A stretch of 64,000 bases of DNA from the IMG/VR virus record IMGVR_UViG_3300030330_003102, one strand, 5' to 3'. Positions within the stretch are counted from its first letter, which is position 1; each line of letters opens with the position of its first letter. The translations under genes and the position numbers were made by a program. Of this stretch, positions 1 to 64,000 are shown piece after piece. The notes beneath the pieces are model-generated. The model was given only the letters and a program-made list of their open reading frames with translations, was not told the origin of the DNA and searched no databases. Source of the DNA: an uncultured virus (IMG/VR IMGVR_UViG_3300030330_003102) (taxonomy: Duplodnaviria; Heunggongvirae; Uroviricota; Caudoviricetes).

Positions 1-2
1 AG

Positions 3-329
3 GGAGTAGCAGAGAAACTTTCCTCTTTGAAGAATGTTCGCGCTGTTCCCTCTCCCCACAGTCTTTCGGCGCTTCTCTCTAAGAATCCGCAGATTGTGGC
101 AGTAGGTAGTGAACAGGTAGAGAACGCAGTAGGGGTCAAAGCCTCTCATCTTCTTTATGATGTTGACCGGGAAGTAATTCATAATCGTGATGAAATAGTT
201 TATACGCGAAGTCCTACCGTGATGACACCAAAGCAGAGGGAGATGTCACAACAATGCACCTGTGGTCGAATCCGTATTTTTCCGGCGGAATCAAAGGTGT
301 GCTTACATTGTGTAAGAAAACCTCAATAA
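3..329 (+). CDS. Hypothetical protein, 5'-truncated, C-terminal Cys motifs (CxC...CxxC)
   Basis: Frame is open to the window edge; CTCG and CLHC motifs. Confidence 0.5.
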   Translation, partial: GVAEKLSSLKNVRAVPSPHSLSALLSKNPQIVAVGSEQVENAVGVKASHLLYDVDREVIHNRDEIVYTRSPTVMTPKQREMSQQCTCGRIRIFPAESKVCLHCVRKPQ

Positions 330-349
330 GACACTAGGAGTATGAGTAA

Positions 350-688
350 ATGGGAACCGCCATGCGCGAAGATGTTAGTAGCATCATATCTTCTATACTT
401 CATACTTCATCTATTGATTTGGGTAGAATGTTAACACAAGAGAATGTTTTCGACGCTACTATTCTTCGTGCTTTCCTTCTTGATACAGAGGGAGACGAAG
501 GAGACTTGGCAGATTTTTTGAGTGAAACTAACATAGACGGCTCCTTTATTCGTGGTTTCATGGCCGGTCTTGTACAGGCGATATTAATTGAAAGAGGACA
601 TGGAGAAATACTTGGTCGTCCTAGCCACGCCGAAATACTGGCTATCTACGATGCGGCCCTAGCACACCTAATGGAGTCCTCCATATAA
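350..688 (+). CDS. Hypothetical protein
   Basis: 112-aa ORF with GGAG upstream, co-directional with neighbours. Confidence 0.6.
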   Translation: MGTAMREDVSSIISSILHTSSIDLGRMLTQENVFDATILRAFLLDTEGDEGDLADFLSETNIDGSFIRGFMAGLVQAILIERGHGEILGRPSHAEILAIYDAALAHLMESSI

Positions 689-702
689 TTTATATGTGTA
701 AT
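689..702 (+). promoter_or_regulatory. Replication-module promoter TTTATATGTGTAAT, copy 1
   Basis: Exact 14-mer also at 1607, 4657 and 9348; contains an archaeal TATA box; starts 30 nt before ATG 719. Confidence 0.8.
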
Positions 703-718
703 CTACTAAGGATAGATT

Positions 719-1606
719 ATGCTTTGGGTGAATAAGTACAGACCTACTTCATGTGATGACCTCGTAGGTGGGGCATATCATGTTTGTCAGATGTTTCAGA
801 AGGATGATATTCAACATCTACTACTACACAGTAGAGGAGCAGGTACGGGTAAGACATCTTTGGCTTATGTATTAGCAAACGAATTAGACTTAACCCTTCA
901 TGTTTTCAATGCTTCCTCTAAGAAAACAAGAGGCATAGCATTTGTAGAGGAGGAGTTGATACCTCTTACGCGCTCAGGCAACTACAATCAGATAATACTT
1001 CTTGATGAGGCCGACCAACTAACACCCGAAGCACAATCCGCGCTCAAAGGAGTTATAGAAAACGCACAGGGTATTTTTATTCTAACTTGTAATGATATAA
1101 GTAAAGTTAGTGAGTGGCTACAATCTCGTTGCTTAACATTTCACATCAAGGAAATAAGTAAGGAGTCAATGATGAAGCGACTACAACATATATGTGGGGC
1201 AGAAGGTGTGGAAATCACCGAGAGTCAATTGGGTCTTATATGTGACGCGCATGAGGGTGACTTACGAAATGCTATCAATGCGCTCCAAGCGTATGCGTCG
1301 TTTGATAACCAAGAAGGTGCGTCACAATTTTTGAGAGGTCTTGTCACACAAGACTTTGACAGTATTCTTTTCCTGAAAGTATGTATGGTAGAGCGTGACT
1401 CTGTTGCCGCTATACCTATGCTAAATAACCAAGATACAAGGGGGCTTGTCAGAAGCGTATTCCGTTATGGAATATCTGATGCCCCCATATCACAAACAAA
1501 GAAACTCCAAGTTGTTGATGCGGCAATCACAGCCGAGCGAGACATCCTTAACGGTGTTGATGAAGATATTGTTAAGGCAAACTTTGTGAGGATGCTGATA
1601 GTATAG
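719..1606 (+). CDS. rfcS: Replication factor C small subunit-like clamp loader (AAA+)
   Basis: WVNKYRP N-terminus, Walker A GAGTGKTS, Walker B DEAD, LQSRC, GDLR motifs. Confidence 0.92.
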   Translation: MLWVNKYRPTSCDDLVGGAYHVCQMFQKDDIQHLLLHSRGAGTGKTSLAYVLANELDLTLHVFNASSKKTRGIAFVEEELIPLTRSGNYNQIILLDEADQLTPEAQSALKGVIENAQGIFILTCNDISKVSEWLQSRCLTFHIKEISKESMMKRLQHICGAEGVEITESQLGLICDAHEGDLRNAINALQAYASFDNQEGASQFLRGLVTQDFDSILFLKVCMVERDSVAAIPMLNNQDTRGLVRSVFRYGISDAPISQTKKLQVVDAAITAERDILNGVDEDIVKANFVRMLIV

Positions 1607-1620
1607 TTTATATGTGTAAT
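1607..1620 (+). promoter_or_regulatory. Replication-module promoter, copy 2
   Basis: TTTATATGTGTAAT followed by SD-like AGGTGA before ATG 1654. Confidence 0.75.
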
Positions 1621-1653
1621 CCAACGACGGAGAAATTAGAAAGGTGAAGAACC

Positions 1654-2829
1654 ATGAGTAATGAAATGCTAGAAAATATCGCTAAAACGCTGAATGTCGC
1701 GCCCGAAGTGGTGCGTGCAAGGGCTGATGAAGTCCTTGCGGAACAGGGCCCCGCATGGAAGAATGCTGGTCGCTCTGATGACGACTGTTATATCCTCGCT
1801 CTGAGGGTGGCTGGTCGTAATATCACAAGTGAGAATGCCCGAATGCGCCGAGCAGGTGCTGATACATACGAAGGTATGTTCCTATCTGTTCCACGCCCGA
1901 AGGAGTGGGGTAAGATACTCTACAACAAGATGAAGAATCAGATGATGAATGCTTCTAGTGAGGTTCGACAGACTCTCGTTGATAGCGGCGCAGTAGTCTT
2001 GTTTGAGAACAACAACGATGGAACCTACACACGCCTTGCTGATGAGAGATACTTTGGTGCGGCAGAAGCAGAGGTTTCTTCTCTACCTAAGCACACAATG
2101 CAGTTGGATGTTAACACACACTTCTATGTTGTATGGGATAAGAACAACGCAACCTTCCCTAGTGGAGATGCTAACTTCAAGTATGGTGCGCCACGCCCTC
2201 AAGATGAGCGCGAGCGCACTTGTCTATTCTTTGGTCGCCCGCAGGGAACTGATGGACAACCACAGGTATTCACCGTAAGCGGTAGCGGTAAGGCGGCTGA
2301 CCGACAGTTCCCTACCTTTACACCACTAACTATCCCCCTGAGAACAGGTAAGAACAACCGTTGCTATCTTAATGCAGATGTATCGGTTCCTACTGAGGAT
2401 GAAACGCTAGTTAACATCTTCTCAGGTTCACCACTTGATATGCTACCCGCTATCATCGGTGAAGAAAATATGTTGGATAACCTATCAGCACTCGCCCAAT
2501 ACTACGACACACACAATGGTACAGACGGATGGTGGGACAGGAATTGCGCAACCGTAGTCGAGGTCATACACATTGACCCACGCGACAATGGTGGCTCTAT
2601 CCTAGTCTGTGGAGACACAGACCTTACCTCTATGGCTGGGACTATTGATGTTTATTGCGACGATGTGCCGTCTTTCGGAGTTGGTACTAAGTTGTTAATA
2701 CTTGGTCAAGCATGGAGAAGCAGGGAAGGAGAGGACCGCATGACCGTAAATGGTTGGTGGGCCTTTGATGAAATCGCCGCGCTATCTGAGCCTGACTTTG
2801 GCGACAGTCAGGATGGGTGGGACGCTTGA
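1654..2829 (+). CDS. Putative ssDNA-binding protein (RPA/OB-fold-like)
   Basis: Beta-rich C-terminal region, acidic aromatic tail (DSQDGWDA), replication-module context; no diagnostic motif. Confidence 0.5.
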   Translation: MSNEMLENIAKTLNVAPEVVRARADEVLAEQGPAWKNAGRSDDDCYILALRVAGRNITSENARMRRAGADTYEGMFLSVPRPKEWGKILYNKMKNQMMNASSEVRQTLVDSGAVVLFENNNDGTYTRLADERYFGAAEAEVSSLPKHTMQLDVNTHFYVVWDKNNATFPSGDANFKYGAPRPQDERERTCLFFGRPQGTDGQPQVFTVSGSGKAADRQFPTFTPLTIPLRTGKNNRCYLNADVSVPTEDETLVNIFSGSPLDMLPAIIGEENMLDNLSALAQYYDTHNGTDGWWDRNCATVVEVIHIDPRDNGGSILVCGDTDLTSMAGTIDVYCDDVPSFGVGTKLLILGQAWRSREGEDRMTVNGWWAFDEIAALSEPDFGDSQDGWDA

Positions 2830-3128
2830 GTAATTGGAGTTGGAAGGCCGTAGGTGACTTCGTTCTTCTTCAAAAGGATGAAGGTCAAAATAAGTTAGGA
2901 CTAATAATTGACGCGCCCTATATTGTTGCAAGTTTGGGCGAGTTTGTTCCTACTGACCTAGTCGAAGGAGACAGGGTTGTTCTGTGTGATGACGCAGAGC
3001 CTACTCACCTTGAGCCTTCCAACCCACACTCTCCGTGTGTTGTACACTATACCAAGATATGTGCGGCCTCCAGTAATGATGGCTTAAAAGTATCTATGGA
3101 TATGGAATTACACGATAACTACGCTTGA
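2817..3128 (+). CDS. groES: GroES-like co-chaperonin (start may be TTG 2826)
   Basis: WKAVGDFVLL resembles GroES KPLGDRVLV; GDRVV motif; directly upstream of GroEL. Confidence 0.65.
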   Translation: MGRLSNWSWKAVGDFVLLQKDEGQNKLGLIIDAPYIVASLGEFVPTDLVEGDRVVLCDDAEPTHLEPSNPHSPCVVHYTKICAASSNDGLKVSMDMELHDNYA

Positions 3129-3138
3129 GGTGAATTGA

Positions 3139-4656
3139 GTGAATACAATGCTAACAGGAACAGAGGCACGCTCAAAGTTACTCTTAGGGGTAAATAAAGT
3201 GTCGAATGCCGTGAAGGGTACTTTTGGCCCTAATGCACGAACCGTAATCATACAGAATCCTATGGGTATGCCAGTCATTCTAAATGACGGTGTGACTATT
3301 GCACGCGCTGTGCATGATAATGACCCGTATGTGCAGATGGGAATTGACCTATTGAAAGAGGTTGCATCCGAAGCACAGGATAAATCCGGTGATGGAACTA
3401 CGAGTGCGACATTGATAGCACAGACGCTATGTAATGGTTCGCTATCTTTGATGGAGAACGGCACATCGCCTCTCGTCATTAGAGATGCTTTGAAGTCCTA
3501 CTTAACGACCACAGAAGAATATGTGCGTGAGTCAGCAATAGAGGACTTTGACCTAAAGGATGTCGCTACTATCGCGGCTAACAACGACGAAGAATTAGGA
3601 CAAATGATAGCAGATGTAGTAAGTAAGACCGGAGCAGACGGCGGAATAACCATAGAAAAGTCGTTAACAGGAGAAACCTATGTGCGTGAATCTAGCGGTG
3701 TAGAAATAAACGCTGGTTATACCCACGCTCTTATGGCTAACTCACCACGCGGTAAGTGTGAGTTTGATAACCCATTGGTTCTTACTACTTCTGAGAAGAT
3801 ACAAACATTCAATGCTTTGGTTCCTGTGCTTGAAATAGCAGTAAAGGAGAATAGACCATTGGTTATTTTCTGTGCTGACTTCAACCCAACAATGTTGCAG
3901 AATCTTTTGGTAAATATAGTACAAGGAAAGGTATCTGTGTGTATGGTTAAGCCTTCGGGAATGCCTGAACAACAACAGGCATGGCTTGAAGATATTTCAG
4001 CCGCCGTTGACTCAAAACTATTCAAAGTATCTCTCAATGAATCTATCGTAGAAGTAAAGAAGGCAGACATGGGTGTCTGTGAGAAGTTCATATCGAGCCA
4101 AACTACTACTACTCTTACGCTAAAAGAACCTGCGAACAAAGACCACTTAGACTACCTAAGTGAAATGTATGAAACAGTCGGCAACAATTGGTTAGAAGAA
4201 CAATACCAAAATAGAATCAATAGACTCACAACAGGCATCTCCACCATTTATGTTGGGGGTGCTTCCGAAGTAGAACAGGTTGAAAGGAAGGAGCGAGTTG
4301 ATGACGCAGTTAATGCGTGCAAACTCGCTCTTGAATCCGGTGTAGTCATCGGCGGGGGCGCAACACTATATCGTGCCGCCGACGAACTCGATGAAGAAGG
4401 AGATGTAGCAGACCTGTTTAGGGATTCTTTGAGGACACCGCTAAGAACTATTGTGTTGAATGCGGGCTTAGATAAAACCCCTATCGGCGTTAATAAAGTG
4501 GCCTATGTCTGCGGTATTAGCGGAGAGATACGCGATGCTAAAGAAGATGGCGTGCTTGACCCTATGCAGGTAGTCTTGAACAGTCTTGAGAGCGCGGTGT
4601 CTATCGCCGCATTGGTTCTAATGACCGATGCTGCTATCATCGCACCTGAGCAATAG
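3139..4656 (+). CDS. groEL: Group I chaperonin GroEL-like
   Basis: TFGP, NDGVTIA, GDGTTSAT, KERVDDA, GGGATL and LDP motifs. Confidence 0.95.
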   Translation: MNTMLTGTEARSKLLLGVNKVSNAVKGTFGPNARTVIIQNPMGMPVILNDGVTIARAVHDNDPYVQMGIDLLKEVASEAQDKSGDGTTSATLIAQTLCNGSLSLMENGTSPLVIRDALKSYLTTTEEYVRESAIEDFDLKDVATIAANNDEELGQMIADVVSKTGADGGITIEKSLTGETYVRESSGVEINAGYTHALMANSPRGKCEFDNPLVLTTSEKIQTFNALVPVLEIAVKENRPLVIFCADFNPTMLQNLLVNIVQGKVSVCMVKPSGMPEQQQAWLEDISAAVDSKLFKVSLNESIVEVKKADMGVCEKFISSQTTTTLTLKEPANKDHLDYLSEMYETVGNNWLEEQYQNRINRLTTGISTIYVGGASEVEQVERKERVDDAVNACKLALESGVVIGGGATLYRAADELDEEGDVADLFRDSLRTPLRTIVLNAGLDKTPIGVNKVAYVCGISGEIRDAKEDGVLDPMQVVLNSLESAVSIAALVLMTDAAIIAPEQ

Positions 4657-4670
4657 TTTATATGTGTAAT
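4657..4670 (+). promoter_or_regulatory. Replication-module promoter, copy 3
   Basis: TTTATATGTGTAAT starting 30 nt before ATG 4687. Confidence 0.8.
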
Positions 4671-4686
4671 AGAAAGAGGGAATGAT

Positions 4687-5634
4687 ATGAGTTGGGGAAC
4701 ACAAGCACCTGAACCAGTAAGCACGCCAAAGACCGTAGAGCCTGTCACACGCTTCGATGAAGCATATTACAGGAACCTATTTGAGAACAACCGCACTAAC
4801 TCTATCACACATAGATGTGCGCTTGTGGGGCATGAGAACACCCTCAAGACAGGGCTTGCTCTTTCGTTCCTTGAGCCTGAAATTGAGGCCGGTAAATCTG
4901 TATATGTTTTTGATATAGATAACTCCGCGAAGTCAACGATAGACCATGTGTACCCTAACAACCCGAACATTGTAGTGCTACCACTACACGACGAGACTGA
5001 TGACTCCATCTTTGATGAGGAGAACAATGTGGACTACAAGGCTCTCCTTGATAAGACCTCATATTATGTAAATATCCTCGCTGACAAAGTGAAGGAGAAC
5101 CCTGAATCAGTAGGTGGTGTAATCTTTGATGGTGGCTCTACTTTCCTTAAGTGGTGCGAACACGCTATGCGTAAGTCGCTACTATCAAGAGGAGTTATAG
5201 AGACTGAGGACGGAACATTCAATCAGAAGGAGTGGCGTGAGCGCAACAGACTTTACCGTAATGTTCTAACAAGACTACACAGCCTTAATGTGGCTAAGGT
5301 CTATTTCACATTCCACCTAAAGGCCGTATCTGAATACTTGGACGACGGCACAGGTAAGAAGGTTCTAATGACCGTAGGACACAGACCGGAGTGGGAGAAG
5401 GGAACTATGAGAAAGTTTTCACAACAAATCTTCCTATCTCGTTATATGAAGAAGGCTGACATGGCCGCTGGCGTCGAGGGTGATAGAAGCCTAAAGGACG
5501 GTGAGTGGGTCGTTCGTGCTAAGATAGAGGAGATGAAGGGACAACACATCGAGAAGGTCGGCACAGTATCTGATGTTGCCCGCATCAAGGATGGTAAGTT
5601 TAATTTCATTGGTCTTGAGTGGATGAAGGAGTAA
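4687..5634 (+). CDS. RecA-superfamily ATPase (Sak4/RadB-like)
   Basis: Degenerate Walker A GHENTLKT, VFDID, Walker B VIFDG, FTFH. Confidence 0.65.
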   Translation: MSWGTQAPEPVSTPKTVEPVTRFDEAYYRNLFENNRTNSITHRCALVGHENTLKTGLALSFLEPEIEAGKSVYVFDIDNSAKSTIDHVYPNNPNIVVLPLHDETDDSIFDEENNVDYKALLDKTSYYVNILADKVKENPESVGGVIFDGGSTFLKWCEHAMRKSLLSRGVIETEDGTFNQKEWRERNRLYRNVLTRLHSLNVAKVYFTFHLKAVSEYLDDGTGKKVLMTVGHRPEWEKGTMRKFSQQIFLSRYMKKADMAAGVEGDRSLKDGEWVVRAKIEEMKGQHIEKVGTVSDVARIKDGKFNFIGLEWMKE

Positions 5635-5639
5635 TCCAC

Positions 5640-6479
5640 ATGCCTATTGTTGTTGAAACTGAATCGCTCAAGTGGCTACTTTCGTTGATGCAACGGAAGC
5701 AAACCATTGACGGTAAAAGTATTTCACAGGTACATTCTCTTTTGCTAAAAGCAAACGAGGGTAGGTTGAGTGCTTGTACGCTAGTAAAGGATGGCGTCAC
5801 ATCATTAATGCGCCTTTCAATACCTTGTACTGGTGAGGGAGAGTTTGCGATAACAGATATTGAGGATGTTTTGGGTGTTCTAAAATATCATGGGGGTGTT
5901 CTATACATTACACCTGAAACAGATAAGGTCAAGTTTAAGTCTAGTACCAAACAAACAACCCTTAGTGCTAATAAAGAGGCGAGGGCGTTTCCGCACACAC
6001 CTGACACTATCGCTCTTTGGGCTGAGAAGTCAGATAGTTTGGCTAAGAAGATAAATGTTGATGATATGAAATACCACACTAACGAAGGAGAGGCTTTGGA
6101 TGTTGCGCTACGCCTTTCTGACCTTAGCACCACTACTCTTTACGAAGCATTTAGGTGCGACTCTATGAATGGTCAGAAGTTTAATAAATACACCATACAA
6201 TATACAAACAATAAATTATTGGTGACTGTTGGTGATGAATTAAAGGGTAAAACTACTACTCAGATAAACGAAATCTTGTATTCGTATGTTAACATGGAAG
6301 ATGAATCACGGGAGATAACTGCCACATATAACGGGGGGCTTGAATATATATTCCAACACCTAAACAACGATGTCAACATAGGTGTATGGGACTTCACTCA
6401 TGTCAATAATGGTTATCCTATGCTAATAACTCTTGGTGATGGTGACTTCATATTTCAAATATCAAACGAGGTTATATGA
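5640..6479 (+). CDS. Putative DNA sliding clamp (PCNA-like)
   Basis: About 279 aa, alternating alpha/beta pattern ending PMLI...FIF, located between clamp loader and PolB; weak motif evidence. Confidence 0.55.
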   Translation: MPIVVETESLKWLLSLMQRKQTIDGKSISQVHSLLLKANEGRLSACTLVKDGVTSLMRLSIPCTGEGEFAITDIEDVLGVLKYHGGVLYITPETDKVKFKSSTKQTTLSANKEARAFPHTPDTIALWAEKSDSLAKKINVDDMKYHTNEGEALDVALRLSDLSTTTLYEAFRCDSMNGQKFNKYTIQYTNNKLLVTVGDELKGKTTTQINEILYSYVNMEDESREITATYNGGLEYIFQHLNNDVNIGVWDFTHVNNGYPMLITLGDGDFIFQISNEVI

Positions 6480-6757
6480 TGGGTTTAATTTACCATAAGG
6501 GTTTAGTGAAAAGATGGAGAAGTACCAAAGATGGTACATTTCACATATTCCCAATGCGGGTAGATTTTCATAATGAACCCTTTACTGTGATATGGCACGA
6601 TGAAGAAGGTATTAATTATGTGGCATCAATTAATGTTCGTGTAGAATTAGATGGGGATTATGCTAATCCCCAAGACTTACCCATAGAAAAAATAGAGAGG
6701 GAAAACATTATAAGTGAATCGTTAGGAGAGGAAGATAAGGAGGAGGGACTAATATGA
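6476..6757 (+). CDS. Hypothetical protein
   Basis: ATGA-coupled to both neighbours. Confidence 0.6.
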   Translation: MMGLIYHKGLVKRWRSTKDGTFHIFPMRVDFHNEPFTVIWHDEEGINYVASINVRVELDGDYANPQDLPIEKIERENIISESLGEEDKEEGLI

Positions 6758-6963
6758 CTTGGACTAAACCTATAACCACTAATAGCGGACAGACTGTTTT
6801 GCGTATTGATGATATTTCTGCGGTGACATTAGATTTGCATAATGCCGCCGGAACAACATACTCTATTCACATGAGGTCAGGTACTATATTTACAACAAGG
6901 ACTGATGGTAGATATATTATGGGGCTTTGTGGAGGAACAATGAAACATCCGGTGATGAAATGA
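6754..6963 (+). CDS. Hypothetical protein
   Basis: ATGA-coupled; SD-like GGAGG upstream. Confidence 0.6.
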   Translation: MTWTKPITTNSGQTVLRIDDISAVTLDLHNAAGTTYSIHMRSGTIFTTRTDGRYIMGLCGGTMKHPVMK

Positions 6964-7133
6964 GCAACACAGAATCTCCATTCATGTCTTGTGAAAAGTG
7001 TGGAGGTAAATTCTCTTGGATTTATGTTGATACTATATCAGAAGGAGAGATTTATGAATGCGAGTTTTGCAACAACATTTTCCTTAAAAGAAACGAACAA
7101 GAAGAAGTAGATGTGGTAAGGTATGATAATTGA
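6960..7133 (+). CDS. Small zinc-ribbon protein
   Basis: CEKC...CEFC; SD GGTGA before ATG 6960. Confidence 0.6.
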   Translation: MSNTESPFMSCEKCGGKFSWIYVDTISEGEIYECEFCNNIFLKRNEQEEVDVVRYDN

Positions 7134-9342
7134 ACACTCTAGGGGTAGAGATATAATCATACGGGGCCGTGACAATACTGGGAAAAGATACGAGAAAACT
7201 ATCAAAGGTCATTGGCCTTATTGTTTCGTTCGTAGTGAAGATGCTAAATATATAGCAGAGGCCGTAAGAACAGAAGAAGGATATACTGGTCTTTACGGTG
7301 AAGAACTTACAAAGATAATCTGTGCTACCGACTATGATGTAAAGCAGATAGGTAGGAACGGACAAACATGGGAAGCAAACATTCCTTATCCTAATCAGGT
7401 TCTCGCTGATTATATCAATGAGGGGAATGCCCCAATAGAAAACTATAAACATCGTACATGGTATCTCGACGCGGAGTGGTCGCCAACCACAGGCAAACTG
7501 AGATGTATAGTAGTGTATGATAATTTCAAGAAAAAAGAATATGTGTGGTTTATAGAGCATAGTATAGAAGAACAAACAGGTAAGAAGTTTGACAGTTATG
7601 GAGACTATACCTACGAGACACCTGCTATGGGTTTCGGTGATGAGAAGTCAATGCTTATTCATTTTCTGCGCCACATGAAAGCGTGTGACCCCGACATTAT
7701 TACTGGGTGGTATGTAGTCGGTGCAGACATCAAGACTATTATTGAAAGATGTCGGGCTAATGGGTTGTCTGAGTTATCCCTTTCTCCTATGAGAAAGATA
7801 CGGTATGAGTTCAAAGATTGGGCGCAACCTATCGTTGGTAGGAACTGTATAGACTTGATGCTCGCAGTATCTAAGTTATGGGAGTTGAAGAATGGAAAAC
7901 TACCTTCATACAAACTCGATGATGTCGCCTACGAAATCTTAGGGGAAAAGAAAATTGAGTTGGAACACGGACACGACACATGGTTTGAGGATAAAGCATT
8001 GTATCTGCACTACTGCCGACAGGATGTGCGCCTACTACCTAAACTGGATGAGGCTGTTAATGCCCTTGACTACTATACATCTCTGCAACACATTGTACAA
8101 TGCGATATTCGTTCAACTCCCTTTATCACAAAAATGTTCACTCAGTTGGTACTCACAGACCCTGACTTTAACCGAAGAATCCCATCCAAACCGCAGTTTG
8201 ACAAGGTGGAGTATGAGGGTGCTGATATATTAGAGGTACAGCCAGCCGTGTATGATAATGTAGGCATCTTAGATATACGCGCCATGTACCACAGCAACGC
8301 AGAAAAATACAACATCTCATGGGACACCCTTGATGATAACGGACAAGATTGTGGTAATGGTACTAACTTTTCACAGAACGAAAAGGGGTTACTTGTCAGA
8401 CAGATGGATAAGATGACTGACTTAAGAAATATATTTAAGACAAAAATGTTTGTAAGCGATGGGCCCGAAAAACAGAAGTGGGACACCATGCAGTTTGCTG
8501 CTAAGACTCTCGTTGCTTCCATGTATGGGGTAGCCGGAGACGCTAAGTATGGTATGTATCATCCTGACATCGCTGCTGCTATCACCTATACTTCTCGACA
8601 AACATTGGGTGAGTTAATGGCAGAGGCTATGAGTCTTGGGTTCAAGGTGATATATGGACATACCGACTCTGTGTTTTGTATTATACCAACACCCGAAGAA
8701 GGGATGGAAATTCTACCGAAAATTAATGAGAGAATGTCGCCAATCGTAGTGGAGTTTGAAAAGTGGTGTTCGCGCCTTATCATGGTAGCGAAGAACCGAT
8801 ACACAGGAATGGTCAAGTGGACTGATGGTGAGTATCATGAACCCAACATTTATGTTAAAGGTATTGAGATGAAGCAATCTCGTATGCCTCCTGTCATGAA
8901 AGAAGCCATGCAACACACCATAGAAGGCATCTTAAACCGTAAATCTGAGAACGCTGTCACAATGCGAAACCAAGCACTAATTGACGCAATAATGGGGGGT
9001 GGAATAGAACCGGAAAAATTGTGTATGAAAGGTAAGATAGAACAAGACCTAAATAAGTACAAGGTTCTTTCAGGTTCGTCTGCCGCCGCAAACTGGGCCA
9101 ATGAAAATCTTGGGAAGGGTTATCGTAAAGGTTCGTTTTTCCTTGTGACCATTAATGATAAAGGTAAATATATAGCGTTTGATAATCCCAAAGAAATTGA
9201 GGGTATTACTAACATTGGTTATAAGACCCTAGTTGATAGATTTATTATCAAGAAAGTTTCCCCATACTATAACTTGGCTGGTTGGGACACGCAACCACTT
9301 GAGAACGCTAAAAACGGTCTTGGGCAATTGGTGTGGATATAG
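7123..9342 (+). CDS. polB: Family B DNA polymerase
   Basis: Exonuclease motifs YLDAEW, ITGWY..GAD, YCRQD; polymerase motifs DIRAMYHS, KTLVASMYG, YGHTDS, KNRY, KGIE. Confidence 0.95.
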   Translation: MIIEHSRGRDIIIRGRDNTGKRYEKTIKGHWPYCFVRSEDAKYIAEAVRTEEGYTGLYGEELTKIICATDYDVKQIGRNGQTWEANIPYPNQVLADYINEGNAPIENYKHRTWYLDAEWSPTTGKLRCIVVYDNFKKKEYVWFIEHSIEEQTGKKFDSYGDYTYETPAMGFGDEKSMLIHFLRHMKACDPDIITGWYVVGADIKTIIERCRANGLSELSLSPMRKIRYEFKDWAQPIVGRNCIDLMLAVSKLWELKNGKLPSYKLDDVAYEILGEKKIELEHGHDTWFEDKALYLHYCRQDVRLLPKLDEAVNALDYYTSLQHIVQCDIRSTPFITKMFTQLVLTDPDFNRRIPSKPQFDKVEYEGADILEVQPAVYDNVGILDIRAMYHSNAEKYNISWDTLDDNGQDCGNGTNFSQNEKGLLVRQMDKMTDLRNIFKTKMFVSDGPEKQKWDTMQFAAKTLVASMYGVAGDAKYGMYHPDIAAAITYTSRQTLGELMAEAMSLGFKVIYGHTDSVFCIIPTPEEGMEILPKINERMSPIVVEFEKWCSRLIMVAKNRYTGMVKWTDGEYHEPNIYVKGIEMKQSRMPPVMKEAMQHTIEGILNRKSENAVTMRNQALIDAIMGGGIEPEKLCMKGKIEQDLNKYKVLSGSSAAANWANENLGKGYRKGSFFLVTINDKGKYIAFDNPKEIEGITNIGYKTLVDRFIIKKVSPYYNLAGWDTQPLENAKNGLGQLVWI

Positions 9343-9347
9343 AACAG

Positions 9348-9361
9348 TTTATATGTGTAAT
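9348..9361 (+). promoter_or_regulatory. Replication-module promoter, copy 4
   Basis: TTTATATGTGTAAT starting 30 nt before ATG 9378. Confidence 0.8.
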
Positions 9362-9377
9362 CGGTGGTGGATAGATT

Positions 9378-9683
9378 ATGGCAAAGAAAGTTGAACAAGA
9401 AGCATTTGAGAACTTCGTTAGAGAGGTTGCGGGTGTTATATCAATAATGGGCGCAGACATCATGAAGATGCAAACTATCATGTATAATCTGCTTGATGAA
9501 ATGGATAAGATAGAGAAACCTATTTGTGTTGGTTGTAAAGAACAACTAATGATACCTGTTGTACAAAATGTGGATAAGAGCGATATGTGTCCTAATTGTG
9601 GTGAGAACATTTACGGTAAAGAACAGACTACATTTGAATCGTGGGATGACGAGGGCATAACACAAGGCGGCGAGGAAGAATGA
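9378..9683 (+). CDS. Zinc-finger protein with PIP-box-like tail
   Basis: CVGC...CPNC; QTTFESW near the C-terminus. Confidence 0.65.
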   Translation: MAKKVEQEAFENFVREVAGVISIMGADIMKMQTIMYNLLDEMDKIEKPICVGCKEQLMIPVVQNVDKSDMCPNCGENIYGKEQTTFESWDDEGITQGGEEE

Positions 9684-9687
9684 TACA

Positions 9688-10539
9688 ATGCAAGCGACAG
9701 CAGAACAAGTATCAGCCTCGTCCTACAATCCGATAGGCACGGATATTATTCGTATAAGTAAGTCCTCCTTAATGGGGTACAAGATGTGCCCCCGTCAATT
9801 CTACTGGGGTTATGTAGCAGACATACCGCGACCACCTCCTACTGAGGAGATGATACGCGGGACACATATTCACACGGTCATGGAAAGCGGGTTGCTTCAA
9901 GGGCCGGACATGATAATGCCTACTGCGATAGAGCAAGGGGTAGAGGAAGATGAAGGAGTAGATTCTTTGAACTTGTTATTGCATCAGGTAGCACACGACA
10001 TAGGTGGGTTTGATGTAGTAGAGGCGGAAGTAAAGCACGAAGTCTTTGAGGAGTTTGACGGACACCAAATAGTGTGGGTCGGTCTTATTGATGGTGTACT
10101 ACGACACCCGGAAACTGGAGGACTAATCCTAGTCGAATTAAAAACCGGAAATATGAACATGGGTAAGTTAGGGCGCACAAGAAAGGAGTTGGTGTATTAT
10201 GCTCGTTTATTGCGTATGTTAGGATATGATGAGGTCACTCACTTCTTGTATATCACACCCGACTATGAAGTGCCGGAGGATAACAACGACAAACTTTTAC
10301 TTGAAGGTAATAAGCGAGGGAAAACCATGTGGCTTGGGCCGGAGCGTGGGTTCGCTCTAATGGAGCCAATGTTGGAACGCTCTTATAATGCCTTTGAGGA
10401 ATCATTATATGACACTATTGAATCATTAACTTCCCACCAATGGACTATGAAATGGAATGACTATTTCTGTCCTATGTGGTGTGACTTTTCATTAAATTGT
10501 GAAGCAGAATTAAACGGAATAAGTGGGTGGGAAGTATGA
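9688..10539 (+). CDS. Cas4/AddB-like PD-(D/E)xK exonuclease (solo)
   Basis: SKSSL..MCPRQ, GLID, VELKTG, C-terminal CPMWC..C (four-Cys Fe-S layout). Confidence 0.85.
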   Translation: MQATAEQVSASSYNPIGTDIIRISKSSLMGYKMCPRQFYWGYVADIPRPPPTEEMIRGTHIHTVMESGLLQGPDMIMPTAIEQGVEEDEGVDSLNLLLHQVAHDIGGFDVVEAEVKHEVFEEFDGHQIVWVGLIDGVLRHPETGGLILVELKTGNMNMGKLGRTRKELVYYARLLRMLGYDEVTHFLYITPDYEVPEDNNDKLLLEGNKRGKTMWLGPERGFALMEPMLERSYNAFEESLYDTIESLTSHQWTMKWNDYFCPMWCDFSLNCEAELNGISGWEV

Positions 10540-10688
10540 ATAATACGGTAATAGTATGTGCGGCCTGTGGTCACGATGATTTGTGGGAAGGGTCAGAAAA
10601 GGTTTGGAGAGTTAACGGACAAGAGGGTTCAGCCCCCGAAGAAATCTTAGTGTATGGCTGTGAATGCGGACATCAACAGGCGGCGTGA
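10536..10688 (+). CDS. 50-aa zinc-ribbon protein (not in ORF track)
   Basis: MNNTVIVCAACGH...YGCECGHQQAA; ATGA overlap with the upstream gene. Confidence 0.7.
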   Translation: MNNTVIVCAACGHDDLWEGSEKVWRVNGQEGSAPEEILVYGCECGHQQAA

Positions 10689-10692
10689 TTAT

Positions 10693-11706
10693 ATGACCAT
10701 GCTGTTTCCGCGAGAGATAGGTCTGCGACGCACTCTTTGCGAAACCCGCGACGATTATGATAATTATATCTCAAAAGTAAATGGTAAGGCATCATGTTAT
10801 ACTTCTCTTTATTCTTTTGAAAGACGCGACGAAATACGAACATGGAAAATGGATGTGGAATCTGTGGTTATGGATAGAGCATGGTGGGATTTCGATATGA
10901 TAGACGGCGGCACACTTGAAGATGTTAAGCAAGATGTTACCAAACTGTTAGAAAGAATAAACACAAATGACCGTGTGGCTCTTGGTCGTGAAATAAGAAT
11001 AGTTTTCACAGGTAGGGGTTTTCATGTTCATCAATTCTTTGATACCCCTGTGAAGGGAACAGCCATAGCAAGGCACATAGACCGCTATCAACGCTTACAG
11101 GCGCGAGGACTAAGGACACTCGATGGTGTAGGCTTCCCTCAGAAACTCACACGCATTCCTGATACTTACAATCCAAAGAGAGGTAAATGGGCTGTGAATA
11201 TAGACCCTATGGATTTTTATCTTAACCCTAACTATGAAATACCCACAAAGCCATTACAGGAACTCAAGATTTACGACCCATATACGGGACATAGTGCCAT
11301 AGATGGTTTTAACATACGAGCATGGATAGCAAACAACCCAGTCGAAGAAACTACCCCCGTAGGGGAGTTTGAGGGGGAGATTGGCTGTGCTGGTCAGATA
11401 CCTATTCCTCCTTGTTTAGAGAAGGCCATGCGTGACGAGAACCCTAAACACACAGTAAGGATAGCACTAACACAACACTTAGCGGAAAACCTAAGATGGT
11501 TTGCGCACCCTTCAACACTCACACCCGAACAGAGGAAACAATGCGTCGAAACAATTGTTGCTTTTATGTCAAAGTTAGGTTGGAGAGACTATAACGAACA
11601 CACTACAAGGTTTCATGTTGAAAGCATCATAGACTATGAGCATTCACCTAACAAGTGCTGTGTGGACGCTGGCCCCTGTTGGGCACACGATGGAGTAAAG
11701 AGGTAA
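10693..11706 (+). CDS. Archaeo-eukaryotic primase: PriS domain fused to a PriL-like C-terminal domain
   Basis: WDFD, TGRGFHV and TRIP motifs; PPC..H..R and terminal Cys cluster. Confidence 0.85.
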   Translation: MTMLFPREIGLRRTLCETRDDYDNYISKVNGKASCYTSLYSFERRDEIRTWKMDVESVVMDRAWWDFDMIDGGTLEDVKQDVTKLLERINTNDRVALGREIRIVFTGRGFHVHQFFDTPVKGTAIARHIDRYQRLQARGLRTLDGVGFPQKLTRIPDTYNPKRGKWAVNIDPMDFYLNPNYEIPTKPLQELKIYDPYTGHSAIDGFNIRAWIANNPVEETTPVGEFEGEIGCAGQIPIPPCLEKAMRDENPKHTVRIALTQHLAENLRWFAHPSTLTPEQRKQCVETIVAFMSKLGWRDYNEHTTRFHVESIIDYEHSPNKCCVDAGPCWAHDGVKR

Positions 11707-11710
11707 TACT

Positions 11711-11878
11711 ATGGTTATGATGAAAGAACACCAAATTAAAGAAATGTACGAGCATGGTTTGTGTGTGACATGTAAAGCAGAGTGGTCGCTCTTTACAGAC
11801 ATGGAACGCTATTGTGATAGGTGTAAGACTCAAATAATTATCATAGAAGATGAGGTTTATTTCGATAGAGGATGGTAA
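11711..11878 (+). CDS. 55-aa zinc-finger protein (not in ORF track)
   Basis: CVTC...CDRC; GAGGT upstream. Confidence 0.6.
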   Translation: MVMMKEHQIKEMYEHGLCVTCKAEWSLFTDMERYCDRCKTQIIIIEDEVYFDRGW

Positions 11879-11910
11879 ACCTTTATCAAAGCCCCATGTA
11901 ATTTTATGTC

Positions 11911-12600
11911 ATGCTCTTAGTAGATGACCGCGAGAACCCGAAGGTCATCAACAAATTACTCATGCGTATGGGTAAAGATGAGGTAAAAGTATGTCGGATG
12001 AAAGCATCCGATTACACCATAGGTGAGTGGGGTATAGAGGCCAAAGAGATAAACGACCTGTATAGGTCTATCATGGGCTTCGGACGCACACGCACCATTG
12101 TTGACCAACTGAAAGACTTAGAGGAGTCCTGTGAACATCCCTTCTTGGTGGTGTATGGTACTGAATTAAAGCCCTATGTACCTAATGGAAAACCTACCGC
12201 TAAGGCGTTGGCAGTAGAGATGGCTAGGATGAAGAAGGTGATTAAACAATTCAAGACCACATTTTATCAAAGATTCCCTAAAATTAAATACATGGAAGTC
12301 ACTACTATGGACGAGTTTGTAGAATGGCTTGTCGTTAATCATACGCAGCAGGGGTTAGCATATTATCGCCATAAAACAGAAGAAAAAAATGCTATTAAAA
12401 AATCTGAACTAGACCCAAGAATCCAAATTCTATCTTCTGTGGATGGTGTCACCGTAGGTCAAGCAGAAGATTTATTAGCGGAGTTCGGTAGCATACCAAA
12501 TATACTAAGGAAAGGAACTACACAGAAGGCGCTGATGGGTGTTAATGGTATTTCAAGAAGGAAGGCCCGCGCAATACTTTCGCTTAGAGAAGATTATTAA
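11911..12600 (+). CDS. XPF/ERCC4-family nuclease with C-terminal HhH motifs
   Basis: VDDRE, DY, IEAK..DL, two HhH repeats (DGVT, NGIS). Confidence 0.88.
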   Translation: MLLVDDRENPKVINKLLMRMGKDEVKVCRMKASDYTIGEWGIEAKEINDLYRSIMGFGRTRTIVDQLKDLEESCEHPFLVVYGTELKPYVPNGKPTAKALAVEMARMKKVIKQFKTTFYQRFPKIKYMEVTTMDEFVEWLVVNHTQQGLAYYRHKTEEKNAIKKSELDPRIQILSSVDGVTVGQAEDLLAEFGSIPNILRKGTTQKALMGVNGISRRKARAILSLREDY

Positions 12601-15600
12601 TTAGGCGAAAACTGATTGGATGTAGAGGTTGTGTGAGCAGATGCTCTCTGCATCTTTACATCCAAGTTATGTATTGTTATACCTGTTGTATCAGCATTAT
12701 CTTCTCCTATACCGGCCTTTCTAGTTATTATTACCTTAACTTTTCTACCGGAGTTTCTAAGCCCTGTAATGGGTTTATTTGACAACAAAGTTATGGTTTT
12801 ATTTCTGATTCCTGTTCTTACTTTGACTTCGTTAGTAATAGTTTCTCCAGTTTCTTCTATGGTGACAGTAATATATAGTATTCCTCTTGTAAATGTTGTG
12901 CTTACAGTATTTCCTACCGAGGGACTATGCGTTATATTTGCTTGTACTGTAAGTCTATTACTCAAAATATCTGTAGGTATAGTAAATGTAGTCTCTATGT
13001 TTGTTTCTTGTGATGTTGCTACGGCATCTCCTACACCTAAAAGACCCTTACCACCAAACATATACCCGTCTGCTGTGACCGATGCTGAACCACCAGTCAC
13101 ATGTATATCTACACCCATACCTTCAATACCTCTCTTGGTTGAAGGTGTACTACCAGTTTTCCCTTGACCTAGAACCGAAAACTTTGAGTCTCCCGAAAGG
13201 TCGTTGTTTGGTAAATCCATCCTACCACTTAATCTACCATAGGCAGTACCCGAAAGGCTACCTAATCCTATACCACTAGATGCATCATAGATAGTGCCAG
13301 TAGAATCTCTAGTGTTGCCTCCGGGCTTTTGTTTGCTTGGGTCGGTCAAAGTATCAGAATCGTTTACTGGTGGTTTATCGTTTACTGGTGGCTCTTGATA
13401 ACTACCATCATCGCCACCGCCACCTACAGGAGAACTACTCTGCCTTCCGGGTGAATGTTTAGGGAAAAGATAAGATATTAGACCACCAGTAGCAATAGAC
13501 TCGTCCCTTTCTAATACTAGACTTACTTCTTCTGCTCTACCTGATGGAACCTTCCATAAAATGTCTTGTATAACCATAGGTTCCGAATTTAACTCCAAAC
13601 CAGCATCCGTCACACTAACATAAGTTGCTGGGGTGTATGATAAATCACGACAAATCTGAATGCGTGGTGCATACCACCACTTTCTAGCATCTCTAAACCC
13701 ACCTCCCATTTCGCTATACACTCTTAATCCCAATGGGAAAATACTATGTAAGTTTGTTGACCCGCTTCCATTATTTACGCTACTATCTAAAATATAGTCT
13801 GCTGACCCGTGTGCTGTTTGTGTAGGGTCGCCGCACCTGTGTCGTAGAAGGGCACGACAGTATTCTGCATTAAACGAAAATACTATTTTTGCGCCAGCAG
13901 TTGCTCCGTATGTACTTGGAATATCAATCTCATAAAACCCACTATGTTTTACATCTTTTGTGCTTACCATAGATGAAGTAGCACCACTTACTGTTTTGTT
14001 TTTATCATTAGTATAGTTATAATCTGCTATTGTCACTACAAACTCTGCTTCATCTATGCTTGTGCCTGTTTGGTTTTTCAAATCAACAGTCATTCTCATA
14101 GAGTGACCATTACTATTAGTAAGCGGTGTTTTGTTTGGTATATGCACTATTTGTACAGCGTTAGAAATAGAATTACTTCCATACCAATAATAGTTATGTT
14201 TCCACTCTACATCTCCAGCAGCATTAGTGTCTTTGGAGGAACCATATCTAGTTTCTAATGGGTCTATATCCACATTTATGTTGCCATCTAACGCATTAAC
14301 CATTCCGGGAAACAATACACCGCCAGTACCAAGAATAGACCAATTACATACATTTGCTACAGTATCATTTGTACCTGCTAAAGCAATATAAGGGTCTGCT
14401 ATATAGCCATATCTTCCACTCTCTATCATTTTATGTTCAACATCACTTTCAAGTATTGGAGTAATAGATAATTCAAGTGGATTAGTTTTTCTCAAATCAT
14501 ACTCTTGTTTAGCGACAAGCAAGGCTTCGTCACCCGAAGTTATTTCAGGATGATTTACTATATTCCATCTTGTAGTATCTCCTAGACTTACAGAAGGCCA
14601 ATCAACAAAGGATAAACCATTGTTGTAATATACACGAACATTTGTTATTTGTCCTGTTAAGTTGGTTCTTATGCTACCAATATGTATGTTATCTCTGTTG
14701 AATACTAGACCTGAATTATATTTTGGTCTAAACTCAAATCTGTTGTCTTTGCCTATTAGATATGAAAATGATGTGTGAAGGCTATTTGTAGTACCATAGC
14801 CAGCCTTTTCTTGTATAGAACTTATAAGAGCCCCTAATGTTTTCCCTCTACTATCCATAATAGACCCGTAGGAATCATTTGAAGAAGTATCATTGTAGGT
14901 AGTCATCATCTTAGTGACTGGAACATTGTTTATATCAAACATAGAATTAACTCTCGCTGATGGCAACCAAGTGTCCATGATTGCCGCATTCCATAACATA
15001 CGGAACTTGTCGCTATCCCAATATGTTCCTCCGTTTTCGCTTTTATAGAAACCATCAATATGCATCATCAAACGCAACATATACGCAGAATAAACAGTAG
15101 AGTGTACTTCGTATGCTATTGGTGTTGTTTCGCTACCACTTGTAGTACCAAGACTCATATTAATTCCTAAGTCTGACCAATCAACTGCCATCGCATCATA
15201 GATTTCCCACAAATTAGATTCAAGATTTAGCAAATCTTGTGAAATAGACTCTGTTATATGTGTTCCGTCTATAACATATATCTTTGCTAGTTGTTGGGGT
15301 ATTTTAACAGTATCTGTGGTTGCCCAAGAGCCATCGCTTACAACTTGTAATTCTTTTTGTCCAACTACACTATATATGTTATGGTAAGTAATAGTACCTG
15401 ATGTGTTAGTCCTTTCTATAACCATACCTGTTTTTATACCATCGGTTTCAAATGTATTATCATCGGTGACTATATTTACTACAGGGAAGCCCGTATATGG
15501 GGCTTGTGCGCCTACTGTAGTCTCCGAACTGACAGTATCAATTGTTCCATCTACTTCTGTTTCTAATTTACCATCCCATGCAAAATAATTAATATCGCCC

Positions 15601-18600
15601 GGATTTTCATTTCTGTTTTGTTGGTACACAGTAATTAGTTTACCCATACCTTTATCCTGAAACAAAGATGCGTCGTTTACTGGTAATCCTATTAAACCAT
15701 CTACGAAACCAATACTTGCTAAAGTTGCAGAAGAAATTAAATAGTTTTGGTTTTTATTTTCTTTTGTTATATCTCCTGTAGTTTGGTAAGATGCAAGAGC
15801 CTCAGTCCAATAATTATCTATAAGCGCAGGGAAACCAGTCCTTCCTTCAACAACATAATTTTGTAAATCCGTTCTTCCTCCGGCATCTTGGCCTGTTTTA
15901 CCACCGTTTATATGTGTGTTGAGATTGAAAAACTTCGCAGCATCAATTATCAAAAACGCGCCCCCCTTATTTTCCCAATCGTGGTACACATCTAATACAT
16001 CTTCTGTAGTTGGACAATAATATGCACCGCCCGTACCTTCGCCGTTTCCAACATAAGTAGTGGTTGTGTGTATATAGGTATCGTTGCTTACTGAATCTAC
16101 TAAGTGCGCACCATCATGGCTCGTACTATTAATGATATAGATATAATCACCGGCAGCAACAGTACCAGTTTCGCTTGTAGTTATTCTTAGTTTACTACCG
16201 CTATCTGTAAGAGCAATTGCTTGTTTTGAGTTATAGTCAACTGGTTTTGAGAATGGTATTCCGGTTATTGGTTCTGTTGTAGCATCAACATTCCAAACAT
16301 CTAAATCCTCTCCCACATTAAGGCTACCAAACTTGTCTATGTTTCCGTTAGCATCTACTTGGTCAGCAAAATATAAATCAAAATCATAATTTTCGTTTAC
16401 TGGATATTGTAAACCAAAGTCTGTTTTTCTCTCGCTACCATCAGCGTCAGCATTTCCGTTGTTTCTCATATCTGACCAAAGCAACCATATATGTTTGTAA
16501 TCATCTTCAAAATCTTGGAACTTGAGATAAATGCGTTTGTTGGTTCCATTCTCCGAATAATTATAAGAAGAATCTATTGCGTAAGTGCCATGAATATGTT
16601 GTACCCCTATAAGATACCACGCGCTACCAGTAGTGGCCTTTCCTTTGTAGATAAATTTTTCCTTAAACTCTGTTGCGTTTGTATATTGTGCTGGTGATAC
16701 ATTCGGTGTTGACCATATTTCTGCAACACCAGCATTAGGTGCGGCATCATAGGCTGTTTCGTCAACTTGTATTACGGTAGTAGTAGGTGAAAGGGTTTGG
16801 CTCACGCTAACCCTACTATAACTAGCGTTTGAAGTACCAGCAATATGACCTGTTTGTGGGGCTGGTGGGGGCTCGTCTTTGGGGTCCCTCTTTACTATAC
16901 CAAAGTGATACTTAAACCACAATGAATTGCTAAGGTCACGCATCCATCGTGCGTGAATAGGTCTATGTTTAATTGTCTCTTGGTTTGTACCAAAAACATT
17001 ACTAATTGTTCCAGTATCTTTCGACCAAGAAAACCTATTACTACTTACTAACAAAACATCAGAAGGAGCATAAGCGTTTGCTGCATATACACCGTGATTT
17101 TCAGCACCGTCGTAATCAGTATTTGTTTTGACTACCCACAAATACATTAAGTTGGTAGCAAGATAAGTTCCTGTACCATAAGTATTACCAAAATAATTAC
17201 GGATTTTTACTATACGATTTACTGTGTGTTTTACATTATAAGCCGCAGTAAGATTACCACTACCACCATCATTTTTTCTATTAATATAGAAAGTATCTCC
17301 TTCTTCTAAATTAGGGTCTGCATCAAAATAGACATAAAGTTTGTTAAGAACTGTTGTACCAGCGGGCCAATTATTTGTTGATGGGGCAACATCAAGGACA
17401 TTTGTTATCCAGTCACGATAGGGGTCGCCCTGTATTGAGCCTGTGGCGTTATAATAATCAATTCTTTCTGATTCAGGAACATTTGGGTATTTACCTATAT
17501 AGACAATTTTTGCTGTTTCGGGTGCATAAGCAAGAGTTGTATTAGCAAACTCAACATCAGCACCACTCACAGCACTTACTGTTAAACCACTACCGTTATG
17601 GTTTGTGCTTTGCATATTTACTCCACCCGAAGGAACAGATGTAGTAATACCGTGCGATGAATCTTTCATAATCGCTATCGTGTTTGTTGAGCCTACCTTT
17701 TGAACAAACCCGTCTATTGCATAACCTTCGTAATCATCTTCTATACTATTTGGTCCATAAGTGTCCTCATTATTATACATCTGTATGGGGTGTCCTGAAC
17801 CTAGTTGTGTTCTTTGGTCTGCTGTTTCCGCGTATGAACTGTCAGATTCAAAACCAACATTTCCATCAAGTAGTTTTAGTTTATCTGCACCAAGATACAT
17901 AGCATTTCTAAAGCCGTGAGCATCATAACTCCAATAGTCGGTAGAATCTTCTGAGGTGTTTTGCCCCTTTTGTCCTACATCCCATAATGGTATTTGTTTA
18001 TCAAAATAACTCATAGTATCTTGGGCCGATAAGGTAATAACTCTATTACGCCTTTTTTCTTTAATGTTAAAAGTAGATACTTCCCCTTTCCATACGGGCC
18101 TATCAATTCTGCTAGTTGAGTCGGCAAAAACTAATAGGTTCCAATCTAGGGGCGTAGAGGCGACAAATAGGTTTTTAAGATTAAGTACATAATCAGTAGC
18201 GGCAGCGCCTCTTACTCCCCCAGTTAAATCGGGGTCATCTGCAATACTAATTTGACATGTAGATATTCCATTTACTGTTTGTTGTATGTTTAATTCTGTA
18301 ATATGTACTTCTTCTGTAGTAGAAATATCATCAGTAAGATACCTCACAAGACCTACTCTATCAAGCATCAAATAAGATACAAACCCACTTGTACCACTAC
18401 TACCTGTATTAGTGACAGTAATCTGATAACCATATAAATTAGAAGCCGTAGTTGCAGACCCACCTGACATAGTATAACCACTACTATAAGACCCGGCTGT
18501 AGAGTTAGTAGAAGTAATTTCGGTTCCATTATAGTATGCCTTGAATTTATTATTGGTATAATCAAATACAAAGTCAATATCTAACCAAGCATTATCTATT

Positions 18601-19589
18601 GTCACTTGTGGTGTATCATAACTACCACCGCCCAAAAGTGCTTGGGTATCATAACTAATATCATCAAGGTCGAGAGTAAAATTAATTGCTGGTGTTCCTG
18701 TATATCCTTCATCGTTCAAAATACCAGCCTGTGCCACAGGAAACCCTACTTCAAAATGAATACCTACATCCGACCAAGTGCCACTTGAAATCATACTTTG
18801 TAATGCTATTCTTGCGGTAAATATATCTCCGTCAAGACGAGTATTCAAATGACCGTCATATATTATACTTGGTGTAGTATTAGAATCTGTATCTGTTTTT
18901 CTTGCTGCTTGTATGCATAAGAACGGTTGTTTTGAAGGTGAATGTATTTCTTGAAATATCTCGCCGGGAGTTGTGGTACTGCTATTTTGCTGTAGTTTTT
19001 CTCCCATAAACACCCCAGTCAAATGCGCTCTCTGTACGAAGTTTCCTGTTGTAGAGTGTAGCCCAGCATTGTCTGCGTTGTAATTAGTATCATCATAGGC
19101 TTTCATGTCGCTATGACCGAAAGTAGCATCATTGTCTCCTGTAGGTACAATGTAAGAAGCATTACTATTATGTCCATTGATAAATCGTTGGTAGAAATCA
19201 CTACCATAACCTGAATCATTGTCGAACTTATATCGGTTGGCTACATGACCATCGGGATATTGTAGTTGCGCTCTACCTTCCCAAGCATCGTTAGATAGCC
19301 TAGTATCATCAAATGTAAGCCACTCAAAAATACCGTCGTTTTGTAGATATTGGTTAGTGGTTGACGCAACCTTCTTCGCTGAGTCTTGGGTTCTTTCTTC
19401 TACCGAAAATCTAAAACGAGGATTGATAAATGCCTCCCCGTTCATCGGGTTTCCAAAATGACTTTTGGTAGCCGAATAAGTTGTATCGCTTGGTTGGTTG
19501 CGGTCATCCGGTATTGCTCTCGCTCCGTTAAAGTCATCATAGTAGCCAGCCAACCACACTTGGTACTTTTTGTTTACGCTTCTTACCAT
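12597..19589 (-). CDS. Large minor tail / baseplate-type protein (2330 aa)
   Basis: Immediately downstream of tape measure; rich in S/T/G/N/D; hub-like motifs. Confidence 0.7.
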   Translation of the reverse strand: MVRSVNKKYQVWLAGYYDDFNGARAIPDDRNQPSDTTYSATKSHFGNPMNGEAFINPRFRFSVEERTQDSAKKVASTTNQYLQNDGIFEWLTFDDTRLSNDAWEGRAQLQYPDGHVANRYKFDNDSGYGSDFYQRFINGHNSNASYIVPTGDNDATFGHSDMKAYDDTNYNADNAGLHSTTGNFVQRAHLTGVFMGEKLQQNSSTTTPGEIFQEIHSPSKQPFLCIQAARKTDTDSNTTPSIIYDGHLNTRLDGDIFTARIALQSMISSGTWSDVGIHFEVGFPVAQAGILNDEGYTGTPAINFTLDLDDISYDTQALLGGGSYDTPQVTIDNAWLDIDFVFDYTNNKFKAYYNGTEITSTNSTAGSYSSGYTMSGGSATTASNLYGYQITVTNTGSSGTSGFVSYLMLDRVGLVRYLTDDISTTEEVHITELNIQQTVNGISTCQISIADDPDLTGGVRGAAATDYVLNLKNLFVASTPLDWNLLVFADSTSRIDRPVWKGEVSTFNIKEKRRNRVITLSAQDTMSYFDKQIPLWDVGQKGQNTSEDSTDYWSYDAHGFRNAMYLGADKLKLLDGNVGFESDSSYAETADQRTQLGSGHPIQMYNNEDTYGPNSIEDDYEGYAIDGFVQKVGSTNTIAIMKDSSHGITTSVPSGGVNMQSTNHNGSGLTVSAVSGADVEFANTTLAYAPETAKIVYIGKYPNVPESERIDYYNATGSIQGDPYRDWITNVLDVAPSTNNWPAGTTVLNKLYVYFDADPNLEEGDTFYINRKNDGGSGNLTAAYNVKHTVNRIVKIRNYFGNTYGTGTYLATNLMYLWVVKTNTDYDGAENHGVYAANAYAPSDVLLVSSNRFSWSKDTGTISNVFGTNQETIKHRPIHARWMRDLSNSLWFKYHFGIVKRDPKDEPPPAPQTGHIAGTSNASYSRVSVSQTLSPTTTVIQVDETAYDAAPNAGVAEIWSTPNVSPAQYTNATEFKEKFIYKGKATTGSAWYLIGVQHIHGTYAIDSSYNYSENGTNKRIYLKFQDFEDDYKHIWLLWSDMRNNGNADADGSERKTDFGLQYPVNENYDFDLYFADQVDANGNIDKFGSLNVGEDLDVWNVDATTEPITGIPFSKPVDYNSKQAIALTDSGSKLRITTSETGTVAAGDYIYIINSTSHDGAHLVDSVSNDTYIHTTTTYVGNGEGTGGAYYCPTTEDVLDVYHDWENKGGAFLIIDAAKFFNLNTHINGGKTGQDAGGRTDLQNYVVEGRTGFPALIDNYWTEALASYQTTGDITKENKNQNYLISSATLASIGFVDGLIGLPVNDASLFQDKGMGKLITVYQQNRNENPGDINYFAWDGKLETEVDGTIDTVSSETTVGAQAPYTGFPVVNIVTDDNTFETDGIKTGMVIERTNTSGTITYHNIYSVVGQKELQVVSDGSWATTDTVKIPQQLAKIYVIDGTHITESISQDLLNLESNLWEIYDAMAVDWSDLGINMSLGTTSGSETTPIAYEVHSTVYSAYMLRLMMHIDGFYKSENGGTYWDSDKFRMLWNAAIMDTWLPSARVNSMFDINNVPVTKMMTTYNDTSSNDSYGSIMDSRGKTLGALISSIQEKAGYGTTNSLHTSFSYLIGKDNRFEFRPKYNSGLVFNRDNIHIGSIRTNLTGQITNVRVYYNNGLSFVDWPSVSLGDTTRWNIVNHPEITSGDEALLVAKQEYDLRKTNPLELSITPILESDVEHKMIESGRYGYIADPYIALAGTNDTVANVCNWSILGTGGVLFPGMVNALDGNINVDIDPLETRYGSSKDTNAAGDVEWKHNYYWYGSNSISNAVQIVHIPNKTPLTNSNGHSMRMTVDLKNQTGTSIDEAEFVVTIADYNYTNDKNKTVSGATSSMVSTKDVKHSGFYEIDIPSTYGATAGAKIVFSFNAEYCRALLRHRCGDPTQTAHGSADYILDSSVNNGSGSTNLHSIFPLGLRVYSEMGGGFRDARKWWYAPRIQICRDLSYTPATYVSVTDAGLELNSEPMVIQDILWKVPSGRAEEVSLVLERDESIATGGLISYLFPKHSPGRQSSSPVGGGGDDGSYQEPPVNDKPPVNDSDTLTDPSKQKPGGNTRDSTGTIYDASSGIGLGSLSGTAYGRLSGRMDLPNNDLSGDSKFSVLGQGKTGSTPSTKRGIEGMGVDIHVTGGSASVTADGYMFGGKGLLGVGDAVATSQETNIETTFTIPTDILSNRLTVQANITHSPSVGNTVSTTFTRGILYITVTIEETGETITNEVKVRTGIRNKTITLLSNKPITGLRNSGRKVKVIITRKAGIGEDNADTTGITIHNLDVKMQRASAHTTSTSNQFSPN

Positions 19590-19593
19590 TCAC

Positions 19594-22500
19594 TCACCCT
19601 ATCGCATCAATGTTAATGTTTCTGCGCTTCGCTCCGTTCTCTATTTCATCTAAAATCTCTTGCGCGACTTCTGCTGTTGTCATGCCATTGAAATTATTAG
19701 TCATAATTACTTCTGTAGTAGTAATAAGTGTTTCTACACCCTGTTGGTGAACTTGTCTTACAAGGTCGCCAGTAAGTCTATCAGATGCAAAACCGTAGAA
19801 TAATTCTTCTCTTGCGTTATTGAAGTTATAGATTTCATCAGTTGCCGCTTCAATAGAACTACCAAGTCCTCCCATCCATTCATCTTCTCCGATATTGTTA
19901 GCGACTCTAATGTATTCTAAAAGCGTATGTTCCATATCAGCATAGTTTTCAAAGTGTCTGTCTTTCATAAAGTCGTGTAGGTCCACAAAGTCAATTGCAA
20001 AATCCTCTACTATCTTAGCGGCCTCCTCTTTATCATCTACTAGACCACCAGTTAATGCATTTGCTATACTTCCTTCACCGACTCCCCAACGACCAAATAA
20101 CTTTTTAGTGACATTTTCATTAAGCCAATCCATTTTTGTGCCTAGACCCAACCACCCGGCTTTCTTTTCGCCTTCCTCAAGTCTTTTGAGTTCTTCCTTT
20201 GCGTCAATATATTCATTAACTCGGTCTATTGAGCCTTCCAATTGTATTTCTTCAAGTTCACGCATTTGCAAAACTTCATTAATAGCAATTATTTCTGCAT
20301 TTGCTGCATTTACTATTCTAGTGCTTGTTGAATCTGTGTTTTCTGCCACACCTTGTATGAGTGTGTCTTGGTATTCTAACGCGGCATTTAATTCAGTTGT
20401 ACTCATAGTTAGATAGTCCATAACTAACGCAGTATCAGCAATCTGACCTGCCATAGCATCTACTTTAATATCTTCGATATTATCATTAAATAATCCAATT
20501 GTTTCTCCCAAAGTGCGTAAAGCGAAATCAATAACAGCAAATATAACTGTTGCTTTCAGTAGGGTTTTCAACGCTAGAGTAAGACCCCTTGTTGCTGTTG
20601 CGGCCATAGTTGTAGCAGATGCAAGCGCCTTTTTTGCCGTCGTCAAACTTACTATAGATGCAATTTGCTGTCTGTAGGTTATGTTTGCTGTTTGCTCCAC
20701 CACGATATTTCTAGCATCTACTACATTTTTTTGTTGCATAGCAGTAATGCTTTTATACACTTGGAACATTTGCACAGCCATAGCAGCAGTAGTTAAAACC
20801 ATACCTACTCTCATACCACGCTCAGATTCTGAAAACATCATAAATATGCTACCTAATCCACCTAACTTCATTGATAATTGAGTAGCCGCCAAACTACTTT
20901 GCAACATACTATTATTCAATAAATCTGTTGCGACTTTTGCTCCCATTTCTTTATCTGATAATACATCAACTGTTATCCCCAGTTCTTGTAGTTTTCTTAT
21001 GAGCATAGTCACTTGTAGTCTGTGACCATTTCTTTGTTGTGCGGTTTTCTGTAAATTATTTGACTCTTGTATTTGAAGCATTAATTTATCTCTTAATATC
21101 ATTGATTGTTCGGTCCGTACCTTATTTTCTTGCTCTATAACCATAACCTGTTCACGGGTTTTTTGCAGTAGAATGCCTTGTTGTAATGCGGTTTGGGTTT
21201 GTGTCATATTACCTGCTATCTGTTCTCCCCTTAATGCCCTAGTCACCAATATCTGTGTTTGCATAGCAATTTGTAAATTTTTGATAGCAATAATTGCTGC
21301 CGCTGTAGGACCAACGAAATTAGACATCAATCTTGTCATCATAATGAATCCACTTAAGATACCACCAAATCTACCCTCAGTAAACCCAACTAATGTTTTA
21401 TAGAATAACGCTTGTTGTTCAGTCACCTTAGTTAGTGCTGGCAACATGGAGTCTCCAAATGCAGCACTATAATTCTTAAGAGATGCTTCTGCTTGTTCGT
21501 ACTTGAAGATTTCAGAATCTAATCTTCTTTGCAATTCATCTCTCGCTGGGAACTGTGCTAACAACGCCTCTAACTCAAGTTCTCTTACTCTATCTACATT
21601 TTCAAGTAGTTTAATAAGACGAGTATAGTGCCTATTACCAGCAACAGTTTGAACAGTAGCCATCTTTTGCTTGTCATTCATACCTTCATAATGTACTGCT
21701 AATTCTTCCAATAAATCACTAAATGGTCGCATGGCTCCATCTGCGTCATAAACTGCTATTCCCAATCTTTCTAATTCACTTCTAGCGCCGTTAGTATCAG
21801 CACCAAGACGAGCGTAAATCATACGCAACGCACGACCACCCTTACCTTGCTCCTCACCAGCCTCAATCAATGTAGCCGACATAGCAGCCATAGCCGCAAT
21901 ACTTTCATTAGTAAGATGAGCCTGTGAAGCAAATTGATTCATAACGAAAGTTATTTGCGTCATAGTAGCAGCCGACCTGTTCTCAACTGTGTTAAGTTGG
22001 TCGAGAACCCGTATAGTATCACGCCTAATTATGTTAGCCTTTTCTTGTGCTTCCATACCTTCTTCGATGTTTTCGGTCATAAACTTAGTTTGTTGATTTA
22101 GGTTAATTAGTCTTTGCATGGCCGCTTCTGTTTCCATACCGCTAATTAATCCGAACATCATACCCATTTCTGTTCCTACTGCTGTACTGCCTTGACCGCC
22201 TAAGACACCGCTAAGTTGCGCCATACGCGCACCTGCTACGAAGGCTTCATCAGCCGCAAACCCAAACGCTAAACCTATGTCTTGAATTTGATTCTCTAAC
22301 GCTTTAGCCTCATCCATATTATCTACGAACTTTTCAAACTCAACTCTAGCGTTTTCTATTTCTTGTGTTAAAGGCATAACCTCATCTACAAAATCAAACA
22401 TTTGTGCTAATTCTGAACCGGCTTCTTGTATAGCCATTAAAGAATCCATGTAAAGAGATTCAAGAACTGTGGCTGTGGCGTTGGCATCAGTTAGCATTTT

Positions 22501-22638
22501 TGTTGCTTGCCAAGTACCTACTACATCGAAGAAAACCCTTGAACCACTAGCACGAAGAACTACCATCGCAACAGCACAAGCAATTGCTGCTAATGGTGTA
22601 AACTCAAGAAAATTGAGTGCTATTTCAGTCCCTATCAT
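19594..22638 (-). CDS. Tail tape measure protein
   Basis: Helical A/L/Q/E-rich, TP901-core-like region (GRALRMIYARL...LERLGI), hydrophobic central stretches. Confidence 0.9.
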   Translation of the reverse strand: MIGTEIALNFLEFTPLAAIACAVAMVVLRASGSRVFFDVVGTWQATKMLTDANATATVLESLYMDSLMAIQEAGSELAQMFDFVDEVMPLTQEIENARVEFEKFVDNMDEAKALENQIQDIGLAFGFAADEAFVAGARMAQLSGVLGGQGSTAVGTEMGMMFGLISGMETEAAMQRLINLNQQTKFMTENIEEGMEAQEKANIIRRDTIRVLDQLNTVENRSAATMTQITFVMNQFASQAHLTNESIAAMAAMSATLIEAGEEQGKGGRALRMIYARLGADTNGARSELERLGIAVYDADGAMRPFSDLLEELAVHYEGMNDKQKMATVQTVAGNRHYTRLIKLLENVDRVRELELEALLAQFPARDELQRRLDSEIFKYEQAEASLKNYSAAFGDSMLPALTKVTEQQALFYKTLVGFTEGRFGGILSGFIMMTRLMSNFVGPTAAAIIAIKNLQIAMQTQILVTRALRGEQIAGNMTQTQTALQQGILLQKTREQVMVIEQENKVRTEQSMILRDKLMLQIQESNNLQKTAQQRNGHRLQVTMLIRKLQELGITVDVLSDKEMGAKVATDLLNNSMLQSSLAATQLSMKLGGLGSIFMMFSESERGMRVGMVLTTAAMAVQMFQVYKSITAMQQKNVVDARNIVVEQTANITYRQQIASIVSLTTAKKALASATTMAATATRGLTLALKTLLKATVIFAVIDFALRTLGETIGLFNDNIEDIKVDAMAGQIADTALVMDYLTMSTTELNAALEYQDTLIQGVAENTDSTSTRIVNAANAEIIAINEVLQMRELEEIQLEGSIDRVNEYIDAKEELKRLEEGEKKAGWLGLGTKMDWLNENVTKKLFGRWGVGEGSIANALTGGLVDDKEEAAKIVEDFAIDFVDLHDFMKDRHFENYADMEHTLLEYIRVANNIGEDEWMGGLGSSIEAATDEIYNFNNAREELFYGFASDRLTGDLVRQVHQQGVETLITTTEVIMTNNFNGMTTAEVAQEILDEIENGAKRRNINIDAIG

Positions 22639-22912
22639 TCAAATTCTCTCCACTCTTAGATTCCACTACAGGAACCCCGCTATCTCTCAATATGCCGAGT
22701 AGTTCGTTATTGTTTGATAATAGTTTGCGTTGCTGACGCTTTTGGTCGCGTCGCGCAACCATACCCTTTGTATCTTTTACATCCTTTGTTGCTTCCGCTA
22801 TCTTATCGTTAATTTCTGCCGCTATAATAAGGTCTAACTCCATTAGGCGGCGACCACCCTCAACAGAATACTTTAGCCATAAATCTGAGGGGGTTGTTCC
22901 TTTGAAAGCCAT
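22625..22912 (-). CDS. Tail assembly chaperone, T-like part (probably reached by -1 frameshift)
   Basis: Located between the G-like chaperone and tape measure; open in the -1 frame across the upstream stop. Confidence 0.6.
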   Translation of the reverse strand: MAFKGTTPSDLWLKYSVEGGRRLMELDLIIAAEINDKIAEATKDVKDTKGMVARRDQKRQQRKLLSNNNELLGILRDSGVPVVESKSGENLNDRD

Positions 22913-22932
22913 GCAAAGGCTAGGTGCGACTA

Positions 22933-23283
22933 TCAGGAACTCTGAAAAGGTACAGCGCCTTCTTCATCATCACCACGCACGAATTGAAGTATAGTATTCA
23001 ATTCATCAAAGGTCAATAAATTAATATCTATGTTTTCATCAATAACACAGGGACCAATCCATTCTTCCATTTGTGCTTCTATTCCGCCACCCATTTCATC
23101 AACTAATATAGCAAACTCCTCGTTTTGCTCGTCAGTCCATTCTGTAGGGTCGCCAGCGTGTCGCATCTTACGAAACGCCTTTCCTTGTATATTGGTAATC
23201 TTTAGGCGCTCCATACCGGATGCTTGTCTAACCCAAATTTTAGTACCATCTTCTAACTCTATTTCTTTCTTCATTACTGGCAT
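22933..23283 (-). CDS. Tail assembly chaperone, G-like
   Basis: Acidic 116 aa between tail tube and tape measure. Confidence 0.7.
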   Translation of the reverse strand: MPVMKKEIELEDGTKIWVRQASGMERLKITNIQGKAFRKMRHAGDPTEWTDEQNEEFAILVDEMGGGIEAQMEEWIGPCVIDENIDINLLTFDELNTILQFVRGDDEEGAVPFQSS

Positions 23284-23334
23284 AGTTTCACTCTCGCTCT
23301 ATAATACCCACACTTTATGGGTTTAATAAAGAGT

Positions 23335-23520
23335 TCATTCTTCTTCTGTTTCCAACTTCTTGTTGGTTTTGGGTGCGGGGGCACTTTTCTTAGTAGTGGC
23401 GTCAGGAAATCTCTTACAGTATTGCATTACTACCTTTCTATCAGCCATCTCTTTGATGTCTTTTAGATATTTCTTGGGTATATCCTTACCCAATGTAAGT
23501 GCAAACTCTACTAAATCCAT
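23335..23520 (-). CDS. Hypothetical protein
   Basis: 61 aa, in operon order, GGTG upstream. Confidence 0.5.
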   Translation of the reverse strand: MDLVEFALTLGKDIPKKYLKDIKEMADRKVVMQYCKRFPDATTKKSAPAPKTNKKLETEEE

Positions 23521-23529
23521 CTAAACACC

Positions 23530-24552
23530 CTAGTAAGCAGTACCATCAGCAAGAGAAGAACCACTCATCTTGACTTGCATAGCCTTGTCAGCACCACCGG
23601 CGTCGTATAGAGCGACAAAATTAACACTCATTGTGTTTGCATCTCGTCCACTTACAGATGCATCAGGCGCTTCAAATCTTACTTTGTAGAAGGAGATTTC
23701 GATATAGTCTGAACCAGTTTCTTCGTTTAGAGTTAGTTTAATTGCTGGAGTAGCGCCGCTTGGATTATACAAATCACCATCGGCCTTAATTAGATTATCG
23801 TATGATGGGTCATCACCAGTTGGGTTTGCTCCCCATATAACTTGATTTAATTCTATGGTTCCACTAATCTCTCTGCGTTGTGAAAGTGGGGCGCGAACAT
23901 AAGTTGCGTTTCCAAGAGCAGTAGCGTTATCTGTGTCTCTATTCATGTTTATATCAAAAGAAAACGACTTAACAGTTGCTGACGCAGTTGTGTTTCCGCT
24001 TCCGTCATCAAAGACAATGCTTCCATTAGCAAAGTAAAGAGCATCTAGCGCGTCTGTAAAGGTTGGTGTTTGTAAAGCCGAACCACCTGCGCTGTGTGTT
24101 TGTGCGCATCCGATAAAATCTGCTGAAAGCATAACATACTCTCCAACAGTCGCAGACATTGATAGAGTATTACCCATCATTCCTGTAAACTCATGTTCTG
24201 AACTTTCTCTACCAACCTGAATTGTGAATGAAGGTAGTGTGTCTGTACCGCTTGGCTCAGTAAATGTGTGTACTGTACCCGATGCGGTGTCCTTGAAGAA
24301 AGCACGAAATACATTTGCTACAAATGGGTCTATTTGTGCGGCCAAATTCAACCCGCCCTCGGAATACTCAAGTCCTGTCACAGACTTTGATGCGATAGGG
24401 CGACTCATATCTTGTCGGGTTAGCAAATTATATCTGTGAGCAAATGACTCATCATCTATCTCACCATAAACTTCTGTTCCACCGCCCGAAACGGACTTAT
24501 AGGTAGAACCTTCTTTCTGTATTGAAATATATCTGTTGTTGAAATCAACCAT
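23530..24552 (-). CDS. Major tail tube protein
   Basis: 340 aa; LPSFTIQVG, FSFDINM, RREISGTIE motifs typical of siphovirus tail tubes; position. Confidence 0.8.
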   Translation of the reverse strand: MVDFNNRYISIQKEGSTYKSVSGGGTEVYGEIDDESFAHRYNLLTRQDMSRPIASKSVTGLEYSEGGLNLAAQIDPFVANVFRAFFKDTASGTVHTFTEPSGTDTLPSFTIQVGRESSEHEFTGMMGNTLSMSATVGEYVMLSADFIGCAQTHSAGGSALQTPTFTDALDALYFANGSIVFDDGSGNTTASATVKSFSFDINMNRDTDNATALGNATYVRAPLSQRREISGTIELNQVIWGANPTGDDPSYDNLIKADGDLYNPSGATPAIKLTLNEETGSDYIEISFYKVRFEAPDASVSGRDANTMSVNFVALYDAGGADKAMQVKMSGSSLADGTAY

Positions 24553-24604
24553 AATAGTACCTCTAGGTGTTCTAATCTACGACTAGGCTGACCTATAAAC
24601 ATTA

Positions 24605-25660
24605 TCATCGGTGACGCATATCAATTCTGCGCATATATGTGAGTGTGAGGACATGAACACAGACTACTTCGTCGTTATCCATCTTGGGGTCAAGGTCTGC
24701 TGTAAAGCCAATTATACTATCTGTAGTGCCCTCTACACCAGTATTTACATATAGTTCATCAAATACTTCACCCATAATGTTTAATGATTTACGGTATGCG
24801 TTTTCATAGTTTGTACCTTTCACACTTATAAATACCTTTACATCGTATTGTTGTGTAATTTTAGCACCACCAAGAGATTCAAATTGTGGAGAATCTACTT
24901 GTTCTACTAAGACATGAATACTAGGGGAGCCTATTCTATTAATCATCTGAGAAGAAATATCATAACCATATACTATGGATGAGTCGTCAACTTGGGTTTT
25001 TAGGTAAGGACGAGGACTATTTTTGATTTGGTCCACTATACCTATACCCATTCTAGCGAGAGTGTCTTGGGCGAAATCAGAAATTAGTAATTCTTCGGGT
25101 GAAAATGCACCAAATTTAGAGTAGTAAACTGAGGCCCATTTAACGCTTCCGGTGGTATTACCCCACCTGACCGTCTTTCCTGAGCCTGATGAGCCCGTAA
25201 CCGTACTAAAAACGGCATTAGCGTCATCGTCGTTAATTATCTCATGCGTGTATAGTTTTGCTGACCCATCTGAGGCCAAAGTTAGTCTAAGAAAAAGCGC
25301 AACTGGTTTTTCCTCATCTAGTGCCAAATCTAGGTCACTTATTGTTACGGTAGAAGTACCCACAAGAGAAAGGCTTGTGTTTGTTCCTGTAGATTGAACC
25401 TCGACCTTGTGTGTACCATTATCTAGGCGCATAAGAACTTCCCCATTATCAGGCGCTGTGGTGTATTCTAAGCACGCCACAAGCGTATATGCGTTTGTAG
25501 TAGGAGTAATAGTCCAAGTACCGTTAGTTATTACCCAGTTTCCACCCGACGCAGAACCACCGCTACCGGACCAAGTATCGTTAAATGTGCCTGTTAAAGC
25601 AGACGGGTCTGTGCCGTTCATACGGCTATTCCAATACTCGGTTTTTGTTGCTACTGCCAT
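24605..25660 (-). CDS. Putative tail terminator with N-terminal beta-sandwich extension
   Basis: C-terminal PSIHV...YDVKVFI region and position upstream of the tube; inference. Confidence 0.5.
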   Translation of the reverse strand: MAVATKTEYWNSRMNGTDPSALTGTFNDTWSGSGGSASGGNWVITNGTWTITPTTNAYTLVACLEYTTAPDNGEVLMRLDNGTHKVEVQSTGTNTSLSLVGTSTVTISDLDLALDEEKPVALFLRLTLASDGSAKLYTHEIINDDDANAVFSTVTGSSGSGKTVRWGNTTGSVKWASVYYSKFGAFSPEELLISDFAQDTLARMGIGIVDQIKNSPRPYLKTQVDDSSIVYGYDISSQMINRIGSPSIHVLVEQVDSPQFESLGGAKITQQYDVKVFISVKGTNYENAYRKSLNIMGEVFDELYVNTGVEGTTDSIIGFTADLDPKMDNDEVVCVHVLTLTYMRRIDMRHR

Positions 25661-25664
25661 TTAA

Positions 25665-26318
25665 TCACCTATTTTTCAAATGTCTTTTTGCCGGATGCTC
25701 AAATACATTGTACACTAAATGAGCAAAGAAAGGAGATGTTCCTTCTTCTGTTATTTGTATTAGGTTGGGGTCGCCCGGTCTTGTTCTACTACCATCAACA
25801 CCACTTAAGTCACCTGTAATTTGATTACGAGAACCAGCCTTAAATGAAGCAAACTGGTTTCCTTGATTTTTTGACTCCTCATAAGTAAGAGAATCACCTA
25901 TAGTTTCGTATAAGTCTCCACTCGCTTTGGTTTTGGGCTTAATTTTACTTTTGAAACTTCTTCCCTTTTTATTAATATCTTGGCTAGTTTGTTGTGAAGC
26001 CAACTCGATAGCATCTCTCATACCGTCAAGCATAATACCTTGCATCTGTTCGTTAATATGACTCATACCCGACTTGAAACTAGATTTGTCAAAGTAAGCA
26101 TTAAATATAAGGGGGGAGTCGGGTACTTTCCTCATTTTAATTGCGTTTCTACCTGAGTGGGTGACATGACCTTCATCGTATGGAGTAAATTGTCTAATAT
26201 CTTCCTGAACATCCTTATCTATTTCTTTAATGTTTTTGGCAACATTTTGCCTAAACATTTCTATTGCGCCTATGCGCGGAAACCCCGGATGTAGAAATTG
26301 GTTTGGTTTGCCTAACAT
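25665..26318 (-). CDS. Putative neck / tail-completion protein
   Basis: Basic protein with EEGT near the C-terminus; position. Confidence 0.45.
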   Translation of the reverse strand: MLGKPNQFLHPGFPRIGAIEMFRQNVAKNIKEIDKDVQEDIRQFTPYDEGHVTHSGRNAIKMRKVPDSPLIFNAYFDKSSFKSGMSHINEQMQGIMLDGMRDAIELASQQTSQDINKKGRSFKSKIKPKTKASGDLYETIGDSLTYEESKNQGNQFASFKAGSRNQITGDLSGVDGSRTRPGDPNLIQITEEGTSPFFAHLVYNVFEHPAKRHLKNR

Positions 26319-26326
26319 CGAAACAC

Positions 26327-26869
26327 CTAATCTACACTACCCAAGTGAGCCAACCTTCTAAGGTTTGTTTCACCGCGTTCTCTCAATGCTACACCACGCA
26401 ACGACCCTTCCGGCCCTGTGGTCTGAAATAGGCTTTCATCCTCAAGGTAATACGATGCGGCAAGGTCGGCGCATATCTCTCTCAATACATGGGCAAACTC
26501 GCCCTCTTGAACAGGAACATCATCTGCATGGTCTGCGGATAACCCACTAACACCTGTTAGGGTATGGGTTGACTTTCCAGTCCATTTGAATGAATCACCA
26601 TCTACATTTCCATTACCAGCAGAACTAAACCCTGTTCCACTTGTTAATACAATTGTGTTAGCACCGGCAACTACTGCGCCGTCTAAAGTAGTATCTTTGA
26701 TACTCTTACTTGGAACATCTCTACCGTAGTCTCGGAAAATTTGGTCTATATCTATTGTAGCACGACGAATAGAACCAGTTAGTTTAGTGGATGCGCGAGT
26801 TCGCTGACCACTATCAAGACCTAATCTTGAACCAACATCAGAGGTAGAACAATAGTAAGTCAAATCCAA
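26327..26869 (-). CDS. Putative head-tail adaptor
   Basis: YCSTSDV start, A..DID..F, ICADLAASYY helical pattern. Confidence 0.6.
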   Translation of the reverse strand: MDLTYYCSTSDVGSRLGLDSGQRTRASTKLTGSIRRATIDIDQIFRDYGRDVPSKSIKDTTLDGAVVAGANTIVLTSGTGFSSAGNGNVDGDSFKWTGKSTHTLTGVSGLSADHADDVPVQEGEFAHVLREICADLAASYYLEDESLFQTTGPEGSLRGVALRERGETNLRRLAHLGSVD

Positions 26870-27005
26870 TCACCGCCGTAAATGCTGCTAAAATAGTGTA
26901 AAGCATACGCTTCTGCATCTTTTGATACGAAGCGAGTGTCTTTTCAATCTTTCCAACTCTTTCTGCTATTAATCTACACCATGCGTTCCATTCTGCCTCA
27001 TTCAT
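26838..27005 (-). CDS. Small coiled-coil protein with C-terminal TM
   Basis: MNEAEW...; hydrophobic C-terminus. Confidence 0.6.
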   Translation of the reverse strand: MNEAEWNAWCRLIAERVGKIEKTLASYQKMQKRMLYTILAAFTAVIGFDLLLFYL

Positions 27006-27009
27006 AATA

Positions 27010-27267
27010 TCACATCTGAGTAGAGAGGCCCATAGCCCCAGCAACTATTGCTATTAAGGCAAAAGTAATCTTCTGCATATTACTCATATACGAAGAAATT
27101 AGTCCATTGGTTATCTCTAACTCAGTAGCAACTTGGGTTAACCCAGTTTTCATGTCCATGTTCGACTGAACCAATTGCTCAATCAGTCTCTCATGTCGCT
27201 TTGCTGTATTTTCTAAGTTATCTAATCGTAAATCTATCACACTATCTTTTTCAGTCACCATCTTCAC
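27010..27267 (-). CDS. Coiled-coil protein with C-terminal TM (holin/XhlA-like layout)
   Basis: Heptad region followed by ITFALIAIVAGAMGL. Confidence 0.6.
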   Translation of the reverse strand: MKMVTEKDSVIDLRLDNLENTAKRHERLIEQLVQSNMDMKTGLTQVATELEITNGLISSYMSNMQKITFALIAIVAGAMGLSTQM

Positions 27268-27652
27268 CCATGTTTGCTTCGATTCGGGCTATTAGGTCGG
27301 CCTTCTTGCCCGATACGGCAAGACCCTTTTCCTTTAGTATAACCTTTAACTCAGCAACATTTCGGGATTCCAATGTGTCCTCAATAGTGCGCAGTTCTGC
27401 CTTTGCTTCTGCGGCCTTCTCTTTGACCTCTCCCATAGAATCAATCACTTCATCAAGTGTGATGCTACCATCAGCACTCAACTCCTTGTACTTCTTCATA
27501 GCCCAAGCCGCAATACCCAATAGGGCCGCAACTGCTACGAGAACTACCTCGATGTCATCCAATAGGGATGAGGACTCGCTGACGCAAGCCACAGTTTCAT
27601 TCAAAGCATTTCTGCATATATCTTCAACAACGGTTGTGTTATTTCCCTGCAT
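27251..27652 (-). CDS. Membrane protein with C-terminal SAP domain
   Basis: TM VVLVAVAALLGIAAWAM; NVAELKVILKEKGLAVSGKKADLIARI matches the SAP consensus. Confidence 0.8.
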   Translation of the reverse strand: MQGNNTTVVEDICRNALNETVACVSESSSLLDDIEVVLVAVAALLGIAAWAMKKYKELSADGSITLDEVIDSMGEVKEKAAEAKAELRTIEDTLESRNVAELKVILKEKGLAVSGKKADLIARIEANMGEDGD

Positions 27653-27856
27653 TTAATCACCTCTTTCATAGATTATCTGCTTAACGGCTGAGAAGGGTAT
27701 CACACTAAATGGTTTGGCGGAGCCTTCCCGGTAAATCTTGTAGCCGTAGGGTGTTTCTTCAATGTTTATGTTTGTGTATGACTTTTCCGGTGGTTGGTAC
27801 ACAATTTTACCTCTCCGAATCACCCTTTCATCAGCAGACATATACTTTGATACCAC
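27653..27856 (-). CDS. Hypothetical protein
   Basis: Small beta-rich ORF in operon order. Confidence 0.55.
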   Translation of the reverse strand: MVSKYMSADERVIRRGKIVYQPPEKSYTNINIEETPYGYKIYREGSAKPFSVIPFSAVKQIIYERGD

Positions 27857-27865
27857 GAACCATAT

Positions 27866-28222
27866 TTAAGGGGTAGGTATCAACCAACCATTGTTTACCA
27901 AGTCATTAATTGTGTTTTCCATATCTGTAAATTCGATAAGGTCGCAAACCCGCTGCTGATATGTGTAGCCTATTTCATAATTATTATAAGTGGCGTTTGA
28001 AACATAAACAACATACCCCTGTGGATTGTTAATTGTTAATTCTACATATAGTATGTAGCCTTCATCTGTATGTTCTTTATCAACTACGGTTCCCTCGACA
28101 TCTCTACAGGAGAATGGGTTAACGACATTATCATCAGGAACTCTTGGAAATGTTGGTCCAATCATACCAAATAAAAGTATAAGCGCCAAAAAATAAGCGA
28201 CCTTTTCGCCATCATCGCCCAT
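27866..28222 (-). CDS. Membrane-anchored hypothetical protein
   Basis: N-terminal TM followed by a beta-rich domain. Confidence 0.6.
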   Translation of the reverse strand: MGDDGEKVAYFLALILLFGMIGPTFPRVPDDNVVNPFSCRDVEGTVVDKEHTDEGYILYVELTINNPQGYVVYVSNATYNNYEIGYTYQQRVCDLIEFTDMENTINDLVNNGWLIPTP

Positions 28223-28251
28223 AATAGTAGGTTGTCCTACCGTTAGTTAAA

Positions 28252-28803
28252 TCATCGCCAGCGTGGGCCTTCAAACCACCCTACAAGACTTGTTCTTGAA
28301 CCTTTGGTGATTGGGCTGACACCATGTTCCAAATACGATAGAAAACAGATTATAGAGCCGCGCTTAATAAGGCTTGCTGGGTCGGGGTTTTGTGTGTGAG
28401 CAAATGTTAATATGCCGCCCTCATAATCTTCGGGGTCGCTTAGTTGTAAAACAATACTAAGTTTTCTGTGAAGACCATCTTGTCTATTCCAATCTACATC
28501 ATGGTGCATATCATATTTATGTCCTACATCAGCATACTCTGTAAATTGTAGCGGAGGTAAAGTGGTTATTGTTGTTTGAAAGTATTGGTTGGCGTCAAGG
28601 GCTATGCGCTTGAAAACATCATGCATTTCTTGGTAAGGACCCTCGTTTGATAGCCAACGAATATCTGTCTTGCGGTGCGTTTCATGACTACCGAAAGTAG
28701 TGGCTTTTTGTGGCTCTACTTGCCTTCCGACACTTATCCAGCGTTCGCAAGTTTCAACATCAACTGCTTCTTCGTATAGAAGCCAATTGGGATGATTAAG
28801 CAT
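28252..28803 (-). CDS. 2OG-Fe(II) oxygenase (prolyl-hydroxylase/PKHD-like)
   Basis: HxD (HHD), RKLS..QLS..YEGG, HGVSPI.KGSRTSLVGW. Confidence 0.92.
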   Translation of the reverse strand: MLNHPNWLLYEEAVDVETCERWISVGRQVEPQKATTFGSHETHRKTDIRWLSNEGPYQEMHDVFKRIALDANQYFQTTITTLPPLQFTEYADVGHKYDMHHDVDWNRQDGLHRKLSIVLQLSDPEDYEGGILTFAHTQNPDPASLIKRGSIICFLSYLEHGVSPITKGSRTSLVGWFEGPRWR

Positions 28804-29101
28804 CTGTTGCATCCTCAAATCCGTCTTGAGTTTTAAGGTTCAAGTAGCATTGTTTGAGAAGGTTCTCTTGGTCTGCTCCATCGGTAACATCTAATGGAAA
28901 CTGATAATTTAGGCCTGTTACCGGCGACTTTCCTCCGGTGTAAGCATCCTCATCCATGAAGATAAGACCTCCGTAAGTAACGGTGAATGACTTGTTTCCT
29001 TCGTCATCTACCTCTTTATCCATTCTAAACTCTCTTATCACTACATGAGCATCCGCACAACTAAGTCCGAAGGCTGTTTCTATCGCTACTGTAAGGGCCA
29101 T
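28796..29101 (-). CDS. Tail-fibre-associated small protein
   Basis: MALTVAIET...YLNLKT..F; TATA-like element upstream of ATG 29101. Confidence 0.6.
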   Translation of the reverse strand: MALTVAIETAFGLSCADAHVVIREFRMDKEVDDEGNKSFTVTYGGLIFMDEDAYTGGKSPVTGLNYQFPLDVTDGADQENLLKQCYLNLKTQDGFEDATDA

Positions 29102-29139
29102 GATACTTCCATTCCATGTGTGTTTAATAAAGAGTTCGC

Positions 29140-29394
29140 TTAATGTAACCAATTTGGGGTATCAGGGAAGTTTTCACCAGCAAGATTAGCCGTTTCGTAG
29201 TCCGTAATATCCCGTAGGGCTTGTCTGTAAGTAGTAAGTTCAGTTTTCCGTTCCTCAGTTAATTGTGCATATCTATCTGAGAGCATCCATAGGTCGCTCG
29301 CAATAAGCATAGAAATACGCAAACTCAAGACATCTTCCCACTCAAGTTCAGTATAGGACACTACTCCATCAGTTTTCGTTATTCGTATATTCAT
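29140..29394 (-). CDS. Tail fibre assembly chaperone
   Basis: L..SDLW...YRQALRDIT...FP..P.W pattern; follows the fibre gene. Confidence 0.75.
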   Translation of the reverse strand: MNIRITKTDGVVSYTELEWEDVLSLRISMLIASDLWMLSDRYAQLTEERKTELTTYRQALRDITDYETANLAGENFPDTPNWLH

Positions 29395-29401
29395 CTTATC
29401 A

Positions 29402-37999
<8,598 letters not shown>

Positions 38000-38038
38000 G
38001 CTACCGCCCCCTATGATTACTGAATACTGAGTGTCCTA

Positions 38039-39271
38039 TCAACTTACCCACTCCGGTATTCCACTTGAACTTACTTTAAGAGTCTGACCATTAGTGCCTA
38101 TGGGCAACACGCCTATACTACCATTACCATTACCATAAAGTATAGAGCCCTTTGCTATTGTTTGTAAGCCCGTTCCCCCATGTGAAACAGGTATATTGGT
38201 TGAATCACCAATACTTTCATAGATTCCATCTGTTATTTGTCTAAAGTTCCAATCGCCCTGCACCGTTGGTCTTTTTACACTTCTAATACAGACGGCTTTA
38301 GTTCCACTTGACGGACCATAGAATCTACCACCATCTCTGATAACAATTTCATTACACTCAAGGAACTTACCTGCATTTACCAACCAGTAGTTAGAGGAAC
38401 TATCGTTATTTTCAATTACTACCTTATGATATTGTGTATAGAAGTTGTTAGTGTTGTCATTTCCAAAGGCGGCACTATTTAATTCACCAGTCACAGGGAA
38501 AATAACAGAACCAGTTCCGCTACTTCTATAAGTCTTGAATCTCGCAGTAGTATGCCCAAACTTGAAATTTTCCCCTATACCTGTGAGGTCCTTTTCAAAA
38601 TAAAATTGTTTATCATAATCATAAATGTCAAAAGCACTAGAGTTCACTTGACCACCACTAAAGTTTAACATGTCAACTGAGCCATAAGTATTAAACTCAG
38701 TTTGCGATGCATCTGAATAAACTTTCTTTGCGTACAATGTTCCTGTAAATACCATATTGGGATATATACCATCAGGCATAGTAAAATTATTTGAACCAAA
38801 ATTAAATGTAGTATTTGTTCTAGCATCGGCATCAAAAAATGGAGAAGAACTCATAGCGGTATCATACTTAATGTATGCCTTGTGTGTGTATTCGGTCCCA
38901 TCACCAAGATAAACCCTAATTGCTGGCACACCGTTAAAATCAAAAGTAAGGGTAGAACTTGATGATGCATCTAAACACGCCGCCTTACTAAGATTCATGT
39001 AACCATCTAAATTTACTGTACTAGCACCTGACCCGGAAGGAGTAATCAGTTTTGTAAATTCGTTAGTTATGTCAATATTTGAAAAATTACCGGAAGAAGG
39101 AAATGTAGTAGGAAAAGCACAGTTGTTCAGACCATCAGATATATTATTAAAAACTATACTATCTCCGTTTGCTGGTACAGTACCTGTAGTGCCTCCTATT
39201 GGCTCAAACCAGTTATCACCATCACTAGCGTCGGTACTTGTATCACCCTGCCAAAAATATGTTGTCGGCAT
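38039..39271 (-). CDS. Minor structural / fibre-like protein
   Basis: YFWQG..NW start; C-terminal PVSHGGTG..KGSILYG..LPIGTNGQTLKV fibre motif. Confidence 0.6.
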   Translation of the reverse strand: MPTTYFWQGDTSTDASDGDNWFEPIGGTTGTVPANGDSIVFNNISDGLNNCAFPTTFPSSGNFSNIDITNEFTKLITPSGSGASTVNLDGYMNLSKAACLDASSSSTLTFDFNGVPAIRVYLGDGTEYTHKAYIKYDTAMSSSPFFDADARTNTTFNFGSNNFTMPDGIYPNMVFTGTLYAKKVYSDASQTEFNTYGSVDMLNFSGGQVNSSAFDIYDYDKQFYFEKDLTGIGENFKFGHTTARFKTYRSSGTGSVIFPVTGELNSAAFGNDNTNNFYTQYHKVVIENNDSSSNYWLVNAGKFLECNEIVIRDGGRFYGPSSGTKAVCIRSVKRPTVQGDWNFRQITDGIYESIGDSTNIPVSHGGTGLQTIAKGSILYGNGNGSIGVLPIGTNGQTLKVSSSGIPEWVS

Positions 39272-39281
39272 CTATTTTCCC

Positions 39282-39764
39282 TCACTCACGAAGTGAGCCG
39301 GAAAGTTCTCCGCTTGTAGTTCCACTCACTTTAGCAGCAGTAGCCTTCTTGTAGAATGCTGTCGCTCCTTTTTCCTCTATTACTCCCAAAGCATCTTCGG
39401 CTTGCTTTTCAAAGGAAGCCAATTGCTTATTGAATCTAATATCTGAAACGCCTTGTTCCTTTTCGGGAACAACGGCTGGTATAGTATCTATCAAAACTCG
39501 TAGGCAATCTACACAAACAACTAACTTAACAGCAGTTTCTATTTCTGCTGTAGTGGGCGCATTAGTAGAATTAACACCGACATAATCAGCCTTTCGTGAC
39601 TTCTTAGCAATTTGGGTATTACGGAGATTTACATACTCGATAATAGTCCCGCTGTTTAGGCCGCGAGGGTGATTGAGAAGGGCTCGTATTTGGTTAACAG
39701 TAATGTTGGTCGAGAATAGTGTGTCGCCATCCTCGATTACCAAATCTCCCATTATGTAAGCCAA
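39282..39764 (-). CDS. Putative head-tail connector
   Basis: ITVNQIRALL helical pattern; downstream of capsid. Confidence 0.5.
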   Translation of the reverse strand: MAYIMGDLVIEDGDTLFSTNITVNQIRALLNHPRGLNSGTIIEYVNLRNTQIAKKSRKADYVGVNSTNAPTTAEIETAVKLVVCVDCLRVLIDTIPAVVPEKEQGVSDIRFNKQLASFEKQAEDALGVIEEKGATAFYKKATAAKVSGTTSGELSGSLRE

Positions 39765-39773
39765 TCAACCACC

Positions 39774-40208
39774 TCACGCACCGAATCGTTGTTCATAGTC
39801 CGATGGAACATCAACAACTATCATGTTAGTTGAAGGTTTCTCTGCTCGACCTACTACAACGACCCTGCGCGTAGCGAGAATCCTGTCTGTCATCTCGCTT
39901 GCGGGTAGCCAATATAGGGCCTTTCTTGGGGCATTTAGAAGGGATAGTGGATGGTCAGCAAACTTACTGCCAGCATTTCTATGAATCCTAAGCATGTAGC
40001 CAAAACCACCCTCATCAAAGGACTTCCAGTAGCGTAGTCTGTGTTCCATATCTGCGGCTTCACCGGACTCAGGGAGAGGGATTTTCTTCTCCTTAAGTGC
40101 AGCAGCCATAGCAGCCTTAGTTGGGCCCTTTGGCTTTGCTGCCGCCTTCGGCTTCGATTCTGCCTTTTTAGGGGCAGATTTCTTAGTCGTTTTCTTCTTG
40201 GTTGCCAT
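39774..40208 (-). CDS. Lys/Ala-rich basic protein
   Basis: Histone-H1-like low-complexity N-terminus; follows capsid. Confidence 0.65.
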   Translation of the reverse strand: MATKKKTTKKSAPKKAESKPKAAAKPKGPTKAAMAAALKEKKIPLPESGEAADMEHRLRYWKSFDEGGFGYMLRIHRNAGSKFADHPLSLLNAPRKALYWLPASEMTDRILATRRVVVVGRAEKPSTNMIVVDVPSDYEQRFGA

Positions 40209-40225
40209 TCAAGCACACCCCATAA

Positions 40226-41143
40226 TCAGGAGCGCACTCCAGTCAACTTGACTATCCTGTGGGTCTTGTCAGCGGAAGCACCGTCTTGGTGTTCGTGGAC
40301 AACGCTTCCCATGTAGGAAGTTAGTAGCCAATCGAAACCAACGCCCGGTAGTCGGGTCAACTCAGTCTCTTGGAAACCGGGTCCGTTGTAGGTGAAGAAC
40401 TCAGCAGTTTCAGCACCGGGAACCATTAGAAGCGAATCGTTGCCGATTGCGTTTCCTGAACCGTAGTCACGGGTGTAGTAGATTCGTAGGCTTGCGATGC
40501 GAGCCAAGTGGTCGCCTAGTGACTCAACAACATTTCCGTAAAGGGTTGTGTTAAGGATAGCAGACCTCTTGTCGGCTGGAAGGACTAGAGCCAAAGGCTC
40601 GTTTCCGCTAACCTTTGCGTTAGCGAAGATGTCGTCCATAGCGCCTAGAATGTCTCCCTCCTCATCAGCAGAACCGCTTCCGAATACTGCGGTAGCAGCG
40701 ACGGAGTTGTCTGCACCAGCGTAAAGTGTGGTCAGAATGTGGTTGTCAATGGTGTCAGCGCGAGCGCGAACAATTCCCAACTGCTGTCGGTCAATGTTCT
40801 CAAAGGACTCGCCTCGTAGCCTTACAGCGTCGAGGAAAGTAACGCGGCCCTGTCCCTTCTCCAACTTGGTGCTGTAGTTCTGAGTTCCAATGTTGGTTGG
40901 GTCGGTTAGCGCAACATCGTCCAATGGGTAAGCGAATGTACCGATTACTCCGGTGTACCATGTGAACTGTAGCCAAGGAACGGAGCGAACTCCTACGAGG
41001 TCAGTTGCGATAGCGATTGTGTTAGATTGTAGTTGAATGAAGTCACGGAGCGTCTGCTCAAGAACTGCGTCGCCGGGTGCGAACGGTCCAACTGCGGCTT
41101 CAACATTTAGTATTTCTTCTAGTGTCTGATTCATCTTTTTCAT
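40226..41143 (-). CDS. Major capsid protein (HK97-fold, inferred)
   Basis: About 302-305 aa after protease and decoration genes; biased codon usage typical of a highly expressed gene. Confidence 0.8.
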   Translation of the reverse strand: MKKMNQTLEEILNVEAAVGPFAPGDAVLEQTLRDFIQLQSNTIAIATDLVGVRSVPWLQFTWYTGVIGTFAYPLDDVALTDPTNIGTQNYSTKLEKGQGRVTFLDAVRLRGESFENIDRQQLGIVRARADTIDNHILTTLYAGADNSVAATAVFGSGSADEEGDILGAMDDIFANAKVSGNEPLALVLPADKRSAILNTTLYGNVVESLGDHLARIASLRIYYTRDYGSGNAIGNDSLLMVPGAETAEFFTYNGPGFQETELTRLPGVGFDWLLTSYMGSVVHEHQDGASADKTHRIVKLTGVRS

Positions 41144-41170
41144 CTCCCTATTATTCTATCCTCACAGGTC

Positions 41171-41581
41171 CTAGCACCAGACAGGAATCAAATCTCCCGC
41201 GCTGATTGCGCTTTCGTCTCCACAGTAGTAGCCGATAAAGACAGCGGAGTTGGATGAGTCGTCATCGCATGTTCCGTTGTCAGATGCTGTCTGTGATGTG
41301 TAAATTGATAGTCCGAACTTAGGTGCTGCAATTGCGTTAGCAACCTTGAGGTAACAAAGTCCGTCAAGGGGTAGTACAGCAACAGTTCCAGTACCAGCGG
41401 CTTCTAGTGCTTGGTCCTCACCTCTTGAGGACTCAGCGGCTGTGTAGCCGATTGGTGTATCTGTTACAGAAGCGGTCATGAGTAGTCCACTAGCGTCGTA
41501 CTTGACGAGTAGTCCCTCAGAAGCCATAGTCTCCTGTATATCGGGTGCGTATCTTGGGTCGTTTCCTGAGTATGTTACCAT
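41171..41581 (-). CDS. Capsid decoration/cement protein
   Basis: 136 aa between protease and capsid; IG..A / AISAGDLIPV pattern. Confidence 0.65.
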   Translation of the reverse strand: MVTYSGNDPRYAPDIQETMASEGLLVKYDASGLLMTASVTDTPIGYTAAESSRGEDQALEAAGTGTVAVLPLDGLCYLKVANAIAAPKFGLSIYTSQTASDNGTCDDDSSNSAVFIGYYCGDESAISAGDLIPVWC

Positions 41582-41582
41582 T

Positions 41583-42875
41583 TTAAATCATCTCCTTCAT
41601 ATCTTCGTAGCGAATCGCGCTCATGCTTTTGCGCTCATCTACTGCGAGTGTTGTATTCCACGCAGAGGCCCATGCATTCCAAGCCTTAGCGTAAATCTTC
41701 TCATCGTTACTGACGATACGACCATTTAGGTAGTTCTCTACCTTTGGGACATCCTCAGAAGCCTCGACTGTCTCTGCGACAGGCTTCTCGACGGACTCCA
41801 CAGGGGTCATCTCGACTGGGGTTGGCTCAGGGTGAGCCTCCTCCCAAGAAGCGATTAGAGTCTCAAGAGTCTCGGACTTTAGGTCCTCATGGCCGGACAT
41901 ACCCATCTCGGTAGCCTTCTCCACAAGAGTCATTCTGTCAGCCTCTACTCTGTCTGCCTCAACTGCTTCGTATTCTGCAATTCTGCTGGTAGCCAAAACA
42001 AGGTCAGCCTTAAGCGACTCCATTTCAGCCTCATAATCAATTTCTGTAGTATTTTCTGTTTCGGTCATAGCAATCACCGTTGGTTGAATCTCCTCAGATA
42101 CCGAATGACCTATAAACATTTCTTGGGTTGAGGCCGTTGGTAATTCTTCTTCTTCCTCAACAACTATTCTCTGTGCCCTATCCACAGTAGCCCTTTCATA
42201 CGCGGGTTTTACTACAAGAGCAAGGTGGTCAAAGGTAAAATCTTCACCAAAAACCAATCCATCTTCGGATGCTTCTACTGGTACGCCGGAGCCGCCGATA
42301 CTTACTCCATAGCCCTCTTGCATCCACAGACCATCATCAAAGGTACTGAATAATTCTTCTTCTGTCACATGTGCGACATAACGAACCTCATAACCTTCTT
42401 GTGTAGTAAAGAAGGTAGCACCAATAATACTACCAACAACAGACTCCTCAAGGTCGCCGTCTGTATTTCTTGTAAATCCTGAACCGCTTTCATCTGCGGC
42501 TGGATGGAATAGTGTTAGGTCTGAGCCCTCCATCTGTTGTGCAACAGACACAGCGCCCTCCGGTGTAAGTGACCACTTATTCTTATTCATGCCTTCATGG
42601 AAAGCCACACCGCTAATCTCAATCACAGTTTTTCCAGTTTCTGCGCTGACTATTGCCTTACTTTCGTCAATATCCAATTCAAGGGTCACGGCAACTTTAC
42701 GGCACTCGCCGTCAATCATTTCTTCGCCAACACCACAAGTTTCTTCTGCCTCTGCCTTTGATTTCTTACAATATCCGGCTTCTTTGCACTTAGATGCGGT
42801 TTCACAAGATTCGCAAACTTCATACGCTGCTTCTGTTGTTTCTTCCTCAGAAGTACAGTCACACTCACAACTCAT
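41583..42875 (-). CDS. Prohead protease with scaffold-like C-terminus
   Basis: FHP, GVSIG, DHLALV..PA; acidic coiled-coil C-terminal half; Cys-rich N-terminus. Confidence 0.8.
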   Translation of the reverse strand: MSCECDCTSEEETTEAAYEVCESCETASKCKEAGYCKKSKAEAEETCGVGEEMIDGECRKVAVTLELDIDESKAIVSAETGKTVIEISGVAFHEGMNKNKWSLTPEGAVSVAQQMEGSDLTLFHPAADESGSGFTRNTDGDLEESVVGSIIGATFFTTQEGYEVRYVAHVTEEELFSTFDDGLWMQEGYGVSIGGSGVPVEASEDGLVFGEDFTFDHLALVVKPAYERATVDRAQRIVVEEEEELPTASTQEMFIGHSVSEEIQPTVIAMTETENTTEIDYEAEMESLKADLVLATSRIAEYEAVEADRVEADRMTLVEKATEMGMSGHEDLKSETLETLIASWEEAHPEPTPVEMTPVESVEKPVAETVEASEDVPKVENYLNGRIVSNDEKIYAKAWNAWASAWNTTLAVDERKSMSAIRYEDMKEMI

Positions 42876-42882
42876 AGGTGGC

Positions 42883-43161
42883 CTAAATACGGAGTGATTT
42901 ATGAATCTTATTTAGAATATACATGTATTGTAGTAAGGTAACTAACCAATATGAAAGCAGCAACAAAATACCATTACCGTAAGAAAACCCATGTTCAAAC
43001 CCCATACCCCCCGTATTAATACATAGATAAGTATATGGGTCTGTCTCAATTGGTGCGTTTAAGCACAGGTTTTTTCCTTCAACTATTGCATCAACAGTTT
43101 TTTGAAAATCGTTTGCATTTAATGGCTTTTCTCGGTTTATTTCAAATACGGCGCTCCCCAC
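42883..43161 (-). CDS. Hypothetical membrane protein
   Basis: GTG start, C-terminal TM; fills the gap in the operon. Confidence 0.4.
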   Translation of the reverse strand: MGSAVFEINREKPLNANDFQKTVDAIVEGKNLCLNAPIETDPYTYLCINTGGMGFEHGFSYGNGILLLLSYWLVTLLQYMYILNKIHKSLRI

Positions 43162-43200
43162 ATGTGGAGAGTGGCGTTAGTGTTTAACCAATGTTTGTAT

Positions 43201-43908
43201 TTATTGTATCAAAACATCGAACCAATCAGTACCGATTATGTATTCATCATTGAATTTGAAAGTGGAGAAAATGTCGTATCGGCCTTCGGGAACAGCGAAT
43301 GTTATATTCACATAGTCCCAATCCTGATAATAAGTTTCATAGGTGTGTTCCTCTTGAATACCTGACCAATTCCCTGTATCATTATGGTAGAAGGTCCAAA
43401 TAAGAGTTAGATTGTGTGGTGCATCATCACAACTAAGGTCAGCATCCCAATGTATAGTTATATTGCCGGTATTATTGTCGTATTGATGAAAAGCATCCCA
43501 CATTTGAGGATAACAACCATCTTCAATAGTTTCATTATTGGTTTCGTTTGATGTTCCGTTATCAGGAGTAATTACTACCGTTGTATTATTTTGCGGTGTT
43601 GGTGGTGGGTCATCCGGTTCATCCGAACCATCGCGGCAGTTTTTGTAACCATCATTTACAGCACTCGCTTGTATGTGGGTTCCATCTCCACAGGTAAAAT
43701 CGTCGCCCCACTCCCAATCATCGTCGCCTATCCATTCGTCGTCGCCTTCACCGTAAGGTGTGAGGTCAATTACGCCCAGCATTTCAACTGCGGGCATAAG
43801 AAGTGCAAGGATAGAGCCTATGGTAATGATTAGTTGTCTAACCTCGGTAGCCCTCTCATTGATAGTTTCAATAATAGAATCTGCTTCGTCTTGCGTCAAT
43901 GGACTCAC
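43201..43908 (-). CDS. Membrane protein with LDL-receptor class A-like module and beta-sandwich domain
   Basis: FTCGDG..I....NDG..NC.DGSDE; TM near N-terminus; several N-x-S/T sequons. Confidence 0.75.
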   Translation of the reverse strand: MSPLTQDEADSIIETINERATEVRQLIITIGSILALLMPAVEMLGVIDLTPYGEGDDEWIGDDDWEWGDDFTCGDGTHIQASAVNDGYKNCRDGSDEPDDPPPTPQNNTTVVITPDNGTSNETNNETIEDGCYPQMWDAFHQYDNNTGNITIHWDADLSCDDAPHNLTLIWTFYHNDTGNWSGIQEEHTYETYYQDWDYVNITFAVPEGRYDIFSTFKFNDEYIIGTDWFDVLIQ

Positions 43909-44243
43909 CTCTTTCCACCATGATAGGCGATAGCGTGCCCTTCTTTAAGGAGTTGGGCGTTAACATTTATGCTTCCCACCGTAATTTCCCCCAAGCAACG
44001 ACCAAACTTACCTACGCCGTGTGATTTTAATGTTACCCTCTTACCATCAATTAATTGCTCTAATCTTTCCTTAGCAGCAAGCCCACGAATCTTCTCCTCT
44101 TTATCGCGTGTACGAGATTCAGGAGCATTTATTCCATGCATACGAACACGAACTTTGTAATGTACATTAAAACCCAAATCTACTCGGACATCAACGGTGT
44201 CACCATCTACAACCCGCAAAACCTCTGCGTAATACTCCCACAT
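43905..44243 (-). CDS. Staphylococcal nuclease (SNase)-like protein
   Basis: RVVDGDTV, RVRMHGINAPE, KFGR.LG, N..L..G.A. Confidence 0.92.
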   Translation of the reverse strand: MWEYYAEVLRVVDGDTVDVRVDLGFNVHYKVRVRMHGINAPESRTRDKEEKIRGLAAKERLEQLIDGKRVTLKSHGVGKFGRCLGEITVGSINVNAQLLKEGHAIAYHGGKR

Positions 44244-44329
44244 TATACTAACACTCCTATTTTCTTCAAGAGCCAACCGAGTATCGGTGATGTGTCAAGA
44301 CAAACCCCATAAGGGTCGTCATTCATCAT
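44243..44329 (-). CDS. 28-aa micro-ORF
   Basis: ATGA overlap upstream and TAATG overlap with SNase. Confidence 0.4.
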   Translation of the reverse strand: MMNDDPYGVCLDTSPILGWLLKKIGVLV

Positions 44330-44385
44330 TCTTCCTCACGGCACTTGGGGCAATCGCCAGTAGAGCAGTAATCACAGATGCTCAT
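44326..44385 (-). CDS. 19-aa four-Cys micro-ORF
   Basis: MSICDYCSTGDCPKCREEE; ATGA overlaps at both ends. Confidence 0.4.
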   Translation of the reverse strand: MSICDYCSTGDCPKCREEE

Positions 44386-44783
44386 TGTTTCCCCTTCGTG
44401 ACTTTGAATGCTTCCATGTCAAGGCTGTGTTGTTTCTGCATCTTTTCGATGTCTAAATCGTGCTTCAACTTCAACTCCTCAAGCATTCTTGTGTGTGCAT
44501 CTACTGCATCTGCTGATGCAACATCGCTCGCTAGTTGCTCAGGTAGAACATTAATTTTAGCCCCTTCCTTACCCTTGAATAAATCAAGAACACTTGTGAT
44601 AATTAGAAGTGCTGGACCACCAAGAAGCCCAATTACAGTTAGTTGGCTGTCTGAAATCTCCCTTTGTTCTACGATACTGTAGTATGACGCGGTTGCTGCA
44701 ATAACTACCCAAGCCAATACTACTCCCATACCGAAAGTAAGCATTAGAGTTTCATTTGGGTTACTCATTTTCATTCGGCTCAT
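44382..44783 (-). CDS. Two-TM membrane protein (holin-like layout)
   Basis: Two hydrophobic helices plus coiled-coil tail; TATA-like element upstream of MSRMK. Confidence 0.65.
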   Translation of the reverse strand: MSRMKMSNPNETLMLTFGMGVVLAWVVIAATASYYSIVEQREISDSQLTVIGLLGGPALLIITSVLDLFKGKEGAKINVLPEQLASDVASADAVDAHTRMLEELKLKHDLDIEKMQKQHSLDMEAFKVTKGKQ

Positions 44784-44902
44784 AGGCTTCTCACCATGAG
44801 TGTGATTTATTAATCTTTCAATAGTGGTTTTCCTGTGTAACAACAAAGAAAATACGATTAGTGACCCAAAAAGCACATAGAATAGTATGTCGTAAGTTAT
44901 GG

Positions 44903-46297
44903 TCATTCCGTGTCCTCCTCTTTACCGGGTTGTGAGTTTTCTCTTGGTAGTTCCCCGGTATTAGAAGGTTGTGTTCGCCTTTCGTCGCCTTCCTTTCCTA
45001 TTGTTGGTAGGTTTAGCAACTCAAGACTTTGGTTGAGTGTAAGAACGCCAGCGTTGTAGCCCATTGTGACGCGCTGCATTACATTGAGTGGTGTTTCGCT
45101 ATCCATAGCCTCAAAAGTAATCGTAGGCAAATCTTGCTTGCGGTACTCAATACCGAGAAGGTCAAGATGAGTCATAAACATCTTTGTTGCGGACTCTGAA
45201 AGAATACGATGCATTCTTGAAATTGCTTGCACGGCCCATAGGTTCGCGTTGTATGTTGCGGCAAAGGTTGAGCCACGCTCTTGACCTGCGGCTACTCTCG
45301 GCACTTGAAGAACGGCGGCAATATCGCTATTAATCGTGTCGAGGAAGTCTGTGTTGTTAGGCACGCTGTTTCCGACATCCACATGATGTAGTTCGACATA
45401 ATGAGGTAGTACAGGTATTTGGTCGCCCCTCAATCCCTCAAACAAAGAGATAACTTCGTCCATAATGTGTTGTAGGCGTTGGTTTTGCTCGGCTGGGTCT
45501 TGTATATGCTCGATAGCAGACTTGTCAATTGTGATAAACTGCTTAGTCATAGAGTCCTCAAGACTAATACGGTTATTCATGCTGTTGTATTTCATGCGTA
45601 TAGGTTGCTTGAGTGAAGTAAAGCGGGATGCACCCCACACACCGTAGGTCTTACGACCCTTATTATCGGTGAACCAATTACTTCGGTAGTCAATTCGTAT
45701 ATGCATTATTTCGCGGGCAGGTATAGCACGCTCGTAAGAGGTGGCCTCGCGTACCATGTAAGTGACTGGTTTGATAATGGGGTTATCTTCGTCGGCTACG
45801 AAGTATGACCCAAGACCGCCGCGCTCATCAACAATTGTAATTTGCTTTACTGGCAAGTTTTGGATGTTAGTTACGCCAACGCCTTCTTTACCTACAATTT
45901 TGTTGATGTCATTTCCATACACCATGAGGTTACGCATGGCGTTAATCATGATGTCATCAAAATCAATAGTTTCTTCAACGAGTTCACGGATAGCGTTTCT
46001 GATAGTAGCGTTCTTACCGCGTGAGTAATTAATCTCGTAGTTGTTGGCGGTAAGTGATACTGCGCGTACAGCACCGTTAAGTTCGGGGTCCAACTTCAAC
46101 ATGTTGTCGAATAGGTCAAACTCGTTATCGAAATTACTATCCTTTCGTAAGTTCTCTGTATTGCGCACAATGTCGGGGATGCCAGCAACCGCACTAAACG
46201 GCTCATTATTCATCATTCCAACTCTCTCAATTATAGGATTCTTAACTTCTTCCTTCGCTTTTGAACGAAATAAGTTCCATCGTCTGCGCTCTGCCAT
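44903..46297 (-). CDS. Portal protein
   Basis: About 464 aa; LMVYGN, EIMHIR, IAAVLQVP, GVLTLNQSLELLNLP. Confidence 0.88.
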   Translation of the reverse strand: MAERRRWNLFRSKAKEEVKNPIIERVGMMNNEPFSAVAGIPDIVRNTENLRKDSNFDNEFDLFDNMLKLDPELNGAVRAVSLTANNYEINYSRGKNATIRNAIRELVEETIDFDDIMINAMRNLMVYGNDINKIVGKEGVGVTNIQNLPVKQITIVDERGGLGSYFVADEDNPIIKPVTYMVREATSYERAIPAREIMHIRIDYRSNWFTDNKGRKTYGVWGASRFTSLKQPIRMKYNSMNNRISLEDSMTKQFITIDKSAIEHIQDPAEQNQRLQHIMDEVISLFEGLRGDQIPVLPHYVELHHVDVGNSVPNNTDFLDTINSDIAAVLQVPRVAAGQERGSTFAATYNANLWAVQAISRMHRILSESATKMFMTHLDLLGIEYRKQDLPTITFEAMDSETPLNVMQRVTMGYNAGVLTLNQSLELLNLPTIGKEGDERRTQPSNTGELPRENSQPGKEEDTE

Positions 46298-46630
46298 AGT
46301 ATTAGTCAATAATGGGTGGTTTATAAGCATTGAGGTATTAATTTTGTTATTTTGGCGTTTTTCTGAAGAAATTAAACGCTTTACTGCGCTAATATCTTCT
46401 AATTCTTCAATTTTTTCTATAATGTAGAGAAGTTTCCTACGGAAACTATAGTAGTTATAGTATAGTAGTGGTTAGTAAGGGGCCGCTATACCAAACATAC
46501 CATTGAAGAAATTGAAATAATTCAAAAGGACCTTTCAGTACAACGATTTATTTTTTCAGTAAAAGTCTAAAACAATGAAAACAATTATCTATACTCAATG
46601 CTTATAGGACTCTCATTTGTGGGAAGTTAT

Positions 46631-48064
46631 ATGGGGAACTACACAGGTGGTTACGAGTTAATCGAAAAATTTGCACAGGACAGACACTTTGGTTCTACAC
46701 TAGAATTTGCAGAGTTTTTGCATGGTATAGAACCTGCGCGTGGTGTTCATGCGTGGAGACAGGCAATTAACAGGTGGGTCAAGAAGGGCAATTCCTTCCG
46801 CAACTTCGACATTGATGATACAACTATCTCTACAACTAAAATCTACTATGATGATTCCAATGACAATTATATTGTCATGTTGGATATAGCAGACGGGCTT
46901 GTTATCATAGATGGCGACACTCACCGTGCTATGAAAGAGGCTTATTCTGATGTGGGCGGCGGACTTACCGTTGATGAGATGGCTCGTAAGTTTGAAATGC
47001 CAGCAGCCGTTATTAGTGAGTATATCAGGGTGAATAAGTGGAAGCATGGTATGCAACCATTCACCGATGAAGAAATAATGTCTCACACACTAGATGATAT
47101 GGTAGATAAGTTTCTTGATATACGCAAACTAGAGATTCTTAAGAAGGCAGAAAGGAAGAAGTGGCGACAAATTGAGAAGGATGCCGAACAATACTTGATG
47201 CTTCGTGAAGGTCTTGCCGATTCTTTCCTTGAGGCGCTAGGCGACCATAAACCAGCGCCAGTCAAAAACCGAAACATGAAAATGGATAAGGAGTACGCAG
47301 TTGTTCTTTCTCCTACCGACCTACACTTTGGTAAGTATGGTTGGATTGATGAGGTAGGTACATCTTACGACTTAGACGAGGCACGCACCCGCGTATTAGA
47401 CAAGACAGAGGAATTACTAGCGAGATTACCAAGTAAGCCCGACAAGTTCTATGTTGGTGTTGGCTCTGATTGGTTCCATGTTGATAATGATATTGGTACT
47501 ACTACTAAAGGTACTGCACAGGATATGGCCGGAACTTCTGCTCAAATAGTTATGGAGGGTTGTGACCTAGCACGACAACATATTGACTTACTTAGAAGTG
47601 TTAGTGATGTTGAACTTGTTTTCATGGGAGGCAACCACGATAGACATACCAGTCTTATGCTTATGCTATATCTTGAAGCATACTACAAAGATTGCGACGA
47701 TGTTAATGTGGTTGTAAGCCCATACGCTCGTCAATATGTGACCTACGGAAATAATCTCATCGGATTTACACATGGCGATGGGAAGATTATGAATAAATTA
47801 TCATCTTTGATGGCCCACGAAGCGAGGAGAGATTGGGGTCAAACCGCACATCACTTGTGGTTTCATGGACATCTACATCATCAGCAGATGCGGGAGATGG
47901 GTGGCTGTATAGTAGTACAGTTGCCAAGCCTTGCTGGTAAGGACAGGTATCATGCGCGTAATGGTTATGTTATGGCGCGTGCTGGTTTGTCTGCGTATAT
48001 GATAGATAAGGACATGGGATTAATTGGGAGCCTGTTTGCTCCGGTGATGCACGATGACGAGTAG
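46631..48064 (+). CDS. HTH-containing calcineurin-like metallophosphoesterase
   Basis: TDLHFG, GSDWFH, GNHD, THGD, GHLH; N-terminal HTH-like segment. Confidence 0.88.
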   Translation: MGNYTGGYELIEKFAQDRHFGSTLEFAEFLHGIEPARGVHAWRQAINRWVKKGNSFRNFDIDDTTISTTKIYYDDSNDNYIVMLDIADGLVIIDGDTHRAMKEAYSDVGGGLTVDEMARKFEMPAAVISEYIRVNKWKHGMQPFTDEEIMSHTLDDMVDKFLDIRKLEILKKAERKKWRQIEKDAEQYLMLREGLADSFLEALGDHKPAPVKNRNMKMDKEYAVVLSPTDLHFGKYGWIDEVGTSYDLDEARTRVLDKTEELLARLPSKPDKFYVGVGSDWFHVDNDIGTTTKGTAQDMAGTSAQIVMEGCDLARQHIDLLRSVSDVELVFMGGNHDRHTSLMLMLYLEAYYKDCDDVNVVVSPYARQYVTYGNNLIGFTHGDGKIMNKLSSLMAHEARRDWGQTAHHLWFHGHLHHQQMREMGGCIVVQLPSLAGKDRYHARNGYVMARAGLSAYMIDKDMGLIGSLFAPVMHDDE

Positions 48065-48179
48065 ATGGACAGCAGCCAAATGTAATTGGTGTGGATGGGA
48101 AGCCCCCCGCATGATGCTGTCTAAGGCCCAGTCTAGGGTTTGTCCTCATTGTAATAAGAAGGAGTTGCGACCAATATGA
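48054..48179 (+). CDS. 41-aa zinc-ribbon protein (not in ORF track)
   Basis: CNWC...CPHC; overlaps both neighbours; SD GGTGA. Confidence 0.65.
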   Translation: MTSRWTAAKCNWCGWEAPRMMLSKAQSRVCPHCNKKELRPI

Positions 48180-49690
48180 GTTTCACACAAGACTTAGCGA
48201 TGGAAAGGTCGCGTAGTTCCGTTCAGTATTTCTACGAGTGGCTTGGCTACACTTGGGGAGAACACATTGGCGAATGGATGGATATGTACGGAGATAGAAA
48301 GGGTGCGGAAGTCCATCGCGTTTGTATAATTGCACCAAGAGGGCACAGTAAATCAACTACTCTTAGGGTTAAACTACTTCATCAATGTCTTTTTGAAAAG
48401 TGGAATAACGACAGGCCCTTTACCTGTTGGTTGATTTCTGCTAGTAAGGACACGGCTATTAGAAGATTGCAGGAAATACGCGATGATATGAGGCGTCATC
48501 CTCAGTTGTCTAGGTATCTTGACCCGAAGAAGGGCAACAAGACCGAGATTCACTTTACGAATGGCGCATGGATTATGGCGACATCGGTTGGGTCTGCGAT
48601 TCGTGGTGAGCATCCCGCGTGCGTAGCATTCGATGATGTGTTGGTTGATTCAGATGAGATGAACCCTCGCGTTCTACAACAATGGTTTAGAAAGGCTATT
48701 ACTCCTATGCTTGACCCTAACTCGTCAATATATGTCGTTGGTACTCCTATGTCTATGACCGACCTTTACCATACTGAGATGCTGGAGAACCCTACTTGGA
48801 AAACTGGTACTTGGGCCTCTATCAAAAACTACGATGAGTGGAAAGCGAGTGAGGAGACTATACCTGCTATTCCTCTTTGGCCTCAACATCGAAGTATTAA
48901 TTACTTATTGGAACAGAAGGCCGCAATCGGTGAGTTAGAGTTTGCACAGGAGTTTTTATGTAGGGTTGTTGATGATGACTCTGCTGTGTACCCGCAGAAT
49001 CTTATTCGTAAGAATCTTGACCTTGATACTATTATTCAACCGGAGAAGTTGGAGAATAATAGATATGTTATTGGGTTTGACCCCTCGCATGGTTTGGGTC
49101 AGGACTACTCTGTTCTTGTTGTGTTAAGACAGGACGAAAATGGGTATGTCCACTTCGTAAATATGTGGAGGCGTAATGATTTCCCACCTGCCGAACAAAC
49201 TGATGTTCTTATTGAGTGGGCGAAGCGTTATGGTGCGGCGGTTGCTGCGGAAGATGTTGGGTTCCAACAGATGTATGATACTTTGATTCAACAGAAGGGC
49301 GCGGTTGTAGATTACCGACCTAGTAAGGTTGGTAATAAAACTTTGAAGCAGGGCCTGATGAACAGACTTAGAGTTTGGTTTGAGCGTGAGATGGTTGCGT
49401 TTCCTTATGGCAACGACGAAACACGAAGGATGGTAAATATCATTCTTGNNNNNNNNNNTGAATTGAAAACTCATGCTTGGCGTGACGGCCTTATTGTTGA
49501 TTTGGGTCGTCACAACGATACTGTAATGGCTTTTGCACATGCCATAGACCAATTTACTTACCAAACACCTGACATGCCTGTCATTATGAAAACGATGGGT
49601 ACTGGTGAATGGATGGGGGGTTCTACTAAGGGCCTACCTCGCACAAGGTCAGGCGTTGGCGGCAGAGTAATTAACAGGAGTGATTTCTAA
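48176..49690 (+). CDS. terL: Terminase large subunit
   Basis: PRGHSKST Walker A, FDD Walker B, VGTP, IGFDP nuclease, HNDTVMA; contains a 10-N gap. Confidence 0.93.
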   Translation: MSFTQDLAMERSRSSVQYFYEWLGYTWGEHIGEWMDMYGDRKGAEVHRVCIIAPRGHSKSTTLRVKLLHQCLFEKWNNDRPFTCWLISASKDTAIRRLQEIRDDMRRHPQLSRYLDPKKGNKTEIHFTNGAWIMATSVGSAIRGEHPACVAFDDVLVDSDEMNPRVLQQWFRKAITPMLDPNSSIYVVGTPMSMTDLYHTEMLENPTWKTGTWASIKNYDEWKASEETIPAIPLWPQHRSINYLLEQKAAIGELEFAQEFLCRVVDDDSAVYPQNLIRKNLDLDTIIQPEKLENNRYVIGFDPSHGLGQDYSVLVVLRQDENGYVHFVNMWRRNDFPPAEQTDVLIEWAKRYGAAVAAEDVGFQQMYDTLIQQKGAVVDYRPSKVGNKTLKQGLMNRLRVWFEREMVAFPYGNDETRRMVNIILXXXXELKTHAWRDGLIVDLGRHNDTVMAFAHAIDQFTYQTPDMPVIMKTMGTGEWMGGSTKGLPRTRSGVGGRVINRSDF

Positions 49691-49938
49691 TGGCTGGGCC
49701 TCTACCTCGTAAAAAGTTATACCGCCATCTTGTGAAGCAGTTAGTGGCCGATGGTTTCTTTGATGACTGGCGAACTACTGGCGAAATTTGTTATGAGGTG
49801 AACAAGGGCGTTCCTGTACGCTGGAGTCCGATGTCTCATTCTAGGGTATTTATGTACATGAGAGAGTTGGCTCTTGAGGAAAGGTACATTTGGGAAAACC
49901 CACAGAACAGCATGGTTCGTTCTTGGAAAAAATCTTAA
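49690..49938 (+). CDS. Small putative winged-helix protein
   Basis: TAATG-coupled to TerL; TTGEI..E..helix-hairpin pattern. Confidence 0.55.
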   Translation: MAGPLPRKKLYRHLVKQLVADGFFDDWRTTGEICYEVNKGVPVRWSPMSHSRVFMYMRELALEERYIWENPQNSMVRSWKKS

Positions 49939-50135
49939 AAAAATTTTCAAAAATTTTGTCGTAAATTCAGCGTACTGCTGGGCTGTACCCCCTGTCGTCA
50001 TAATCGTGGTTTTGGCGTCCGCTGTAAAGTCCAACCGACCCCAAATTTTTCCGAAAACGGGCGCTAGAAGGGGTCATAGAGCGCACGGAATAGGGTCGGA
50101 GGATGCAACCTACCACCGACCCCTTTGACGAGGAG

Positions 50136-50168
50136 GAGGACGGCCCCATTGAGAGGCCGCCCGTCCTC
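50136..50168 (-). terminator. GC-rich hairpin directly after the 301-aa gene
   Basis: GAGGACGG...CCGTCCTC inverted repeat. Confidence 0.4.
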
Positions 50169-50170
50169 AC

Positions 50171-51076
50171 TCAGTTATCACCCCCAAACAAGTGCCCGTT
50201 GTAAGGCTCCTCTTGGATTACTCCGCCGGGGCTGTCGCTGATTATCTTGACAATCTCGGCGTAATCCTCAGCGCGTGGGTCAATACCGAACATCACGCGT
50301 CCCTTCTTCTCATGTGGTAGCACAGCGAACCTCATGTGACTATCTGCCTGACAGAGTCCGAAGCAGGTCTTCTTACCGCAGAGGATGTCTAGGCAGGTGG
50401 TTGCGTATCGGTATGTGACCGGCTTGGTTGGGTTCTTTCCGTTGCCGCTTCTCTTGTTTAGGGTGCGGTAGCCGGCAACCCATAGTTGGCCGTTGCGTAG
50501 TCCTAGAATTGGAACCTTGAATTCCTTCTCTAGTCCGGCTCTAACCTTGTTGTAGTAATCAGCGGCTATGTGTCCAATCTTGGTGAAGATACCAGTTGGG
50601 AAACCGGGACAGTTACCCTCCTTGATGCCGCCACCGATGGTTCGCTCTCCGCCACCAGTACCGTAGGTTGGATGAATGAAGCAAGCAGGGTCATCACAAT
50701 TGCAAACTTCCCTAACTCCTTCAACCAGTTTGACAGTAGTTGAAACGGCTCTGTCTGCCGCCGAGTTTGTCACATCAATGATTTCGTTTGTGATGGACTT
50801 GTTATAGACTGATACTCTCCAAGTACCGTCTTGGGCTCCGCTTCTGTCAGCAGGGTTGTATTCACAAGGTAGCAAGTAACCGAACACAGTTGGTGCGGTC
50901 AACTTCTCAAGACCGAATCGGATTGCTGTGTGAGGTGTTGTATATCCTAGGTCAACTAGTGCAAGTTGATACCATAGGAACAACGACTCCCACAGAGTCC
51001 AATTTGGACTCGCGTTCAATGCCCCTTTCTTGCGGGGGGCTTCCTCCTTTCGTAGTAGTGGCATGTCATTAGACAT
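50171..51076 (-). CDS. Hypothetical protein, 301 aa, Cys/His clusters
   Basis: Long ORF; TATA-like AGTATATTA about 25 nt upstream. Confidence 0.8.
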   Translation of the reverse strand: MSNDMPLLRKEEAPRKKGALNASPNWTLWESLFLWYQLALVDLGYTTPHTAIRFGLEKLTAPTVFGYLLPCEYNPADRSGAQDGTWRVSVYNKSITNEIIDVTNSAADRAVSTTVKLVEGVREVCNCDDPACFIHPTYGTGGGERTIGGGIKEGNCPGFPTGIFTKIGHIAADYYNKVRAGLEKEFKVPILGLRNGQLWVAGYRTLNKRSGNGKNPTKPVTYRYATTCLDILCGKKTCFGLCQADSHMRFAVLPHEKKGRVMFGIDPRAEDYAEIVKIISDSPGGVIQEEPYNGHLFGGDN

Positions 51077-51180
51077 ACCCCGCCGTGCGGCTCCCCAGTA
51101 ATATACTTACCTCGCATTTTCTTCGATTTTGGGCTATGCCGGGGGGTTTTCTTCCGACGCCGGGGCCACTTTGAACGGGC

Positions 51181-51257
51181 CTGAATCTAGGTTGAGATTG
51201 AGTCTGAATCTAGGTTTGAGATTGAGTCTGAATGTAGATTTGAGATTAGGTCTGAAT
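51181..51257. repeat. About 3.3 tandem copies of a 23-24 bp unit CTGAATCTAGG(T)TTGAGATTGAGT
   Basis: Units start at 51181, 51204, 51228 and 51252. Confidence 0.85.
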
Positions 51258-51514
51258 ATCGTTCACTTTCACTTTCACTTTCAGTTTTCGCCTGTTCACT
51301 TTCAGCGGAACTACATAAGATTACTACATAACATTCCTACATAACATGATAAAAAAAAAGAAAAACTACATAACAAAAAAACTTCAAAAACTACATAACA
51401 AAAAGTACATAATTTTGGAGTTCAAAAAACTACATAAGTTTGAGTTCATCCTTTTGCCCCGCTACCCCGCATGAACTACATAACGGGGTAACGAGGACTT
51501 GGGCTTTCGTTGTT

Positions 51515-51712
51515 CTAGTCAGTCTCAACCAAAATGCTCTCAATCTCAATACCGCATATTGGGCAGAAGTGGTGGTGGGGGTGAAGGCGCTTCTTACCGG
51601 AACTACATAACTGGGGGTTATCACAGTTGGGGCAATCAGCGTGTACAGTTGAAGTCATTTTAGTTCTAACAAACGGGTGTTGACCGCGAAGAACTCGGAA
51701 GCCAGTTCCCAT
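51515..51712 (-). CDS. Small Cys/His-rich protein
   Basis: CPNC...CPIC; TGAATG-coupled to the upstream micro-ORF. Confidence 0.55.
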   Translation of the reverse strand: MGTGFRVLRGQHPFVRTKMTSTVHADCPNCDNPQLCSSGKKRLHPHHHFCPICGIEIESILVETD

Positions 51713-51823
51713 TCAGGCCACCACCGTGCATGAGCATACTATGAGAAGCGCATCGGTTCCCTCAGTACCATCGTAGAAGTCAATCATCATTAAGGCGTCT
51801 TGTGGTGTGCAGTTGCAAGCCAT
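51713..51823 (-). CDS. 36-aa protein (not in ORF track)
   Basis: MACNCTPQD...CSCTVVA; TATA-like TTGATATA about 22 nt upstream. Confidence 0.5.
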   Translation of the reverse strand: MACNCTPQDALMMIDFYDGTEGTDALLIVCSCTVVA

Positions 51824-51879
51824 GATACTACGACCCCCCCTCTACTATATCAATGCTTTGTTGAACTACATAACACGGT

Positions 51880-52206
51880 TTACTCATTCAATTCAACCTC
51901 GATTTCTCTAGGAGATGGCTCTGTCTCGCCCCGCGCAAGCACTCTAACTACATAACGATGAGGTACATAACGCAACTTCTTCCAACTCCATAGATGGCGC
52001 TGATTAACTACATAACTATAATACCACGCAGTAGCAGCATTATAACTCAAACTACATAACACCCAATAGACGATTTTAGTAACTACATAACCTTTATCGG
52101 GAACTACATAAGATAGGAATTGTTCTGCATCATCCTCACTCTCAAATATCTCACAACCCGCCCTGCTAGGGCATCCTCTATTGTAATTGATTTGTATTCT
52201 GCTCAT
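51880..52206 (-). CDS. Hypothetical protein carrying embedded repeat copies
   Basis: TGAATG-coupled; YVV/LCS peptides encoded by the repeat. Confidence 0.5.
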   Translation of the reverse strand: MSRIQINYNRGCPSRAGCEIFESEDDAEQFLSYVVPDKGYVVTKIVYWVLCSLSYNAATAWYYSYVVNQRHLWSWKKLRYVPHRYVVRVLARGETEPSPREIEVELNE

Positions 52207-52374
52207 TCAATACACCCTTGTTTTAACGCTCAACACGCGGCAACCCTTGCCTAGATTAGCCTTGAAGTGTTCAAGGCTCTCATCACATAGGAAGTTAGCA
52301 ACCCATGTGCTAACCCCGCATGTCCATTTCACTTGGTGGTGTACTCTTTCCCATGACTCTCTTGCTCGACTCAT
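52207..52374 (-). CDS. 55-aa protein (not in ORF track)
   Basis: MSRARESWER...; promoter ACCCTTATACC upstream. Confidence 0.6.
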   Translation of the reverse strand: MSRARESWERVHHQVKWTCGVSTWVANFLCDESLEHFKANLGKGCRVLSVKTRVY

Positions 52375-52683
52375 AATTACACCACATCGGGCATTGGGTA
52401 TAAGGGTTCCGGCTAACTACATAACATTACTACATAACATTTTCATAACTACATAACATGGTGATAACTACATAACAAAATGAAAAACTACATAATAAAT
52501 TCAAAATCAAAAACTACATAATAAATCCAAAACTACATAATAAAGGCCCCTCTCCGCCGTCAGGCGGGTCTTCGGGGTTATGTCCGGGTTCAAAGAGTGG
52601 GCGCTACCCCCGCCGTTAGGCCTCAAAGTCCGTCTGTTCGTGACATTGTCACGCTATTGCATCCTGATGGAATCGTAATCCGT

Positions 52684-52836
52684 CTAGGCCACCGTAATCT
52701 CAACCTTGTGGACTGAGGCTTGCCCCATGTCATCCACACCTGAGAGAACCAAATCTCTCGCGGACTCGTCAATCAAGTCCGAGGCGTCTATCTCTACGGT
52801 CATCTCCAATACTACATCATAACTTACTGTTTGCAT
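52684..52836 (-). CDS. 50-aa acidic protein (not in ORF track)
   Basis: MQTVSYDVVLEMTVEID...; SD GGAGG; promoter AGGTTCATAAG. Confidence 0.65.
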   Translation of the reverse strand: MQTVSYDVVLEMTVEIDASDLIDESARDLVLSGVDDMGQASVHKVEITVA

Positions 52837-53062
52837 GTTTTCTCCTCCCTTGTCGGGTAATCCGTCCTCGTAGTCGTCCCTTATGAACCTGTTGCTTAAC
52901 TACATAACATTTAGCGGCGCTTAACTACATAACATTTGTAGTTTGTGGAACTACATAACATAACTACATAACATTTGTAGTACACAACAAAATAAAAACT
53001 ACATAACAAAATCCAAAATCCTAATCCGAAATCCTAATTACAAATTTTAGCGTAGATTAAGC

Positions 53063-53380
53063 CTAGAAAAATTCAGGGGGGTAGTCGTGGAACTTCTCGC
53101 AAGCCAAATCAAATGCAGCGTCTGCCTTCCTCTCTTGCTCTCTCTCCCATGCACCCTCATCTAACTCCATCTCCGGGGAGTCATCGAAGTCAGTACAGTC
53201 TCCTTGAATTAGGTCTAGTTCGCTGTCGGGTAGTGGGATGATAGCCATGCCGATTTCAAGTTGAATATCGTTCAGATGCATCCCATGCTTGTTCTCAAGC
53301 AACGACACCAGTTTGTATAGGGCCGCCCTCGATTCTATCAGTTGCAGTTGTAGTTCTTGTATCATGTCCGCTTGGTCCAT
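53063..53380 (-). CDS. Acidic hypothetical protein
   Basis: Own promoter ACCTTAAGTACC; D/E-rich. Confidence 0.75.
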   Translation of the reverse strand: MDQADMIQELQLQLIESRAALYKLVSLLENKHGMHLNDIQLEIGMAIIPLPDSELDLIQGDCTDFDDSPEMELDEGAWEREQERKADAAFDLACEKFHDYPPEFF

Positions 53381-53599
53381 ACCCCGACGACAGGGTGTAG
53401 GTACTTAAGGTTCGCCCTCCTTTGTTATGTAGTTTTGACTAAGGTTGCGCCCTCGGAGACTACATAACATTATGTATGATTGGTAGCAACTACATAACAT
53501 TAACTACATAACATTAACTACATAATATATTAACATGAAAACTACATAACAAAGTATGAGTACAAAACTACATAACGAAAAACTACATATCAGTTCCAA

Positions 53600-53977
53600 T
53601 CAGACGCAGTAAGCACAATGACTACTGCCGCACTTGCATGATGGTTCGACTGGGTTGGCTGCTATCCATGCGTGCCAGTTGTGATTAAGAGGAGTCTCAG
53701 TCTGCATGACCCACACGGAGAGGCAGTTGCCCTCGACCTCGGTGCAGTTATCGTCAATCTCTAACTCGCCGTTCTGCTCTAGGAGGCACACAGCGTCCCA
53801 AAAGGCGCTACGAGGAATAACATCTTCATCAAACTCATAGTGATGAATATAACCAGCACCCTGCTCAAATTCACCATCCTCAAACGCCTCCCTTACCAAC
53901 ATTCTCACCAATTGGATTTGATGAGGTAGGAGTATAGTCATTCTTGGGGCTTGTCCGTTCGATTTTAGGTCGCTCAT
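53600..53977 (-). CDS. Acidic hypothetical protein with Cys-rich tail
   Basis: Own promoter AGGTTCATAAG. Confidence 0.75.
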   Translation of the reverse strand: MSDLKSNGQAPRMTILLPHQIQLVRMLVREAFEDGEFEQGAGYIHHYEFDEDVIPRSAFWDAVCLLEQNGELEIDDNCTEVEGNCLSVWVMQTETPLNHNWHAWIAANPVEPSCKCGSSHCAYCV

Positions 53978-54229
53978 GGTCTATCCATAGAGCATCCCCT
54001 TATGAACCTGCCGATATTATGTTATGTAGTTTTGACAAGCCGATACTATGTTATGTAGTTTCCGCTACTGAATCAACACGACCCCAAACTACATAACATT
54101 ATGTACCTATATGATACTTACTACATGATGAAAACTACATAACATTTTCCTAACAATTCTAAAACTACATAACATTCAAAACTACAAAAAAAGTGGGGGG
54201 CCGAAGCCCCCCAAAAACTACATAACCGA

Positions 54230-54478
54230 TTAGGTTTCGGCGTCCTCGATTTTGTCCCAGTCCGGCTCTTGGATGTCGGAAATTTTCTCCCAAAGTTTGT
54301 CCACATCAATTCCGCGCTCGCTGAGTAGTTTTGCGATGAAATGAATTTGGTTCAGACTGAGCGATGTGCCGTCGTCGCCGCCGAGATTGTTGTCAACTTC
54401 GCGGATGCCGATGGCGTACAATCTGATTAGATTCTTGGTTGATAGTTCGGGCAGTTTGGCTATGTATCGTGTCCTCAT
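54230..54478 (-). CDS. Hypothetical protein
   Basis: Own promoter ACCCTTAAGTACC; hairpin GGGGGC..GCCCCC downstream. Confidence 0.7.
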   Translation of the reverse strand: MRTRYIAKLPELSTKNLIRLYAIGIREVDNNLGGDDGTSLSLNQIHFIAKLLSERGIDVDKLWEKISDIQEPDWDKIEDAET

Positions 54479-54639
54479 ATTACTGGGATAGCGGTTGGGT
54501 ACTTAAGGGTTTTGTTGCCTATGTTATGTAGTTTTTCGCGGGACATTTAGTAGTATAATAACTACATAACATTATGTAGGAGCGTATTATTTTTTACTTG
54601 ACAAAAAAATACATAACATTATGTAGATGTAATTTGAAA

Positions 54640-54879
54640 AAAGAAAGTTCCCGCAACGCCCCCGCTTCATCAGGGCGGGGTGCGCTTAGGAGGAGCGGTG
54701 ATGAACCGCGAGAGCGTCAGCATCGCAATACTCTCACCCGCACATACGGGCCTTGCCTCCCACTTGGTTAGAGTCAGCGTCAGACTCTTTCGCGGTGCTC
54801 CGCCCCAAGCGCGGGGTCTGCACCTTGTGCCTTCCGTAACCCCCCATGAGAGGCGTTGGTTGGCCCGCCGTTGCAGACA
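54640..54879 (-). ncRNA. Putative structured ncRNA A (family unknown)
   Basis: Promoter AGGTTCTTATA, no ATG at the usual position, 5'/3' closing stem, U-rich terminator, covariation with RNA B. Confidence 0.75.
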
Positions 54880-55002
54880 AGGTGAACGAACAGCCCTGAG
54901 TATAAGAACCTTTCTATGACTACATAACATTATGTATCATCGGCGTTATACGCTTGGATTAAATTACTACATAACATTATGTAGGTGTAATTTTAAGAAA
55001 AA

Positions 55003-55242
55003 GAAAAAACCCCGCCACCTTCCCCTTTCCACAGGGGCGAGGCTTCGGAAGGGCTGGCTTGGAAAGCCAGCGAGGTCGCGAACCTCACCCGCCTATACGG
55101 GCTTACTTCCTACCTGATGAGCCGTATTTCATCTCTCTCAGGCGCGGGGCCGCTCAACCCCTGCTTTTCGCTACCCACCAAATACCACAGAACACTCGCG
55201 GAGGTCGTAGGATATTACATCGGTGGGGGGGTGTCTTGCGAC
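55003..55242 (-). ncRNA. Putative structured ncRNA B (paralog of A)
   Basis: Promoter AGGTTCATAAG, closing stem ACCCCCCCACC/GGUGGCGGGGU, U-rich terminator, shared core with A. Confidence 0.75.
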
Positions 55243-55388
55243 AAACCTCCGTGTCGTCGTTTGCTTATGAACCTTTCTATCACTACATAACATTATGTAA
55301 TGTTGGGTCAGTAAGTATAATAACTACATAATATATCACCGGAGGACTTACGCGGGCAAGCCCGCCGCCCCCGGATGATACATGATGA

Positions 55389-55694
55389 TTAGAAATCTAC
55401 GCTTCTGATTATGAAGCGGTCGTCGTCATATCCGGCTATGACCGTAGTCTGTGTTTCAATGTCCTCAATGGTTTCCCAATCGCCATAAGATTCTTGAAAC
55501 TCCTCAAGGTTCTCAAATTCTGTGAAATCACAGCATATAGCGATTACATCAAGTTCAATCTCAATGCCGCAATCATCTTCAAGGTCAGTCAAGTATTCGT
55601 ATAGCGCGAAGCGACCTAAGCGGGAGAAGTTCGCTTCTCTGCCCATATCGTCAAACGCTTGTACGAAGCGGTATTCGCTTACAGTATCTCTCAT
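55389..55694 (-). CDS. Acidic viral hypothetical protein
   Basis: F..AF..MGR..NFS..G..AL..YL...IELDVIAICCDF pattern that I recall from phage proteins; own promoter. Confidence 0.75.
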   Translation of the reverse strand: MRDTVSEYRFVQAFDDMGREANFSRLGRFALYEYLTDLEDDCGIEIELDVIAICCDFTEFENLEEFQESYGDWETIEDIETQTTVIAGYDDDRFIIRSVDF

Positions 55695-55839
55695 AGTTGG
55701 CCCACTTACTCCACCCTTATGAACCTTACGCATAACTACATAACATTAACTACATAACTTATGTAGTTAGTATGCATAACTTAATCAAAAACTACAAAAC
55801 ATTAAAATAATCCAAAAATCCAAAAACTACATAAGATAA

Positions 55840-56028
55840 CTACATAAGTTCTGTGTCATCCCTCCCCTCGTTCACTACATTGTCAATAATCATATTCATA
55901 ACGCGGTCATGCTCTGCGTAGAGGTCAGCGAAAGTTGCCAACCTCTCTCCCTCTTGGTTCTCGCCAACCGTCCTCAGTCCGGCCATTACGATTCTTTCAA
56001 TCCATCTGTATTCATGGGTCTTGTCCAT
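55840..56028 (-). CDS. Hypothetical protein
   Basis: Own promoter ACCCTTAAGTACC; stop codon lies inside a repeat copy. Confidence 0.65.
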   Translation of the reverse strand: MDKTHEYRWIERIVMAGLRTVGENQEGERLATFADLYAEHDRVMNMIIDNVVNEGRDDTELM

Positions 56029-56213
56029 GATACTGGGAGGGGGTGGGGGTACTTAAGGGTGTCGTTTAACTACATAACATTTCGTTGACTAACTACATAA
56101 CATTATGTAGTTTGTGTTGGTTAACTACATAACATCAAAACTACATAACAATTTGTAGTTCCAAAAACTACATAACATTTTCGGTTTCAAAACTACATAA
56201 CATGTTGTAGTTT

Positions 56214-56295
56214 CACTTGGTGCAAAAACTACACCGAGTGTAGTAAATTACACCGGGTGCAAAAAGTGAAGCAGGTGTGCTTGTGGCACTAGGTG
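56214..56295. promoter_or_regulatory. Four CACYNRGTG palindromes at the divergence point
   Basis: CACTTGGTG 56214, CACCGAGTG 56232, CACCGGGTG 56251, CACTAGGTG 56287. Confidence 0.6.
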
Positions 56296-56495
56296 TTTGA
56301 AGCAAAACCGAAAACTACATAATAAATCCAAATTGCGAACCTTTAAGTAGTTGTTCTTCTTCTCGCTTTGGGCTTCGGCTTCGCGGCCCCTGCGAAATAA
56401 CTACATAATCCGTAAAAGTAACTACATAAGATAACTACAAAACAAATTGTAGTTCAACGAAGCCTTTAAGTACCCCACCGCCGTCAGAGAAATTA

Positions 56496-57149
56496 ATGAG
56501 CGACCTACTAGACCGCATCGAACAGAAGAAAGCAGACATGAGAGAAGCCCGTGCAGGTATGAAGCAGGGCATCAAATACTCCTCGCGCTCGCTAGGAGGA
56601 CACACCACGCAGTACCGCAAACTGTGCCGCGAGGCGGGCATTCCAGTTGAGATAACCAAGATTGTCCAAGCAGAGGAGACACCGGCCCCGACCATCGGCA
56701 AGCCCTGCCGCTACAAGGCGTGCAAGGGACGCAATCACAAGTTGCACGGCGAAAAATGCCCGGTAGCATCAGCGAGAGGCAAAACCGGCGGACTGAACGG
56801 CGATGGAGAAGCCAAGCAACGCTTGGGAAGCACGAACGGAAACTTTAGGGCTGTTAGGCCGTGTGGCTGTCCCATGAGAGCGCACAAGCCCGACTGTGAA
56901 CACGCTAGACCGGCCAACCGCAAGGACTTCGGCACTACGGCGAAAAAGGTCAGACAGGTTCTCAATATCCAGTCAATCTCATGGCAGAGCAAGGCTCTCA
57001 GCGTGGGTGCAGTTGCACACATGATGAGAGGTGTCACAGGCGTCTGCTCAGGTTGCAAAGAATCAATCCCGGCTGTACAGGCCGTCAAGGTTCACCCTGA
57101 CGACATCATGCAGAATCCAGCACGGGTCATCTGCGGAGGGTGTGAGTGA
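56496..57149 (+). CDS. Basic Cys/His-rich putative nucleic-acid-binding protein
   Basis: C..C..H..C, CGC..H..C, CSGC...CGGC; promoter CCTTTAAGTACC. Confidence 0.75.
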   Translation: MSDLLDRIEQKKADMREARAGMKQGIKYSSRSLGGHTTQYRKLCREAGIPVEITKIVQAEETPAPTIGKPCRYKACKGRNHKLHGEKCPVASARGKTGGLNGDGEAKQRLGSTNGNFRAVRPCGCPMRAHKPDCEHARPANRKDFGTTAKKVRQVLNIQSISWQSKALSVGAVAHMMRGVTGVCSGCKESIPAVQAVKVHPDDIMQNPARVICGGCE

Positions 57150-57202
57150 CGCTTGCGAGGCACGAACACAACGATAATAAACTGAGGAGTAGTGGAAAAA
57201 AT

Positions 57203-57421
57203 ATGAGCAATTGGGAGAGAATAATGGCTGGCGCATACATTGACGGCGGCTGGATGATAATTAGCGAAAGCACGGTGGGCGTTGATGCCTACGGCTATGA
57301 AGCACCCGAAGCAAAGCATGACTGGGTCATCTTTCAAGGCGGAGAACACATTGGTGATAAGCCCACACTCGCAGAAGCGAAGAAGTATGCTGACGCGCAT
57401 TACCTTCTGTGGCCGTTCTGA
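57203..57421 (+). CDS. Hypothetical protein
   Basis: Start placed by the upstream element. Confidence 0.65.
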   Translation: MSNWERIMAGAYIDGGWMIISESTVGVDAYGYEAPEAKHDWVIFQGGEHIGDKPTLAEAKKYADAHYLLWPF

Positions 57422-57477
57422 TGACGCTTGCGAGACACGAAGGGAACAATTAAAAGGAACGACGGAGAGGAGAAAAT

Positions 57478-57657
57478 ATGGCAATAGCACTAATAGAAAT
57501 GACGATAGACTACAACACACCGGCAGAGGAGTTTGACGCTTTAGGCGACAAGTACCCTACGGGAGAGTACAGAGAGGAAACCGGAACCTACTGGTTCAGG
57601 GTGACTATCACAGGAGACTCTACCAACGGTGTGAAACTGACATGGTTCAAGGAGTGA
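57478..57657 (+). CDS. 59-aa protein (not in ORF track)
   Basis: MAIALIEMTIDY...WFKE; SD GAGGAG; upstream element. Confidence 0.7.
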   Translation: MAIALIEMTIDYNTPAEEFDALGDKYPTGEYREETGTYWFRVTITGDSTNGVKLTWFKE

Positions 57658-57669
57658 GAAGGTGAGCCG

Positions 57670-58041
57670 ATGAGTATTCCTGAGCGACTATCCCACCTGA
57701 ATGACTGGTTTGCCGAGGGCATACTATTACAGGAAAAATACCTTGAGGAAATAGATGAACTAGAGGTGTGGGACTTCACCCACAACCTACTAGGCAGGGT
57801 GGCTTACAATGCTCTGTACACCGTTGCTAGAGAGGAAGGTCTAACGACCCATGAGGCGGCAGAGTTCTGTACTAGCAAGTGGATAAGACATCATGAGGAG
57901 TACCTACAGGCTATCATCACACAGGCTATACAAGCGAGAGGACAGGCACGGAAGGCCGGTGACGACGGAGAAGCAAACTTCTTTGCCTACCTAGACTCCT
58001 ACCGCAACTCCTTCGACGAAGCGGAGAGGTGTTCTGTATGA
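57670..58041 (+). CDS. Hypothetical protein
   Basis: SD AGGTGA. Confidence 0.7.
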   Translation: MSIPERLSHLNDWFAEGILLQEKYLEEIDELEVWDFTHNLLGRVAYNALYTVAREEGLTTHEAAEFCTSKWIRHHEEYLQAIITQAIQARGQARKAGDDGEANFFAYLDSYRNSFDEAERCSV

Positions 58042-58160
58042 CTGAGCGAATATCCAATGCTGAATACTGGTTATCACCAATCGCCTTCAAGAAGGAGAAT
58101 CAACGACGCTTGCGAGACAGGAACACAAAGTATAATAGCGAGATAGACAGAGGAGATAAT

Positions 58161-58457
58161 ATGACAACAGAGACACAACCCGAAACACCAGCAGACCTGT
58201 ACAGAGTTAGGTTGCAATACCACCACCTGACTAAAGCACAGGTAGAGAAGTTGATGATGGTTCTACACGACAGCCCCTTTGGGATGCCTAAGACACACGA
58301 CCAATACCCTCAGATGGCTAATATGGAGTGCCAAATATGCCCACCTGTGTACGAAACCGCAGAAGAAGTAGAATGGGACTTTGACCCTAGAGGAGACGAG
58401 CAAATCCAAATACAGATAGTGACACACGATGGAATCAACCCAGTAGAGGAGGAGTAG
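58161..58457 (+). CDS. Hypothetical protein
   Basis: Start MTTETQ placed by the upstream element and SD. Confidence 0.65.
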   Translation: MTTETQPETPADLYRVRLQYHHLTKAQVEKLMMVLHDSPFGMPKTHDQYPQMANMECQICPPVYETAEEVEWDFDPRGDEQIQIQIVTHDGINPVEEE

Positions 58458-58459
58458 AT

Positions 58460-58684
58460 ATGACGGGGTATATCCACTACAAGAACAAGCACAACGGACG
58501 AATCGTTTCCCTAGTGGAGACTAAGATAACCGACACAGGCAATCAGATACACAAACTGAAAGACCTCAATGACGGTGTTTCAAACTGGACTTCTAACTAC
58601 GACCTCCATGAGCATTGGGAGTCCTATACTGACGCTTGCGACACACATTCCAAAACTTCAAATACAAGTGAGGAGGAGGAGTAA
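58460..58684 (+). CDS. Hypothetical protein
   Basis: SD GAGGAG. Confidence 0.55.
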   Translation: MTGYIHYKNKHNGRIVSLVETKITDTGNQIHKLKDLNDGVSNWTSNYDLHEHWESYTDACDTHSKTSNTSEEEE

Positions 58685-58686
58685 AT

Positions 58687-59672
58687 ATGACAGGAAACAT
58701 AATGCCAGCATACGCCCTACTAGGGCAAGAAGCAAAAGGAACGACAGCCGAGGAAGTCCTCGCTAACGCGGGACTGGACTTTGAGGTAGCACGCGCTCCG
58801 TCGGGGTATATTGACCCTAAGACTAATGAGTTTGTGAACCACAGAGGTCACAGTATCACCTACCGTACAGACACCAATCAATGCTTGGGTCATGTCGGCG
58901 GTACTTATCAGGTAGTACAGAACATAGACGCACTAAAGGTCTTTGACCGGATAGTGGGTGAAGGTAATGTAGAGTATGACCGAATCGGAATGATAGACGG
59001 TGGCCGCAAGATGTTCGCCAGCATGAAGTTGAACGAAGGGTTCAGCATCGCTGGTTGGGACGATGTTGACCAGTACCTCTACATGATAACAAGTCACGAC
59101 GGCTCTACTGGCGTGCGCTACATCCCTGCTAATGTCCGCATCGGATGCACTAACCAGTTTGCCTACCTAGAGTCCATGCTCAAGGAAGCGGGCATCAACC
59201 CACGCATCCTATCTAGCCGACATTCAAGGCTAGTTGACCAGCGCATTGACGAGGCTATCGCGGCCCTGAAAGTCACAGACCAACTCAACGAGCAGTTCTC
59301 ACACAGAGCCGCCGAGTTGATGCAGGTCGAACTGGATGTAGCAGGTAGAACCGAGTTCTACATTGACGCTATGGGCCTCAAGACCGACGAGAAGTTGGTG
59401 GATAAGGCTGACAACCCCTTCGGCCTCACTACACGCGGCAACAACACACTAGACCGCCTGTTTGAGTTGGAGGAGGCAGACACCAACACGACTAACGGAA
59501 TGGCTGGCTCGGCTTGGGCCTCCTTCAATGTCGTCACCGAGTACCTTGACCACGCATGGGTCTATGACCGCAAGGGCGAGAAGGTCAATGAGAAGCGCGT
59601 AGAGAGCGCACTACTCGGCACAGGCATGAGGACTAAGGACAGGGCATGGCGAGCCGCCGCACGCCTTGTCGC
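58687..59672 (+). CDS. DUF932-like protein; 3' end falls in the N gap
   Basis: AGLDFEV, LG.VG..YQVVQN, GGRKMF, SHDGS, C.NQ, AW..FN.VTEY.DH. Confidence 0.8.
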
Positions 59673-59756
59673 NNNNNNNNNNAGGAGGTTAAAAGAGGTT
59701 CGACACGGAGGCCCGTCGTATATGCGGCTGACGATTCATCGTGCTTCCTCCCTCCC

Positions 59757-59942
59757 CCACCTATATTCACAGTAAAAATAACATTCACATAAGGAGGGCA
59801 GGGAGTTAAACAGGCCGAAAAGATGTATGTTGAGAGTCGTACTATCCTTGTTCTTAGGGATGCTTTCTGTTTGTGTAAACTTACGACATATCATCAGAAA
59901 TCTAATTGCCTCTCCCTCCCTCCACCTATATTCACAGTAAAA
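59757..59942 (+). repeat. 21-bp direct repeat CCACCTATATTCACAGTAAAA, two copies
   Basis: Copies at 59757 and 59922, both preceded by C-rich CCTCC-type tracts. Confidence 0.8.
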
Positions 59943-59956
59943 GTAAGGTGAAAAAA

Positions 59957-60445
59957 ATGAGTACCGGAGACATGAAAAGAGACAAGTGGTGGAGGAGGAA
60001 GATAGCAAACAGGACTATCTCATTTGAGGACAGCGCAGGGCTACTACCTATGGCCGAAGGCGGTTGGGCAGAGCGACGCTGTGTGCTTGACGACCCAAGC
60101 ATAACCTGCGTAGATAGGAGGACTTTGGTTGCTCCTAAGTGCAAGTGTAAGAGTACACGCGGAAGAAAAATGAAACTATTACTTTCACCGGAAACTTATT
60201 TTCGCCAGTTCATCGCAACAGGCTCATGGGTACAAATCCGTAGGGTACAGGGATGGCTCTGTACCAACTGTGGTCGTATCGAGGAGCATGGTTGGGGCAG
60301 AGTGGGCGTAGTAGCGGCGCGTGGAAGGGTCACGGATATGCTCTACGAGAATGCGAGTTTGGTTCCCGACGAGTTGGCTCACCTGATACCGGAGGACGCT
60401 GACGAGTGGTTCAATCTCAACCCTATGGAGACACAGAATGAGTAA
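59957..60445 (+). CDS. Hypothetical zinc-binding protein
   Basis: SD AGGTGA; CKC...CTNC. Confidence 0.7.
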   Translation: MSTGDMKRDKWWRRKIANRTISFEDSAGLLPMAEGGWAERRCVLDDPSITCVDRRTLVAPKCKCKSTRGRKMKLLLSPETYFRQFIATGSWVQIRRVQGWLCTNCGRIEEHGWGRVGVVAARGRVTDMLYENASLVPDELAHLIPEDADEWFNLNPMETQNE

Positions 60446-60559
60446 TCGTTGTTCAAATCCGTCGCACGGACGCTTGGTCGGAGAGGGCCGATGTAGAATC
60501 TGCGACGCTTCCGAAGCACGAAAGAAAACTATAAAAATAAAGGACGAGGAGGAGTAAAT

Positions 60560-61240
60560 ATGACGAACGAATGGAGCCACTATGTAGGCGACCCCTGCTA
60601 TGTGATAGACGATGACCGATGGAGCGACTTCTGTGATGCTCTATGGGCTGAACAACACCGAAGAAAGACGGAGTTTGAGGAGAGAACAGGAAAGGAAATC
60701 AGCGCCTACTCCTTTTACCCCGTCATCTTAGACTGGGAATACAAGGACGAGGACGGCGACACTAACATAGCCGAAGTCGAGGTACATAACAGTCCCTTTG
60801 GCGACGGCTGTTGGGGCTTCGGTGACACCGTGAGAGGTATGACAGGATGGGTGGCCGGAACGGAGTTGGGCGTTGATGCCGGACTCCTTGCCGTCGTGCC
60901 AAGAGAAGCCGTAGAGCGAGATAACATGGGTGATGCTGAACACTTAGGCATCCTGTTTAACTGCTATCCCGACCTTGAAACCGGAGAAAACTTGGCCGGT
61001 CATGTTCTGTTAGATGGGTTTCATCCTGACGGCTACATGGAATGCGACGACTGTGGCGAGGCCACAGACGAAGGCAATATGTGTTGGTGTGACAATTGTG
61101 GAGCATCCTCTTGTTCCTCCTGTTGGGGTTCCTGTGGTTGCTCTGAGTGTGAGGACTGTGGTAGTTACTACGAAGAAAGATACAGTCACTACGACTATAT
61201 ATGCAACGACTGTGGAGAACTAAGAGAGGAGGAGGAGTAA
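60560..61240 (+). CDS. Acidic protein with YVGDPCY/VDAG motifs and Cys-rich C-terminus
   Basis: GDPCY...GVDAG pattern; multiple CxxC. Confidence 0.75.
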   Translation: MTNEWSHYVGDPCYVIDDDRWSDFCDALWAEQHRRKTEFEERTGKEISAYSFYPVILDWEYKDEDGDTNIAEVEVHNSPFGDGCWGFGDTVRGMTGWVAGTELGVDAGLLAVVPREAVERDNMGDAEHLGILFNCYPDLETGENLAGHVLLDGFHPDGYMECDDCGEATDEGNMCWCDNCGASSCSSCWGSCGCSECEDCGSYYEERYSHYDYICNDCGELREEEE

Positions 61241-61242
61241 GC

Positions 61243-61473
61243 ATGGGTTGGGAGGTACTAATTAACGACTCATGGAGGTTTAGGTTTTCCTTTTTCTGTA
61301 ATACTATTGACCGAGCCTTTGGTGATGTTTTCTACCTTGACTGTGGGAGTATTGAGGAATTTTATGAGGTATGGGCAGAATTGAGCCTACCCGACCCAAG
61401 ACGCATGACCGCTGACGAAAGGTGGGAAGCGATAGAAAAAATGCGTGCGTACATAGAGGGGGAAGAAGAATGA
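61243..61473 (+). CDS. Hypothetical protein
   Basis: SD GGAGGAG before MGWEV. Confidence 0.6.
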   Translation: MGWEVLINDSWRFRFSFFCNTIDRAFGDVFYLDCGSIEEFYEVWAELSLPDPRRMTADERWEAIEKMRAYIEGEEE

Positions 61474-61763
61474 GTGATAAGGAGTACCTTAACGACCACT
61501 ACCACGACCGACTCCATGAGGAGGCTATCGCTACCTGCGAGCATGAGGACTACACAATCACTAGCATAGACAATGTAAGGACTCACGACCTGAGAGGACA
61601 CAAGATGAAAGAGCCTGTGGTCGAGGTCGAAGTGACCTGTGACTTTTGCGGTAAAACTAACTATGGCGAACTACCCCTTGAACAAGTGCTTGACCTTCTC
61701 AACAACTTTCTATATGACTATCGGCTGAACTGCACAATCCAAGACGACGGAGCGTGGGGCTAA
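61470..61763 (+). CDS. Hypothetical protein
   Basis: ATGA-coupled; CEH...CDFC. Confidence 0.6.
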   Translation: MSDKEYLNDHYHDRLHEEAIATCEHEDYTITSIDNVRTHDLRGHKMKEPVVEVEVTCDFCGKTNYGELPLEQVLDLLNNFLYDYRLNCTIQDDGAWG

Positions 61764-61924
61764 TGGCGACCAAGAGGCAAAGAGCAGCGCAACGGTGGCG
61801 CTACAATCAGAAGTATAAATCGAGAGTCAAATCCGGTGAGAAGAATAGCCGTAAAAGTAAGTGAGTAATAACGCTTGCGACACAGGAACGAAAACCCTAA
61901 AAGCAAACACCTCTAGGACTAATT

Positions 61925-62146
61925 ATGAGAAGGAGCATGAAACAGACGCTACACTTTGCTGATTGTAAGAGATGTGGTATCGCTGAATGGATAACCGTAA
62001 ATGGAAGTATAATCGGAGACATACGCTTTGAAGGCCAAAAGTATGAGCCGGAAGAAATATGCACAGAGTGTGCGTCAGAGTTGATAGACAAAATAGTAAA
62101 TAGATGGATGACAAATAGAGGATATACAGAGGAGGACAGAGAATGA
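61925..62146 (+). CDS. Small zinc-finger protein
   Basis: CKRC...CTEC; upstream element. Confidence 0.6.
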   Translation: MRRSMKQTLHFADCKRCGIAEWITVNGSIIGDIRFEGQKYEPEEICTECASELIDKIVNRWMTNRGYTEEDRE

Positions 62147-62385
62147 GTAAATTATCAGGAGCAATCCAACGACTACAAGACCTACAAGACGAACTACAAC
62201 AGTTAGAAGAAACACGCGACGCTATCTATGTGGCGTTAGACGCGATAGAAAACGCCGACTGTGCTTTCAGTAGCACCGGACTCGGTCAAGACCTGTCGCA
62301 TCATGCGTCAATGGAGATAGAAGAATCTCTCTGCATGGTTGATGAACGAATCGAGGAAATAGAAGGGGCGGCTGAACAACTATGA
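62143..62385 (+). CDS. Acidic coiled-coil protein
   Basis: ATGA-coupled. Confidence 0.65.
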   Translation: MSKLSGAIQRLQDLQDELQQLEETRDAIYVALDAIENADCAFSSTGLGQDLSHHASMEIEESLCMVDERIEEIEGAAEQL

Positions 62386-62609
62386 GAGCAAAGACCGTTC
62401 CTCATGTTGAATACGAAATCTTCAATCTGATACTTGACGAGATAGATATTTCTATGCTAAAAGAACAGATGTGTCCGACGGGAGATGATGTCGCACTTAC
62501 TCGCTTTGAGAAGGGCGCGGCATCGGCGGCACAACTGATACAGAATCTAATCGAGAGGCGTAAGCACAGGCTACCTCACGACCACTTGGACTACGAGGTG
62601 AAGGAATGA
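62382..62609 (+). CDS. Hypothetical protein
   Basis: ATGA-coupled. Confidence 0.65.
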   Translation: MRAKTVPHVEYEIFNLILDEIDISMLKEQMCPTGDDVALTRFEKGAASAAQLIQNLIERRKHRLPHDHLDYEVKE

Positions 62610-62875
62610 CTAAGCACGAAGGAATGATGAAGCACATCTCACGCGGCAGACGCAACAATCGGGGGAGACTAGTCTTCGACAGAATCTGTGGTACTCCTGT
62701 CTCTGAAAAGGGCGAGTATGTATCTGATGAGGAGTGGAGCAAATTACCTGAGTGTCCTGAATGTTTTGGTAAAAATAACTTCACGCTTGCACCACAAGAA
62801 CCCAAAGTAGATAAGTGTGAAGCACAACCGAAAATCATAACACAGGGTCTGTACCTGCGACAATACTTGGAGTGA
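62606..62875 (+). CDS. Hypothetical protein with H..C...CPEC
   Basis: ATGA-coupled. Confidence 0.55.
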   Translation: MTKHEGMMKHISRGRRNNRGRLVFDRICGTPVSEKGEYVSDEEWSKLPECPECFGKNNFTLAPQEPKVDKCEAQPKIITQGLYLRQYLE

Positions 62876-62879
62876 AAAA

Positions 62880-63074
62880 ATGTACAAAAAAGAATGGATA
62901 GAATACTACGAGTTCCTTGAGATGCTAAGGCAATCGGGAGCAACGAATATGTTTGGTGCGGCTCCGTATCTTGAAAAACACATGGGTCTTGATAGGAAAG
63001 AGGCACGCGCCGTGTTAAACTCATGGATGGAGAACTACGACGCACTATTAGAGGACGGGGTGATAGTACGGTGA
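62880..63074 (+). CDS. Hypothetical protein with LR.SG.TNMFGAAPYL motif
   Basis: Motif I recall from small phage proteins. Confidence 0.7.
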   Translation: MYKKEWIEYYEFLEMLRQSGATNMFGAAPYLEKHMGLDRKEARAVLNSWMENYDALLEDGVIVR

Positions 63075-63394
63075 CTAGAAGAAAGTATCGCGCAATCAAG
63101 GGCTTCACAGTCAAGGGTTGGTGGCAGTTGGCTAGTGCGGCCCGCTACCTACAAGATGTCGGGGAAGCGACTTCACGCGAAATCGTAGAACACGCAAGAG
63201 CGAAAAATGGTTCACGGTTGGGTTTGACGGTAATGGAGATGTCGTCCCGTATGGCTAAACACAACTCGTTTAAGAGCAGAAAGGTGGACAGAAACAAAGC
63301 AACTCCTGTCAGGTGGTCACTAGCCAACGACAACATTTTCTTAGAGAATCCTAACGATAAAAATACTCGCGTAAAGAAGGAGTGGAAAGAATGA
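63071..63394 (+). CDS. Putative winged-helix DNA-binding protein
   Basis: GTGA-coupled; ATSREIV...helix...W hairpin, basic. Confidence 0.55.
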   Translation: MTRRKYRAIKGFTVKGWWQLASAARYLQDVGEATSREIVEHARAKNGSRLGLTVMEMSSRMAKHNSFKSRKVDRNKATPVRWSLANDNIFLENPNDKNTRVKKEWKE

Positions 63395-63594
63395 GTGATA
63401 CAAAGTGGATATTGTTCGCCAAGAGGTCATCGAGAGATAACTGCATAGGTAAAGGTAGAATCCTTGACTGTCGGCTAAATAAAAGAGGAGTGGAGTTTGT
63501 GGAAGGGTTTTTGTTGGAAATAGACATGACGCTAGACGGTGTTAGGTTTGCCGGTACTTTAGCACCAGTATGCAAACAGGATGAGGAGGAGTAG
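63391..63594 (+). CDS. Hypothetical protein
   Basis: ATGA-coupled. Confidence 0.5.
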   Translation: MSDTKWILFAKRSSRDNCIGKGRILDCRLNKRGVEFVEGFLLEIDMTLDGVRFAGTLAPVCKQDEEE

Positions 63595-63595
63595 T

Positions 63596-63850
63596 ATGAG
63601 CAGACCAATAACAGTCTTAGAACTGTCAGAGGCGTTAGATAAAATGCTACAAGAAGGAAAGGGTGACTACCCTATCTGCGTTGCTTTCCGTTGGAAGGGC
63701 GACACCGTTATGTCCGACATCACATCATGGTGTCTTAACGGTAATAGTATTCAACTAAACGAGGAGGACTTTATGCGCCATGCGACACTCTTGAATGAGT
63801 TAGGGTATGATACAAGCGTCATAAGCGGAATACCTACAAAGGATAGGTAA
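63596..63850 (+). CDS. Hypothetical protein
   Basis: SD GAGGAG before MSRPITV. Confidence 0.6.
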   Translation: MSRPITVLELSEALDKMLQEGKGDYPICVAFRWKGDTVMSDITSWCLNGNSIQLNEEDFMRHATLLNELGYDTSVISGIPTKDR

Positions 63851-64000
63851 GACAAATGAAAACTTGTAGCGTGTGTAGGGGCCGAGGATTCACAGTAGTT
63901 TCTGCCGCTTGCGGAGAGAAAGAAATCGAACAATGTATGTGGTGTAAGTATGAGTAAGTTTGAGGAAAAAGTAATAGAAAAAATCATGGAGCGAGCCAAA

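Follow-up and report, generated by a model that had tools for sequence, protein, structure and literature searches.

A lineage-specific repeated word in a cassette array, and a neighbouring Cys-rich protein as its candidate reader, in a group-C-like magrovirus

Magroviruses are abundant and uncultured. The virus studied here is a group-C-like magrovirus (Magrovirales), whose genome of 73,630 nt includes the 64,000-nt stretch analysed (hereafter the window), with the array and orfA both inside it. Its opposed gene blocks hold PolB, a clamp-loader-type ATPase, ERCC4, a chaperonin, the portal and the terminase, matching the magrovirus hallmarks of GroEL and of two opposed clusters that carry an archaeal-type replisome and a head-tail module (PMC10768690). 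For group C-like members, the available text of PMC5434244 describes an inserted gene like the PolD exonuclease subunit and no ligase. A calcineurin-like phosphoesterase gene at 46598-48064, between portal and terminase, fits this inserted gene, and no ligase was found among the 43 proteins scanned. The locus of interest comprises the following features, given by window position. The read data listed with them (the X runs) consist of contigs only, which carry no ends, strands or levels, and parts left uncovered prove nothing.

49690..49938, + strand: conserved gene of 82 aa that follows the terminase, forming the left border with or without the array (matched in 63 of 84 loci)
50171..51076, - strand: orfA, 301 aa, Cys-rich, encoding the candidate cognate DNA-binding protein
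51309..56443, both strands (57 +, 6 -): AACTACATAAC array, 63 copies by motif count
51515..51823, - strand: Cys-rich ORFs of 36 aa and 65 aa, likely one bicistronic transcript (unit 51823; RNA contig 51518-51722 in X17)
52207..52374, - strand: 55-aa ORF cassette (RNA contig 52162-52344 in X18)
52684..52836, - strand: 50-aa acidic ORF cassette, leadered
53063..53380, - strand: 105-aa acidic ORF cassette
53460..56210: ten palindromic CTACATAA-NN-TTATGTAG sites, starting at 53460, 54089, 54562, 54609, 54920, 54967, 55283, 56093, 56141 and 56193
53600..53977, - strand: 125-aa acidic ORF cassette (RNA contig 53603-53770 in X18)
54230..54478, - strand: 82-aa ORF cassette, followed by a hairpin/T-run terminator at 54213-54194
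54640..54879, - strand: structured RNA R1, about 240 nt, with a multi-way junction and a predicted kissing loop (100%-identical RNA contigs in X17 and X18)
55000..55242, - strand: structured RNA R2, a paralogue of R1 with compensatory kissing-loop letters
55389..55694, - strand: 101-aa ORF cassette (phrog_9974, function unassigned), widespread and mobile (RNA contig 55376-55692 in X17)
55840..56028, - strand: 62-aa acidic ORF cassette
56496..57149, + strand: Cys-rich gene of 217 aa, the first of the rightward early operon, forming the right border with or without the array

All 12 unit starts proposed by the first-pass annotation were placed correctly. The two TATA variants that it assigned to nearly all units serve only 8 of the 12, the exceptions being 51076, 51823, 52374 and 54879. 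Its suggestion of leaderless mRNAs fits nine of the ten protein units, where the TATA octamer lies 20-23 nt from the ATG, and fails for unit 52836, which is leadered, with a gap of 43 nt and a GGAGG. The motif was said to precede the BRE/TATA of every unit except 51076, and the word indeed lies upstream of the TATA box in 11 of the 12; orfA's own promoter has no motif upstream, and the promoter of the 217-aa gene has one about 10 nt upstream of its TATA box. A terminator scan gave 10 hits against 5.5 expected, of which only that at 54213-54194 on the minus strand is clear. Seven of the nine cargo proteins are acidic, and the cargo is unannotated apart from weak matches. The RNA cargo suspected in the earlier annotation is real and occurs with and without the array. 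Both RNA units end with a hairpin and a U-run, and the RNA cassettes are mosaics of promoter and body. The kissing loop of R1 and R2 was missed by RNAalifold on a MAFFT alignment and was checked sequence by sequence instead. Rfam covariance models gave only four chance-level hits, none of them on R1 or R2.

The repeat itself is an 11-nt word or an 18-20-nt palindrome, separate from the TATA boxes and the terminators. At ≤1 mismatch, 63 copies of AACTACATAAC were counted, close to the 60 or so first estimated, compared with a mean of 1.5 and a maximum of 5 in shuffled sequence; the fuller palindromic site is found in ten copies at ≤2 mismatches. Consistent with the initial impression that the motif was absent elsewhere in the window, the same threshold returned no copy outside the array in the whole genome. 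A genome-wide motif is ruled out, with the word confined to the array here and to one block of ≤10 kb in three near-complete array genomes. About 50 copies lie in spacers, and about five-sixths of all copies are away from promoters. The spacer copies mostly share one orientation and are often around 14 nt apart, a direct-repeat spacing peak, while across lineages inverted pairs at offset 11 predominate (39 of 58), with both halves changing together.

Misassembly of the array is ruled out by an independent contig (L122) that is 99.7% identical over 17.5 kb, array included, and by two exact contigs in run X1, possibly the source of this DNA, that overlap each other across the array. At the contig ends, far from the array, two strain versions of the same genes are present (350-2829 versus 71209-73630).

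OrfA, whose gene lies just beyond the interval marked in the first-pass annotation (51077-56495), has two predicted Cys clusters and conserved basic residues; across the family the Cys clusters and Arg/Lys positions are retained, the protein is mostly basic, and no acidic residue is conserved. Among 53 OrfA sequences, neither a Tyr nor a Ser is invariant, and an acidic triad and HUH- or DDE-like residues are likewise not conserved. Family searches against Pfam, PHROGs, PDB sequences and the ESM Atlas returned no match. An earlier structure model (pLDDT 46) made its fold search uninformative. With the current, confident model (pLDDT 84), Foldseek found nothing in the PDB, VIA-align placed 0 of 48,161 chains at Z ≥ 2, and BFVD yielded one match, the 250-aa viral protein A0A516M115 (E 8e-4, TM 0.36-0.42). 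The lack of a fold match is no proof of a new fold and would by itself be compatible with a recombinase. OrfA is a likely DNA-binding candidate, but shows no resemblance to any known DNA-binding fold. The OrfA cluster of a relative includes a protein from a Euryarchaeota bin. The 217-aa border gene was also considered as a reader of the word and is an unlikely one, being near-identical in two relatives, L011 and L014, which differ in array state.

In relatives the array occupies the same place, and each lineage has its own word around a TACA core. Over 51 loci, an ORF of 250-466 aa occurs at the orfA position in 31 of 31 array loci and in none of the 20 array-free loci, the pairing criterion being an ORF of ≥240 aa within 1.8 kb of the terminase. 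Twenty of these 31 ORFs are HMM-confirmed OrfA homologues, of which 17 are part of the profile itself; the remaining 11 are assigned by position, and support for them is weak (E about 0.006) or absent. On the terminase tree the array-orfA pair undergoes five state changes, all forced by the starred branches, and the four independent pairs all agree on the pairing (sign test p = 0.125). Both border genes show 90-92% identity between L011 and L014, and only L014 has orfA and the array. Outside the 51 loci, L001, for which only 3.0 kb is covered, matches at 99% in the terminase and 100% in the border gene and has neither. The word also follows the type of OrfA: among 44 pairs with near-identical terminases, all 15 whose OrfA proteins are similar have the same word, and 27 of the 29 whose OrfA proteins are unlike have different words. 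Over all pairs, its correlation with terminase distance (rho 0.49) is at least as strong as that with OrfA distance (rho 0.43). The only window ORFs present in all three near-complete array genomes and missing from both non-array genomes are two head-module genes, and both also occur in L025, a locus of undetermined array status. Array-free relatives keep the cassette region with its own TATA promoters. The orfA gene and the array thus behave as an optional block. Since orfA adjoins the array, linkage and block replacement could yield both the co-occurrence and the co-change.

The position of the word relative to promoters is largely regular. The 17 array loci examined contain 59 leaderless-type promoters, and for 50 of these a motif occurs within 45 nt, lying 8-17 nt upstream of the TATA box in 37 cases and under 7 nt in none; three of the 17 loci yielded no promoter under the search pattern, and the CCTACAAAA and L060 lineages have gaps of about 24-26 nt. 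According to the available text of PMC5512572, archaeal activators as a rule occupy sites upstream of the BRE, and repressor sites are on the promoter or downstream of it. The promoter-proximal sites of the array mostly lie just upstream of the BRE and clear of the TATA box, as activator sites do. A noisy comparison of TATA boxes, with 22 of 45 against 14 of 43 pure-AT cores, does not demonstrate weaker boxes in array genomes.

We hold with moderate confidence that the array is a set of binding sites for the neighbouring viral OrfA, predicted to switch on small early genes and RNAs. The activator reading rests on the location of the word, which lies upstream of TATA boxes without ever overlapping them, as is usual for activators in archaea, and OrfA is proposed as the cognate reader because array and orfA co-occur and co-change, the word following the orfA type. 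OrfA would be expressed shortly after infection from a promoter of its own that lacks the motif, bind a palindrome or half-site at a distance of 8-17 nt upstream of each TATA box, beside the BRE, and help to recruit host TFB/TBP, so that the leaderless units and the rightward early operon would fire together. Because most copies lie away from promoters, activation alone is insufficient, and the roughly 50 spacer copies likely serve cooperative loading of OrfA over the 5-kb domain or buffering of its level. The first-pass idea that a protein coats and regulates this domain has gained a candidate gene and a conserved operator geometry. More tentatively, and as a possibility we would not call probable, OrfA may represent a class of zinc-binding viral transcription factors with a new fold. 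With its approximately 60 operators it might then form a swappable module, gained, lost and re-coded as a block, providing a private, orthogonal on-switch and coat for protein and RNA cassettes without cross-activation by co-infecting relatives.

The same protein and sites could instead act in repression, OrfA coating the domain and shutting off early cargo at a later stage of infection or during a carrier state, the kind of role proposed for Aca8 and F55. The spacer location of most copies suits spreading, one copy in L004 takes a repressor-type place between the TATA box and ATG of orfA, and AvtR is described as going from activation to repression on oligomerising (PMC5569661, available text). 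We nevertheless consider repression unlikely, with none of the 50 promoter-proximal copies within 6 nt of the TATA box, whereas F55 sites overlap the BRE and TSS (same text). A dual role, activator and then repressor, fits both readings. Co-oriented repeats with the 14-nt spacing peak, and a cumulative GC skew that is low at 55-57 kb, where transcription diverges, could also point to a replication origin of the iteron type or to a centromere-like site, OrfA then being the initiator or adaptor. This appears distinctly unlikely: the skew falls just as low at 44-45 kb, 20 of 51 relatives keep the same border genes but lack the module, the copies are scattered over 5 kb and tied to TATA boxes, and Pfam scans of 43 window proteins, a subset of the genes, named no ParA or TubZ motor. 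Linkage would also account for the co-occurrence if orfA merely travelled along with a host operator or chromatin-protein site used to borrow or titrate a host factor. That seems improbable, in that the word changes with orfA type between viruses with near-identical terminases; moreover, the exact 18-mer has only four single matches in 185,579 prokaryote genomes, none titled Poseidoniales, in a search that a degenerate site would escape.

Recombination between the words, through an OrfA recombinase or short homologies, was the second idea of the first-pass annotation, which saw PeSL-like cassette shuffling here. Palindromes are indeed where strain contigs part (with loose ends at 54936 and 56091 and a joint from 55281 to 54966), the RNA cassettes are mosaics as described above, and 21 of 45 block ends fall within 15 nt of a motif compared with 29% of random points, a biased figure that BLAST extension through shared motifs inflates. 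However, interval sharing is 57-72% in seven close non-array pairs and 50% in an eighth, so turnover is as large without the array. Word-driven shuffling is therefore not needed. Cargo varies strongly between relatives, but the order of shared blocks is mostly collinear. OrfA, moreover, lacks the conserved acidic triad and the invariant Tyr or Ser. We regard shuffling as quite improbable, and passive recombination at the repeats as a likely side effect. In RAYT/REP systems a protein spreads its own site, and orfA with its words might be such a selfish unit, given its patchy distribution with five changes and its lineage-specific words tied to protein type. Copies are never found outside the block in the four genomes examined, stand at a fixed distance from TATA boxes, and accompany a protein with no conserved HUH- or DDE-like residues, which makes this reading highly improbable.

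To our knowledge, few archaeal viral activators are known. One of the closest systems described in the available text of the works cited here is the regulatory sequence of SIRV2 early genes, with Aca8 (Bhoobalan-Chitty et al. 2024, PMC11065993), in which many small single genes of undescribed function of an archaeal virus share a virus-specific promoter element, the proposed reader is virus-encoded, and flanking motifs vary between viruses. A shared element likewise precedes the small single genes here (11 of 12 units), their early timing being predicted. In SIRV2 each gene has a single element and the regulator is a small wHTH repressor, whereas the magrovirus has about 60 discrete sites, mostly outside promoters, in an activator position and in an optional block, with a Cys-rich protein of about 300 aa that has no known fold and no Pfam, PHROG or PDB match. 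The PeSL cassettes of the T4-type phages RB49 and phi1 (Arbiol et al. 2010, PMC2839356) similarly form a hyperplastic region whose non-essential genes are flanked by repeated promoter elements, with cargo varying among relatives. A PeSL, however, is a sigma70 promoter fused to a terminator stem-loop, for which recombination and mini-circles were shown; the magrovirus repeat has no such fusion, but is a word resembling a protein-binding site, with a gene dedicated to it, and cargo turnover can do without it. The archaeal tailed virus HF2, a halovirus, also has repeated elements that bear promoters (Russ et al. 2021, PMC8707807), but its class I/II intergenic repeats are long (7 + 2), conserved in sequence and position across the genus, and linked to no cognate protein in the available text, in contrast to a short, lineage-specific word in dozens of copies. 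Multiple short sites directly upstream of BRE/TATA are shared with the activators Ptr2, TFB-RF1, EarA and the ara-box factor and the viral F55 and AvtR, the last of which oligomerises along DNA (PMC5512572, PMC5569661). Those regulators are HTH/RHH-type and act on one to few promoters, and OrfA is dissimilar in sequence and fold searches. The magrovirus papers PMC11706807, PMC10160649, PMC5434244, PMC5332604 and PMC10768690, in their available main text, describe no such repeats or promoters, and broader literature searches found no description of the orfA-array pairing.

Collectively, the locus offers a testable protein-site pair and a natural series in which more than 10 variants of the word pair with variants of the protein, sufficient for mapping the recognition code of a protein without known fold and to supply orthogonal archaeal regulators. 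The array also delimits what is likely to be the early cargo used by magroviruses for host takeover, within which R1 and R2 constitute an undescribed family of structured RNAs.

Allowing one mismatch, the word AACTACATAAC was found in 63 copies at 51309-56443, against 1.5 expected, and in none across the rest of the 73,630-nt genome, which bears out the first-pass annotation of an array confined to one region. Ten of the copies build the palindrome CTACATAA-NN-TTATGTAG. A separately assembled contig matches at 99.7% identity across 17.5 kb, array included, supporting a genuine assembly. All 12 transcription units annotated earlier were recovered as described, apart from TATA and leader details: the two TATA variants ascribed to nearly all units serve 8 of the 12, and leaderless mRNAs fit nine of ten protein units (TATA octamer to ATG, 20-23 nt), the unit at 52836 being leadered. 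The word lies upstream of the TATA in 11 of 12 units, and the exception, as annotated, is the first one, orfA.

50171-51076, minus strand: orfA, partner ORF of the array in the window, encoding a 301-aa Cys-rich protein

A 24-nt tandem repeat (four copies, 51169-51263) lies upstream of the orfA promoter. Directly behind a stop codon, a GC hairpin (51458-51496) carries a word copy in its loop, a layout also seen in the relative L004 (8445-8485).

Opposed gene blocks hold PolB, a clamp-loader-type ATPase, ERCC4, GroEL, portal and terminase, the layout described for magroviruses (PMC10768690). A phosphoesterase gene that lies between those for portal and terminase is consistent with group C (PMC5434244); we infer Marine Group II archaea as hosts. 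The array is flanked by the terminase operon on one side and, on the other, by a rightward operon of small genes. The same three genes occur at both contig ends (350-2829 and 71209-73630) in diverged versions, so the scaffold is likely a join of two strains; N gaps occur at 49449, 59673 and 73206. A conserved non-coding stretch with ACAC-NNN-GTGT palindromes (window 56215-56345; L004 11355-11480; L185 3940-3985) recurs in genomes with and without an array, either at the point of divergence or directly after the terminase operon, and is a candidate origin or genome-end signal.

Related loci were fetched by terminase (best 80 of 211) and by the 217-aa gene bordering the array on the right (33, plus the best 80 of 126). 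The comparison set, the window plus 50 hand-picked loci, admitted only loci that retain the C-terminal end of the terminase with 3 kb or more following it, and excluded duplicate contigs and most near-copies. In many relatives the same place is occupied by an array with a different word around the shared TACA core (AACTACAAAAC, TACTACAAATT, CCCTACAAAAT, GCCTACAAAAC, GGTTACAAAAA, AGTTACATAAT, GCCTACGAAGT and more), restricted to one block in three near-complete relatives too; others have the cassette region without an array. Spacers of array-free L185, L096, L103, L143, L144, L170, L177 and L032 hold 10-24 copies of AATCCAAA, which often precedes the TACA motif in window spacers (e.g. 52495-52541). 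A DUF932-like gene is a leftward cassette inside the array of L070 (8773-10416) and L076 (5601-7202), and belongs to the rightward operon (58687) in the window instead.

Two cassettes, R1 and R2, are RNAs that fold better than their shuffles (z -2.6 and -3.3). The two are paralogous, relatives of them occur at loci both with and without an array, and neither matched Rfam. Eight of the nine copies aligned have a loop-loop complement of 6-8 nt, and its letters in R2 are compensatory. These ~240-nt RNAs, structured around a multi-way junction and a compensated kissing loop, form an undescribed family; its members lie at 54640-54879 (R1) and 55000-55242 (R2), both minus, and in L014, L004, L142, L029, L156, L022 and L145. 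Within one study, two metatranscriptome runs yielded exact contigs on R1 and on four protein cassettes; such contigs indicate neither strand nor level and may reflect DNA carry-over. L004 (9766-10075, minus) and L104 (7372-7588) carry another, distinct kind of non-coding cassette, GC-rich, ~300 nt long and under a promoter of its own.

Cargo turns over quickly: although the terminases of the window and L004 are 90% identical, just two of the window's nine protein cargo ORFs recur in L004, and some cargo lies elsewhere or inverted in distant relatives. The repeats had been proposed as a possible means of shuffling cassettes by recombination. Array-free pairs with close borders also have only 50-72% of the interval in common (8 pairs; three near-identical pairs set aside) and blocks are mostly collinear, so turnover does not depend on the word. 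Palindromes are points of divergence between strain contigs, and the word may be a crossover point; block ends lie near it in 21 of 45 cases versus 29% expected, a test biased by shared motifs. That the word is primarily a recombination site is improbable.

Array and large ORF, scored as separate traits, go together. An ORF of 250-466 aa starts within 1.8 kb of terminase in 31 of 31 array loci, and one of at least 240 aa at that distance in 0 of 20 loci without an array. The state changes five times on the terminase tree, with 4 of 4 independent pairs concordant (p = 0.125). L011 and L014, whose border genes are both 90-92% identical, have nothing in common in the interval between those genes, and L014 alone has orfA and array. 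That orfA and array form a selfish unit is a very remote prospect. Forty-four pairs, not independent of one another, have near-identical terminases: the two members use the same word in all 15 pairs whose OrfA proteins are similar, and different words in 27 of the 29 whose OrfA proteins are dissimilar. When every pair is counted, the word correlates with terminase (rho 0.49) as well as it does with OrfA (rho 0.43), and because orfA adjoins the array, linkage is a real alternative explanation of their pairing. HMMs confirmed 20 of the 31 ORFs as orfA homologues, including 17 that belong to the profile itself; the remaining 11 have their position and an R-x-x-C pattern in common, and profile support for them is weak or absent. 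In some array lineages (L050 4758-5537, L060 8964-9599, L110 4090-4665) a second gene of 190-260 aa directly behind orfA is a possible partner or paralogue.

Sequence searches with OrfA gave 10 and 13 matches, and 29 clusters among 1.84 billion representatives, with no Pfam domain or informative name where these were displayed. The model from a 53-sequence alignment (pLDDT 84, pTM 0.81) predicts a pair of helices at the N-terminus along with long beta strands. Neither Foldseek nor VIA-align matched it to any PDB chain, and its one structural match is an unnamed viral protein. Two Cys clusters and eight Arg/Lys positions are conserved, no acidic residue reaches 60% conservation in the alignment, and pI exceeds 7 in 39 of 50 full-length members, features that fit a non-catalytic, zinc-binding DNA-binding protein.

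In the L004, L018, L014, L110 and L120 lineages a layout recurs of palindrome, 9-14 nt, TATA, ~21-24 nt and ATG, both palindrome halves carrying the lineage's own word. Across 17 array loci, three of which yielded none, 59 leaderless-type promoters were identified, 50 with a word copy within 45 nt; 37 of these 50 copies lie 8-17 nt from the TATA and none below 7 nt. Distances peak at 11-12 nt for reverse-oriented and 15-17 nt for forward copies, which by calculation shifts the core by roughly half a helical turn and hints at face-specific contact. In archaea, activators typically occupy sites upstream of the BRE, and repressors sites on or downstream of the promoter (PMC5512572). A comparison of TATA strength did not show weaker boxes in array genomes. 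A repressor or silencer system is unlikely, though the strongest of the competing readings; an origin or centromere is less likely still, and a host-factor site slightly below that. In the rightward early operon, a second motif was observed ~55-60 nt before start codons.

Window 57149, 57424, 58106, 58632, 60505, 61871; genome 64177: GACGCTTGCGA

Its exact copies number 10, 1, 11, 6 and 7 in genomes G001-G005, conserved with and without an array, and one strain contig skips 57160-57436, which lies between two copies.

Literature searches, including term searches in selected magrovirus papers, found no description of such an array and protein system. The SIRV2 early-gene element with Aca8 (PMC11065993), the PeSLs (PMC2839356) and the HF2 intergenic repeats (PMC8707807) resemble it in working; unlike all three, the present system has discrete sites in dozens of copies, words that differ from lineage to lineage, a dedicated protein of no known fold, and gain or loss as a block. 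OrfA is probably a binder of the word, whatever its effect. In the fuller reading, the most likely of those weighed though about as likely as not, bound OrfA would activate the rightward early operon as well as the promoters of the cassettes, and the spacer copies would aid its cooperative loading or buffering.

Follow-up and report, generated by a model that had tools for sequence, protein, structure and literature searches.

Two units of about 240 nt on the minus strand of a 64-kb stretch of viral DNA, analyzed whole and hereafter called the window, very probably represent a genuine family of structured RNA genes. The window encodes PolB, RFC, a thermosome-type chaperonin, a portal protein and a terminase, and is a magrovirus-like tailed archaeal virus. 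The best explanation for the two units, which we advance with somewhat less than even confidence, is a previously uncatalogued structured RNA family of marine-archaeal magrovirus-like viruses with a scaffold or decoy action.

Boundaries, signals and transcription of the two units

The preliminary description had located both units on the minus strand and given each a promoter and a terminator of its own, and our analysis agreed on these points: unit A occupies approximately positions 54641–54878 and unit B 55003–55242, each with a ATAGAAAGGTTC box upstream and a U-tract at its end. The 64 kb contain two exact copies of ATAGAAAGGTTC, one ahead of each unit, and 7 copies when up to two mismatches are allowed, compared to 6.6 expected. 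The unit B promoter (55264–55280, minus strand) comprises ATAGAAAGG and the TATA-like TTCATAAG, and that of unit A (54901–54917, minus strand) comprises ATAGAAAGG and the TATA-like TTCTTATA. The earlier proposal that the promoters are common to the neighboring protein cassettes held for the shorter core AGGTTCATAAG, which precedes the ATGs at 53977 and 55697 with a TAAG-to-ATG spacing of 21 nt in each, but not for the full ATAGAAAGGTTC, which belongs to the units only; other protein cassettes carry a different box, CCTTAAGTACC. The core AGGTTCATAAG is placed in the same way before leaderless genes in L005 and L007, and the TTCATAAG box is also found 21 nt before leaderless-gene ATGs. Because of this fixed spacing ahead of neighboring and orthologous ATGs, the RNA 5′ ends were placed near 54878 and 55242. 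At the other end, oligo-U terminator tracts were found on the minus strand at 54637–54646 (unit A) and 54995–55009 (unit B, containing the predicted 3′ end of the transcript), each followed by AAATTACAYCTACATAATGTTATGTA, as originally noted.

The palindrome TACATAATGTTATGTA, a putative operator, has 8 exact sites, all in 53461–56109, compared to 0.09 expected. Exact sites, assigned to neither strand, lie upstream of the unit B promoter (55284–55299), downstream of the unit B terminator (54968–54983), upstream of the unit A promoter (54921–54936) and downstream of the unit A terminator (54610–54625). In the model we propose, each RNA gene would be driven by the archaeal TATA-type promoter of the neighboring small leaderless genes, and its transcript would stop at the oligo-U tract, yielding an RNA of about 240 nt.

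Transcription was evaluated in four marine metatranscriptome runs from two samples of one study. Unit A alone was matched by whole metatranscriptome contigs (215–223 nt, mapping to 54649–54871), with a k-mer depth of 5.5–38 compared to 3 for flanking contigs; these assembled contigs are strandless, have no true ends and may include DNA carry-over. They stop at 54649–54652. The transcription anticipated for both units was accordingly matched by contigs for unit A and by none for unit B, which, like most of the neighborhood, was uncovered in the four runs, a lack of cover that is not evidence of absence.

That the units are not RNA genes at all, but small protein genes, structured DNA or regulatory spacers, seems to us extremely unlikely. 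Table-11 ORFs do overlap them, for example an 86-aa ORF at 54670–54930 on the minus strand, but the start of this ORF lies ahead of the promoter box. Antisense frames are open in 5 of the 10 family members described below, and operator-like palindromes are dense in the region; however, every sense frame contains stops in all ten members, with no sign of a conserved ORF, and five of the ten have stops in all six frames. Furthermore, stems differ between members by compensatory changes, length differences in helix interiors are not multiples of three, and discrete RNA-library contigs match unit A. The genes adjoining the units yielded nothing informative in a Pfam search and a sole, uninformative match (phrog_9974) in a PHROG search, while an Atlas search returned only viral clusters without names. 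The flanking 102-aa protein has one relative in viral contigs.

Family membership and a covarying fold

A covariance model (R1) derived from A together with two foreign homologs, B being left out, retrieved B at 56.1 bits (E = 1.4e-11), placing the suggested paralogy of A and B beyond chance, and also found L013. The match covers the conserved 3′ domain of RNA B (55004–55151, minus strand), which scored 84.6 bits with model R2. Covariance-model searches of marine viral and metagenome contigs, as the preliminary description had advised, yielded eight further distinct relatives. The resulting ten distinct members, A and B included, all align to the model; they form only about four lineages and hence record few independent events. 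Strong model matches were obtained at 9 of 81 loci. An exact scan of viral contigs for the hairpin-1 motif gave two loci, both chance matches in coding sequence, and scanning for a 16-mer of the 3′ hairpin brought up 24, two of them real and both already known. Using blastn in distant mode, we found no match to the two units among 50,697 phage records. A metagenome pattern scan returned 20 loci, 6 of them chance; the pattern scan of the genomes of 185,579 species returned 4, all chance and with 0 model matches, a result limited to the pattern and compatible with relatives in hosts.

Of the 16 terminase loci that extend 6.5 kb or more downstream, 4 carried a strong match, and the RNA was present in one of three near-complete related virus records. 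Given this patchy distribution, it is accessory among related viruses. At the same location, relatives also have putative RNA genes of another, unrelated type, which suggests that the early region of magrovirus-like viruses is an RNA-gene hotspot. The RNA-like units of L004 were not matched by model R2, and the first of them folded no better than shuffles (z = -1.0).

Across the ten distinct sequences, 97.1% of helix cells were paired and 19 of 28 pairs showed double-sided changes, compared to 0–5 in slid controls, counts biased in the model's favor because the alignment had been fitted to it. The observed covariation score was reached by none of 500 shuffles, and RNAalifold returned the same helices, with compensatory changes in 21 of 35 pairs. 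All inner helices listed in the preliminary description were recovered and covary over the ten sequences, and the strength of this covariation supports its view of a selected four-way-junction core joined to a variable 5′ module.

In RNA A (minus strand throughout), the variable 5′ domain (54816–54878) is closed by its own stem, P1 (GUCUGCA/UGCAGAC). The 3′ domain is closed by CCCGC (54811–54815) paired with GCGGG (54650–54654) and contains helix P2 (GCUUG/CAAGU, 54762–54810), an inner four-way junction (54688–54761) and the 3′ hairpin (54655–54686). P2 has a branched interior and shows both-side changes in 5 of 5 pairs family-wide. The inner junction is closed by P3 (54756–54761 with 54688–54693), within which lie hairpins 1 and 2 (54710–54751), which fold as predicted in 9 of 10 members, and hairpin 3 (54695–54709). 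In RNA B, the 5′ domain spans 55150–55242 (minus strand) and its P1 reads GUCGC/GCGGC. A P1 stem of member-dependent sequence bounds the 5′ domain in 9 of 10 members; the domain is nearly identical in A, L066 and L068, whereas parts of their 3′ domains differ. Conserved unpaired bases are few and lie in the junctions, with YAAG after each P3 strand. The one structural proposal that did not hold for the family is a closing stem joining the 5′ and 3′ ends: such pairing is an alternative open to A, B, L066 and L068, whereas L053 and L054 offer no good equivalent. The closing helix of general occurrence is CCCGC/GCGGG, which encloses the conserved 3′ domain; the variable 5′ domain has a closing stem of its own.

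Taken as a three-dimensional model, the conserved 3′ domain would contain one four-way junction nested in another, the outer formed by the CCCGC/GCGGG stem, P2, P3 and the 3′ hairpin, and the inner by P3 and the three hairpins. P3 and hairpin 3 would form a stack of about 10 bp beside the 3′ hairpin of about 10–11 bp, and a loop–loop pairing of 6–7 nt between the stacks would lock the frame into a compact shape. The 5′ domain, closed by its own terminal stem P1, would be exchangeable, and P1 would abut the closing stem of the 3′ domain such that the RNA ends meet.

Comparison with Rfam 15, which covers RNase P, SRP, tmRNA, pRNA, GOLLD, ROOL, IMES, riboswitches and self-cleaving ribozymes, gave no match at the gathering threshold in the window or in 7 related loci, consistent with an uncatalogued family. 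When positions 54300–55600 were searched with E values up to 10, nine matches appeared, all far below thresholds (best E = 0.97), and a search of 5 further member loci with E up to 1 gave one unrelated match. ARAGORN found no tRNA gene in the 64 kb, which, together with the absence of Rfam matches at threshold, bears out the earlier reading that tRNA, SRP and RNase P signatures are lacking. The inner junction does resemble a tRNA cloverleaf, with a closing stem, three hairpins and a third loop of 7 nt starting UUCA. However, the first arm is a tetraloop hairpin, variable-loop spacing and a free 3′ acceptor end are missing, and the 7-nt loop has its pairing partner in a different hairpin loop; tRNA models gave no match, and a tRNA or tRNA-like identity was rejected on these arm geometries and the ARAGORN result. 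An archaeal box C/D sRNA, which would show box C (RUGAUGA) and box D (CUGA) pairs forming a k-turn in every member, was likewise rejected: UGAUGA is confined to a single hairpin loop, B has GUGGAA in its place, and no snoRNA model reached threshold.

Complementary loops

The loop of hairpin 3 is complementary to that of the 3′ hairpin, a feature absent from the preliminary description and new in this analysis. Nine sequences carry UUCAUCA/UGAUGAA (54699–54705 and 54666–54672 in RNA A), and B carries UUUCCA/UGGAAA, within a hairpin-3 loop UUUCCAA at 55059–55065 and a 3′-hairpin loop at 55026–55031 (minus strand in both RNAs). The contiguous complementarity is 6–7 nt in nine members and, by the same count, 5 nt in B, or 6 nt when the stem's A that closes the loop is included. 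Scored by duplex energies, with B out of register in the MAFFT alignment, cognate loop duplexes reached -5.4 to -6.2 kcal/mol, compared to -2.5 and 0.0 kcal/mol for the A-with-B cross pairs, and between 0 and 47 of 1000 loop shuffles equalled the cognate pairing. Covariation of the kissing loop comes from one lineage, B. The stack lengths also match, with 5–6 bp in P3 and 9–13 bp in the 3′ hairpin. We consider the kissing loop likely to be real and lean towards its being intramolecular; covariation alone fits cis and trans pairing alike. The fold elements and the complementarity between the hairpin-3 and 3′-hairpin loops, by which we define the proposed family as the magrovirus kissing-loop RNA, were found with 10 of 10 members aligned.

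Paired head to tail between molecules, the same loops could produce a self-assembling RNA that builds homo-oligomeric rings or cages, with phi29 prohead RNA and the ROOL and GOLLD nanocages as precedents and with A and B forming separate assemblies. Each member has two loops with 6–7 nt of complementarity, the A and B sets do not cross-pair, and the layout, constant towards the 3′ end and variable towards the 5′ end, is GOLLD-like. According to PMC12286853, a covarying ROOL kissing loop was first read as a tertiary contact and then found by cryo-EM to be intermolecular, and the accessible parts of PMC4201828 and PMC2241910 describe pRNA as multimerizing through intermolecular kissing loops. 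We nevertheless regard self-assembly as unlikely here: length-matched stacks, a single junction and a 2-nt linker would make the cis contact geometrically easy, and the pRNA, ROOL and GOLLD models gave no match. An essential motor part like pRNA is further opposed by the absence of the RNA from two of three near-complete relatives and by the ordinary large terminase of the virus.

Another reading is a ligand-binding aptamer, a riboswitch-like sensor or a stand-alone sponge, in which the pocket formed between the two parallel stacks, together with the conserved UAAG strands of the junction, would bind a small molecule or ion. In the cobalamin and lysine riboswitch aptamers, a multi-way junction sets stacks side by side and a loop–loop helix of 6–7 bp closes the fold, an arrangement of junction, parallel stacks and loop–loop helix that recurs here along with conserved unpaired junction bases, including the YAAG after each P3 strand. 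The unit departs from those aptamers in three respects: it does not lie ahead of a gene under its control, it is terminated separately, and its variable 5′ domain is long. No riboswitch family matched with E up to 10, and the RNA contigs extend no further than the terminator. With separate termination of each unit and a dedicated promoter for the next gene, no expression platform is left; overall, we find an aptamer rather improbable. A cis-regulatory riboswitch in particular was rejected because the U-tract terminator of the unit is followed by palindromes and then by a separate promoter for the next gene.

Catalysis, whether self-cleavage or another reaction, appears very unlikely. The compact fold, its tertiary lock and the conserved junction purines would suit a ribozyme, and the 3′ loop NUGAUGA superficially resembles a hammerhead core. 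Yet no ribozyme family matched with E up to 10, and the RNA contigs run unbroken across the whole of unit A. A hammerhead, defined by a conserved CUGANGA and GAAA core at a three-way junction, was rejected outright, as the base preceding UGAUGA varies (C, G or U), the motif is absent from B and no model matched.

Candidate roles and relation to known viral RNAs

A scaffold or decoy role, whose mode of action we infer, is a reading we hold only tentatively, with roughly one chance in three in its favor. The RNA would work through its fold and not through long base pairing, as a stable accessory particle, produced early in infection, that would bind or titrate a protein of the host or the virus. 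Specificity would come from the variable domain, and the constant domain would stabilize the particle and serve as a shared platform. Adenovirus VA RNAs and Epstein-Barr virus EBERs are protein-binding decoys transcribed by polymerase III in eukaryotes; they are abundant, compact RNAs of about 160–170 nt encoded by tandem paralogous genes with their own promoter and U-tract terminator. A and B are likewise tandem paralogs with their own promoter and U-tract terminator, without sequence or structural homology to those RNAs.

Alternatively, the variable 5′ domain could target viral or host RNA or DNA, the constant domain serving as a scaffold for an effector protein. The layout of variable and constant modules is like that of guide-plus-scaffold RNAs, and the 5′ domain stays near-invariant in A, L066 and L068 despite differences in the 3′ domain. 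Such a base-pairing regulator or guide is nonetheless quite unlikely, since the 5′ domains have a tight fold of their own, which P1 closes, neither they nor the whole RNAs showed significant complementarity to the rest of the 64-kb window (best E = 0.18), and no nuclease or recombinase gene was recognizable near the units.

Close parallels in kind to the magrovirus kissing-loop RNA are the large ornate RNAs GOLLD and ROOL, which, according to PMC12286853, are also virus-encoded, stand-alone and highly structured, with covarying kissing loops as a key feature. They differ in size (about 600–800 nt or more, compared to about 240 nt), in origin, being found in phages and prophages and often beside tRNA islands whereas this archaeal virus has no tRNA gene in the window, and in that they form multimers, which for the present RNA are hypothetical. 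Their length, the lack of an Rfam match and the missing tRNA genes led us to reject membership in either family. The phi29 pRNA (174 nt) is, in the descriptions available, another small viral RNA with a multi-way junction and two complementary kissing loops. Its loops pair between molecules and the packaging motor depends on it, whereas the RNA described here is missing from two of three near-complete relatives, lies in the early small-gene region, is built around a pair of four-way junctions and has no Rfam match. A phi29-type essential motor RNA was rejected on its presence in only 1 of 3 near-complete relatives and 4 of 16 terminase loci. A term search of the available text of two magrovirus papers (PMC5434244, PMC11706807) returned no mention of structured non-coding RNA, and a literature search on archaeal viruses, structured RNA and metagenomes gave nothing relevant by title or abstract.

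Intermolecular pairing, should it occur, might give RNA-only rings or cages like those of ROOL, GOLLD and pRNA, an outcome that we consider unlikely. The two paralogs, with loop codes that do not match, would build separate assemblies, and their variable 5′ domains would present or bind different host factors. If true, no earlier quaternary RNA assembly would be known from an archaeal virus, nor any earlier RNA-based device for host takeover or counter-defence. As a small RNA with a tertiary lock, two non-cross-pairing loop codes and a presence in ocean RNA samples, it is fully studiable in vitro, and the kissing-loop RNA offers a handle on how magrovirus-like viruses act on their hosts.

Members of the proposed kissing-loop RNA family

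Units A (~54641–54878) and B (~55003–55242), two predicted RNA genes on the minus strand, had been read as paralogs by comparing them with each other. The first relatives came from blastn over loci (L-numbers, in other viral or metagenome contigs) around homologs of a nearby DUF932 gene. A covariance model (R1) trained on three 3′ domains, those of A, L007 and L003, with B left out, recovered B at 56.1 bits (E 1.4e-11), upholding the paralogy; it also picked up L013, whose member is divergent, at 56.6 bits. Scans for members used a degenerate pattern taken from the best-conserved stretch, and a model check of the candidates confirmed 9/9 loci from viral contigs, 14 of 20 from metagenomes and none of four from the genomes of 185,579 species. 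De-duplication left ten distinct sequences (A, B, L066, L061, L068, L063, L064, L060, L054 and L053), from which model R2 was built. Over 13 DUF932 loci, R2 found no members besides L003, L007 and L013; in another 81 loci, of which 80 surround terminase homologs, it returned nine strong matches, all in already known contigs, and two weak ones, in L112 (18 bits) and L098 (31 bits).

At its thresholds Rfam reported no family in the window or in seven related loci, so the unit RNAs match no catalogued family. With E up to 10 the unit region gave nine matches, the best at E 0.97 and all far under thresholds, and with E up to 1 five other member loci gave a single, unrelated match; that these RNAs act as ribozymes appears highly improbable. 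ARAGORN found neither tRNA nor tmRNA in the window, as the preliminary description had judged for tRNA by eye. That description had named a conserved overlapping ORF as evidence against an RNA; at least one stop interrupts every sense frame in all ten members and all six frames are stopped in five, with antisense frames open solely in the most GC-rich members. The units are non-coding.

Fold of the 3′ domain and its probable kissing loop

The architecture of the conserved 3′ domain was derived from pair counts, RNAalifold and segment folds. In A6, an alignment whose fitting to the model inflates such counts, standard pairs occupy 97.1% of 280 cells (77% in shuffles). Double-sided changes appear in 19 of 28 pairs, compared with 0–5 when partners were slid by 1–3 columns, and the covariation score of 0.596 (0.045–0.133 when slid) was reached by none of 500 shuffles. 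RNAalifold, run independently, returned the same helices and, in addition, hairpin 1 and two basal pairs of the 3′ hairpin, with compensatory changes in 21 of 35 pairs. The inner helices seen earlier to be compensatory between A and B covary across ten sequences. Folding of the segment from P3 to hairpin 3 gave the two expected hairpins in nine members despite quite different sequences, whereas L066 was branched. The domain consists of a closing stem (CCCGC/GCGGG), P2 (GCUUG/CAAGU in A, GCCUG/CAGGU in B, CACAU/AUGUG in L064), P3 (GGAGG/CCUCC or GGAAG/CUUCC), which surrounds hairpins 1, 2 and 3, a linker of two unpaired bases, and a 3′ hairpin (9–13 bp) stacked on that closing stem.

Hairpin 3 has a 7-nt loop complementary to that of the 3′ hairpin, a pairing missed in the preliminary description. 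It reads UUCAUCA/UGAUGAA in A, L066, L061, L068 and L063, takes a wobble variant in L064 and L060, and pairs six positions in L054 and L053. In B both loops are changed and the match is retained (UUUCCA/UGGAAA), with a strict contiguous complementarity of 5 nt and a sixth pair formed by the loop-closing A of the stem. Duplex energies are −5.4 to −6.2 kcal/mol for cognate loops and −2.5 and 0.0 for A loops with B loops; only 0–47 of 1000 loop shuffles equalled the cognate duplex. The compact fold, which includes this tertiary lock, is under selection. P3 (5–6 bp) and hairpin 3 (4–6 bp) together equal the 3′ hairpin in length, and both stacks leave the outer junction, separated by the 2-nt linker. 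From these matched lengths and the common junction, we infer that side-by-side stacks with an intramolecular kiss should be geometrically easy. Self-assembly through the loops is an unlikely alternative, kept alive by the precedent of a covarying ROOL kissing loop that, according to passages of PMC12286853, proved intermolecular.

The 5′ domains (57–121 nt) are nearly identical in A, L066 and L068 and unrelated across lineages, in agreement with the variable 5′ module proposed from A and B; this module is exchangeable. In nine of ten members the first bases pair with those directly before the closing stem to form P1 (GUCUGCA/UGCAGAC, GUCGC/GCGGC, UAGCA/UGCUA, AGUGA/UCACU or UGUAA/UUACA). P1 therefore adjoins the closing stem, and both RNA ends meet. 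The end-to-end stem proposed previously can form in A and B (9–11 bp) and in L066 and L068 (10 bp), but reaches only 5–7 bp in L054, L064 and L053; it is thus not general, and may be an alternative conformer. The weak match in L098 (6809–6911, plus strand) retains the closing stem, P2, P3 and 3′ hairpin but lacks the inner junction, with a mere 11 nt where the three inner hairpins would be, and is possibly a reduced or decayed relative.

Transcription signals and RNA-library contigs

Small cassettes stand in series on the minus strand from ~51 to 56.5 kb, and two TATA-like boxes are in use among them. Box CCTTAAGTACC lies ~22 nt upstream of the ATGs at 54478, 53380 and 56028, and box AGGTTCATAAG exactly 21 nt upstream of those at 53977 and 55697; the 21-nt spacing recurs in the related viruses L005 (~3180) and L007 (~3527), the box at all four sites conforming to TTCATAAG. 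This constant distance points to leaderless mRNAs and offers a yardstick for locating where transcription begins in these viruses. Units A and B both carry the second box, and a longer promoter form, ATAGAAAGGTTC, is found only twice, before A and before B. Because the box spacing is that seen at the ATGs, transcription should start near G54878 (A) and G55242 (B). An oligo-U tract closes each unit, with AAATTACAYC and a palindrome after it.

The palindrome TACATAATGTTATGTA has eight exact sites (0.09 expected), every one within 53461–56109, which flank cassettes on both sides. Its half-sites (TTATGTAGTT) are numerous in 53461–56500, with arrays at ~53490–53600, 55740–55860 and 56090–56450, and relatives have their own versions at equivalent places (CTACAAATTAATTTGTAG in L007, ACTACAAAATGATTTGTAGT in L004). 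The palindromes look like either the operator of a regulator specific to the virus or, at the divergent point (~56.1–56.5 kb), an origin with iterons.

Part of the stretch is represented in four marine metatranscriptome runs from two samples of a single study, and their contigs were placed on 53000–56500. Three runs each yielded one whole contig of 215–223 nt, spanning 54649/54650/54652 to 54866/54870/54871. These contigs cover unit A up to the base preceding the U-tract, beginning a little inside the predicted 5′ end. The fourth gave a 162-nt contig internal to unit A at k-mer depth 38, with its two flanking contigs at depth 3, depth being a poor measure here. In contigs that carry neither strand nor true ends, and among which DNA may be present, ends coinciding with unit A are a suggestive sign of a discrete transcript, not proof. 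The transcripts anticipated for both units thus have a counterpart for A; unit B, outside the cover, weighs neither way. Depth-3 contigs also lie on the spacer downstream of unit A (54487–54651; a homopolymer length variant adds one A at 54602) and on part of a 125-aa gene (53603–53770). Units A and B are discrete and behave like genes that are each transcribed on their own, and the view that there is no RNA gene here at all is scarcely credible.

Distribution and possible role

Genes for a family B DNA polymerase, RFC-like clamp loader, thermosome-type chaperonin, portal, large terminase, tail tube and tape-measure-like protein lie in the window. This set matches the one described in parts of PMC5434244 for magroviruses, the tailed viruses that infect marine group II archaea. 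The window also has two giant ORFs (29402–37999 and 12597–19589, minus strand): the 2865-aa one contains many collagen triple-helix repeats (Pfam E 4e-73), and the 2330-aa one, which adjoins the tape-measure-like gene, gave no match in Pfam. An acidic 102-aa protein (55389–55697, minus strand), assigned to phrog_9974 of unknown function, has homologs no more than 3.5 kb from the RNA in five of eight RNA-bearing loci, and a family of 153–167 aa, function unknown, adjoins the RNA in four of the eight. A GC-rich hairpin element ending GUAAGUCCU(C/U)C lies 3′ of the 102-aa gene (55330–55385, minus strand) and behind its L007 counterpart (~5040–5090, minus strand); it may act as a terminator or be some other small structured element.

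In relatives there is also an unrelated second kind of putative RNA gene (L004 5078–5449 and 4620–4925, L003 ~6020–6306, all minus strand), of ~290–370 nt, with a TTCATATA-type promoter as in the kissing-loop RNA, the start GUAAGUGGG and no long ORF. The two L004 copies and the L003 copy, which adjoins the kissing-loop RNA, align by blastn at 82–84% over two segments. They match neither R2 nor Rfam, the fold z-score, computed for the first L004 copy, is only −1.0, and a P2-like module is common to unit A and one of the L004 copies.

The kissing-loop RNA is restricted to some related viruses. It is accessory, because strong matches occur in only 4 of 16 terminase loci (those with at least 6.5 kb downstream) and one of nine whole virus records searched (one of the three at least 90% complete). 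Its orientation relative to the terminase gene is opposite between two close lineages.

The RNA is located among small early-type genes, and we propose that it would act through its fold, as a scaffold or decoy to which a host or viral protein binds early in infection. We lean towards this role only tentatively, because the window holds no long complementarity of the RNA to its own genome, no expression platform is present, and the RNA is dispensable for the core virus cycle. Set beside the missing complementarity, a guide or antisense RNA is improbable; a ligand-binding aptamer or sponge, set beside the missing platform, is only slightly less so and ranks below self-assembly. By analogy only, the RNA may be compared with the decoy RNAs that adenovirus and Epstein-Barr virus encode in tandem.

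The closest known RNAs are the ornate phage RNAs GOLLD and ROOL and the phi29 pRNA, and by the membership tests the kissing-loop RNA belongs with none of them. In the searched papers on magroviruses and on structured RNAs of archaeal viruses in metagenomes, no such RNA is described; papers on marine small RNAs beyond these might contain an unnamed record. We rate the kissing-loop RNA as a new family within virus-encoded structured small RNAs.
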